Positions 1 through 32,000 of a DNA stretch of 32,000 nt are shown here, one piece after another. A model generated the notes under the pieces. That model saw only the letters and a list, made by a program, of their open reading frames with translations, had not been told where the DNA came from and searched no databases. A program made the translations under genes and the position numbers. Location of the stretch: assembly GCF_964059045.1 (NCBI RefSeq), contig NZ_OZ060402.1:300001-332000 (forward strand). Direction: 5' to 3'. Positions within the stretch are counted from its first letter, which is position 1; every line of letters begins with the position of its first letter. This stretch comes from Candidatus Saccharimonadota bacterium (GTDB lineage: Bacteria; Pseudomonadota; Gammaproteobacteria; Enterobacterales; Enterobacteriaceae).

Positions 1-1
1 T

Positions 2-412
2 AATTCATTAGTATCTTATATAGGTAATCAATCTGTACCTGCAATTGGATTAGCTCTTGGTATGGAACGTTTAATGTTATTGTTTAAAAATATATATCAA
101 ACGTCATGTATAAAATCGAATTTTTCAATAGATATAAATATTCTTTTTTCTAATTATACGATTGAATCGATGCAACTAGCCGAAGAAATTAGAAATAAAT
201 TTCCAAATTTAAAAGTCATGATAAATTATTCAGGTGGATCAATTAAAAAACAATTAAAAAAAGCTAATAAATTTTTCACTTTAATTGTTTTATTTTTTTT
301 TAAAAACAAAAATCATGAATTTGTCGTATCTATGCAAAATTTAAAAAAAAATAGTGTAATATATTTGTTTAAACATGAAGTGATAGAAACATTAAGTAAA
401 ATATTTAATTAA
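2..412 (+). CDS. hisS: histidine--tRNA ligase, 3' fragment (5' end lies outside the window)
   Basis: The frame is open from the window edge (NSLVSYIGNQSVPAIGLALGMERLMLL...). It is colinear by eye with the C-terminal ~135 aa of E. coli HisS (GLAMGLERLVLL; GGGNFKKQFARADK vs SGGSIKKQLKKANK). Stop TAA at 410-412. The tracked ORF 62..412 is only the part after an internal Met. Confidence 0.85.
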   Translation, partial: NSLVSYIGNQSVPAIGLALGMERLMLLFKNIYQTSCIKSNFSIDINILFSNYTIESMQLAEEIRNKFPNLKVMINYSGGSIKKQLKKANKFFTLIVLFFFKNKNHEFVVSMQNLKKNSVIYLFKHEVIETLSKIFN

Positions 413-535
413 AATAAAATAAAAAATTATTTTTAATAATTATAAATAATTTTTTATTTAAAATATTATTGATATATTTTTATATATAATCAATATTAAT
501 TACAATGCATTTTAACTATGAGATAAATTACAATT

Positions 536-1789
536 GTGTTTAAAAATAAAAATAATATTCGTGAATATGATATTAAATTATGGAATGCTATTGAATCAGA
601 AAATAATAGACAAGAAAATCATATTGAATTAATAGCTTCAGAAAACTATGTTAGTAGAAGAATTATGGAAGCTCAAGGATCACAATTAACAAATAAATAT
701 GCTGAAGGTTATCCTGGAAAACGTTATTACAATGGTTGCCAACATGTGGATACTATTGAAAACATAGCTATTCAAAGGGCTAAGAAGTTATTTAAAGCCA
801 ATTATGCTAATGTACAACCTCATTCAGGTTCACAAGCTAATTTTGCTGTATATCATGCATTATTAAATCCAGGAGATAAAATATTAGGAATGGATTTAAC
901 ACATGGAGGACATTTAACTCATGGTGCATATGTAAATTTCTCTGGGAAAATATATTTTTCAATTGCATATGGTCTAAACAAAAATGAAGAAATTGATTAT
1001 GAAAATTTAAATGATCTTGCAGAAAAACATAAACCAAAAATAATTGTTGGAGGTTTTTCATCCTATTCTGGTATTTGTAATTGGAAATTAATGCGTAAAA
1101 TAGCAGATAATATTCAAGCGTATTTATTAGTTGACATGGCTCATATTGCTGGTTTAGTAGCAACTGATTTATATCCTAGCCCATTACCTTATGCACATGT
1201 AGTAACAACTACTACTCATAAAACTTTAGCTGGACCGAGAGGTGGTTTGATATTATCTCAAGAAAAAGATGAATCCTTGTATAAAAAAATTAATTCTTCT
1301 GTATTTCCTGGTATTCAAGGAGGTCCTTTAATGCATGTTATAGCTGCTAAAGCAATAGCTTTCAAAGAAGCTATGGAAATATCTTTCAAAGAATACCAAA
1401 AACAAATTTTAAATAATGCAAAATATATGTCAAATATTTTTATTGCTGAAGGATATCATGTAATTTCTGGTGGAACTCATAATCATTTATTTTTATTAAA
1501 TTTAGAAAATAAAAAGTTAACTGGGAAAATGGCTAGTAATTTATTAGATTTAGCCAATATTACTGTTAACAAAAATTCTATACCTTATGATAAACAAAAT
1601 CCTTTTGTAACTTCAGGTATAAGAATAGGAACTCCAGCTATTACTCGTCGTGGTTTTAAAGAAAAAGAAATAGAACAACTAACATATTGGATAATTAATA
1701 TATTAAATGATAGCAGTGATAGCAATCAAATAAAAATGATTAAAAAACAAGTTCTAAATATGTGTAGACGGTTCCCAGTCTATATATAA
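536..1789 (+). CDS. glyA: serine hydroxymethyltransferase
   Basis: 417 aa, the same length as E. coli GlyA and colinear with it. Motifs: [26 protein letters not shown], and the PLP-lysine motif [19 protein letters not shown] start at 536, with no in-frame ATG nearby. Confidence 0.95.
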
Positions 1790-1857
1790 ATTCCATTTAT
1801 AAAAAAATAGACATTTTATATTAATGAAATTGAATATTAACGAAAACAATAAATTTT

Positions 1858-1893
1858 TATTATTGTTAATAAACTTGTTTATTAACAATAATA
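1858..1893. terminator. 36-bp perfect palindrome (17-bp arms tattattgttaataaac / gtttattaacaataata around a tt centre) between convergent glyA and bioB; candidate bidirectional terminator
   Basis: Checked base by base: i pairs with 3751-i from 1858 to 1893. It lies 69 nt after the glyA stop and 149 nt after the bioB stop. The function is inferred only from position. Confidence 0.4.
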
Positions 1894-2041
1894 TTATTGA
1901 TATTTTATAACTTTAATAAATGTTAAAAATTATAACATGTACATTAAAATATAAAATTAATGTTTATTATGATTATGCAACAGTACAATATATAGATATT
2001 ATGAAAATAATTTTTTATTTCAAACATAAAAATTATTATTT

Positions 2042-3073
2042 TTATTGTGCTGCGTTATAATAATTTTTGTTTTTTATCTTAGATATATTATTAAATAGAA
2101 TAGTATTTTTTTCAATTTTTTCTTTACTTAAAATTTTTTTTTCTGGTGACAAATTTAATTTTTTAAATAATTCAAGATCATTTTTTTCTTCTGGATTGGA
2201 AGCGGTAAGTAATTTACAACCATAAAAAATAGAATTAGCTCCAGCCATAAAACACATTGCTTGTGTTTGTTGATTCATTTTTTCTCTTCCTGCAGATAAT
2301 CTAATATAAGATTTAGGCATCATAATTCTAGTTAATGCAATTATTTTAACAAAATCAAAAGGATCAACTTCATTCACATTTTCCAATGGAGTCCCTTTTA
2401 TTTTTATTAACATATTGATAGGAATGCTTTCTGGTGGTTTTTCTAAATTGGATAATGTAATTAATAATTGTAATCGATCTGTAATAGTTTCACCTAAACC
2501 AATAATACCTCCAGAACAAATTTTCATTCCACTATTGCGAATAATATTCAAAGTATTTAATCTATCTTGATAAGTTCTAGTTGTTATGATTTTTTTGTAA
2601 AATTCATTCGAAGTATCTAAATTATGATTATAAAAATCTAATCCTGCAGAATGTAATAATTTTGCTTGTGATTTTGTTAACATTCCAAGTGTCATGCAAG
2701 TTTCCATTCCTAGTTTTTTTACTTCTTTTATAATTTTTATCAAATATGGCATATCTCTATCTTTAGGATTTTTCCATGCAGCACCCATGCAAAATCTAGA
2801 AGATCCTGACAATTGAGCTTTTTTTGCAGCATTTATTATCTTGTTTATTTGCATCAAAGGTTGAATATCAATATTAGTTTTATATCGAGAACTTTGTGGA
2901 CAATATTTACAATCTTCTGGACATGCACCAGTTTTTATAGATAATAAAGTGCTAATTTGTATTTTATTAGGATTGAAATTTTCACGGTGTATCGTTTGAG
3001 CTTGAAACATTAATTCAAAAAATGGTTTTTTTATTAACAGCATGACCTGATCATAATTCCAAGATGTTTTCAT
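2042..3073 (-). CDS. bioB: biotin synthase (radical SAM)
   Basis: 343 aa, colinear with E. coli BioB (346 aa). Motifs: CxxxCxxC cluster motif [53 protein letters not shown] Shine-Dalgarno lies ~10 nt upstream of the ATG. Confidence 0.95.
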
Positions 3074-3437
3074 AATTTAATCTCCAAAAAAATCATGTAT
3101 ATTAATATATAGATGAATAATTATATAATAGATATTAATTTATATTAACTAAGTATATTTTAATAATTATTTTTAAAATATAATTATTAATATAATCAAA
3201 ATGATTTTTTTATTGTTACATAAAACCAATCAATATTTTTATTATTTAAATAAAAAATTGATAAATTTATGTAAAATTTTATCTGATGATATTTTAAAAA
3301 AAATTAATAAAAAATATTTTTTAATTCATTTTTAAAAATATTTTTATGATTCATTAATTTAATTTACATAATAATTATTATTTATCTCAATGAAAAAATA
3401 ATCAAATTAAAATATTAATCGATAATATTTTATATAC

Positions 3438-4430
3438 TTATTTTTTAATTGATATCCATAAAGGATTTTTTCCTACTGGATAACGTTGAATAAGTTTTAA
3501 AAAACCTGTCTTTAAATTGATACAATAAATACTAATAAAATTAGATTTTTCTCCTGCTACAATTAAATATTTTCCATACATATCAATATCAAACGATCTA
3601 GGTTGTAATTCTGTATTAATATTTTGTATTAGCATTAAAAAACCGTTGGATAAATTAATTTTAAAAACAAAAAGCATACTAGTATTTCTATCTGTAGCAT
3701 ATAAATATTTTCCAGTTGGTGATATTCGAATTTCTGATGACCATGGAACTCCATTAAAATTTTTAGGAATAAAAATGATATTTTGAATATGTTTAATAGA
3801 ATTATTGATATGATCAATATGCCATGCATCAATCGTACCGTTTAATTCATTAATATGGTATAAATTTTTTTTATTTGGATGACATACAATATGTCTTGGT
3901 CCGGATTTTTTATTAGTATTTACATATTGTTGATTATTGTTGATACATATTGTCTGTTTATAAAAATTATATAAATAAATTTTATCTTTTTTTAAAGCAG
4001 AAACAAATAAAAATTTTTGACTGTAGTCGATAACGCAAGAATGACATCCATCTAAATTATAGATATTTTTAATTATTTTTTTTGGATATCCTAATTTATT
4101 TAATAAAATTACAGTTAGTAATCCAGAATGGTAAGAACTATAAATCAATAATTGTTTGTTTTTGTGAATAGCAAGATAATTAATTGCATCATTAATTTTA
4201 AAACAAAATATTTCTTTAATCATTCCTGATTCTAAAATTTGATAACAAATAATTTTATTTTCTGGACGTATACCTACATAAAGTATATTTTTTTCTTTAA
4301 ATATTTTTATAGGTTGAGCTTGACCATTAATCGGAATTATTTGTATTAATTTTAATATTCCATTTTCATTTAGCTGCCATACTTCAATTTGATTACTACC
4401 TGTAGTAGAAATATAAACATATTGATACAT
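3438..4430 (-). CDS. pgl: 6-phosphogluconolactonase (YbhE family beta-propeller)
   Basis: 330 aa versus 331 aa for E. coli Pgl, colinear over the whole length. Examples: GPRHIVCHPN vs GPRHMVFHPN; QPRSFDIDMYGKYLIVAGEKS vs [27 protein letters not shown] SD precedes the ATG. Confidence 0.9.
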   Translation of the reverse strand: MYQYVYISTTGSNQIEVWQLNENGILKLIQIIPINGQAQPIKIFKEKNILYVGIRPENKIICYQILESGMIKEIFCFKINDAINYLAIHKNKQLLIYSSYHSGLLTVILLNKLGYPKKIIKNIYNLDGCHSCVIDYSQKFLFVSALKKDKIYLYNFYKQTICINNNQQYVNTNKKSGPRHIVCHPNKKNLYHINELNGTIDAWHIDHINNSIKHIQNIIFIPKNFNGVPWSSEIRISPTGKYLYATDRNTSMLFVFKINLSNGFLMLIQNINTELQPRSFDIDMYGKYLIVAGEKSNFISIYCINLKTGFLKLIQRYPVGKNPLWISIKK

Positions 4431-4513
4431 ATTGTTTCCATTAAAAATATAAATAAATATTTTTGTTTTTGATTAATAATGTGAAATTAAATTATTTTCA
4501 TGTTGTATATATT

Positions 4514-4539
4514 ATCAATGATTATATATAATCATTGAT
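4514..4539. repeat. 26-bp perfect palindrome atcaatgattatatataatcattgat
   Basis: All 13 nested pairs were checked, including C-G and G-C pairs. It sits in the mfd-pgl spacer, 84 nt upstream of the pgl ATG on the minus strand. Function unknown. Confidence 0.85.
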
Positions 4540-4644
4540 TTAAAATATTTTGTTTTTTATTAAAATAATTATTTGTTCTAATAAAAAAATTTATTTATTA
4601 ATTAAACATTTTATATTAATTTTATATTAAAAAATAAAATTTTT

Positions 4645-4689
4645 AATTAAATATTGATTTAATTGTTTCAATTTAATCAATATTTAATT
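4645..4689. repeat. 45-nt hairpin: 15 bp + T.T mismatch + 5 bp, 3-nt loop
   Basis: aattaaatattgatt (4645-4659) pairs with aatcaatatttaatt (4675-4689). The inner aattg pairs with caatt, with loop ttt. It lies in the mfd-pgl spacer. Confidence 0.8.
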
Positions 4690-4836
4690 TTTAGGTTTAA
4701 GAATATATTATTCATTTAATATTCTAAATATTGATATTTAATCAATATCAAATTTTTATACGATTATAAAAATTTATTATTATGAAATTAATAATATCAA
4801 ATTTAATAATATTAATTTATAAAAGTGATTTAATTT

Positions 4837-4882
4837 AACAATATTCATAAAAATATATGTATATATTTTTATGAATATTGTT
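4837..4882. terminator. 46-nt perfect hairpin (22-bp arms, gt centre) 21 nt downstream of the mfd stop codon
   Basis: i pairs with 9719-i for 4837-4858 against 4861-4882, checked base by base. The T run 4881-4887 follows the stem on the plus strand. On the minus (mfd) strand the stem is followed by A-rich sequence, so its role as the mfd terminator is uncertain. Confidence 0.45.
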
Positions 4883-4903
4883 TTTTTATATAAAAATATT
4901 TTT

Positions 4904-7297
4904 TTAATTTTTATTATCAAATATTCTATTTTTATATAGTAATTTAATAAAATTTAAAATCCATTTTAATATATCTTGATTATTAAATAAATTATGAATA
5001 AATTTTAATTTATTAGAACTAATGATATTCCATTGATTAGGTTCTAATTTTATTTTTTCAACTAACCAATTAAAATTAATATCATGATTATGATGAAATA
5101 TTATAAATCCTTCTTTTTTTCTAGAATAAATTTTTTTAATGCCTATATTATTGGATAAAATACGAATAACAGTAATAGTAATTAAATTTTTTACAGGTTC
5201 TGTCATAATTCCAAAATGATAAATTAATTCATTTTTAATATTGTTTATATCGTTTTTAGAATGACAATTTGAAATTTTTTTATAAAAGTTAATACGAGTA
5301 TTAACATCAGAAATATAAGTTTCTGGTAATAAAGCAGGAATATTAATTTCTATTTCTGTATTATGTACATTGATTTTTTGAGCATATTGCTTGCCCCACT
5401 TTTTATACATACTTATAGTATTTTGTAACATTTCTTTATAAAGAACAACACCAATTTTACTCATATGACCGCTTTGGTCATGACCAATGATTTCTCCCAT
5501 TCCTCTAATTTCTAAATCTTGATTAGATAAAATAAATCCATCACCAATGTTTTGACAAGAATAAATAGAATCAAGTCTTTTTTTTGCATTATCATTAATA
5601 TTTTTATAGTTTTTTATTAATAATAATACATATGCTTGTTGATGAGAACGACCAATTCTTCCTCTTAATTGATGTAATTGTGCTAATCCAAATTGCTCAG
5701 CTTTTTCAATAATCATGGTATTGGCATATGGTATATCAATTCCAGTTTCAATAATTGTTGTACACAGTAAAATATTAAATTTTTGATTATAAAAATCATG
5801 CATTATTTTTTTTAAATTTGTGCTATTCATTTTACCATGTCCAATTTTTATTTTTGCTTCTGGTATTAATTTATTTAACTGTATAGCTTTTTTTTCAATA
5901 TTTTGAATAGAATTATAAATATAATAAATTTGACCTCCTCTAAGTAATTCTTTAAGAATAGTTTTTCGAATTAGATTTATATCATATTCTATAATTATTG
6001 TTTTAATTGCTAGTCTTTTTTCTGGGGGGGTTGTTATAATTGATAAATCTCTAATACCATGCATAGCCATATTTAATGTACGTGGAATAGGAGTAGCTGT
6101 TAAAGTTAATATATCAATATTAGTAAATAATGATTTTATTTTTTCTTTATGTATCACACCAAATTTATGTTCTTCATCGATAATCAGTAATCCTAAATTA
6201 AACCATTGTATATTTTTTAATAACATTTGATGAGTTCCAATTAAAATATTTAATTTTCCTTCTTTAGCTTCATTAATAGATAATGATATTTCTTTTGGTT
6301 TACATAATCTCGATAACATTTTTATTCTTACTGAACAATGAGAAAAACGATCAACAAAATTATTGTAATGTTGTTGTACTAATAGTGTAGTTGGTACTAA
6401 AATAGCTACTTGTTTTTTATTGACTGTTGCTATAAATGATGCTCTCATAGCTATTTCTGTTTTTCCAAAACCAACATCTCCACAAATTAAACGATCCATA
6501 GGTATTGGTTTTTCCATATCATTCAATACTTCATTAATTGCTTTATCTTGATCTATTGTTAGAACAAAAGGAAATTTTTTACAAAAATTGTTATATTTTT
6601 TGGATTTTAAATTAAAAGAAAAACCTAATTTAGTAGCTCTTTTGGCATAAATATCTAATAATAATGCTGTAGAATCATATATTTTTTTTTCAATTTTTTT
6701 TCTTTCCCTGATCCATTGATCATTGCCTAATTTATTTAGTAAAATATTTTCATTAGATGTATTACTATAATGATTAATTAAATTTAAAGAAGTAATAGGA
6801 ACATATAATTTAGCTTTTTCTGCATATTCAATAATACAATATTCATTATTAATTCCATTATTTTCCAACATTATTAAACCTTTATATCGACCAATTCCAT
6901 GTTTAAAATGAACAACTAATTGATTAAGATTTAATTGAAATTGATGATTTAATTCTTTACCTTGGTTTTTTTTATGATATTGATAAAAAGGTGAACAGAT
7001 GAGTTGGTTGTTTAAAATATCTTTAACACAAAGACAAGCAATATTATTTTTTTGATCAATAAATCCATATTTTTTTTCTTTAAAAATAAAAAAATATTTT
7101 TCTGATTTATTTATATCTAAAAATTGTTTGATATTAAATTCATATATTTGTTTTGGTAAAATTTTAAAGTAAGATATTATATTTAATAAATGATAATAAT
7201 TTTTTTTACTTTCAACAAAAAATATAATTTTCCCCCGGAATACATTTAAAAATAATTCAAAATTTTTTATATTTTTTTCTTGTGATGAACATATCAT
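4904..7297 (-). CDS. mfd: transcription-repair coupling factor, N-terminally truncated form (797 aa vs 1148 aa in E. coli)
   Basis: The alignment starts at about E. coli residue 345 (FLETFDGPVVFSVESEGRREALGELLARIKI vs FLNVFRGKIIFFVESKKNYYHLLNIISYFKI). Retained elements: the RNAP-interaction region (VVHFKHGIGRYKGL), Walker A GDVGFGKTE, DEEH, TATPIPRTL, QLRGRIGRS, and the C-terminal domain. No SD is visible at the ATG, so the exact start is less certain. Confidence 0.9.
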   Translation of the reverse strand: MICSSQEKNIKNFELFLNVFRGKIIFFVESKKNYYHLLNIISYFKILPKQIYEFNIKQFLDINKSEKYFFIFKEKKYGFIDQKNNIACLCVKDILNNQLICSPFYQYHKKNQGKELNHQFQLNLNQLVVHFKHGIGRYKGLIMLENNGINNEYCIIEYAEKAKLYVPITSLNLINHYSNTSNENILLNKLGNDQWIRERKKIEKKIYDSTALLLDIYAKRATKLGFSFNLKSKKYNNFCKKFPFVLTIDQDKAINEVLNDMEKPIPMDRLICGDVGFGKTEIAMRASFIATVNKKQVAILVPTTLLVQQHYNNFVDRFSHCSVRIKMLSRLCKPKEISLSINEAKEGKLNILIGTHQMLLKNIQWFNLGLLIIDEEHKFGVIHKEKIKSLFTNIDILTLTATPIPRTLNMAMHGIRDLSIITTPPEKRLAIKTIIIEYDINLIRKTILKELLRGGQIYYIYNSIQNIEKKAIQLNKLIPEAKIKIGHGKMNSTNLKKIMHDFYNQKFNILLCTTIIETGIDIPYANTMIIEKAEQFGLAQLHQLRGRIGRSHQQAYVLLLIKNYKNINDNAKKRLDSIYSCQNIGDGFILSNQDLEIRGMGEIIGHDQSGHMSKIGVVLYKEMLQNTISMYKKWGKQYAQKINVHNTEIEINIPALLPETYISDVNTRINFYKKISNCHSKNDINNIKNELIYHFGIMTEPVKNLITITVIRILSNNIGIKKIYSRKKEGFIIFHHNHDINFNWLVEKIKLEPNQWNIISSNKLKFIHNLFNNQDILKWILNFIKLLYKNRIFDNKN

Positions 7298-7637
7298 ATT
7301 GAATAATAATTATAGTTAGAATGAATTTAATTGTTTTAAAAATTATATATCAATTTAATAATTAATATTAATATTTTAAACAAATATTTATTATAAAAAA
7401 ATTATTTATTTTTAATTTTTTATAAAATTTTCAATCAAATATAATGCAATTATATATTAATAATAACAATTCATTGTATATATTTAAATGAAATTAAAAA
7501 TTTTAAGTAGATTTTTAATTTCAAAAATCTTATTAATTTTTTAAAATTTATTAAAATAATTTTATTTTTATTTTGATATTATTAAATATTTATTAAACAT
7601 TCAAAATATATTATCTTTTAAACATAAACTAAATAAA

Positions 7638-7684
7638 TTAACAATCTAAAAATATTATTTTTAATAATATTTTTAGATTGTTAA
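7638..7684. repeat. 47-nt perfect hairpin (22-bp arms ttaacaatctaaaaatattatt / aataatatttttagattgttaa, loop ttt)
   Basis: The reverse complement of the left arm equals the right arm exactly. It lies in the middle of the 913-bp gene-free mfd-gapA spacer. Confidence 0.85.
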
Positions 7685-8225
7685 AAATAAAAAATCATTC
7701 AAAATATAAATATATATAAATTTATTATTGATATGGATTAAATTTTAAAATTTTCATTATTTTCTATAAAAATATCAAAAAAATTAACATTAATACATGT
7801 TAATGAAGTGATCAAAAAATTATTTAAATATAAGAATATTTTATTTTAATTAATTTTTATTATTTTTAAAATAATACACAATAATTATCGTAATACATTG
7901 ATTTTTGATAAAAACATTTTATTTAAATTGTAAATTAATATAATAGTTATTATTTTATTAATATTTTATTAATTTAATTTATTAATTAATATCAATAATT
8001 TTGAAACAATTACACATATTTTATCAATTGATTTAAAATTTTTTAAGCTTTTTTAAAAAAAATATAAATTATATTTTTTAAAAAAATATTGTATAATTTA
8101 ATAATAAAGTCATTTTTATAAAATAATTTTTAATCATTTTAAAATTTTTATAGTATATATATACTATATATCTATAATTTTTAAAAATATAATCAATTTT
8201 TTAATTTAATATGATGGTGATATTT

Positions 8226-9230
8226 ATGACTATTAAAGTAGGAATTAATGGTTTTGGTCGCATTGGTCGTATTGTTTTTAGATTAGCACAATATCGTTCC
8301 GATATTCAAATTTTAGCAATTAATGATTTAATTGATCCAGACTATATATTATATATGTTAAAATATGATTCTACACATGGAACATTTAATGAAAAAATTA
8401 CCATAGATAAAAACAATTTAGTTATCAATGGTAAAAAAATTAGAATATCTTCTGAAAAAGACCCATCACGGTTACATTGGAAAGATTTAGATATTGATGT
8501 TGTTATAGAATCAACGGGTCTATTTTTAACTTCTGAATCTGCTTATAAACATATTTTAGCAGGAGCTAAAAAAGTGGTTATGACTGGTCCTTCACAAGAT
8601 AATACTCCGATGTTTGTTAAAGGAGTTAATTTTGATTCATATAAAGGACAAAAAATTGTTTCTAATGCATCGTGTACTACTAATTGTTTAGCACCATTAG
8701 CTAAAATCATACATAATAATTTTCAAATTATAGAAGGTTTGATGACTACCGTACATGCTACTACAGCTACACAAAAAACAGTAGATGGTCCTTCAGCTAA
8801 AGATTGGAGAGGTGGTAGAGGTATTTTACAAAATATTATTCCATCTTCTACAGGTGCAGCAAAAGCAGTAGGTAAAGTTATACCAGAATTGGAAGGTAAA
8901 TTAACAGGAATTGCTTTCCGTATTCCAGTTTCTAACGTATCTGTTGTAGATTTAACAGTTAGAATTAAAAAATCGGTTATATATGCAGATTTATGTAATA
9001 TCATTAAACAAGCATCATTAACAGAAATGAAAGGTGTGTTAGGATATGTTGATGAAGAAGTTGTTTCAAGTGATTTTAATTCATGTGAATTCACATCTAT
9101 ATTTGATTCTAAAGCAAGCATAGTTTTAAATAAAAACTTTTTAAAATTAATATCATGGTATGATAATGAAACTGCTTATTCTAGTAAAGTGCTCGATTTA
9201 GTTTCCTTAATTCATTCAATTAAAAAATAA
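8226..9230 (+). CDS. gapA: glyceraldehyde-3-phosphate dehydrogenase A
   Basis: [19 protein letters not shown] is identical to the E. coli GapA N-terminus. Other motifs: catalytic [12 protein letters not shown] and [10 protein letters not shown] place the start at ATG 8226 because GGTGA lies 7 nt upstream. The tracked ORF start at 8211 adds 5 unconserved codons. Confidence 0.95.
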
Positions 9231-9352
9231 TACAATAAATTGAATTGCAATTAATATAATATAAAAAATAATTCACAATATTATAATAATATTGTGAATT
9301 ATTTTTTATATTATATTAATTGCAATTCAATTTATTGTATTATTTTTTAATT
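9218..9352. repeat. 135-bp perfect palindrome (two 67-nt arms, centre 9285) filling the gapA/fldA convergent spacer and overlapping the gapA stop codon
   Basis: Every position i from 9218 to 9352 is complementary to position 18570-i, verified base by base. The first mismatch is 9217 c against 9353 t. Confidence 0.95.
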
Positions 9353-9365
9353 TATTTAGATTTAT

Positions 9366-9902
9366 TTATATTATAACATTATTTTTTTCTATTAAATATA
9401 TTTCATTAGTAATTTGGTTAACCCATTTTTTAATTCTAACTAAACTTTTTTCTGGTTGTCTATCTTGATCTAATGTTAATCCATAAAAAAAATCATTGTT
9501 TACCATAGCTTGAGAATTAATAAAAGAATATCCTTTAGTAGACCATTGCCCTATAAATTTTATTTTTGGAGAATATATTTTTTTATACAATAAACCTATT
9601 GCATCACAAAAATATTCTGAATAATCTTCTTGATCTCCACATCCAAAAAAACCTATAATTTTTTGATTAAAATTTATTTTTTTTAAAATTGGCAAAAAAT
9701 CTTCCCAGTCAGATTGCATTTCACCATAATACCAAGTGGGAACACCAAACAATAATATTGAAAACGATTCCAAATCTTTTTTAATACAGGAAGATATATC
9801 ATGAATAACAACTGGATATGGTTTTAAAACATCATATAATAAATTAGCCATGGATTCTGTATTTCCTGTATCACTTCCAAAAAAAATTCCAATTTTGTTC
9901 AT
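9366..9902 (-). CDS. fldA: flavodoxin I
   Basis: 178 aa versus 176 aa in E. coli. Motifs: FMN loop GIFFGSDTGNTE, PTWYYGE, FGCGDQEDYSEYFCDA, DQDRQPE. Confidence 0.93.
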   Translation of the reverse strand: MNKIGIFFGSDTGNTESMANLLYDVLKPYPVVIHDISSCIKKDLESFSILLFGVPTWYYGEMQSDWEDFLPILKKINFNQKIIGFFGCGDQEDYSEYFCDAIGLLYKKIYSPKIKFIGQWSTKGYSFINSQAMVNNDFFYGLTLDQDRQPEKSLVRIKKWVNQITNEIYLIEKNNVII

Positions 9903-10252
9903 GTTTTAAATTACCATTAGTAATAATTTTAAAAATGTTGTATTGAATAATATTTAATAATATTATATATATGAAATTATTATTAACTACAATAAATTAT
10001 TTTTTTTTATTATTATTGAAAAAATCTTTATAAAAAGAATAATATATAGTTATATTTAAAGATAATTATATTATAAATATAAAAGTAATATTTTTATATT
10101 TATATTAATTTAATTTTTATTTTAAAAATTAACAAAATAAACTATTCAATATTTAAAATATTTTCATTATTAAATATAAAATTGTTTGATTAATTAATAA
10201 ATATTCACAATATAAAAAATTATTTTTTTAATGAACTATATTAATTCAAATA

Positions 10253-10295
10253 ATATTAATATTTTATATATATATTTTATATAAAATATTAATAT
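10253..10295. repeat. 43-nt hairpin (18-bp all-A/T arms, 7-nt loop) 43 nt upstream of phrB
   Basis: i pairs with 20548-i for 10253-10270 against 10278-10295. The stem is pure A/T, so chance occurrence in this composition is not negligible. Confidence 0.6.
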
Positions 10296-10337
10296 AATAA
10301 CTATATGATTTTTAAACTTTGTGTTTTTAATTAAAAT

Positions 10338-11765
10338 ATGAACAATCATCATTTAATTTGGTTTAGAAATGATTTAAGAATTACAGATAACTCAGCTTTA
10401 TATTTTGCATGTAAAAATCAATTTAATAAAGTTTCTGCTTTATTTATAGCTACTCCTAAACAATGGTTAAAACATTATGATTCTCCTAAAAAAATTGTTT
10501 TTATGTATGAACATCTAATATTATTACAAAATAAATTATATGATTTAGGAATTATGTTATATTTTTATCAAACAAAATATTTTGTTGATTCTATAAAATA
10601 TGTATTAAAATTTTCCTTAAAATATAAAATAAATCATATATTTTATAATTATCAATATGAAATTAATGAAAAAAAAAGAGATAAAATATTAGAAAAAATA
10701 TTATTTAAACATAATATTGCTGTTAGTGGTTTTCATGATAGTTGTTTAATTTCACCTCAATATATTCAAACTCAAACAGGTTTAACTTATAAACGTTTCT
10801 CTCCTTTTTATAAAAAAATAATTAAACAATTAAAATTTACAATACCAAAATGTTATCCAGTTCCAAAAAAAAGATATTTTCAAAATATTTTTTTTAAAAA
10901 ACATATTGCTTATTTTGATTTTCCTTATGAAAATATTAATAAAAATATTTTTCCTATAGGTGAAGAATTAGCATTAAATAATTTAAAAAAATTTTTTCAA
11001 AATAATTTTAAAAAATATGTTGATAAAAAAAATTTTTTGTTCAAAAACTATACTAGTCTAGTATCAGCATATTTAAATATTGGAGTATTATCATCCCGAC
11101 AATGTCTGAATATTTTAGTAAATTATTATCCAAATATCATATATTTTAATCAAAAAAGTGATTGGTTTCATCAATTAATATGGAAAGAATTTTATCAACA
11201 TTTATTAGAAGGATATCCACTATTAAGTAAAAATCATTCTTTTTATAATTGGGAATCAAAAATCCCTTGGAGTAATAATAAAAAAAATCTAACAGCATGG
11301 AAAAATGGTCAGACGGGTTATCCAATTATAGATTCTGGTATGCGACAGTTAAATAAAATTGGATGGATTAATAATCGGATGAGAATGATTACTGCTAGTT
11401 TTTTAGTTAAAAATCTTCTAATTGATTGGAGACAAGGTGAAAAATATTTTATGTCTCGTTTAATTGATGGTAATTTTTCAGCCAATAATGGAGGATGGCA
11501 ATGGATTGCATCTGTTGGTGTAGATAGTTTGTCTTATCTTCGTATATTTAATCCTGTTCTTCAGTCAAAAAAATTTGATCCAAAAGGTTTGTATATTCGT
11601 CATTATTTACCAGAAATAAATTCTGTTCCTAAAAAATATATTCATGATCCACATGTTTGGATAAAAAAAAATAATTCTCAATTAAATTATCCAAAACCAA
11701 TTATAGAATATTCAAAAACTAGGGAAAATACATTATTAATTTTTTCACAAGCATTAAAAAAATGA
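10338..11765 (+). CDS. phrB: deoxyribodipyrimidine photolyase (class I CPD)
   Basis: 475 aa versus 472 aa for E. coli PhrB. Motifs: LIWFRNDLRITDN, HIFYNYQYEINE, TGYPIIDSGMRQL, NRMRMITASFLVKNLLIDWRQGEKYF, NNGGWQW. By eye the three Trp of the electron-transfer triad (E. coli W306/W359/W382) are conserved. Confidence 0.93.
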   Translation: MNNHHLIWFRNDLRITDNSALYFACKNQFNKVSALFIATPKQWLKHYDSPKKIVFMYEHLILLQNKLYDLGIMLYFYQTKYFVDSIKYVLKFSLKYKINHIFYNYQYEINEKKRDKILEKILFKHNIAVSGFHDSCLISPQYIQTQTGLTYKRFSPFYKKIIKQLKFTIPKCYPVPKKRYFQNIFFKKHIAYFDFPYENINKNIFPIGEELALNNLKKFFQNNFKKYVDKKNFLFKNYTSLVSAYLNIGVLSSRQCLNILVNYYPNIIYFNQKSDWFHQLIWKEFYQHLLEGYPLLSKNHSFYNWESKIPWSNNKKNLTAWKNGQTGYPIIDSGMRQLNKIGWINNRMRMITASFLVKNLLIDWRQGEKYFMSRLIDGNFSANNGGWQWIASVGVDSLSYLRIFNPVLQSKKFDPKGLYIRHYLPEINSVPKKYIHDPHVWIKKNNSQLNYPKPIIEYSKTRENTLLIFSQALKK

Positions 11766-11795
11766 TTTTATTTTTGATTAATTAAAGGTATTAAA

Positions 11796-12539
11796 ATGAA
11801 AAATTTTGTATTAGAAAAAATCATCAACCAAAAATTAAATTCAATAAAATTTAAAGATTGTGTTCCAAATGGTCTTCAAATTGAAGGATCTGAAGATGTA
11901 TTAAAAATTATTACAGGTGTAACAGCTTGTCAGGAATTATTAAATTATGCTGTAAAACATAATGCTCATGGAATTATTGTACATCATGGTTATTTTTGGG
12001 AAACAGAATCTAAGATAATTCATGGAATGAAAAAAAATAGATTAAAAACGATATTATTAAATAATATTAATTTATATAGTTGGCATTTACCTTTAGATTT
12101 TCATCCTGAATTAGGTAATAATATTCAAATAGCTAAAAAATTAGATATAGAAGTATTAGGTTCATTATCAAAATATATGCTGTGGGGAAAATTGAGATCT
12201 AGTATTACTGGATTAGAATTAGTTGAAAAAATAACTCAAGTTTTTGGAAGAATTCCATTTTATTGTAATGATAACACAAAAAAAAATATTAGTTCTATAG
12301 CTTGGTGTAGTGGTAAAGGACAATCATTAATATATGAAGCAGCAGCATATAACATGGATGCATTTATTACTGGTGAAATGTCTGAAGATACTATTCATTG
12401 TGCTCGAGAAAATGGATTGCATTTTTTCTCTATTGGTCATCATGCTAGTGAAAAATTTGGGATTCAAGCTTTAAATGATTGGTTAAAGAATCAATATAAA
12501 TTAGATTGTACTTTTATAGATATTAATAATTTTGCATAA
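11796..12539 (+). CDS. ybgI: Nif3-family dinuclear metal-centre protein YbgI (GTP cyclohydrolase 1 type 2 homologue)
   Basis: 247 aa, the same length as E. coli YbgI. Motifs: PNGLQIEG, IIVHHGYFW, NRLKTILLNNINLYSWHLPLDFHPELGNN, DAFITGEMSE, GHHASE. Confidence 0.9.
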   Translation: MKNFVLEKIINQKLNSIKFKDCVPNGLQIEGSEDVLKIITGVTACQELLNYAVKHNAHGIIVHHGYFWETESKIIHGMKKNRLKTILLNNINLYSWHLPLDFHPELGNNIQIAKKLDIEVLGSLSKYMLWGKLRSSITGLELVEKITQVFGRIPFYCNDNTKKNISSIAWCSGKGQSLIYEAAAYNMDAFITGEMSEDTIHCARENGLHFFSIGHHASEKFGIQALNDWLKNQYKLDCTFIDINNFA

Positions 12540-12785
12540 AAATAATTAATTAAATGTTTCTATATAAATTATACTGATATATATAATAATAATCAAAAAT
12601 AAAATATAAATTTATTTTAAAAAAATTCTTTTTTGAATAACAATTTTAAAAAATGAAATTTTTAAGTATTAATTAATAATATAATTAATTATCAATCATT
12701 AAAAACAATTGAAATTATTATCAATATTAATGTTTTAATTTTTTTTTTGAATATATTTTGAGATAATAAAAAGGAAATAACTATA

Positions 12786-15572
12786 ATGTCTTTAAAAATA
12801 ACAGAAAATGAAATTTATTATTTTTGGCTGAACGGAGCTAATATAGCATATCTTGAAAATTTATATTTAGATTTTTCTTGTAATAAAGATTTAGTACACA
12901 ATAGCTGGCATAAAATATTTACAGAAGATACTATTAATACTATTAATTTTTTTAAAAAAAAAAATACAAATACGTCTATCAATAAATATATTGATTTTAA
13001 TTTTACATCTCAAAAAATTGTTAAATTAATTAATGCATTTCGATCCCATGGTTATAAATACGCGAATGTTAATCCGTTAATAAAACATCAAAAAAAAATA
13101 TATATTAAATTGGAATTGTCTAATTATAATTTTTCTGAAATAGAATTAAAACAAAAAATTGATAATAAAAATTATATTAATTTTGATAATATTAAAAATA
13201 TTAATCATTTATATAAAAAATTATTTTTAATTTATTGTAATAAAATTAGTTTTGAATATATGCATATTGACAATACTAATGAAAAAAATTGGTTAAAAAA
13301 TGAAATTGAATCAACAAATATTACTACTTTATTAGATATTAATGAAAAAAAAAATATATTAAATAAATTAATTCAATCTGAGTCTTTTGAAAATTTTTTA
13401 TCAATAAAATTTTCAAGTGCTAAACGATTTTCATTAGAAGGATGTGAAATTTTAATTCCAATGCTAGATGAAATCTGTCGTTTAACAAACAGTAACGATA
13501 TTAAAAAAATTATGATTGGTATGGCACATAGAGGTCGTTTAAATGTTTTAGCAAATATAATTGGGAAAAAATATGAAGATTTATTTAATGAATTTCAATA
13601 TGATTATTATCATTCAAATAAAAGTGGAGATGTGAAATATCATATGGGATATGATTCCATTATTGATATTGATTCAAATAAGAAAATAGAATTGTCTTTA
13701 AAATTTAACCCTTCTCATTTAGAAGTAGTTCATCCGGTAGTAATGGGTTCTGTGCGTTCTGAAATTGATACTCTGGAATATAACCAATATAATACTGTTT
13801 TACCTATTGCTATTCATGGAGATGCTTCTATTACAGGTCAAGGTATCATTCAAGAAACGTTAAATATGTCTCAAACCCAAGCATATCATGTAGGTGGCAC
13901 CATTCATATTATTATTAACAATCAAATTGGTTTTACTACTTCAAAACAAGAAGAGTTAAGATCAAGCGATTATTGTAGTGATATTGGGAAAATAATAAAA
14001 TCTCCTATTTTTCATGTTAATGCTGATGATCCAGAATCAGCAATATTTGCCATACGATTAGCTATTAAATTTCGTTTATTATTTCATAAAGATGTATTTA
14101 TTGATTTAGTTTGTTATCGTCGACATGGCCATAATGAAGTAGATGATCCTTTAGTCACACAACCTGTGATGTATGAAACAATCAAACAACATGAAACTAT
14201 TACAAAAATATTTTCAAAAAAATTAATCAAAGAAAAAACAATTGATAAAAATTATATATTGAAAATTAAAAATAAATTTCAAGACATATTACAATTATCT
14301 TATGATCAATCTTTAAACAAAGAAAAAAAATCTACTTTAATAAATCATTTTAACAAAAAATTATTCAAGCAACAAAAAATAAATAATTTTATTCAAATCG
14401 ATGAATTGCAAAATTTAGCTATTAAAATTAATACTTTACCTAATAATATTAATGTACATATTAGAATAAATAAAATTTATCAAAGTAGAATCGATATGGC
14501 ATTAGGAAAAAAATTATTTGATTGGGGAGCCAGTGAAACTTTAGCTTATGCAACAATATTAAAACAAGGAATATCATGTCGAATATCAGGTGAAGACAGT
14601 TGTAGAGGAACATTTTTTCATAGACATGCAGTTGTTTATAATCAAAAAAATAATGCTTATTATATTCCATTAAAAAACAATAATATTTTTAAAACAAAAT
14701 TTAATATTTTTAATTCTGTATTATCTGAAGAAGCAACTTTAGCTTTTGAATACGGATTTTCAATCAATAATCAAAAAACATTAACAATTTGGGAAGCACA
14801 ATTTGGTGATTTTGCTAATGTAGCACAAGTAATTATCGATCAATTCATTAGTACAGGAGAACAAAAATGGGATATAAAATCTAATATAATATTATTTTTA
14901 CCTCATGGTTATGAAGGTCAGGGACCAGAACATTCTTCTGCTCGAATAGAAAGATTTCTGCAATTATGTTCTGAAAATAATATGATAATTTGTATTCCTT
15001 CTACTAGTGGACAAATGTATCATTTATTAAGACGTCAAGCATTCCAAAAAGATTTAAAACCATTAATTATTATGACCCCTAAATTTCTTTTACGTTATCA
15101 ACCTTCTTGTTCATCAATTCATGATTTGACCTATGGTAAATTTCAGACTGTAATAAATGAATTAAATAATGAATATAATGAAAAAACAACAAAAAGAATA
15201 ATTTTTTGCAGTGGTAAAATATACTATGAATTAAATGATCAAAGAACAGAAAAGCAACAAAAAAATGTATTAATTATAAGAATAGAACAATTGTATCCAT
15301 TTCCAGAGAACAATATAAAAAAAATAATTTTAATAAACAATCATATAAAAGATTTTATTTGGTGTCAAGAAGAACCAAAAAATCAAGGCTCATGGAATTT
15401 CGTAAAAAATTATTTTAATAAAATTATTTCACAAAAATATACAATACGTTATATTGGACGTCCTAGTTCTGCTGCACCTGCAACTGGTTATATGTATATT
15501 CATCAACAACAACAAAAAAAAATAATTAATGATGCTTTAAATATTAACATTATACAAGAAGAACAGAAATGA
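12786..15572 (+). CDS. sucA: 2-oxoglutarate dehydrogenase E1 component
   Basis: 928 aa versus 933 aa in E. coli. Motifs: [81 protein letters not shown] 8 nt upstream. The TGA stop overlaps the sucB ATG. Confidence 0.95.
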
Positions 15573-16801
15573 AAAAAATAAATATATTAGTACCAGAATT
15601 ACCAGATTCAATAAATGATGCTACTGTAGCATCATGGCATAAAAAAAAAGGAGATTTAATTAAAATTAATGAACTTATTGTTGATATTGAAACAGATAAA
15701 ATTATGCTGGAAGTTGTTTCACCAACTAATGGTATTTTATGTGAAATATTAGAAACCGAAGGTAAAATTGTTAAAGCTAGACAAATTTTAGGTTACATAA
15801 ATAAATCTCAAGTCATCCATCATGAAAAAATAAAAAAAAATAAAGTTGATTTTATTGATCATAATAATCATAGTTTAATTAATGCTTTTATTACTAAAAA
15901 TACCATATTAAATGATTCTACTCCTAAAGTTAGAAGATTAACAAACAATCATAATTTTAATTCAATTAATATAAAAAACAGAATAGAAGAAAAAGAAAGA
16001 ATTATACAACAAAATAGTAATAATTTTGTTACTCAAAATCATGAAGATGATTTAAATAATATTGTTTTGAAAAATAACAACGATAATACAATATTAAATA
16101 TAAGAAAAACTAAAACAATACCAATGAGTCGATTACGTCAAAAAATATCTGAAAGATTGTTAGAAACCAAACAAAAAACAGCTATGTTAACAACATTTAA
16201 TGAAGTTAATATGCAATCAATAATTAAATTACGTAAAAAATATGGTGTTATTTTTAAAAATAATTATCAAATTCGATTAGGTTTTATGTCTTTTTATGTA
16301 AAAGTAGTTATTGAAGCATTAAAACGTCATCCAGAAATTAATGCGACTATAAAAGATCAAAATATAATTTATTATCAATATTATGATATTAATATTGCTA
16401 TTTCTACTCCAAGAGGACTAATAACACCTATATTAAAAAATGCAGATTTAATGAGTATGTATGTTATTGAAAAAAAAATTGAAGATTATGTATTTAAAAG
16501 TCAAACAGGAAAAATTAGTCTAGAAGAATTAACAGGAGGTACTTTTACTATTACCAATGGAGGAGTATTTGGATCAATGATGTCAACACCTATTATTAAT
16601 CCTCCTCAAACAGCAATTTTAGGAATTCATGCAATTAAAGATCGACCAATGGCTGTAAATAATGAAGTAAAAATTTTACCGATGATGTATTTAGCATTAT
16701 CTTATGACCATCGTTTAATAGATGGTAAATCAGCAGTGCAATTTTTAGTAACTATTAAACATTTATTAGAAGATTTTTCTCGAATTTTATTAGAAATATA
16801 A
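15569..16801 (+). CDS. sucB: 2-oxoglutarate dehydrogenase E2, dihydrolipoyllysine-residue succinyltransferase
   Basis: 410 aa versus 405 aa in E. coli. Motifs: lipoyl-lysine motif [12 protein letters not shown], catalytic core [48 protein letters not shown] start/stop overlap with sucA. Confidence 0.95.
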
Positions 16802-17247
16802 TGCCCAATATTTTTAATAAAAAATATATTGATAATTATTAATATATTTTTTTATATTACTAATTATTAATATGAATTATTAAAATCAAAAATAAAAATA
16901 TATTTAATATATAATATGATTTATTATATTTTTTTAAAATTTTTCTAATTAAAAAAATTTTAATTTTTAAAATAGATTCAATAAATTTTAAAAAAAAATA
17001 TTTAATATTTATCACTATGGAAAAATATTATTTTTATATAAATAATATCATATTGTTAATAAATTAAGTATAATTAATTATTATTTATTAATAATATTAT
17101 TAAAAAATAAATATTTTTATTTATAAAAAAATTAATGATTAATAAAATATTTTGTATGATGCACGGTATGAAATTTAAAATAAATAATGTAATCATATTA
17201 TTCATATATTTTTAATATAATCAATAATGATCAAGAGGATTTTTATT

Positions 17248-17961
17248 ATGACAATTAAAAAATTAGTTTTAATGAGACATGGTGAAAGTGAATGGAACCA
17301 ACTAAATAAATTTACTGGATGGTATGATGCAAAATTGTCAAATAAAGGTAAACAAGAAGCTATTTTAGCTGGGAAATTATTATTAATGCATGGATTTGAT
17401 TTCCAATTTGCTTATACTTCTATGTTAACTAGAGCTATTAATACTTTATGGATAATTTTAAAAGAATTAAATCAAGCTTGGTTGCCAATAGAAAAAACAT
17501 GGAGATTAAATGAAAGACATTATGGAGCATTACAAGGATTAAATAAATTAGAAACAGAAGAAAAATATGGTAAATATCAAGTAAATTTATGGAGAAGAAG
17601 TTATAATATTATTCCCCCTGAAATTGATTTTGAAGATGATAGATTTCCTGGAAAAGACAAACGTTATTCAAAAAATATTTTAAATGATTTACCAACTGCT
17701 GAAAGTTTAGAATTGACTTTAAAAAGAGTACTGCCATATTGGTTAAATGTGATTCAAAAAAAATTTGAAAATAATCCAAAAATATTAATCGTAGCACATG
17801 GCAATTCAATTAGAGCACTAATAAAATATTTAAGTAATATTAATGACAATGATATTACAGCAATAAATATTCCAACTGGTATACCTATTATTTATGAATT
17901 TTCGAACTCAATGAATCCAATAAAGTATTATTTTTTAAATTCAATAAAAAAAAACAATTAA
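17248..17961 (+). CDS. gpmA: 2,3-bisphosphoglycerate-dependent phosphoglycerate mutase
   Basis: Motifs: KLVLMRHGESEWN, LNERHYGALQG, VAHGNSIRAL. Start placed at ATG 17248 (MTIKKLVL, matching E. coli MAVTKLVL) with AAGAGGA 8-9 nt upstream. The tracked start at 17227 adds 7 unconserved codons. Confidence 0.93.
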   Translation: MTIKKLVLMRHGESEWNQLNKFTGWYDAKLSNKGKQEAILAGKLLLMHGFDFQFAYTSMLTRAINTLWIILKELNQAWLPIEKTWRLNERHYGALQGLNKLETEEKYGKYQVNLWRRSYNIIPPEIDFEDDRFPGKDKRYSKNILNDLPTAESLELTLKRVLPYWLNVIQKKFENNPKILIVAHGNSIRALIKYLSNINDNDITAINIPTGIPIIYEFSNSMNPIKYYFLNSIKKNN

Positions 17962-18201
17962 TATCAAAATATTAGTACTTTGTAATATTAATCAAACTAA
18001 TTCAAAATAAAAAATTATCTATTTTTTTTATTTTAGTGTAATAATATTTCTAAAATATATAAAACATAAATTTTTAATATAATTCAATATTATGTCAATA
18101 TTCTAAAAAATTTTTTATGAGATTATATATAAATATATATCTTAACATAATTAATATTATAAAATATTTTTACATAATATATTTTATAAATGGTGGTTTT
18201 T

Positions 18202-19164
18202 ATGATTAAAACAATTGGAGTATTAACAAGTGGTGGTGATGCACCTGGTATGAATGCAGCTATTAGAGGTGTTGTTCGTCGAGCAATTAGTGAAGGTTTA
18301 GAAGTGTTTGGAATATATGATGGATATTTAGGTTTATGTCAAGACAGAATGATAAAATTAAATAGATATAGCGTATCAGATATTATTAATCGTGGTGGTA
18401 CATTTCTAGGTTCAGCACGATTCACAGATTTTTGTAAACATAATATACGTTTTTTAGCTATTAAAAATTTAAGAAAAAGAGGAATAGATGTATTAGTGAT
18501 TATTGGAGGAGATGGTTCATACATGGGAGCAAATCTTTTGACACAGATGGGATTTCCTTGTATAGGTATACCTGGAACTATTGATAATGATGTCGCTGGT
18601 ACTGATTATACAATTGGATATTTTACAGCTTTAGAAACAGTAGTAGAAGCTATTGATAGATTAAGAGATACATCTTCTTCACATCAAAGAATTTCTATTG
18701 TAGAAGTAATGGGTCGATATTGTGGAGATTTGACTTTAGCTGCTGCAATTGCAGGAGGGTGCGAATTTATTGTTATTCCTGAAATTTATTTTACGAAAAA
18801 AGAATTATTATCAGAAATATTAACTGGAATTAAAAATGGGAAAAAACATGCTATAGTCGCTATTACTGAATACATTTGTAATGTATACGAGTTGGCAAAA
18901 TATATTGAAATGCATACTAAAAGAGAAACAAGAGCTACAATTCTTGGACATGTTCAAAGAGGAGGTGCTCCTGTAGTATATGATAGAATTTTAGCTTCAA
19001 GAATGGGTTCATATTCTATTGAATTACTATTAAAAGGCTATGGTGGTCATTGTGTAGGAATTCAAAATGATCAAATGGTACATCATGATATTACTGATGC
19101 TCTAAAAAATATGAAAAAACCATTTAAAGCTGATTGGTTAGAAACTGCTAAAAAATTATATTAA
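18202..19164 (+). CDS. pfkA: ATP-dependent 6-phosphofructokinase
   Basis: [26 protein letters not shown] is near-identical to E. coli PfkA. Other motifs: [34 protein letters not shown], and the same C-terminus KKLY. Start placed at ATG 18202 (GGTGG upstream) rather than the tracked 18190. Confidence 0.95.
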
Positions 19165-19212
19165 AAATTAGTTTGATGATTAATATTATTTATTATTTAT
19201 TTTTAATATATC

Positions 19213-19237
19213 AAAAATTCCTATAATAGGATTTTTT
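19213..19237 (+). terminator. candidate intrinsic terminator after pfkA (aaaaattcctat a ataggattttt, one T.T mismatch, T6 run)
   Basis: The stem contains a CC/GG core (19220-19221 with 19229-19230) flanked by A5/T5. It starts 49 nt after the pfkA stop. The T run is partly inside the stem. Confidence 0.35.
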
Positions 19238-19265
19238 ATTATTAATTAGTCAGGATTTTAAAAAT

Positions 19266-20065
19266 ATGAATTGTTTTTTAAAAAAATTATATTGTAATAA
19301 ACAGTGTTTAACTGAATTTATAGGCACTGGATTAATTTTATTCATGAGTAGTAGTTATATTGCACTTTTATCTATCAATAACATAAACATTGAACCATGG
19401 ATAATAAATATTGTATTAAATATAAATCTAATAATTATTATTTATTGTAGTAAATCTATTTCAGGTGCTCATTTAAATCCTGCAATTACTATAATTTTTT
19501 ATTTATTTTTTCAATTTCCAAAAAAAAAAGTCATTCCTTATATTATTTCTCAAACTTTAGGTTCTTTTTTTTTTCTATTATATCATATCTAATTTTTAAT
19601 AAAATATTAATTATTTTTAATAATACATATTATATTATGAAACATCATTTAAATCATGTTTATTTTGTTTCTTTTTTTTCTTTATATGTAGAACATAATC
19701 ATTTATTGTTAGTAAATTTATTTATAGAATTACTAATTTCCGCTATTTTTATAATTTTTATTATTTTTTTAAATGAGTATAAAGATTATTTTATTTTAAA
19801 TCATATTGATTGTTCTCCATTAATTATTGGTTTAGTTTTAATTATTATTAATAATACAATTGGTAATAATATAGTTTTTTGTTTAAATCCAGCTTTAGAT
19901 TTAAGTCCTAAAATTTTTTCTTTATTAAATATTTATTTAAGAAATTTATATTTAATAAATATCCCAAATTTATTTTCTTTTTTTTTTATACCAATCATTG
20001 GTCCTATATTAGGGTTTATAATAGGTGTGTACGGATATAATTTTATCCATAAAATTTTTAAATAA
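19266..20065 (+). pseudogene. glpF: glycerol uptake facilitator (aquaglyceroporin), interrupted by a frameshift in a T10 run
   Basis: ORF 19266-19592 matches E. coli GlpF residues ~1-105 (TEFIGTGL, SGAHLNPAITI). ORF 19637-20065 matches ~118-260 (second NPA: CLNPALDLSPK). The two are in different frames. The second frame is open back to 19592, and its translation (IFNKILIIFNNTYYIM) stays colinear with GlpF. One extra T in the run 19565-19574 would give a continuous 266-aa protein. Confidence 0.85.
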
Positions 20066-20093
20066 ATATACATATAAAAATTTTAATATATAG

Positions 20094-20870
20094 TTAATGT
20101 AATTGAGATAATTTTATAATTGTAGAAAACGTATTATATTGCAATGCAGCTCCTCCAATTAATACACCATCTACATCTTGTTCTTTTAAAATAATTTTTA
20201 TATTTTTTTCGTTAACTGATCCTCCATATATAAATAGTGTATTAGTGTGTTCACTATGATTAACAATTTTTATTTTATTTATATAATTTTTTATGTATTG
20301 ATGAATATTGTTAATATATTCTGGATCAGGAATAATACCTGTACCTATAGACCAAATAGGTTCATATGCAATTATAGAACGATCAAATGCATTATCACCA
20401 CAAAGATTAAATATTAAATCTAATTGTTTTTGAATAATAATTTTAGTTTTATTTTTTAATTTTTCGTTTTTGTTTTCACCAATGCATAAAATTGGAATAC
20501 AATTAAATTTTTTAATTAATTGAAATTTTTTAGCAACTAACATATCATCTTCATGATGATTTTTTCTTCTTTCAGAATGACCTAATAAAACATATTTAAT
20601 GCCAATATCTTTTAACATTAAAATAGAAGTTTCTCCAGTAAAAGCCCCTGAACAATTTAAATCAATATTTTGAGATCCTAAAACAATATTTTTTTGATAA
20701 ATTATTTTATAAATATAATCTAAATATAAATTTGGAGGTAATATAATAATAGTATTATGAATAGAGTTATTTATTATGAAATCAGTTAATGGTATAAACA
20801 TATCATGAATAGATTTTTTATTACCATTTAATTTCCAATTACCTATAATTACAGGTTTTTGAATTTTCAT
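20094..20870 (-). CDS. tpiA: triose-phosphate isomerase
   Basis: 258 aa versus 255 aa in E. coli. Motifs: IGNWKLNG, SGAFTGETS, LGHSERR, AYEPIWSIGTG, YGGSV. AAGGT SD upstream of the ATG. Confidence 0.95.
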   Translation of the reverse strand: MKIQKPVIIGNWKLNGNKKSIHDMFIPLTDFIINNSIHNTIIILPPNLYLDYIYKIIYQKNIVLGSQNIDLNCSGAFTGETSILMLKDIGIKYVLLGHSERRKNHHEDDMLVAKKFQLIKKFNCIPILCIGENKNEKLKNKTKIIIQKQLDLIFNLCGDNAFDRSIIAYEPIWSIGTGIIPDPEYINNIHQYIKNYINKIKIVNHSEHTNTLFIYGGSVNEKNIKIILKEQDVDGVLIGGAALQYNTFSTIIKLSQLH

Positions 20871-20961
20871 TTTGGTTACCTTGTTTATTTTGATTAAAAT
20901 GGATGAAAATAAGCTATTATTTTAAAAAAAATAGAAGCTTATTTTCCCGTTTAAAATTCAT

Positions 20962-21257
20962 TTAATTTTTTATAACGAGTTCAGTAACATATATTTTTAA
21001 AATTCCTCAATTTTTACTTGGTTTTCAAGAAGGAACTTACTATTAATGCATTATAGTGACTTTTCTATTTTTCAAATTTTAGAAATAGCGTGATACACTA
21101 TAATGTAAAGCAAAACTACAAAATTTTCTAATCTCTATTTTTTTTTGATTACATATAGAAATATTAATATATTCTAATATTTTTTTACTATTTTTTTAAT
21201 AATTTTCATTGAAATATTTTTTTATTAATTTTTTTAAAATAATTCTGATTTAGTCAT
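20962..21257 (-). pseudogene. ihfB: integration host factor beta subunit relic (multiple frameshifts and in-frame stops)
   Basis: Translated by hand on the minus strand. AGAGG SD, then ATG at 21257, then MTKSEL (identical to E. coli IhfB), then a stop. After frame changes come KNISMKIIKKIVKK and ILEYINISICNQKKIEIRKFCSFALHYSVSRYF*NLKNRKVTIMH***VPS*KPSKN*GILKIY, versus E. coli [66 protein letters not shown]. No ORF is tracked here. The low-coordinate end is approximate. Confidence 0.8.
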
Positions 21258-21334
21258 AAAACCTCTATATAAAATTTTTAACTTGTTAAATAAAAATTTT
21301 TAAATATCATTTTTTTATATGATTGAATCATAAA

Positions 21335-23014
21335 TTATTCATCTGTATTTTTAGCAGCCTTGAATGCTTCAAACATTACATTAGAAAATTTTTTTTCAAT
21401 TAATTCTTTTTTTTCATTATTTAATGAATTTTGATTATATATTTCTTTTTTCGTTTCAATAGATAAATTCATAATTCTTTTTTTGCGATCAACACTATGT
21501 AATTTAACTTTGATTTCATCACCAATGTTTAAATTTGAAATAAAATCTTCATTTTGACTACTTGACGTATCTAAAAATTTTAGAGTTCCTTCAACATCTT
21601 TAGATAATTTTAAAATTACTTTTTTCTTATCTAAATATTTTATAGTTCCTACAACTATAGAATTTTTTTTGTGTTCTGAAATATAATTATTAAATGGATC
21701 TTCTTCTAATTGTTTAATACCTAATGATATACGTTCTCTTTCAGCATCGACTTGTAATACAACAGCAAAAATTTCATCATTTTTTTTATAAGCATTAACA
21801 GCCTCTTCTCCAGGTATAATCCAAGAAATATCAGATAAATGTACTAATCCATCAATGCCACCTTTTAATCCAATAAAAATACCAAAATCAGTAATGGATT
21901 TTATTTTTCCATTTACTTTAGTTCCTTTAGCATGAGTTTCTGAAAATAATTTCCAAGGATTCTCTTTGCATTGTTTTAATCCTAATGAAATTCTTCTTCT
22001 ATCTTCATCAATATCTAAAACCATAACTTCCACTGAATCATTAACAGTAACTACTTTAGAAGGATGAATATTTTTATTTGTCCAATCCATTTCTGATACA
22101 TGTACTAGTCCTTCAACGCCTTCTTGTATTTCTACAAAACAACCATAATCCGTTAAATTAGTGACTTTTCCTATGATTCTGGTTCCTTCTGGATAACGCT
22201 TAGCAATTTCTACCCATGGGTCTTTTCCTAATTGTTTTAATCCTAATGAAACACGAGTACGATCACGATCAAACTTAAGTATTTTGACTGTAATTTCATC
22301 ACCTATTACAACTATTTCACTAGGATGTTTGACTCTTTTCCAAGCCATGTCAGTGATATGTAATAACCCATCAACACCTCCTAAATCAACAAATGCTCCA
22401 TAATCAGTTAAATTTTTTACTATTCCTTTAACATCCATTCCTTCTTGTAAGTTTTCTAATAAATAATTTCGTTCAGCACTATTTTCTGATTCTATAACTG
22501 CTCTACGTGATACTACTACATTATTTCTTTTTTGATCTAATTTAATTACTTTAAAATCTAATTCTTTACCTTCTAAATGGATGGTATCACGTACTGGTCT
22601 TACATCTACTAATGATCCTGGTAAAAAGGCACGAATGTCATTAAGTTCAACAGTAAATCCACCTTTAACTTTTCCATTAATAATACCAACTACTGTATCT
22701 GATTTAGAATAAGCTTTTTCTAAAATTAACCATGCTTCATGTCTCTTAGCTTTTTCACGAGATAAAATTGTTTCACCAAATCCATCTTCAATTGCATCTA
22801 GAGCAACATCTACAGTATCTCCAATTTTTACATCTAATTTACCTTGATTGTTTTTAAATTGTTCAATTGGAATTGCTGATTCAGATTTTAATCCTGCATC
22901 AACTATTACTACTTCTTTTTCTATAGAAACTACAATTCCATTAATAATTGAACCTGGTTTAGTTTCAATTTCTTTTAATGATTGTTCAAAAAGTTGTGCA
23001 AAGGATTCTGTCAT
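21335..23014 (-). CDS. rpsA: 30S ribosomal protein S1
   Basis: 559 aa versus 557 aa in E. coli, with very high identity throughout ([10 protein letters not shown]..., repeated S1 domains, [21 protein letters not shown]). No Shine-Dalgarno is seen upstream, as in E. coli rpsA. Confidence 0.97.
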
Positions 23015-23129
23015 ATTAATAATCTTAGAATGTTTTTAAATATTATGTCTTTATTAACATCATGTTAACAAGAATTATTATTAGTTCCAATAGATTATCC
23101 ATTCTATGGTATGATAAAATTTTTATAAT

Positions 23130-23816
23130 TTATGAAGAAAAATAATTTTTTATATATTTTAAAGATATATTTAAAGTTTCTTTAATTCCTATTTTTGTTG
23201 AATTCAACATGATAGCATTTTTAGCTGGTATTAAAGGAGATGATTCTCTTTTACAATCAATATTATCACGGTTTTTCATTTCTAATAAAAGTTGATTAAA
23301 ATTAACATTAAAGCCAGATTCTTGCAACTCTCTCATTCTTCTTGAAACACGAATTTTTAAGTTTGCATACAAAAAAAATTTTATACATGCATCAGGAAAA
23401 ACTATAGTACCCATATCACGACCATTAGCAATTAATCCAGGTAATCGTCGAAAACATCTTTGTGTTTTTAAAAGTGTTTTTCGAAGATTAGGGAAAATTG
23501 CTAATTGTGCAGCAACATTGCTAACATTGTTAGAAATGATTTCATGAGAAATATTTTTTCCATCGAGAAAAATTAATGTTTTATTATATTTTTGAAGTAA
23601 ATTAATTTTTAATTTGTTCGCACAAAATATAATATTATTTTCTACAAGTGGAATGTGATTATTTATAACAATCCATGCTAATATTCTATAAATTATTCCA
23701 GATTCTAATATATTCCAATTTAATATTTTTGCTATTTTTGTACATAATGTACTTTTTCCTGCAGCACTAGGACCGTCAACTGTAATTACAGGTACAATAT
23801 TCATTACTATACTCAT
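23130..23816 (-). CDS. cmk: (d)CMP kinase
   Basis: Motifs: P-loop VITVDGPSAAGKST, SGIIYR, LPGLIANGRDMGTIVFPDA, RD..D..R.SSPLIPA. The start could instead be the Met at 23804 (MNIVPVITVDG aligns better in length with E. coli MTAIAPVITIDG). Confidence 0.9.
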   Translation of the reverse strand: MSIVMNIVPVITVDGPSAAGKSTLCTKIAKILNWNILESGIIYRILAWIVINNHIPLVENNIIFCANKLKINLLQKYNKTLIFLDGKNISHEIISNNVSNVAAQLAIFPNLRKTLLKTQRCFRRLPGLIANGRDMGTIVFPDACIKFFLYANLKIRVSRRMRELQESGFNVNFNQLLLEMKNRDNIDCKRESSPLIPAKNAIMLNSTKIGIKETLNISLKYIKNYFSS

Positions 23817-24024
23817 AATAATTTTATTTAAAAATACAATTTATATTATTTAAATTATTATTTTTCTTATATTTTTATTATTTTTACAATTATTATATAT
23901 AATATTTTTAAAATACTATATATTAATAATTTGTATTGTTATATAAAAATTAATTAATAATTTGTATTATATGATTTTAATTTTTAGATTTAATAAAAAA
24001 TTTTATATATCATAAATCTCATTT

Positions 24025-25311
24025 TTAATAACTAATTTTTTTAAATGTTTCAAAATATTTTGGAAATGTTTTTTTAGTACATTGTGGATTTAAAATAGTG
24101 ATATCAATATTAGCTAAAGCTAACAATGAAAAACACATAGCAATACGATGATCGTTATAAGTATTAATTGTAGCACTAGAAAATTTTTCAGGAGGTGTAA
24201 TAGATAAAAAATCCTTGCCTTCTTCTACAATAGCTCCTATTTTTCTTAATTCTGTTGACATGGCTGATAAACGATCTGTTTCTTTCACTCTCCAATTATA
24301 AATATTTTGTATTGAAGATTGACCAACAGCAAATAATACGACAATTGCTAATGTCATTGCGACGTCAGGAACATTATTCATATTAATACAAATATTATTT
24401 AATCTATTTCTAGCACAAGTAATATAATTATCCCCCCATATAATACTAGCTCCCATTTTTTCTAATATTTTTGCAAAGTAGATATCTCCTTGAATACTAT
24501 TTTTTCCAACACCATGAACTGTTACTGATCCACCTTTAATAGCTGCTGCAGCTAAGAAATAGGAAGCAGAAGATGCATCACCTTCAATAAAACATTCTCC
24601 TTCAGGTGTTCTATATTCCTGATTTCCTTGAATAAAAAAAGATTGATAAGAATTATGTTTTATTTTAATTCCAAATTTTTTCATTAAATTGATTGTTAAA
24701 TCCACATAAGGTTTGGAAACAAGTTCTCCAATAATAACAATATTTGTATCTAATATTGCTAAAGGAGCTGCTATTAAAATAGCAGTTAAAAATTGGCTTG
24801 AAATATCTCCACTTAATTTTATTGATCCACCTATAAAACCACCTTTAATTAAAACAGGAGGATACAATTCTTGACTAGTATATTCTATTATTGCCCCAGA
24901 TTGTCTTAAAGCTTCTACTAAATGTTGAATTGGGCGTTCTTGCATTCTAGGATCACCAGTTAACACTATATTATTTTTTCTTAATGATAATACTGCTATT
25001 AAAGGTCTCATAACAGTACCTGCATTACCTACAAAAATTGATAAATATTTTTTTTGCTCTAATAGATCAATACCTTTTCCATAAATTAAACAAGCTGTGT
25101 TTTTTTTAGAAAGAATATATTTTACACCTAATAATTTTAAAGCATTTAACATATATTTTGTATCATCACAATCTAATAAATTATTAATATATGTTTTAGA
25201 TTTCGATAAAGCTGATAATAATAATACACGATTTGAAATGCTTTTTGAACCTGGTAAATCAATACTACCTTTAATATAATTAATTGGTTTTAAAATTAAA
25301 GCATCATTCAT
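24025..25311 (-). CDS. aroA: 3-phosphoshikimate 1-carboxyvinyltransferase (EPSP synthase)
   Basis: 428 aa versus 427 aa in E. coli. Motifs: [65 protein letters not shown]. Confidence 0.95.
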
Positions 25312-25380
25312 AATTTATATCTCTGTTTATATTATTATTAATTTAAATTACAATATGTTAATATATAAAAATATTTATTA

Positions 25381-26466
25381 TTAACCATATCTTTTTTCAA
25401 AATAAATCATAAATTTAATTAATGCATATATTCCGTCTATAGGCATAGAATTATAAATTGAAGCTCTGATCCCTCCTAATATTTTATGATTTTTCAAAAA
25501 TAATAAACCAAAATTGGTTGATTCTGTAAGAAACAAAAGTTCTAATGATGGATCAATAAGTCTAAAAACAATATTCATAATAGATCTATTATCACAATGT
25601 ATATCATTAATATAAAAATCACTATTGTCTATTAAAGAATATAATAAATATGCTTTTTTTTTGTTAATTTTTTCTATTTCTTTTATTCCTCCATTTTTTT
25701 TTAACCATTTAAAGACTAAGCCACATAAATACCAAGAAAAAGTTGGAGGTGTATTGAACATCGAATCATGAGTTAGTAAAATTTTATAATCTAAAATAGA
25801 AGGAGTATTTTGCTTTGATTGTTTAATTAAATCTTCTTTAATAATGATTAAAGTAATACCAGATGGACCTATATTTTTTTGAGCACTGGCATAAATTAAT
25901 GAATAATTTTCTATTTTAATAGATTGAGATAAAATACAAGAAGATAAATCACATATGATATGTTTATTAATAAATTTTGGTTCTTCAGGAATAAATATCC
26001 CACTGATGGTTTCATTTTGACAATAATGAATATAATTGGAATTAGGATTTGTTTTCCATTCTTTCATAGGTATAACTATTTTTTTATTATCAATTTTTTT
26101 TACAACGTTGATTTTGTTAACTATACAATATTTTTCTGCTTCTTTCGAAGCAGAAGAAGACCAATATCCACTACAAATATAATCTGCAATATCATTTTTA
26201 TTTAATAAGTTCATTGGAATTACTGAAAATTGACCTCTAGCTCCTCCTTGAGAAAATAATATTTTATAATTTTTCGGAACATTTAATAATATTCTTAAAT
26301 TTTCTTCTGTTTGTTCTACCATGTTTAAAAAATTTTGACTTCTATGACTGATTTCCATCATAGAATAGGAATAATTATTCCAATTTAAAAAATTATTCTG
26401 TGCTTCGATCATTACTTCTTTCGGTAACATTGAAGGACCGGCGCTAAAATTATAAATTTTATTCAT
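25381..26466 (-). CDS. serC: 3-phosphoserine / phosphohydroxythreonine aminotransferase
   Basis: Motifs: IYNFSAGPSMLP, SHRSQNF, YASAQKNIGPSGIT (PLP lysine), MFNTPPTFSWY, GGIRASIYNSMP. Start placed at ATG 26466 (MNKIYNFSAGP). The tracked ORF begins 5 codons earlier at a TTG. Confidence 0.93.
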   Translation of the reverse strand: MNKIYNFSAGPSMLPKEVMIEAQNNFLNWNNYSYSMMEISHRSQNFLNMVEQTEENLRILLNVPKNYKILFSQGGARGQFSVIPMNLLNKNDIADYICSGYWSSSASKEAEKYCIVNKINVVKKIDNKKIVIPMKEWKTNPNSNYIHYCQNETISGIFIPEEPKFINKHIICDLSSCILSQSIKIENYSLIYASAQKNIGPSGITLIIIKEDLIKQSKQNTPSILDYKILLTHDSMFNTPPTFSWYLCGLVFKWLKKNGGIKEIEKINKKKAYLLYSLIDNSDFYINDIHCDNRSIMNIVFRLIDPSLELLFLTESTNFGLLFLKNHKILGGIRASIYNSMPIDGIYALIKFMIYFEKRYG

Positions 26467-26633
26467 TTTTTGACCTATCAATGATCATTATTTTTGTAAT
26501 CAAGATAATAATTAAACAAATAATTATTAAAAATATAATATTATTAAAAATAATATGCATTAAAAATACAATATATATTACATTAATTAAAAAATAATTA
26601 TCTATCATTATATAAATAAAACATTAAAATCAT

Positions 26634-27926
26634 TTATTCAATATAATCTAAACCATTCATATATTTTTTTCTTAATATCGTTGGTATTTTTATTTTTCCA
26701 TCTTTACATTGGTAATTTTCTAATATTGCAGCTAATGTTCTCCCAACTGCTAGACCAGAACCATTAACAGTATGTAATAAAAAATTTTTTTTAAGATTTA
26801 AATTCCGATATCTAGCTTTCATTCTTCTTGATTGAAAATCTAACATATTGGAACAAGAAGAAATTTCTCTATATTTATTTTGAGCAGGGAACCAAACTTC
26901 TAGATCATATGTTTTAGTTGAAGCAAAACCTAAATCACCACAACATAACAAAATTTTTCTATACGGTAATTCTAATAATCTTAATACTTTTTCTGCATGC
27001 AAAGTTAATAGTTCAAGAGTTTTCATAGAATATTCTGGTTTAACAATTTGAACTAATTCTATTTTATCAAATTGATGTAATCTAATTAATCCTTTAACAT
27101 CTTTTCCATAAGAAGCGGATTCAGAACGAAAACAAGGACTATGTGCTACAAATTTTAATGGTAATTCTGATTCATTTAAAATTTTATTTCGCACAATATT
27201 GGTTAATGGTACTTCTGCTGTAGGAATTAATACATAATTATTTTTACAATTTTTGTTATCTGATTCAATATGAAATAAATCCTTGCTGAATTTAGGTAAT
27301 TGTCCAGTACCAAATAAACTTTGTTGATTAACTAAATATGGAACATAAGTTTCTAAATATTCATGTTCATTAGTATGTAAATCTAACATAAACTGAATTA
27401 ATGCACGATGTAAATAAGCAATCTTTCCCTTCATAACAATAAAACGAGATCCTGATATTACAGTGGATGCATGTAAATCAAAACCATTTAATTGCTCACC
27501 TAAATCAATATGATTTTTGATGATAAAATTATATTTTGGTATTTCCCCCCATTTCATTATTTCTTGATTACAAACTTCTGTTTTCCCGTTTGGTATATTA
27601 TCATCTGGAATATTAGGTATATCTAAAAATATTTTTTTAATTTTATTTTGTAAAATATTTAATTTTTCTTTATAAATATTTAAATTTTTATTTATAATGA
27701 TAACTTTTTGATATAATAATTGAGTATCTTCTTGAAGAATTTTAGATTGTCCAATTAATTTAGATAAAATATTATTTTTTTCTTGTAATTTTTCAGTTTT
27801 AATTTGTAATTTTTTTCTTATTTTTTCCATAGATTCGATTTTTTCTATATCTAAAACAAAACCTCTTCGTAATAATTTTTTTTTAACAGTATTCAATTGA
27901 TATCGTAATAAATTAGGATCTAACAT
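26634..27926 (-). CDS. serS: serine--tRNA ligase
   Basis: 430 aa, the same length as E. coli SerS. It has an N-terminal coiled-coil arm and class II core motifs (LIPTAEVPLTN, FRSE, RLHQFDKIE, GSGLAVGRTLAAILENYQ). Confidence 0.95.
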   Translation of the reverse strand: MLDPNLLRYQLNTVKKKLLRRGFVLDIEKIESMEKIRKKLQIKTEKLQEKNNILSKLIGQSKILQEDTQLLYQKVIIINKNLNIYKEKLNILQNKIKKIFLDIPNIPDDNIPNGKTEVCNQEIMKWGEIPKYNFIIKNHIDLGEQLNGFDLHASTVISGSRFIVMKGKIAYLHRALIQFMLDLHTNEHEYLETYVPYLVNQQSLFGTGQLPKFSKDLFHIESDNKNCKNNYVLIPTAEVPLTNIVRNKILNESELPLKFVAHSPCFRSESASYGKDVKGLIRLHQFDKIELVQIVKPEYSMKTLELLTLHAEKVLRLLELPYRKILLCCGDLGFASTKTYDLEVWFPAQNKYREISSCSNMLDFQSRRMKARYRNLNLKKNFLLHTVNGSGLAVGRTLAAILENYQCKDGKIKIPTILRKKYMNGLDYIE

Positions 27927-28464
27927 AGAATATATATATATTTAAAGGATATTATATAAAGTATACTTATTTTTTTTATATTTCTCTATTTTTAGTTAAA
28001 AGAATTATTGAATATAATAATTAATACAATATTTTTAATGAAGACTATTAAAAATATATACATTTTTGAAAAAATTCAAAAATTAAAAATTTATAAAAAT
28101 TAAAATTAAAATATATATTTAGGAAAATATATATTTATATTATAGATGAATAAATATTTTTATAAAATAATTTGTTGTAATAAAATATTAAAAAATAATG
28201 ATTTCTTTTTTTATGCTAAAATGTTAAATTTATTATATCGATAATATATTCATTATTTTAAATAAATATATTGATATAATTAACATTTATTAAAAATTAT
28301 TTTAATTATTAATACACAATCATAATTATTATAAATAAATATTTTTATATTATTATCACTAAAAACCTATCATTAAAAATCATTTATATTAATATAATTT
28401 ATTTATGTGTATTATTTATAAATATCCATTAAAAAAAATAAACTAATAAAAAAGAGAAAAAATT

Positions 28465-29417
28465 ATGATAAAAAAAAAATTAAAAATAAATTAATTATTA
28501 TAGGTTCAGGACCTGCTGGTTATACAGCTGCAATTTATGCTGCCAGAGCTAATTTATCACCAGTGTTAATTACTGGAAAAAATCCAGGAGGTCAATTAAC
28601 TACAACTAATGAAATTGAAAATTGGCCTGGAGATATAAATAAAATAACTGGATTAGAATTAATGAATCGTATGAATCAACATTCACTAAAATTTAATACT
28701 AGTATTATTTCTGATTTTATTCATACAGTTAAATTCAATTGTTCACCATTTAAATTATTTGGAGAAGAATACGAATATAGTGCTAATTGTTTAATTATTG
28801 CCACCGGCTCTACAGCAAAATATTTAGGTTTAAAATCTGAAAAAAACTTTTTAGGGAAAGGTGTATCAACATGCGCTACTTGCGATGGTTTTTTTTATAA
28901 AGAAAAAATAGTAGCGGTTATTGGTGGAGGCAATACTGCTGTTGAAGAAGCATTATATTTATCTAATATAGCATCAAAAGTCTATTTAATTCATCGTCAG
29001 GAAAAACTAAAAGCTGAAAAAATTTTAATAACACGATTATTAGAAAAAATAAAAAATAATAAAATAATTTTTTACAACAACACGATTGTTCTAGATATTT
29101 TAGGTGATGAAATATCAATAAAAAAAATTAAGATTAAAAATAACAAAAATAATATTCAAGAAATTAATATATCTGGTATTTTTGTTGCAATTGGACATAA
29201 TCCAAATTCTAATATCTTTAAAGATCAATTAAAATTAAAAAATGGATATATCCAAGTTGATTGTAATTCACATAAAAATTCAACTCAAACTAGTATTCCA
29301 GGAATATTTGCTGCTGGTGATGTAATAGATCATCATTATCGTCAAGCTATTACAGCTGCTTCAACAGGCTGTATGGCTGCTTTAGATGCTGAAAAATATT
29401 TAGACAGTATCTTTTAA
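28465..29417 (+). CDS. trxB: thioredoxin-disulfide reductase, reading frame interrupted in an A10 run 5 nt after the start codon
   Basis: An AAGAG SD precedes ATG 28465. That frame stops after 9 codons (MIKKKLKIN*). The long ORF frame is open from 28422 and encodes [30 protein letters not shown] (FAD GxGxxG motif) upstream of the tracked GTG 28563, but it has no ATG/GTG/TTG start there. One extra A in the run 28470-28479 joins the ATG to the long frame, giving 317 aa versus 321 aa in E. coli. Downstream motifs are intact: redox CATCDG and [10 protein letters not shown]. Confidence 0.85.
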
Positions 29418-29505
29418 CATTATATATAATAATAATCAAATCAATTAATATTGATATTGTTCATAATATTTATCATTTTTATAAAAATTATTTGGAGTTT
29501 TAAAT

Positions 29506-29724
29506 ATGACCAAAGAAGAAAATATTGAGATGCAAGGTACAATCATAGATACTTTGCCTAATACTATGTTTCATGTCAAATTAGAAAATGGACATAATAT
29601 TATTGCTCATATTTCTGGGAAAATGAGAAAAAATTATATTAGAATTTTAACAGGAGACAAAGTAACTGTAGAATTAACAACTTATGATTTAACTAAAGGA
29701 AGGATAGTATTTCGTAGTCGATAA
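29506..29724 (+). CDS. infA: translation initiation factor IF-1
   Basis: 72 aa, near-identical to E. coli InfA ([30 protein letters not shown] vs [30 protein letters not shown]). GGAG SD upstream. Confidence 0.97.
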
Positions 29725-29822
29725 TAAAAAATATTTATTAAATAAAATTATTTTATAAAAATTATAAAAATTATGGTTTTATTTTTTAAATTAAACAAAT
29801 AATTTTTAAAATCATAAATAAA

Positions 29823-29863
29823 AATTTTTATATATTATTACGCTATAATAATATATAAAAATT
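29823..29863 (+). terminator. 41-nt perfect hairpin (18-bp arms, loop cgcta) between infA and aspS; candidate infA terminator
   Basis: aatttttatatattatta (29823-29840) is the exact reverse complement of taataatatataaaaatt (29846-29863). It starts 99 nt after the infA stop. The only G/C bases are in the loop. Confidence 0.4.
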
Positions 29864-30039
29864 ATAATTTTTATAATAAATGTTTAATATTAATATCTTT
29901 CATAAACAATAATTGATTTTTTATTTTAAATATAAAAATATATTAATAATTTTTATTATAATCAATAATGATTAATTTTAAAAAAATTAAAAATTTTTAA
30001 TAAAAATATTATTTTAATTAAAACACCAGGAAGTATGAA

Positions 30040-31800
30040 ATGCGTACTGCATATTGTGGAAAATTACGATTAAATCATGTCAATGAAACAGTAAGATTAT
30101 GTGGATGGGTTCAAAATATTCGTCATTTTAAAAAAATTATTTTTATTAATATGCGTGATTGTAATGGTATAGTTCAAATTATAATTGATAATCGTGAATT
30201 GCAATTATTTGAAAAAGCTAAAACACTAAGAAATGAATTTTGCATACAAATAACTGGTATTGTTCAAGAAAAAAATGCAAAGAATATATCTATACAAAAT
30301 GGTGATATTGAAGTATTAGTTTCTGAATTAATTATTATTAATTCTTCCAATCCTCTTCCTTTAGACCAAACTAAAAAAAATAAAAAAAATGTTAGTTTAA
30401 AATATAGATATTTAGAATTAAGAAATTCAAACATAATCAATAATCTTAAAATTCGAAATGATGTTATAAATTTTATTCATAACTTTTTATATAAAAATAA
30501 TTTTTTATATATTGAAACACCTATTTTAACACAATCAACACCTGAAGGTGCTCGAGATTATTTAGTGCCTAGTCGTATTCATAAAAAAAAATTTTATGCT
30601 CTTCCACAATCTCCTCAATTATTTAAACAATTGTTAATGATAGCCGGAATCGATCGATATTATCAAATAGCAAAATGTTTTAGAGATGAAGATTTAAGAT
30701 CAGATCGACAACCGGAATTTACACAAATTGATCTAGAGTTATCTTTTGTGAATGCTATTCAAGTTCAAAATATCATTGAATTGATGATATGTAATTTATG
30801 GATGAAAATCAAAAATATAAATTTACCAAAATTTCCTAAAATAACTTTTAAAGAATCAATAAAATTATATGGAACAGATAAACCGGATTTACGTAATCCA
30901 ATCATGATGACAAATATAAAAACATTATTTTCATCAACGATATACCATGAATTTACACCATTTATGAAAGATGAAAATAGTCGAATTGTAGCAATAAATA
31001 TTCCTGATGGAAATAATTTAAGTGATATTGAAATTCAAAAATATCAAATAGAAACTGAACAATATCATAATTCAATTTTTTTATGCATAAAAAATAATCA
31101 ATTACAATTTATTAATAAAAATTTTAAACATTCAATAAAAAAAATTTTTACATTAAACGTTGTTCAAGAAATTATAAAAAAAACGTGTTCAAAAAAAAAT
31201 CATGTGATTTTTATTATAGCTAATAAAACAAATATAATTCATGAAGTCTTTAATAAAATAAAAAAATCAATAGGAACACTATTAAAAATTATTCAAAATA
31301 ATGTTTATAAACCAATTTGGATCACTGAGTTTCCTATGTTTTATGAAGAAATAGATGGCACACTTTCTTGTATGCATCATCCTTTTTCAGCACCTCTAAA
31401 TATTACAATTGAAGAATTAAGATCCATGCCAAAAAAAACAATTTCAAATTCATACGATTTAGTTATTAATGGATATGAATTAGGAGGAGGTTCAGTACGT
31501 ATTCATGACCCTGTTATGCAAAAAACAGTGTTAGATATAATTTCTATCAATAAACCAGAAGAACAAAGATCAAAATTTGATTTTTTTATTAATGCATTAG
31601 GATATGGAACTCCTGTACATGCAGGAATTGCTTTAGGATTAGATAGATTAATTATGTTATTAACTAATAATCATGATATAAAAGATGTTATTGCTTTTCC
31701 TAAAACGACTACAGCATCTTGTTTAATGACTAACGCACCTAATAAAATAAATGAACAAACATTAAATGAATTATTTATACAATATAATAAAGAAAATTAA
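30040..31800 (+). CDS. aspS: aspartate--tRNA ligase
   Basis: 586 aa versus 590 aa in E. coli. It has an N-terminal OB fold (RLCGWVQNIR). Class II motifs: YALPQSPQLFKQLLM, FRDEDLRSDRQPEFTQID, ELGGGSVRIH, GIALGLDRL. AGGAAG SD 7 nt upstream. Confidence 0.96.
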   Translation: MRTAYCGKLRLNHVNETVRLCGWVQNIRHFKKIIFINMRDCNGIVQIIIDNRELQLFEKAKTLRNEFCIQITGIVQEKNAKNISIQNGDIEVLVSELIIINSSNPLPLDQTKKNKKNVSLKYRYLELRNSNIINNLKIRNDVINFIHNFLYKNNFLYIETPILTQSTPEGARDYLVPSRIHKKKFYALPQSPQLFKQLLMIAGIDRYYQIAKCFRDEDLRSDRQPEFTQIDLELSFVNAIQVQNIIELMICNLWMKIKNINLPKFPKITFKESIKLYGTDKPDLRNPIMMTNIKTLFSSTIYHEFTPFMKDENSRIVAINIPDGNNLSDIEIQKYQIETEQYHNSIFLCIKNNQLQFINKNFKHSIKKIFTLNVVQEIIKKTCSKKNHVIFIIANKTNIIHEVFNKIKKSIGTLLKIIQNNVYKPIWITEFPMFYEEIDGTLSCMHHPFSAPLNITIEELRSMPKKTISNSYDLVINGYELGGGSVRIHDPVMQKTVLDIISINKPEEQRSKFDFFINALGYGTPVHAGIALGLDRLIMLLTNNHDIKDVIAFPKTTTASCLMTNAPNKINEQTLNELFIQYNKEN

Positions 31801-32000
31801 TTTATTAATTTATTTCATAAATATTTTTTTACAAAAATATCAATTATCATTGAATCTAATATATATAAAAATATATATTATTAAAAATGAATTTAAAAAA
31901 TTAATTTAAAAAATAAAACAATAATCAAATTTTGATTATTAGATATTGAAGAATTCTGTCAAATAATAAATATAAAATATATATTTTAATAATAAAAATC

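Follow-up and report, generated by a model that had tools for sequence, protein, structure and literature searches.

The intergenic region between the convergent gapA and fldA genes of Buchnera aphidicola from the aphid Eriosoma grossulariae contains a perfect inverted repeat of 135 bp. The presence of this palindrome in the deposited sequence was confirmed, and it is extreme in degree. It does not constitute a new kind of system, since bidirectional terminators, palindromes created by template switching, and the long palindromes of Blochmannia are already established. On balance, we lean towards the view that it originated as a recent, lineage-specific fold-back inverted duplication that was built on a terminator shared by gapA and fldA, with an inner core that would still be working and an outer part that would be a tolerated by-product. 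If it is real, it is the longest perfect natural palindrome that we have found reported or have observed for Buchnera.

A perfect palindrome reaches from the end of gapA across most of the spacer

The window, i.e., the whole stretch of DNA that was analyzed (32,000 nucleotides), encodes a FldA protein that is 100% identical to that of Buchnera aphidicola (Eriosoma grossulariae), a bacterium possessing a chromosome of 606,948 bp with a genomic G+C content of 21%. Ten proteins of the window were looked up; exact matches were obtained for nine of them, all in one NCBI/UniRef record only. The nearest available relatives, which are distant, are found among the Buchnera of E. lanigerum, E. harunire, and Tetraneura ulmi, whose FldA proteins exhibit amino acid sequence identities of 68, 63, and 61%, respectively, to that of the window. 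The gapA and fldA genes face each other, and end at positions 9230 and 9366. The genes and the parts of the palindrome situated between them are the following:

8226-9230, plus strand: gapA, type I glyceraldehyde-3-phosphate dehydrogenase, 334 amino acids (NCBIfam and exact match to the deposited protein)
9366-9902, minus strand: fldA, flavodoxin, 178 amino acids (NCBIfam and exact match to the deposited protein)
9218-9284, no strand assigned: left arm of the inverted repeat (67 nt) with 9% G+C
9285, no strand assigned: centre base A, single and unpaired
9286-9352, no strand assigned: right arm of the palindrome, identical to the reverse complement of 9218-9284

A repeat search and a base-by-base check of the deposited sequence delimited the inverted repeat to positions 9218-9352. 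The two 67-nt arms without mismatch that had been described in an initial annotation of this DNA were borne out, as 67 of 67 positions proved to be complementary on recheck. The same annotation had held that every position is complementary and that the arms adjoin without a spacer, which is off by one base: the A at position 9285 is a centre that cannot pair with itself, and the folded strand possesses a 3-nt loop (9284-9286). The distance that separates the right arm from the fldA stop codon (9366-9368) likewise needed correction, from 14 nt to the 13 nt that we counted (9353-9365). The overlap with the gapA stop codon is real; the first 13 nt of the left arm form the end of gapA with its last three sense codons and its stop codon (ATT AAA AAA TAA). 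Equally real is the U-rich 3' side that had been ascribed to the RNA duplex.

Altogether, the palindrome takes up 122 of the 135 nt of the gapA-fldA spacer in addition to the 13 nt of gapA. The spacer has a G+C content of 10%, and the palindrome contains 6 G:C pairs in its 67 bp overall. Beyond its edges, complementarity drops abruptly from 67/67 to a random level (8 of 30 positions). Neither a flanking direct repeat nor a target-site duplication was found around the palindrome, and a second copy of the arm was found neither in the 32-kb window nor in the seven other Buchnera loci inspected. Within the arm, a weak direct repeat is discernible (AAT.TAAAAAATAAT..ACAATA, present twice; shuffle P about 0.04).

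The palindrome far exceeds chance and the other hairpins of the window

When a per-position match probability of 0.33 is used, the number of such palindromes expected in the window by base composition is about 1e-27 to 2e-27. A comparison of fold energies with dinucleotide shuffles, which had been proposed along with the initial annotation, yielded an RNA MFE of -75.8 kcal/mol vs. -18.1 ± 3.1 in the shuffled sequences (z = -18.7). Folding of the DNA gave a similar picture, with -61.2 vs. -14.6 ± 2.4 in the shuffles (z = -19.3).

The gap in size between the palindrome and the other hairpins of the window, which had been noticed before, is real: the next longest perfect stems comprise 22, 22, 18, and 18 bp. 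In shuffled versions of the intergenic spacers of the window, the maximal perfect stems were 8-10 bp long on average, and 17 bp at the top. Among 86 related gammaproteobacterial loci that together provide 1.56 Mb of comparison DNA, the longest perfect stem is one of 21 bp; the palindrome is thus about three times any perfect hairpin in these 1.6 Mb. Perfect stems of at least 18 bp occur five times in the 32-kb window, vs. six times in the entire 1.56 Mb of the comparison loci. Two of the spacers of the window that separate divergent genes (7638-7684 and 10253-10295) harbor perfect hairpins of 22 and 18 bp. Spacers between divergent genes need no terminator; together with the counts just given, these hairpins suggest that a mutational process yielding perfect hairpins acts in the genome of the E. 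grossulariae Buchnera.

The palindrome has a nested, terminator-like anatomy

Bidirectional intrinsic (Rho-independent) terminators between convergent genes are known from the classic tonB/P14 case in E. coli, and profiling of full-length RNAs later revealed such terminators throughout genomes. Three segments of the palindrome resemble the components of such a terminator:

9263-9307, no strand assigned: inner core, consisting of A6 (9263-9268), a 16-bp stem, and T6 (9302-9307)
9222-9227, plus strand: outer A6, two Lys codons of gapA, pairing with the outer T6
9343-9348, plus strand: outer T6, followed by the T-rich flank 9353-9365; a second terminator-like layer for read-through gapA transcripts

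The stem of the inner core (9269-9284 / 9286-9301) contains 2 G:C pairs, and the core reads alike on both strands. As a 48-nt RNA, the core has a predicted folding energy of -19.5 kcal/mol (z about -7.6 to -8.2). The outer A6/T6 pair lies 41 nt beyond the inner pair. The fold predicted for the complete palindrome is identical on both strands, and in a series of co-transcriptional folds the hairpin grows smoothly as the 3' arm lengthens.

Judged by its geometry, the inner core would be a bidirectional intrinsic terminator. An RNA polymerase arriving from gapA would transcribe the inner 16-bp stem and then U6 at about 9302-9307, where it would stop, and a polymerase arriving from fldA would find the same elements in mirrored order at about 9268-9263. 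For transcripts that read through, a back-up could be provided by the outer A6/T6 layer. Since the inner core is the first stem followed by a U-run from either side, the distal outer 44 nt would be transcribed only upon read-through. The stop codon of gapA lies inside the stem, so that ribosomes completing the translation of gapA would have to open its basal part.

Convergent genes, a symmetric hairpin, and flanking A- and T-tracts are features shared with known bidirectional terminators, although they are present here twice, one set nested within the other. In contrast to the usual representatives, the stem at the E. grossulariae locus is 4-6 times longer, is nearly devoid of G:C pairs, and overlaps a stop codon. 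A G+C-rich stem, as is typical of intrinsic terminators, is lacking (2 G:C pairs in the core), and a scan of positions 7300-10400 for consensus terminators returned no site with a criterion of at least three G:C pairs; at a genomic G+C content of 21%, this threshold may be too stringent.

A hairpin in the gapA-fldA spacer is the rule in Buchnera

The orthologous locus was compared in seven other Buchnera, two of which were obtained from a genome scan by FldA alignment, dominated by free-living Enterobacterales, and five from look-ups of exact proteins. The convergent order of gapA and fldA is kept in all seven. Their spacers and best stems are as follows:

Buchnera of E. lanigerum: spacer 572 bp, best perfect stem 15 bp, loop 9
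Buchnera of E. harunire: spacer 651 bp, best perfect stem 16 bp, loop 9
Buchnera of T. sorini: spacer 292 bp, best perfect stem 8 bp
Buchnera of T. ulmi: spacer 212 bp, best perfect stem 10 bp
Buchnera of Pemphigus obesinymphae: spacer 116 bp, stem 20 bp, no loop, i.e., a perfect 40-bp palindrome
Buchnera of Acyrthosiphon pisum (APS): spacer 325 bp, best perfect stem 13 bp, loop 8
Buchnera of Baizongia pistaciae (Bp): spacer 145 bp, best perfect stem 8 bp

Some hairpin is present in each of these seven spacers, and these hairpins are unrelated to the 135-bp palindrome. A hairpin in the gapA-fldA spacer is consequently the rule, while its sequence turns over, and its occurrence in all seven suggests that a terminator hairpin at this site is the ancestral state. 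The option of a bidirectional terminator, which the initial annotation had listed, fits both this distribution and the nested A6/stem/T6 arrangement on the two strands of the E. grossulariae sequence. The turnover agrees with the published properties of the intrinsic terminators of Buchnera, whose position is conserved and whose sequence is not (PMC3164680).

The hairpin of the Pemphigus Buchnera (ACATTAAAAAAAATAAAATT followed by AATTTTATTTTTTTTAATGT; positions 3204-3243 of locus L003; A8/T8) resembles the E. grossulariae palindrome in that it is located in the same spacer of a symbiont from the same aphid subfamily, has perfect arms, and is composed of A- and T-runs. It differs in the length of its arms (20 vs. 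67 nt), in its unrelated sequence, and in touching neither of the two genes. T. sorini and T. ulmi have an imperfect hairpin of 83-93 nt in common, in which one compensatory and three half-compensatory pairs can be recognized.

In length, the E. grossulariae palindrome surpasses all of those in the other seven spacers more than threefold, and neither the 135-bp palindrome nor alignable sequence was found in them. Homology of the arms to the spacers of the relatives was not detectable; a permissive BLAST search returned many equivalent alignments with 62-68% identity anywhere, which is compositional noise.

Template switching as the possible origin of the palindrome

Our preferred reading, namely the enlargement of a terminator hairpin by a fold-back duplication, can be phrased as a sequence of steps. 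A pre-existing hairpin composed of an A-tract, a stem, and a T-tract would have been the bidirectional intrinsic terminator shared by gapA and fldA. At replication, the nascent strand would have folded back at this hairpin, or switched templates across the fork; the flank of one arm would have been copied in inverted orientation before synthesis returned to the original template, and each arm of the inverted repeat would thereby have grown outward until it measured 67 nt. The same event probably removed the greater part of an ancestral spacer that had been longer, and RecA-independent, hairpin-templated copying may since have erased newly arising mismatches. The outer 40-odd bp of each arm are probably a by-product of these processes. 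That a short ancestral hairpin once existed at the E. grossulariae site is an assumption, and no residual homology to the spacers of the relatives was detectable in either arm.

The combination of perfect arms and abrupt edges points to a single copying event rather than to gradual decay or gradual selection. Since no such palindrome is present in the congeners E. lanigerum and E. harunire, the event appears to be lineage-specific, and it went along with a shorter spacer (135 bp vs. 572 and 651 bp). Such a shortening would be expected if, on returning to the template, synthesis had left out the greater part of the former spacer. The initial annotation had named a recent fold-back or template-switch duplication among its options, and the abrupt edges and the absence of the palindrome from the congeners are in keeping with it. 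Considered against this reading was the distance of the nearest relative, given the 68% identity of the FldA proteins.

In its details, the idea that the right arm is the copy could not be upheld as established. The GapA protein of the window ends with ...LIHSIKK*, vs. ...LIHSY* in the Buchnera of E. lanigerum, and is two amino acids longer; the divergence between the two begins at the first codon of the palindrome, which is the edge of the left arm. Hence, the left arm starts precisely where GapA ceases to resemble that of E. lanigerum, and it may be the outer left arm that was copied, in inverted form, from the fldA trailer and that overwrote the last codon and the stop codon of gapA; either direction of copying is possible. 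The C-termini of GapA in other Buchnera read ...LIAVS* (E. harunire), ...LISI* (T. sorini), and ...LIAS* (Pemphigus).

With regard to the age of the palindrome, the Buchnera substitution rate that Moran et al. reportedly gave in 2009 is roughly 1e-7 per site per year. At this rate, a mismatch among the 134 paired bases would be expected within the order of 1e5 years, and the palindrome would therefore be that young, or would have been corrected. In a genome that evolves fast, selection or ongoing correction could account for 134 faultlessly paired bases just as well as recency.

Buchnera lacks RecA and nearly all other recombination proteins (PMC1193525). Template switching needs no RecA. As judged from proteobacterial evidence, it homogenizes the arms of inverted repeats, rendering imperfect ones perfect, and it does so more effectively for longer arms (PMC5941160). 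Quasipalindrome correction, as conceived in the Ripley model and studied by the Lovett laboratory (PMC5941160, PMC7202029), accounts for the identity of the arms, the sharp edges, the independence from RecA, and the outward growth. The documented template-switch events usually concern a few bases and arms of 5-20 nt, whereas the extension of 40-50 nt plus a deletion that is envisaged here would be a larger event.

A bolder version of this reading is that hairpin-templated switching is raised in this Buchnera lineage, e.g., through loss of a 3' exonuclease by which such switching is normally suppressed. Terminator hairpins would then become perfect and lengthen into long palindromes, and the one between gapA and fldA would be the most extreme outcome, a natural case of runaway palindrome growth in a bacterial chromosome that owes its perfection to RecA-independent concerted evolution; we offer this tentatively, and consider it doubtful. 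If real, the palindrome would be a natural snapshot of template switching that enlarges a terminator hairpin and shortens a spacer where RecA is lacking. It also provides a simple marker for population studies on the birth, correction, and decay of palindromes.

Alternative explanations for the perfect palindrome

The genome sequence of the E. grossulariae symbiont derives from a sample (bioRxiv 10.1101/2022.08.28.505559) for which PCR-amplified (12 cycles) 2x251-nt HiSeq libraries were prepared; assembly was carried out with SPAdes 3.11.1, using k up to 127, and was followed by manual inspection of the graph. The inverted copy would be absent from the chromosome if fold-back chimeras had formed while ends were repaired or libraries amplified (12 PCR cycles), or if contigs had been joined wrongly in the A+T-rich spacer. 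We judge this to be rather improbable, notwithstanding several circumstances that make the site vulnerable: the genome rests on short, PCR-amplified reads only; PCR-amplified Illumina libraries lose coverage in DNA of very low G+C content, a loss to be expected in a spacer with 10% G+C; and the palindrome, with its 135 bp, exceeds the largest k by 8 bp only. Furthermore, the exact matches of the window proteins are confined to a single database record, and the authors of the genome speak of 'low-complexity sequencing artefacts' at other sites of these genomes. Look-ups of exact matches to FldA, to GapA (with two start choices), and to the protein P0001 of the window retrieved no contigs of a second assembly, and an exact 28-mer from the arm was absent from the JGI metagenomes. 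However, one 251-nt read can span the entire palindrome together with unique flanks, and since the 67-nt arm is shorter than each of the k values 77, 99, and 127, the de Bruijn graph should be unambiguous. From the way in which the assembler works, each 127-mer of the final contig must exist in the reads. For an artefact inside the contig, false junctions would be required at two points (9285 and 9352/9353), both of which would have to prevail over the true path with its high coverage. In the Buchnera of E. lanigerum and T. ulmi, which went through the same pipeline, the locus displays nothing of this kind. Moreover, comparable palindromes of Blochmannia are real. Independently of how these points are weighed, the palindrome flags a site in the deposited assembly that deserves verification.

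Among the biological alternatives, the one closest to our preferred reading is that of an old palindrome kept perfect by continuous, RecA-independent, hairpin-templated correction, a form of concerted evolution that may have included stepwise growth outward. Such a history would draw on the ability of template switching to turn imperfect repeats into perfect ones, especially when the arms are long (PMC5941160), and it would be in line with the richness of the window in perfect hairpins of 18-22 bp, two of them at sites where no terminator is needed; the nested A6/T6 layers and the weak internal direct repeat could be traces of stepwise growth. We nevertheless regard it as unlikely, because no intermediate is present in any of the related genomes, nothing in the congeners can be aligned with the palindrome, a single event explains the one sharp boundary just as well, and the rate of correction for an arm of 67 bp has to be assumed. 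It is less probable still that the full 67-bp duplex was selected for a role in RNA beyond termination, be it as an RNase III site or as a barrier to 3' exonucleases that sets the stability of the abundant gapA and fldA mRNAs. Read-through transcripts of either gene are predicted to form a perfect duplex (-72 to -76 kcal/mol), whose 67 bp lie far above the roughly 20 bp of duplex that RNase III needs, and the hairpin of about 90 nt in Tetraneura, with its one compensatory change, indicates that long structures at this site can be under constraint. Yet termination at the inner core would leave the distal outer arm rarely transcribed and the long duplex seldom formed, the relatives manage with stems of 8-20 bp, and G:U pairs and bulges are acceptable to selection for RNA pairing, which would not lead to 67 Watson-Crick pairs out of 67. 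Nothing therefore indicates the selection on the full duplex that the initial annotation had considered, given that most transcripts should end at the inner core. An Rfam search with the palindrome produced only sub-threshold chance matches (snoR130, mir-308), and thus no RNA family that would endorse such a role. The same result weighs against the insertion of a mobile palindrome, such as a MITE or a REP, ERIC, or RPE element, at the end of gapA, by which the gene would have acquired new last codons and a stop codon, since no family of this kind reached the threshold. We hold this last explanation to be very improbable indeed, even though GapA begins to diverge precisely at the left edge, the protein is longer by two amino acids, and ERIC or RPE elements have a size close to 135 bp. 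The sequence is present as a single copy in 32 kb and is missing from the other Buchnera loci, it is not bordered by a target-site duplication, and it does not match the ERIC2 core within three mismatches; to our knowledge, Buchnera does not carry transposases or active mobile elements.

Persistence of long palindromes in genomes without RecA

Engineered long perfect palindromes studied in E. coli by the Leach laboratory are reportedly unstable through cleavage by SbcCD. The E. grossulariae palindrome has in common with them its perfection, a comparable size, and the possibility of forming a lagging-strand hairpin or a cruciform. Unlike E. coli, its host belongs to a group that lacks most recombination and repair nucleases. 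The surprise voiced in the initial annotation about the persistence of the palindrome in view of SbcCD is accordingly weakened: the argument applies to E. coli, whereas Buchnera is devoid of RecA and the palindromes of Blochmannia do persist.

The genomes of Blochmannia, endosymbionts of ants, each contain 6-20 palindromes of 62-136 bp, almost all of which are intergenic (Williams & Wernegreen 2010, PMC3017870; PMC3268670); four palindromes of at least 100 bp are present in B. vafer (PMC3017870). These sequences hampered both assembly and Sanger sequencing, and manual closure with reads was used to verify them (PMC3017870). Counted as palindromes in that work were inverted repeats of at least 30 bp with at most three mismatches and a gap of at most 20 nt that were at least partly intergenic (PMC3017870). 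By the same measures, the Buchnera sequence has arms of 67 nt with 0 mismatches and a gap of 1 nt, and 122 of its 135 nt are intergenic.

Both hosts are enterobacterial insect endosymbionts with A+T-rich genomes and no RecA, and both possess long intergenic palindromes. While those of Blochmannia were allowed to contain mismatches and occur several times per genome, the palindrome of Buchnera is perfect and is the only one in 32 kb. Our literature searches found no report of a long palindrome in Buchnera. If real, it would imply that genomes lacking RecA can tolerate palindromes of about 135 bp.

Position of the locus on the chromosome

In six relatives with complete genomes, the gapA-fldA locus is situated at about 48-54% of the chromosome, and a connection to the replication terminus or a dif-like site was considered. 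A junction of the hairpin-telomere/protelomerase type was rejected: the palindrome is flanked by different, unique genes, and its arms end after 67 nt. We know of no protelomerase in Buchnera. When calculated gene by gene at third codon positions, GC skew fluctuates too strongly for a switch to be located at 9.3 kb, and the GC skew of the whole sequence follows the orientation of the genes.

Perfect hairpins in the window and in related Buchnera

The window contains five perfect stems of at least 18 bp within 32 kb (67, 22, 22, 18, and 18 bp), versus six such stems in the 1.56 Mb of the gammaproteobacterial comparison set (86 loci), half of them in other Buchnera. The Buchnera lineage of Eriosoma grossulariae may be unusually prone to the formation of perfect hairpins. 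Two of these structures are located between divergent genes:

7638-7684, perfect hairpin with a 22-bp stem, mfd/gapA spacer
10253-10295, perfect hairpin with an 18-bp stem, fldA/phrB spacer

Both stems are longer than those found in any shuffle of the respective spacers, and because the flanking genes are divergently oriented, a terminator is unnecessary at either site.

The left arm (9218-9284) of the large palindrome carries a weak direct repeat (AAT.TAAAAAATAAT..ACAATA), with one copy at the beginning of the arm and a second 41 nt deeper inside it (P ~0.04 by shuffling), together with a local 10-bp palindrome (AATTGCAATT). These internal repeats may reflect growth in steps, or they may have arisen by chance.

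The gapA-fldA spacer of the Buchnera from Pemphigus obesinymphae (L003:3204-3243) harbors a 40-bp perfect palindrome that is loopless and A8/T8-rich; it is of the same structural type as its counterpart in the window but shorter, and represents an independent case. For the two Tetraneura symbionts, the following spacers were compared:

L001 10517-10808, gapA-fldA spacer of the T. sorini Buchnera
L085 3517-3728, gapA-fldA spacer of the T. ulmi Buchnera

These spacers have in common an imperfect hairpin of 83-93 nt, whose conserved base contains G+C (CATCCATTGA...ATTAATGGATG) and in which the two-species comparison revealed one compensatory and three half-compensatory pairs. Either a conserved terminator or a small RNA could account for this hairpin.

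Chromosomal position and assembly of the gapA-fldA spacer

In the six relatives whose genomes are complete (L081, L082, L083, L084, L085, and L001), the gapA-fldA locus maps some 48-54% of the way along the chromosome, approximately across from the conventional origin. Within the window, the third-position GC skew was too noisy a signal to place the terminus. An independent short-read contig of the T. ulmi Buchnera that carries fldA (L086; Logan contig ERR13998916_719) ends 215 nt past this gene; in the finished genome of the T. ulmi symbiont (L085), the gapA-fldA spacer has nearly this length (212 bp). Since the contig stops after about one spacer length, the extremely A+T-rich T. ulmi spacer breaks simple assemblies.

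Probable erosion of neighboring genes

10338-11765, phrB (photolyase), intact in the window
4904-7297, minus strand, mfd, family profile match
7298-8225, spacer upstream of mfd, 928 bp, 8% G+C

Neither a called gene nor a long ORF was found in the ybgI-fldA interval of the Buchnera from E. harunire (L082:3195-5000), T. ulmi (L085:2552-3000), and T. sorini (L001:9583-10000), and phrB has apparently disappeared or become a pseudogene in these three symbionts.

The Mfd protein encoded in the window comprises 797 aa and covers positions 366-1147 of the 1148-position profile; by this match, it lacks the N-terminal third, the UvrA-interacting module. Between mfd and gapA, the Buchnera of Acyrthosiphon pisum (APS) and of T. 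ulmi possess lolCDE, and the spacer at 7298-8225 probably represents the eroded remains of the 5' part of mfd and of lolCDE. Short Mfd proteins are also present in the Buchnera of E. lanigerum (800 aa), E. harunire (816 aa), and Baizongia pistaciae (697 aa). In the Pemphigus symbiont, the candidate mfd, an ORF assigned by its position (L003:4905-8369), is 1154 aa long.

Follow-up and report, generated by a model that had tools for sequence, protein, structure and literature searches.

A glpF gene broken at a ten-T tract in a Buchnera genome: probable erosion, with possible rescue by slippage

What is the standing of a channel gene whose two parts lie in different frames, separated at a run of ten Ts where one further base would join them? 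Is it a gene on its way to being lost, a gene whose product is still obtained through slippage by polymerase or ribosome, or an intact gene in which one base was missed in sequencing? The question is raised by glpF (19266..20065, forward strand), which encodes a member of the MIP/aquaglyceroporin family, in a stretch of 32,000 nucleotides (the window) whose G+C content is 21.6%. There it lies, as two ORFs, after pfkA (18190/18202-19164, +) and before tpiA (20094-20870, -). By the identities of the encoded proteins, the window is part of a Buchnera aphidicola genome most closely related to the symbionts of Eriosoma aphids: its PfkA is 93% identical to that of the Buchnera of Eriosoma lanigerum, 88% to that of Eriosoma harunire and 86% to that of a third sample. 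(For pfkA itself the ATG at 18202, giving 320 aa, is favoured by homologues and by the database entry P0051, the mechanical ORF of 324 aa starting at 18190.)

The break and the frame restored by one base

The gene is broken by a single −1 frameshift and lacks an uninterrupted frame. The relevant features are as follows, the assignment of the halves being based on the published helix boundaries of GlpF (PMC9490802).

19252..19255, forward strand: AGGA, Shine-Dalgarno-like, 10 nt 5′ of the glpF ATG; a weak pointer, as many genes of the window are without such a motif
19266..19592, forward strand: upstream ORF, 108 codons; MIP score 71.2 bits for this half alone
19476..19484, forward strand: first NPA motif (N71-P72-A73), intact in HMMER and MAFFT alignments
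19520..19529, forward strand: A10 tract (KKK), in frame, a further slippage-prone site in glpF
19565..19574, forward strand: T10 tract, the frameshift site, encoding (S)FFF; run length exactly ten
19575..20065, forward strand: downstream part of glpF in the other frame, with the end of M4, loop C, M5, M6, the second NPA half-helix and M8
19637-20065, forward strand: downstream ORF counted from its ATG, 142 aa; MIP score 33.2 bits
19978..19987, forward strand: T10 tract (FFF) in the downstream part, in frame, slippage-prone and still unhit

That the split is at the T10 tract at 19565-19574, as proposed in the earlier note, is directly observed, and it is the sole lesion. The upstream ORF, whose start is conserved together with the AGGA motif, comprises M1, M2, the first NPA half-helix and about two thirds of M4, followed by five out-of-frame codons (LLYHI) and TAA, its 3′ end reading ...GSFFFLLYHI*. 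The downstream frame reads ...FFFFSIISYLIFNKILIIFNNTYYIMKHH... up to 20065; it had been described as open from 19592, and is in fact already open from 19454. Addition of one T to the T10 tract gives an 801-nt ORF of 266 aa, with GSFFFSIISYLIFNK as its predicted junction peptide. The repaired protein scores 101.3 bits against Pfam MIP (PF00230), for which the cut-off is 25, and in a HMMER alignment it matches E. coli GlpF (1FX8) over residues 12-259 with an E value of 2.7e-43 and with no gap at the junction. The colinear 266-aa channel expected for T11 is thus read directly from the alignment. Also upheld is the statement that the halves are stop-free over 108 and 142 codons. Stops number 42 and 25 per 265 codons in the other two frames of the same stretch, and of all the single substitutions that the glpF ORF could undergo 5.6% would create one, so the open frames extend far beyond chance.

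What would the repaired protein look like? Its AlphaFold model, of moderate confidence (pLDDT 68.5, pTM 0.64), has one continuous helix from residue 86 to 122 that runs through the junction, and its best matches in the PDB are GlpF structures (TM-score 0.75-0.79), with whose helices its own coincide. The modelled fold, then, is predicted to be that of six transmembrane helices and two half-helices, the PF00230 threshold being exceeded and two NPA motifs being present. Shared with 1FX8 are the full-length gap-free alignment, both NPA motifs, F200 and the predicted helix layout; the differences are an identity of about 31%, W48L, Asn for the Gly that follows, R206L, the interrupted frame, and a loop C and an M7-M8 loop that are unrecognisable against 1FX8. 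A scan for promoters and terminators was uninformative (14 promoter-like sites, where shuffled sequence led one to expect 15.1, and 0 terminators).

Could the two pieces function as they stand? The break is near the boundary of the two internal repeats of the MIP fold, and the ATG at 19637 comes directly after helix M4, features that would suit a two-chain MIP formed from the 108-aa piece and a separately initiated 142-aa piece. However, M4 would be truncated with residues 104-124 lost, and a Shine-Dalgarno-like motif was looked for before 19637 and none found. We know of no precedent for such a split channel among bacterial MIPs, and consider the idea hardly credible.

Whether the missing base is real, and how it was lost

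Seven homopolymers of at least 10 nt occur in the 32 kb of the window and three of them fall within the 800 bp of glpF, an unusual load of slippage-prone tracts. A comparable defect is present in trxB (28465-29417, +), where, as the earlier note had correctly recognised, the same signature of a 10-mer requiring +1 is found: an A10 tract at 28470-28479 puts the ATG at 28465 out of frame with a well-conserved body. For trxB, A11 would be needed, and the body frame is without ATG, GTG or TTG until 28563, which is beyond the FAD-binding motif.

In homopolymers the typical direction of undercalling is one base too few, which gives the appearance of a need for +1. With glpF and trxB as the two disrupted genes of the window, both needing exactly +1 at a 10-mer, and with trxB otherwise highly conserved, might the true genome have T11 and an intact, fast-evolving glpF? 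No independent assembly with which to compare was found, either by exact look-ups of PfkA, TpiA and the 108-aa ORF or by searching metagenome contigs with a pattern spanning the tract. However, all 18 genic 9-mers of the window, and four other genic 10- or 11-mers (one of them an A11), are in frame, so there is no general homopolymer problem in the assembly. Intact orthologues have T10 rather than T11 at this site, and an equivalent frameshift in the glpF of the Aphis nasturtii Buchnera is present on two separate contigs. An error of assembly or base calling is, on this evidence, distinctly unlikely.

If the lesion is genuine, was it due to the slip in a homopolymer that was originally proposed, to the exclusion of a deletion? 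A slip is plausible, and that part of the proposal stands, but its exclusiveness is unproven as the intact orthologues carry an in-frame T10 followed by ACN. The corresponding run in two intact copies, those of Buchnera APS and the Aphis nasturtii strain, has ten Ts already and lies in frame (TCT/GCT TTT TTT TTT ACN), whereas in the window copy T10 is followed by CT. The lesion may therefore, from this comparison, have been deletion of the A of an ACT codon or, alternatively, a change of ACT to TCT, giving T11, and then contraction from T11 to T10. Either way, an old and conserved T10 tract encoding Ser-Phe-Phe-Phe would have lost one base at its 3′ edge, and normal decoding would halt after 108 codons, within the third full transmembrane helix.

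The selectivity filter and the pattern of divergence

Is the channel that a restored frame would specify still a glycerol channel? The selectivity-filter residues of GlpF are W48, F200 and R206 (PMC9490802), and their counterparts in the window copy were located by HMMER profile alignment against 1FX8, with the MAFFT alignment in agreement.

19416..19418, forward strand: TTA, Leu51, at the position of W48
19877..19879, forward strand: TTT, Phe205, at the position of F200, retained
19886..19897, forward strand: second NPA motif (residues 208-210, 19886-19894) with Leu211, giving NPAL; the near-universal Arg at the position of R206 is replaced

The presence of Leu for both W48 and R206, first noticed by eye, is confirmed by these alignments, and with Leu51, Phe205 and Leu211 the window GlpF is without an aromatic/arginine filter having the conserved Arg. 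For wider comparison, the MAFFT alignment comprised 30 sequences, the window copy and 29 homologues, 24 of them from Buchnera. At the R206 position Arg is present in 22 of the 29, His in six (Buchnera of the Aphis clade) and Gln in one (the Nurudea yanoniella strain); Leu occurs there in the window copy alone and none of the homologues has NPAL, which answers a point the earlier note had raised about orthologues. At the W48 position 24 of the 29 have Trp, two have Leu, two Cys and one Gly, and the following codon, AAT (Asn52) in the window copy, replaces a Gly that is invariant in all 29. The degeneracy of the filter is a general trait of Buchnera GlpF in these alignments and is not peculiar to the window copy. 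Five of the other 24 Buchnera proteins have Leu, Cys or Gly for W48, and 22 of the 24 have Ile, Val or Leu at the F200 position where the window copy has Phe. The filter of the Nurudea protein, the only other copy from the eriosomatine lineage, is Leu/Phe/Gln.

What loss of the Arg can entail is known from other members of the family. It is highly conserved across aquaporins, and its replacement by Val in AQP1 allows passage of protons (PMC6937295). Natural MIPs with Leu in place of the Arg of the ar/R filter, as in the window GlpF, are the mammalian superaquaporins AQP11 and AQP12 (PMC6937295); however, these are an unrelated, intact eukaryotic subfamily, and the likeness is of one residue with no functional parallel implied.

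The filter is part of a larger pattern, which is directly observed. The window GlpF diverges more than any other of the 30 aligned sequences: its identity to free-living GlpF is 31%, in contrast to 40-57% for the other Buchnera proteins, and its best matches, all of them from Buchnera aphidicola, have only about 40% identity to it. Of the 59 positions conserved at 90% or more in the rest, the window copy has lost 16, where others have typically lost 0-3 and at most 10, and most of these losses are of Gly, Ala, Pro or Trp to residues with AT-rich codons. A sliding comparison located three degraded patches, residues 36-59, 105-153 and 211-247, which lie to either side of the break and are separated by residues of normal conservation (59-105, 153-211 and 235-259). 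With the GlpF helix boundaries the patches map to M2 with W48, loop C and the M7-M8 loop, and from the established topology of GlpF they probably form the outer (periplasmic) vestibule together with the filter. The location of the patches on vestibule and filter, with conservation not dropping abruptly at the junction, indicates that selection on selectivity has long been weak, rather than decay subsequent to the frameshift. Decay of the downstream half since the frameshift was considered as an explanation. That half is indeed more diverged, the C-terminal half having an identity to free-living GlpF of 0.239 (vs 0.364±0.026) and the N-terminal half 0.419 (vs 0.502±0.034), but with no step at the junction in the sliding profile the proposal was dropped.

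How far has decay gone otherwise? Neither the multiple lesions nor the spacer-like composition of an advanced pseudogene is found, there being one lesion, no stop, no second indel and a GC content of 16-19%. At 19.3 and 16.3%, the GC of the two halves is the lowest or near-lowest among ORFs of the window, one 116-aa ORF being at 19.1% and the remaining ORFs at 21-31%, with intergenic spacers at 9.8%; the codon-position periodicity of GC is kept. In simulated neutral substitution the probability of having no stop was about 0.3 at 20 changes, about 0.1 at 40 and at most 0.02 at 80. Values of dN/dS (NG86) for the halves against relatives that have glpF, e.g., 0.61/0.83 against Nurudea, are indicative only, as these relatives are about 40% identical and dS, at 0.8-1.4, is saturated.

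Elsewhere in the window, erosion is further advanced. An ihfB (himD) pseudogene at 21013-21189 on the reverse strand, in the 464-bp tpiA-rpsA spacer (GC 17%), matches the IhfB proteins of other Buchnera at 45% identity along some 58 codons and has several in-frame stops; the symbionts of E. lanigerum and A. pisum have ihfB intact, and in that of E. harunire it is not called. At 7298-8210 lies the window's longest spacer, 913 bp with no ORF of 70 aa or more and a G+C content of 7.9%, where a gene may have eroded completely. Set beside the stop-ridden ihfB relic nearby, the single lesion of glpF and its lack of stops argue that its break is fairly recent.

Erosion or maintenance by slippage

Do the relatives need the gene? 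In the three nearest, tpiA comes directly after pfkA, at a distance of 358, 477 and 55 bp respectively, and the absence of glpF from them is a direct observation: a search of these spacers for glpF remnants gave only low-complexity noise with tblastn and nothing with hmmsearch --max. In a profile scan of genome contigs for relatives, a single-protein query yielded no confirmed relative, and an alignment query was dominated by free-living Enterobacterales and retrieved no Buchnera. Divergence of the window from these relatives is deep, TpiA being about 60% identical and pfkA having a dS of 0.62 to the E. lanigerum Buchnera. Further afield, the strains of A. pisum and S. graminum have GlpF and those of B. 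pistaciae and C. cedri lack it (PMC3246468).

Frameshifts are also found where the gene is retained. In the Buchnera of A. nasturtii (L084:2011-2020) glpF is frameshifted at an A10 tract, codons 171-174, and in the Buchnera of sample SRR29129670 (L088:1207-1213) at an A7 tract; +1 is needed in each and both parts are open in each. These Aphis-clade copies resemble the window copy in gene, genus, having one homopolymer frameshift that needs +1, and in the openness of the pieces, but the tracts are others (A10, and an A7 a few codons further on) and the events are independent; W48 is kept (one has Leu) and His is at the R206 position, as against Leu/Leu in the window GlpF. Given the deletions in relatives and the independent Aphis-clade frameshifts, glpF has been recurrently hit and lost in Buchnera. 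Its loss or inactivation in related lineages is as expected of a pseudogene, and the relaxed selection on the channel that had earlier been suspected is supported by its deletion from the three nearest relatives and by the window copy being the most divergent of the 30.

The most likely reading, and one that we hold to be on balance probable, is a real and fairly recent frameshift in a weakly constrained glpF, with incidental leaky rescue. The glpF of an Eriosoma-related Buchnera would then have been caught at the first step of its erosion. Constraint would have been weak well before the break, with W48L, G49N, R206L, loop C and the M7-M8 loop already degenerated while the helix core and both NPA motifs persist; the channel would be dispensable in this clade, and the gene would be heading for deletion as in the relatives.

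It is textbook knowledge that Buchnera and Blochmannia have homopolymer frameshifts which slippage may rescue. How might a frameshifted glpF yield a full-length product? Only two ways can be envisaged for the 266-aa channel: RNA polymerase could add one U on the T10/A10 template, or the ribosome could slip −1. By inspection, the tract at 19565-19574 contains the heptamer U_UUU_UUU, a candidate site for −1 ribosomal slippage, and a −1 slip there would be expected to yield the same product as the additional U, the ...GSFFFSIISY... from both routes being identical. In transcription by Buchnera 151 of 157 insertions were in A/T runs, with a rate that climbs exponentially with run length to 11 nt (PMC5574713), and from frameshifted genes of this type about 30% of transcripts are full-length according to Tamas 2008 as cited in PMC3017870. 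In the annotation of Buchnera genomes, genes with a frameshift of this kind are as a matter of routine taken to be expressed (bioRxiv 10.1101/2022.08.28.505559). In having its frameshift within a T run of the length typical of the class that Tamas 2008 described (about 9 nt upwards), and in being otherwise intact, glpF resembles that class. The impaired and rescued genes of Buchnera and Blochmannia, as Tamas 2008 and Wernegreen 2010 are cited for them in PMC3017870, PMC5574713 and bioRxiv 10.1101/2022.08.28.505559, have one indel, situated at an A/T run some 10 nt long, and in them as in glpF the host genome is that of an extremely AT-rich endosymbiont, the ORF is intact on either side, and +1 in the transcript restores the frame; relative to the class as so cited, the window glpF differs in that it is known from genome sequence alone and that its nearest relatives have deleted the gene. 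A near-exact parallel is visC of Blochmannia vafer, with a single indel in an A11 tract and the gene missing from B. floridanus (PMC3017870). The same ambiguity, between very recent erosion and correction by slippage, attends both, though for glpF organism and gene are different and there has been, in addition, long-term degeneration of functional residues. We infer that slippage occurs at the glpF T10, and that its product has little or no remaining selective value.

May the product instead be needed? In that case the frameshift would be old, slippage would make enough in-frame mRNA, selection would keep the halves open, and the tract might even attenuate the dosage of an Arg-less channel. 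Several observations would be accounted for: both halves are stop-free despite the proportion of single substitutions that give a stop, the two further 10-nt tracts of glpF are still in frame, core motifs are kept downstream of the break, +1 is likewise what the trxB of the window requires, and conserved, slippage-rescued homopolymer frameshifts have precedent in Buchnera and Blochmannia. However, the three nearest relatives live without glpF, the copy that would be maintained is the most divergent of 30 with G49 and R206 lost, its excess divergence predates or ignores the junction, and no second genome was found in which this frameshift is conserved. Stable maintenance of a required glpF is accordingly a serious contender that we nevertheless judge unlikely.

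Certain points do count against erosion. The ORF has been open over a long history, as the pfkA dS to the nearest relative attests, so glpF was selected for most of that time, and the lineage of the window may select for it still. The persistence of GC-rich motifs in the downstream part (NPA.DL.PKIF and IPIIGPILG) could mean that this half remains under selection. That the strongly conserved trxB has the same defect favours either efficient rescue in this genome or miscalled homopolymers in the assembly.

A more elaborate proposal is that an old, tolerated frameshift throttles a function-changed, Arg-less GlpF, with T10 serving as an attenuator of dosage via polymerase slippage. We regard this as very improbable. 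If it were true, the fully hydrophobic filter (Leu/Phe/Leu) would possibly pass other small solutes, e.g., ammonia, and a channel of this type could be harmful at full dose since loss of the filter Arg can let protons pass.

Under the favoured reading of recent erosion with leaky rescue, what is gained from this one gene? It is a new example of a known phenomenon and involves no new mechanism, and loss of glpF in Buchnera has already been published; the added value, which is modest, is a comparative picture of the erosion of glpF and of filter degeneracy across the genus. It offers one snapshot of the loss of a transport gene from Buchnera, in which a single lesion follows long decay of the selectivity filter, of a gene that has been frameshifted independently at homopolymers in at least three lineages and deleted in the nearest relatives. 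The degeneracy of the ar/R filter across intact Buchnera GlpF proteins casts doubt on canonical glycerol selectivity genus-wide, and so bears on those metabolic models of the symbiosis that assign transport of glycerol or water to Buchnera GlpF.

Follow-up and report, generated by a model that had tools for sequence, protein, structure and literature searches.

Thioredoxin reductase (TrxB) supports ribonucleotide reduction through thioredoxin. In the aphid endosymbiont Buchnera aphidicola of Eriosoma grossulariae, the sole canonical start codon ahead of the FAD-binding motif of the trxB gene opens a reading frame that ends after nine codons, and the enzyme itself is encoded in a different frame. 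The question raised by this locus is whether functional TrxB is still made from it and, if so, by which route. The stretch of DNA that was analyzed (hereafter the window) comprises 32,000 nucleotides with a GC content of approximately 21%, and carries, in order, hisS (3′ end), glyA, bioB, pgl, mfd, gapA, fldA, phrB, ybgI, sucA, sucB, gpmA, pfkA, glpF, tpiA, rpsA, cmk, aroA, serC, serS, trxB, infA, and aspS. A TrxB protein identical at every residue (100%) was found by protein search in a B. aphidicola genome of 606,948 bp, and the Buchnera of E. grossulariae, sequenced by Manzano-Marin and colleagues as sample 3692, has a genome of 607 kb with 22.4% GC.

The features to which the argument refers are the following.

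28452..28456, plus strand: weak Shine-Dalgarno (SD)-like AAGAG, 8 nt 5′ of ATG 28465 and 13 nt 5′ of the slippery heptamer
28465..28494, plus strand: sole canonical start with its nine-codon dead-end frame (sequence and ORF list)
28468..28469, plus strand: AT dinucleotide between the ATG and the tract (alignment with the Buchnera of E. lanigerum and E. harunire; edit distance)
28470..28479, plus strand: A10 homopolymer, the proposed site of +1 A slippage, of which 28470-28476 form the heptamer (sequence)
28479..28481, plus strand: in-frame ATT, the RefSeq start (WP_367676822.1, 312 aa; database record)
28422..29417, plus strand: open TrxB frame, with homology from 28482 and the stop TAA at 29415-17 (profile and structure matches)
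28503..28520, plus strand: GSGPAG, the FAD-binding dinucleotide motif (translation)
28563..28565, plus strand: GTG, the first canonical in-frame start (ORF list)
28872..28889, plus strand: CATCDG, the redox-active disulfide motif (translation, aligned to E. coli TrxB)
28923..28952, plus strand: 10-residue binding motif (translation, aligned to E. coli TrxB)

ATG 28465-67 is followed by AT and then by the ten A residues, which are flanked by T on both sides. Read from this ATG, the sequence encodes MIKKKLKIN* and terminates at TAA 28492-94, to the base as the first-pass annotation of this DNA had described it. The frame of TrxB is the -1 frame relative to ATG 28465 (its codons begin at 28470, 28473, and so on); translation and the ORF list bear out the earlier account of it as open from 28422, encoding GSGPAG at 28503-28520, and devoid of ATG, GTG, or TTG before GTG 28563, which is located 3′ of the FAD motif and from which the mechanical ORF list starts trxB (284 aa). 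Near-cognate codons are present in this frame at 28479, 28494, and 28497 (ATT) and at 28446 and 28500 (ATA).

Addition of one A to the tract yields a TrxB of 317 aa, as had been claimed. The TrxB frame can likewise be reached from ATG 28465 with changes of +4 or -2 nt; those of -1, +2, and +3 do not restore it. A -1 ribosomal shift within A10 gives the same 317-aa protein as one additional A. Two elements had been overlooked in the first-pass annotation: the in-frame ATT at 28479 and the slippery heptamer A_AAA_AAA at 28470-76, which stands in zero-frame phase relative to ATG 28465 and allows perfect re-pairing after a slip. The SD sequence that had been reported upstream of the ATG is indeed present, at 28452-56, and its best duplex with the anti-SD reaches no more than -2.9 kcal/mol, a weak pairing that is ordinary for this genome. 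A promoter and terminator scan of the spacer between serS and trxB returned hits no more numerous than in shuffled sequence, an Rfam scan of the window produced no match, and a repeat scan of the window detected AT-rich low-complexity matches only.

The protein encoded in the open frame is unambiguous in its similarities. Its translation scores 387 bits against TIGR01292 (cut-off 343), covering profile positions 2-300 of 300, and matches the E. coli TrxB structures 1CL0 and 1TDE with E values of about 1e-129, in agreement with the earlier claim of a full-length enzyme. The alignment with E. coli TrxB begins at N8 of the restored protein (the N of MKNKL), and the 312-aa product that would start at ATT 28479 retains all residues aligning to the E. 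coli enzyme. The FAD GxGxxG, the redox CxxC (CATC), and the NADPH GGGNTA motifs are all present, which upholds the statement that the downstream motifs are intact; the NADPH 2′-phosphate motif HRRxxxR reads HRQEKLK here, a minor deviation. The frame contains no further stop or indel over 312 codons at 19% GC. Several other starts were considered as sources of a working enzyme and rejected: the 284-aa product of GTG 28563 is without the FAD motif, and initiation at ATT 28494, ATT 28497, or ATA 28500 would lose most of the first beta-strand (KLIIIG).

Public records already treat trxB as functional, by way of two incompatible gene models. RefSeq TrxB WP_367676822.1 has 312 aa, begins MKNKL..., and takes ATT 28479 as its start. 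The submitter's TrxB, CAL4322418.1, annotated as B. aphidicola (Eriosoma grossulariae), has 316 aa and begins MKKKIKNKL..., a sequence that can be read from the DNA only through ATG 28465-67 with a skip of AT 28468-69, or with Met forced at GAT 28467. With the mechanical ORF, three incompatible models thus exist for a single locus: 316 aa with a silent skip of two nucleotides, 312 aa with an ATT start, and 284 aa. The laboratory that sequenced the genome annotates genes frameshifted at A/T homopolymers as functional, on the rationale of rescue by slippage, and applies this practice genome-wide. The suggestion that slippage on poly(A) is a relevant known mechanism was therefore well placed, the deposited TrxB being full length and the rationale the same. 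A literature search found no report of a trxB frameshift in Buchnera, and trxB is unmentioned in the source paper of the genome and its supplements.

Where the lesion lies can be judged from close relatives, of which two were retrieved for the 5′ end of trxB, the Buchnera of E. lanigerum and of E. harunire. In protein distances for serS and aspS, E. grossulariae pairs with E. lanigerum as its sister, and E. harunire falls outside the pair. In E. lanigerum the gene begins with ATG + A10 + TTAAAAGTAAATTA... and is in frame (MKKKIKSKL..., 317 aa; TrxB 73% identical); in E. harunire it begins ATG AAT CAA CAA CAA CTT ATT..., without a run (TrxB 70% identical). The frameshift is thus absent from the sister species, and the tract itself from the outgroup. 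The first-pass annotation had placed the frameshift within the A10 tract, a placement at odds with the relatives: the in-frame gene of E. lanigerum has a tract just as long, and what sets the two sequences apart is the AT at 28468-69. The comparison of tract length with a sister that had been proposed, made here at the species level, accordingly gives A10 in both, so there is no difference in run length to explain the break. Because the tract is as long in the sister, the lesion is more likely to lie in the two nucleotides between the ATG and the run. Asn (AAT) is the second codon in the E. harunire outgroup and in several other Buchnera, and by edit distance a single deletion separates the observed sequence from ATG-AAT-A10, as against two changes for a version with A11. 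From these three short sequences, the most likely lesion is a one-A deletion in the second codon, ancestrally AAT, with the run left unchanged.

The out-of-frame gene evolves more slowly than the in-frame copy of the sister species and presents no sign of decay. In a Tajima relative-rate test with the Buchnera of E. harunire as outgroup, TrxB has 14 unique amino-acid changes in E. grossulariae vs 34 in E. lanigerum (chi2 8.3, p = 0.004), and two neighboring genes are symmetric in the same comparison (E. grossulariae/E. lanigerum: serS 33/34, aspS 52/55). The slower evolution of the out-of-frame copy rules out a long-standing pseudogene. It also lends weight to the earlier view that the gene is still under selection, with the reservation that inactivation in the very recent past would fit the slow rate just as well.

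We propose that the frame offset is real and that its rescue is leaky. A small lesion between AUG 28465 and a pre-existing, conserved A10 would have put the AUG in the +1 register relative to the TrxB frame. RNA polymerase would then slip backward on A10 and add one A in a fraction of transcripts, and the resulting A11 mRNA (AUG AUA AAA AAA AAA AUU ...) would be translated into the 317-aa TrxB at a reduced level. Two minor routes may contribute: slippage of tRNA-Lys by -1 on the in-phase heptamer, which would give the same 317-aa protein, and weak initiation at AUU 28479, which would give an equivalent product of 312 aa. We rank transcriptional slippage by +1 A ahead of the -1 ribosomal slip and the AUU start, the latter two being regarded as additive minor contributions. 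That some functional TrxB is made, by whichever route, appears likely to us; the fuller statement, that a real frameshift is overcome with transcriptional slippage as the main source of the enzyme, we hold to have about an even chance of being correct. Slippage on A10, its efficiency, and the synthesis of TrxB are matters that we infer from the DNA.

Such slippage has precedent in Buchnera. Of 157 insertions in Buchnera transcripts, 151 were in A/T runs; most were of one base, insertions of this kind are the dominant class of indel, and their frequency climbs exponentially as runs lengthen, up to 11 nt. The A10 runs in the Buchnera mur genes are cited as slippage sites. Against a high efficiency stands the fact that restored reading frames were not seen in error-corrected (CirSeq) data from Buchnera. 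For frameshifted genes of Buchnera and Blochmannia, the 2008 work of Tamas and coworkers reportedly found corrected frames in 12-50% of transcripts and is said to have detected the MurF protein.

How far the sequence can be trusted, and what a break at a homopolymer means in this genome, can be assessed within the window, which contains 28 runs of A or T of at least 9 nt. Open, full-length genes contain the A11 and A10 of sucA together with 20 further runs of at least 9 nt, and the genic 9-nt runs are all in frame in full-length genes. Two of the six genic runs of at least 10 nt coincide with frame breaks, in trxB and glpF, both one base short; the remaining four (A11 and A10 in sucA, and an A10 and a T10 inside the two halves of glpF) are in frame. 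The glpF gene is represented by two ORFs in different frames, 19266-19592 and 19637-20065, which encode the two halves of a MIP/GlpF channel, N-terminal and C-terminal, and match the Pfam profile at positions 3-100 and 123-222. The break is at a T10 run (19565-74), 9 kb from trxB, and one additional T restores an ORF of 266 aa. The gene is strongly diverged, sharing at most 41-42% identity with any relative, and no GlpF protein was found for the E. grossulariae genome or for the two sister genomes. It looks like a true pseudogene undergoing real decay, and its break at T10 means that homopolymer breaks in this genome can be plain decay.

Could the A10 of trxB be an artefact or a consensus effect, with A11 in the actual genome or in a sizeable fraction of the roughly 100 genome copies of each Buchnera cell? 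The first-pass annotation had offered an under-called homopolymer as the alternative to slippage; it stays among the rivals, at a lower probability than had been implied. Homopolymers are where errors in length classically arise, the libraries went through 12 PCR cycles, and within 32 kb two genes lack exactly one base each, both at a 10-nt run. Set against these points, the data are Illumina HiSeq reads (2x251), the long runs of sucA and other genes are in frame, and a sister genome from the same pipeline has an in-frame A10 at the homologous site; these three observations lead us to regard the trxB sequence as probably correct. The A11 version is in addition the less parsimonious one given the relatives, and the submitters curated trxB by hand and retained the sequence. 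The placement of the lesion outside the homopolymer likewise makes a simple under-call less attractive, and we regard a hidden A11 as very unlikely. A recent and genuine inactivation, with trace leaky expression at most and an intact ORF that reflects nothing but recency, is unlikely in our estimation, and it has real points in its favor: single indels at or beside homopolymers are described in the literature as the usual first step of erosion in such symbionts, glpF, which is split at T10, highly diverged, and not annotated as a protein, illustrates that step in the same window, the frameshift is missing from the sister species, and the CirSeq data cited above contain no restored frames. Recent loss is countered by the significantly slower evolution of TrxB on the E. 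grossulariae branch than in the sister, by the lack of any extra stop or indel, by the integrity of all catalytic motifs, by the retention of trxB in every Buchnera genome among the search matches, and by the convergence of three independent leaky routes on a functional product.

The two minor routes of our proposal have also been weighed as principal ones. If trxB is intact as RefSeq has it, translation starts at AUU 28479 and AUG 28465 heads a nine-codon upstream ORF. This model coincides exactly with WP_367676822.1 and its product is complete with respect to the E. coli alignment; AUU starts are proven in the E. coli genes infC and pcnB (literature), approximately half of the genes in the E. 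grossulariae Buchnera genome lack any SD pairing and can evidently dispense with it, and termination and reinitiation might be coupled, the stop of the upstream ORF (28492-94) lying 13 nt 3′ of the AUU. It is nevertheless quite unlikely: in E. coli, AUU supports about 0.1-3% of the initiation obtained with AUG, even in an optimal context (literature), AUU 28479 has no SD pairing upstream, and ATG accounts for 20 of the window's 22 other starts. The AUU sits 14 nt 3′ of an AUG in the usual context, from which ribosomes would traverse it. The start is moreover not conserved, because the homologous ATT of E. lanigerum is an internal Ile codon 3′ of the real ATG. Even more doubtful than a miscalled tract is a rescue that is mainly translational, by a -1 slip on A_AAA_AAA three codons after AUG 28465, aided by the SD, or by sliding on poly(A). 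The phase of the heptamer is correct and re-pairing would be perfect, its distance from the SD, 13 nt, is among those (9-14 nt) reported to stimulate -1 shifting, an IS element is known whose single SD acts in both initiation and frameshifting (literature), and E. coli ribosomes are known to slide on poly(A) (literature). Published values are nonetheless low, unstimulated heptamers in E. coli giving 2-10x a background of about 0.055%, that is, about 0.5% or less; A_AAA_AAA is much less prone to shift than A_AAA_AAG; and sliding is robust at A11 but gives “little product” at A9/A10. The SD is weak, and the fold of 28477-28570 (-15.5 kcal/mol, z = -0.12 vs shuffles) has no significant structure.

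The proposed reading, a real offset overcome chiefly by polymerase slippage, finds its nearest relatives in the frameshifted genes at poly(A) tracts of the class associated with Tamas (2008) and Wernegreen (2010) (murF and other mur genes with A10 in Buchnera; dnaX, dnaG, and pth in Blochmannia). Like these, trxB is an otherwise intact and constrained housekeeping gene of an AT-rich obligate insect endosymbiont, has a sense-strand A10 at or beside the break with one additional A restoring a single ORF, and is treated by annotators as functional on the slippage rationale. It differs from them in that its run occupies codons 3-5, right after the start rather than inside the gene, in that the run is as long as in the in-frame sister, with the indel probably beside it, and in that the out-of-frame state is confined, among the species compared, to E. 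grossulariae. The trxB locus is a new and so far unpublished instance of a pattern familiar from endosymbionts, and slippage by polymerase or ribosome on the run probably still yields some full-length enzyme. If TrxB is made here, a core redox enzyme joins the genes that reduced endosymbionts run through infidelity of decoding. The gene is unusual within this pattern in that, with the slippery run at codons 3-5, transcriptional and translational slippage would lead to an identical protein.

Resemblance to programmed -1 frameshifting of the dnaX/IS911 type extends only to the in-phase A_AAA_AAA heptamer and to the spacing, 13 nt and within the range of 9-14 nt, of an SD-like element upstream of it, the pairing of which is weak (-2.9 kcal/mol); a single SD could serve both initiation and shifting in trxB, as in an IS element. 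Unlike those systems, trxB has no 3′ stimulatory stem-loop or pseudoknot (28477-28570), its heptamer ends in A rather than G, and its zero-frame product is a useless nine-residue peptide in place of a second functional protein; the arrangement is also not conserved, the sister gene being in frame and in need of no shift. With the AUU-initiated infC and pcnB of E. coli, trxB shares an in-frame AUU directly 5′ of the conserved domain, as in the RefSeq model, and it departs from them in having no SD for that codon, an AUG 14 nt upstream, and an AUU that is internal Ile in the sister.

A more ambitious reading can be formulated, in which the trxB A10 is an element that sets expression and is conserved in the Buchnera of Eriosoma, having become in E. 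grossulariae an obligatory recoding cassette under selection. One weak SD would both position initiation at AUG 28465 and promote the -1 shift three codons in, and, together with +1 slippage by the polymerase, would fix TrxB at a low dose. If true, the locus would be no tolerated defect but a site of recoding placed right where a cellular housekeeping gene begins. We consider it extremely unlikely. The comparison lends no support to selective maintenance of the out-of-frame state: the sister gene is in frame, exact-protein look-ups with infA, the RefSeq TrxB, the 284-aa ORF, and serS revealed no second E. grossulariae assembly, and a search of genome contigs with the TrxB protein gave, among the matches listed, only distant TrxB genes with at most 64% identity.

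Taken as a tolerated offset, the locus offers points of modest interest: a run at the start codon, a lesion beside that run, and three conflicting public models. It belongs to the same mutational class as the homopolymer-indel pseudogenes of eroding endosymbionts, for which the T10 break of glpF provides an example, and differs from them in carrying no secondary damage and in evolving more slowly than the in-frame sister copy, whereas glpF is highly diverged. A gene that is one base short at a homopolymer should thus not be taken as rescued by default: glpF bears the same signature and is apparently dead.

Long adenine and thymine runs are common in the 32-kb window, with 17 poly(A) and 11 poly(T) tracts of at least 9 nt; those lying within genes are almost all sense-strand poly(A). 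A single gene, sucA, has an A11, an A10, and two A9 runs, all of them in frame. Transcriptional slippage, if it occurs, would reduce the expression of intact genes bearing such long runs. In the Buchnera of E. lanigerum, the trxB start codon is immediately followed by an A10 run that is in frame and as long as that of the E. grossulariae gene (3001-3013 of L081, a stretch of sister-symbiont DNA from OZ060395.1), and a second run, A14, lies about 50 nt upstream (L081 2942-2955). Slippage at this A10 run would lower TrxB expression in the E. lanigerum symbiont rather than rescue it. The window features considered here are the following.

2042-3073, reverse strand: bioB, full length and intact
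4904-7297, reverse strand: mfd ORF, 797 amino acids
7298-8210: gap of 914 nt between mfd and gapA
19266-20065, forward strand: MIP/GlpF-family channel gene (glpF), as two ORFs of 108 and 142 amino acids in different frames
19565-19574: T10 run at the glpF frame break
28443-28464: region upstream of the trxB start
28992-29021, forward strand: TrxB motif for binding the NADPH 2'-phosphate

The two halves of glpF match Pfam PF00230 at profile positions 3-100 and 123-222, and the addition of one T at the break yields a single ORF of 266 amino acids that includes both NPA motifs. The closest relatives of the product share only 41-42% identity with it, and a search for a GlpF protein from the Buchnera of E. 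grossulariae or from the two sister Eriosoma symbiont genomes (E. lanigerum and E. harunire) found none. Most likely, glpF is a true pseudogene whose frame was disrupted by a one-base deficit of the same kind as that in trxB.

The HRRxxxR motif of TrxB reads HRQEKLK, versus HRRDGFR in E. coli, with two of the three arginines substituted; the E. lanigerum symbiont has HRKAILK at this site. The loss of arginines may relax specificity for NADPH.

ATG is the start codon of 20 of the 22 genes in the window, the apparent exceptions being glyA (GTG) and serC (TTG). Shine-Dalgarno pairing upstream of the start was undetectable in about half (10 of 22), and such pairing probably matters little for start selection in this genome.

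The mfd ORF covers just positions 366-1147 of the 1,148-position Mfd profile, and the predicted protein thus lacks the N-terminal third. Mfd is also short in Buchnera APS. The stretch upstream of mfd, which separates it from gapA, contains no ORF of at least 30 amino acids on either strand, no tRNA, and no Rfam match.

BioB matches TIGR00433 with 410 bits over profile positions 2-306 of 307. The gene is intact even though Manzano-Marin and colleagues list the Er. grossulariae symbiont as auxotrophic for biotin; presumably, other bio genes have been lost and bioB has been kept.
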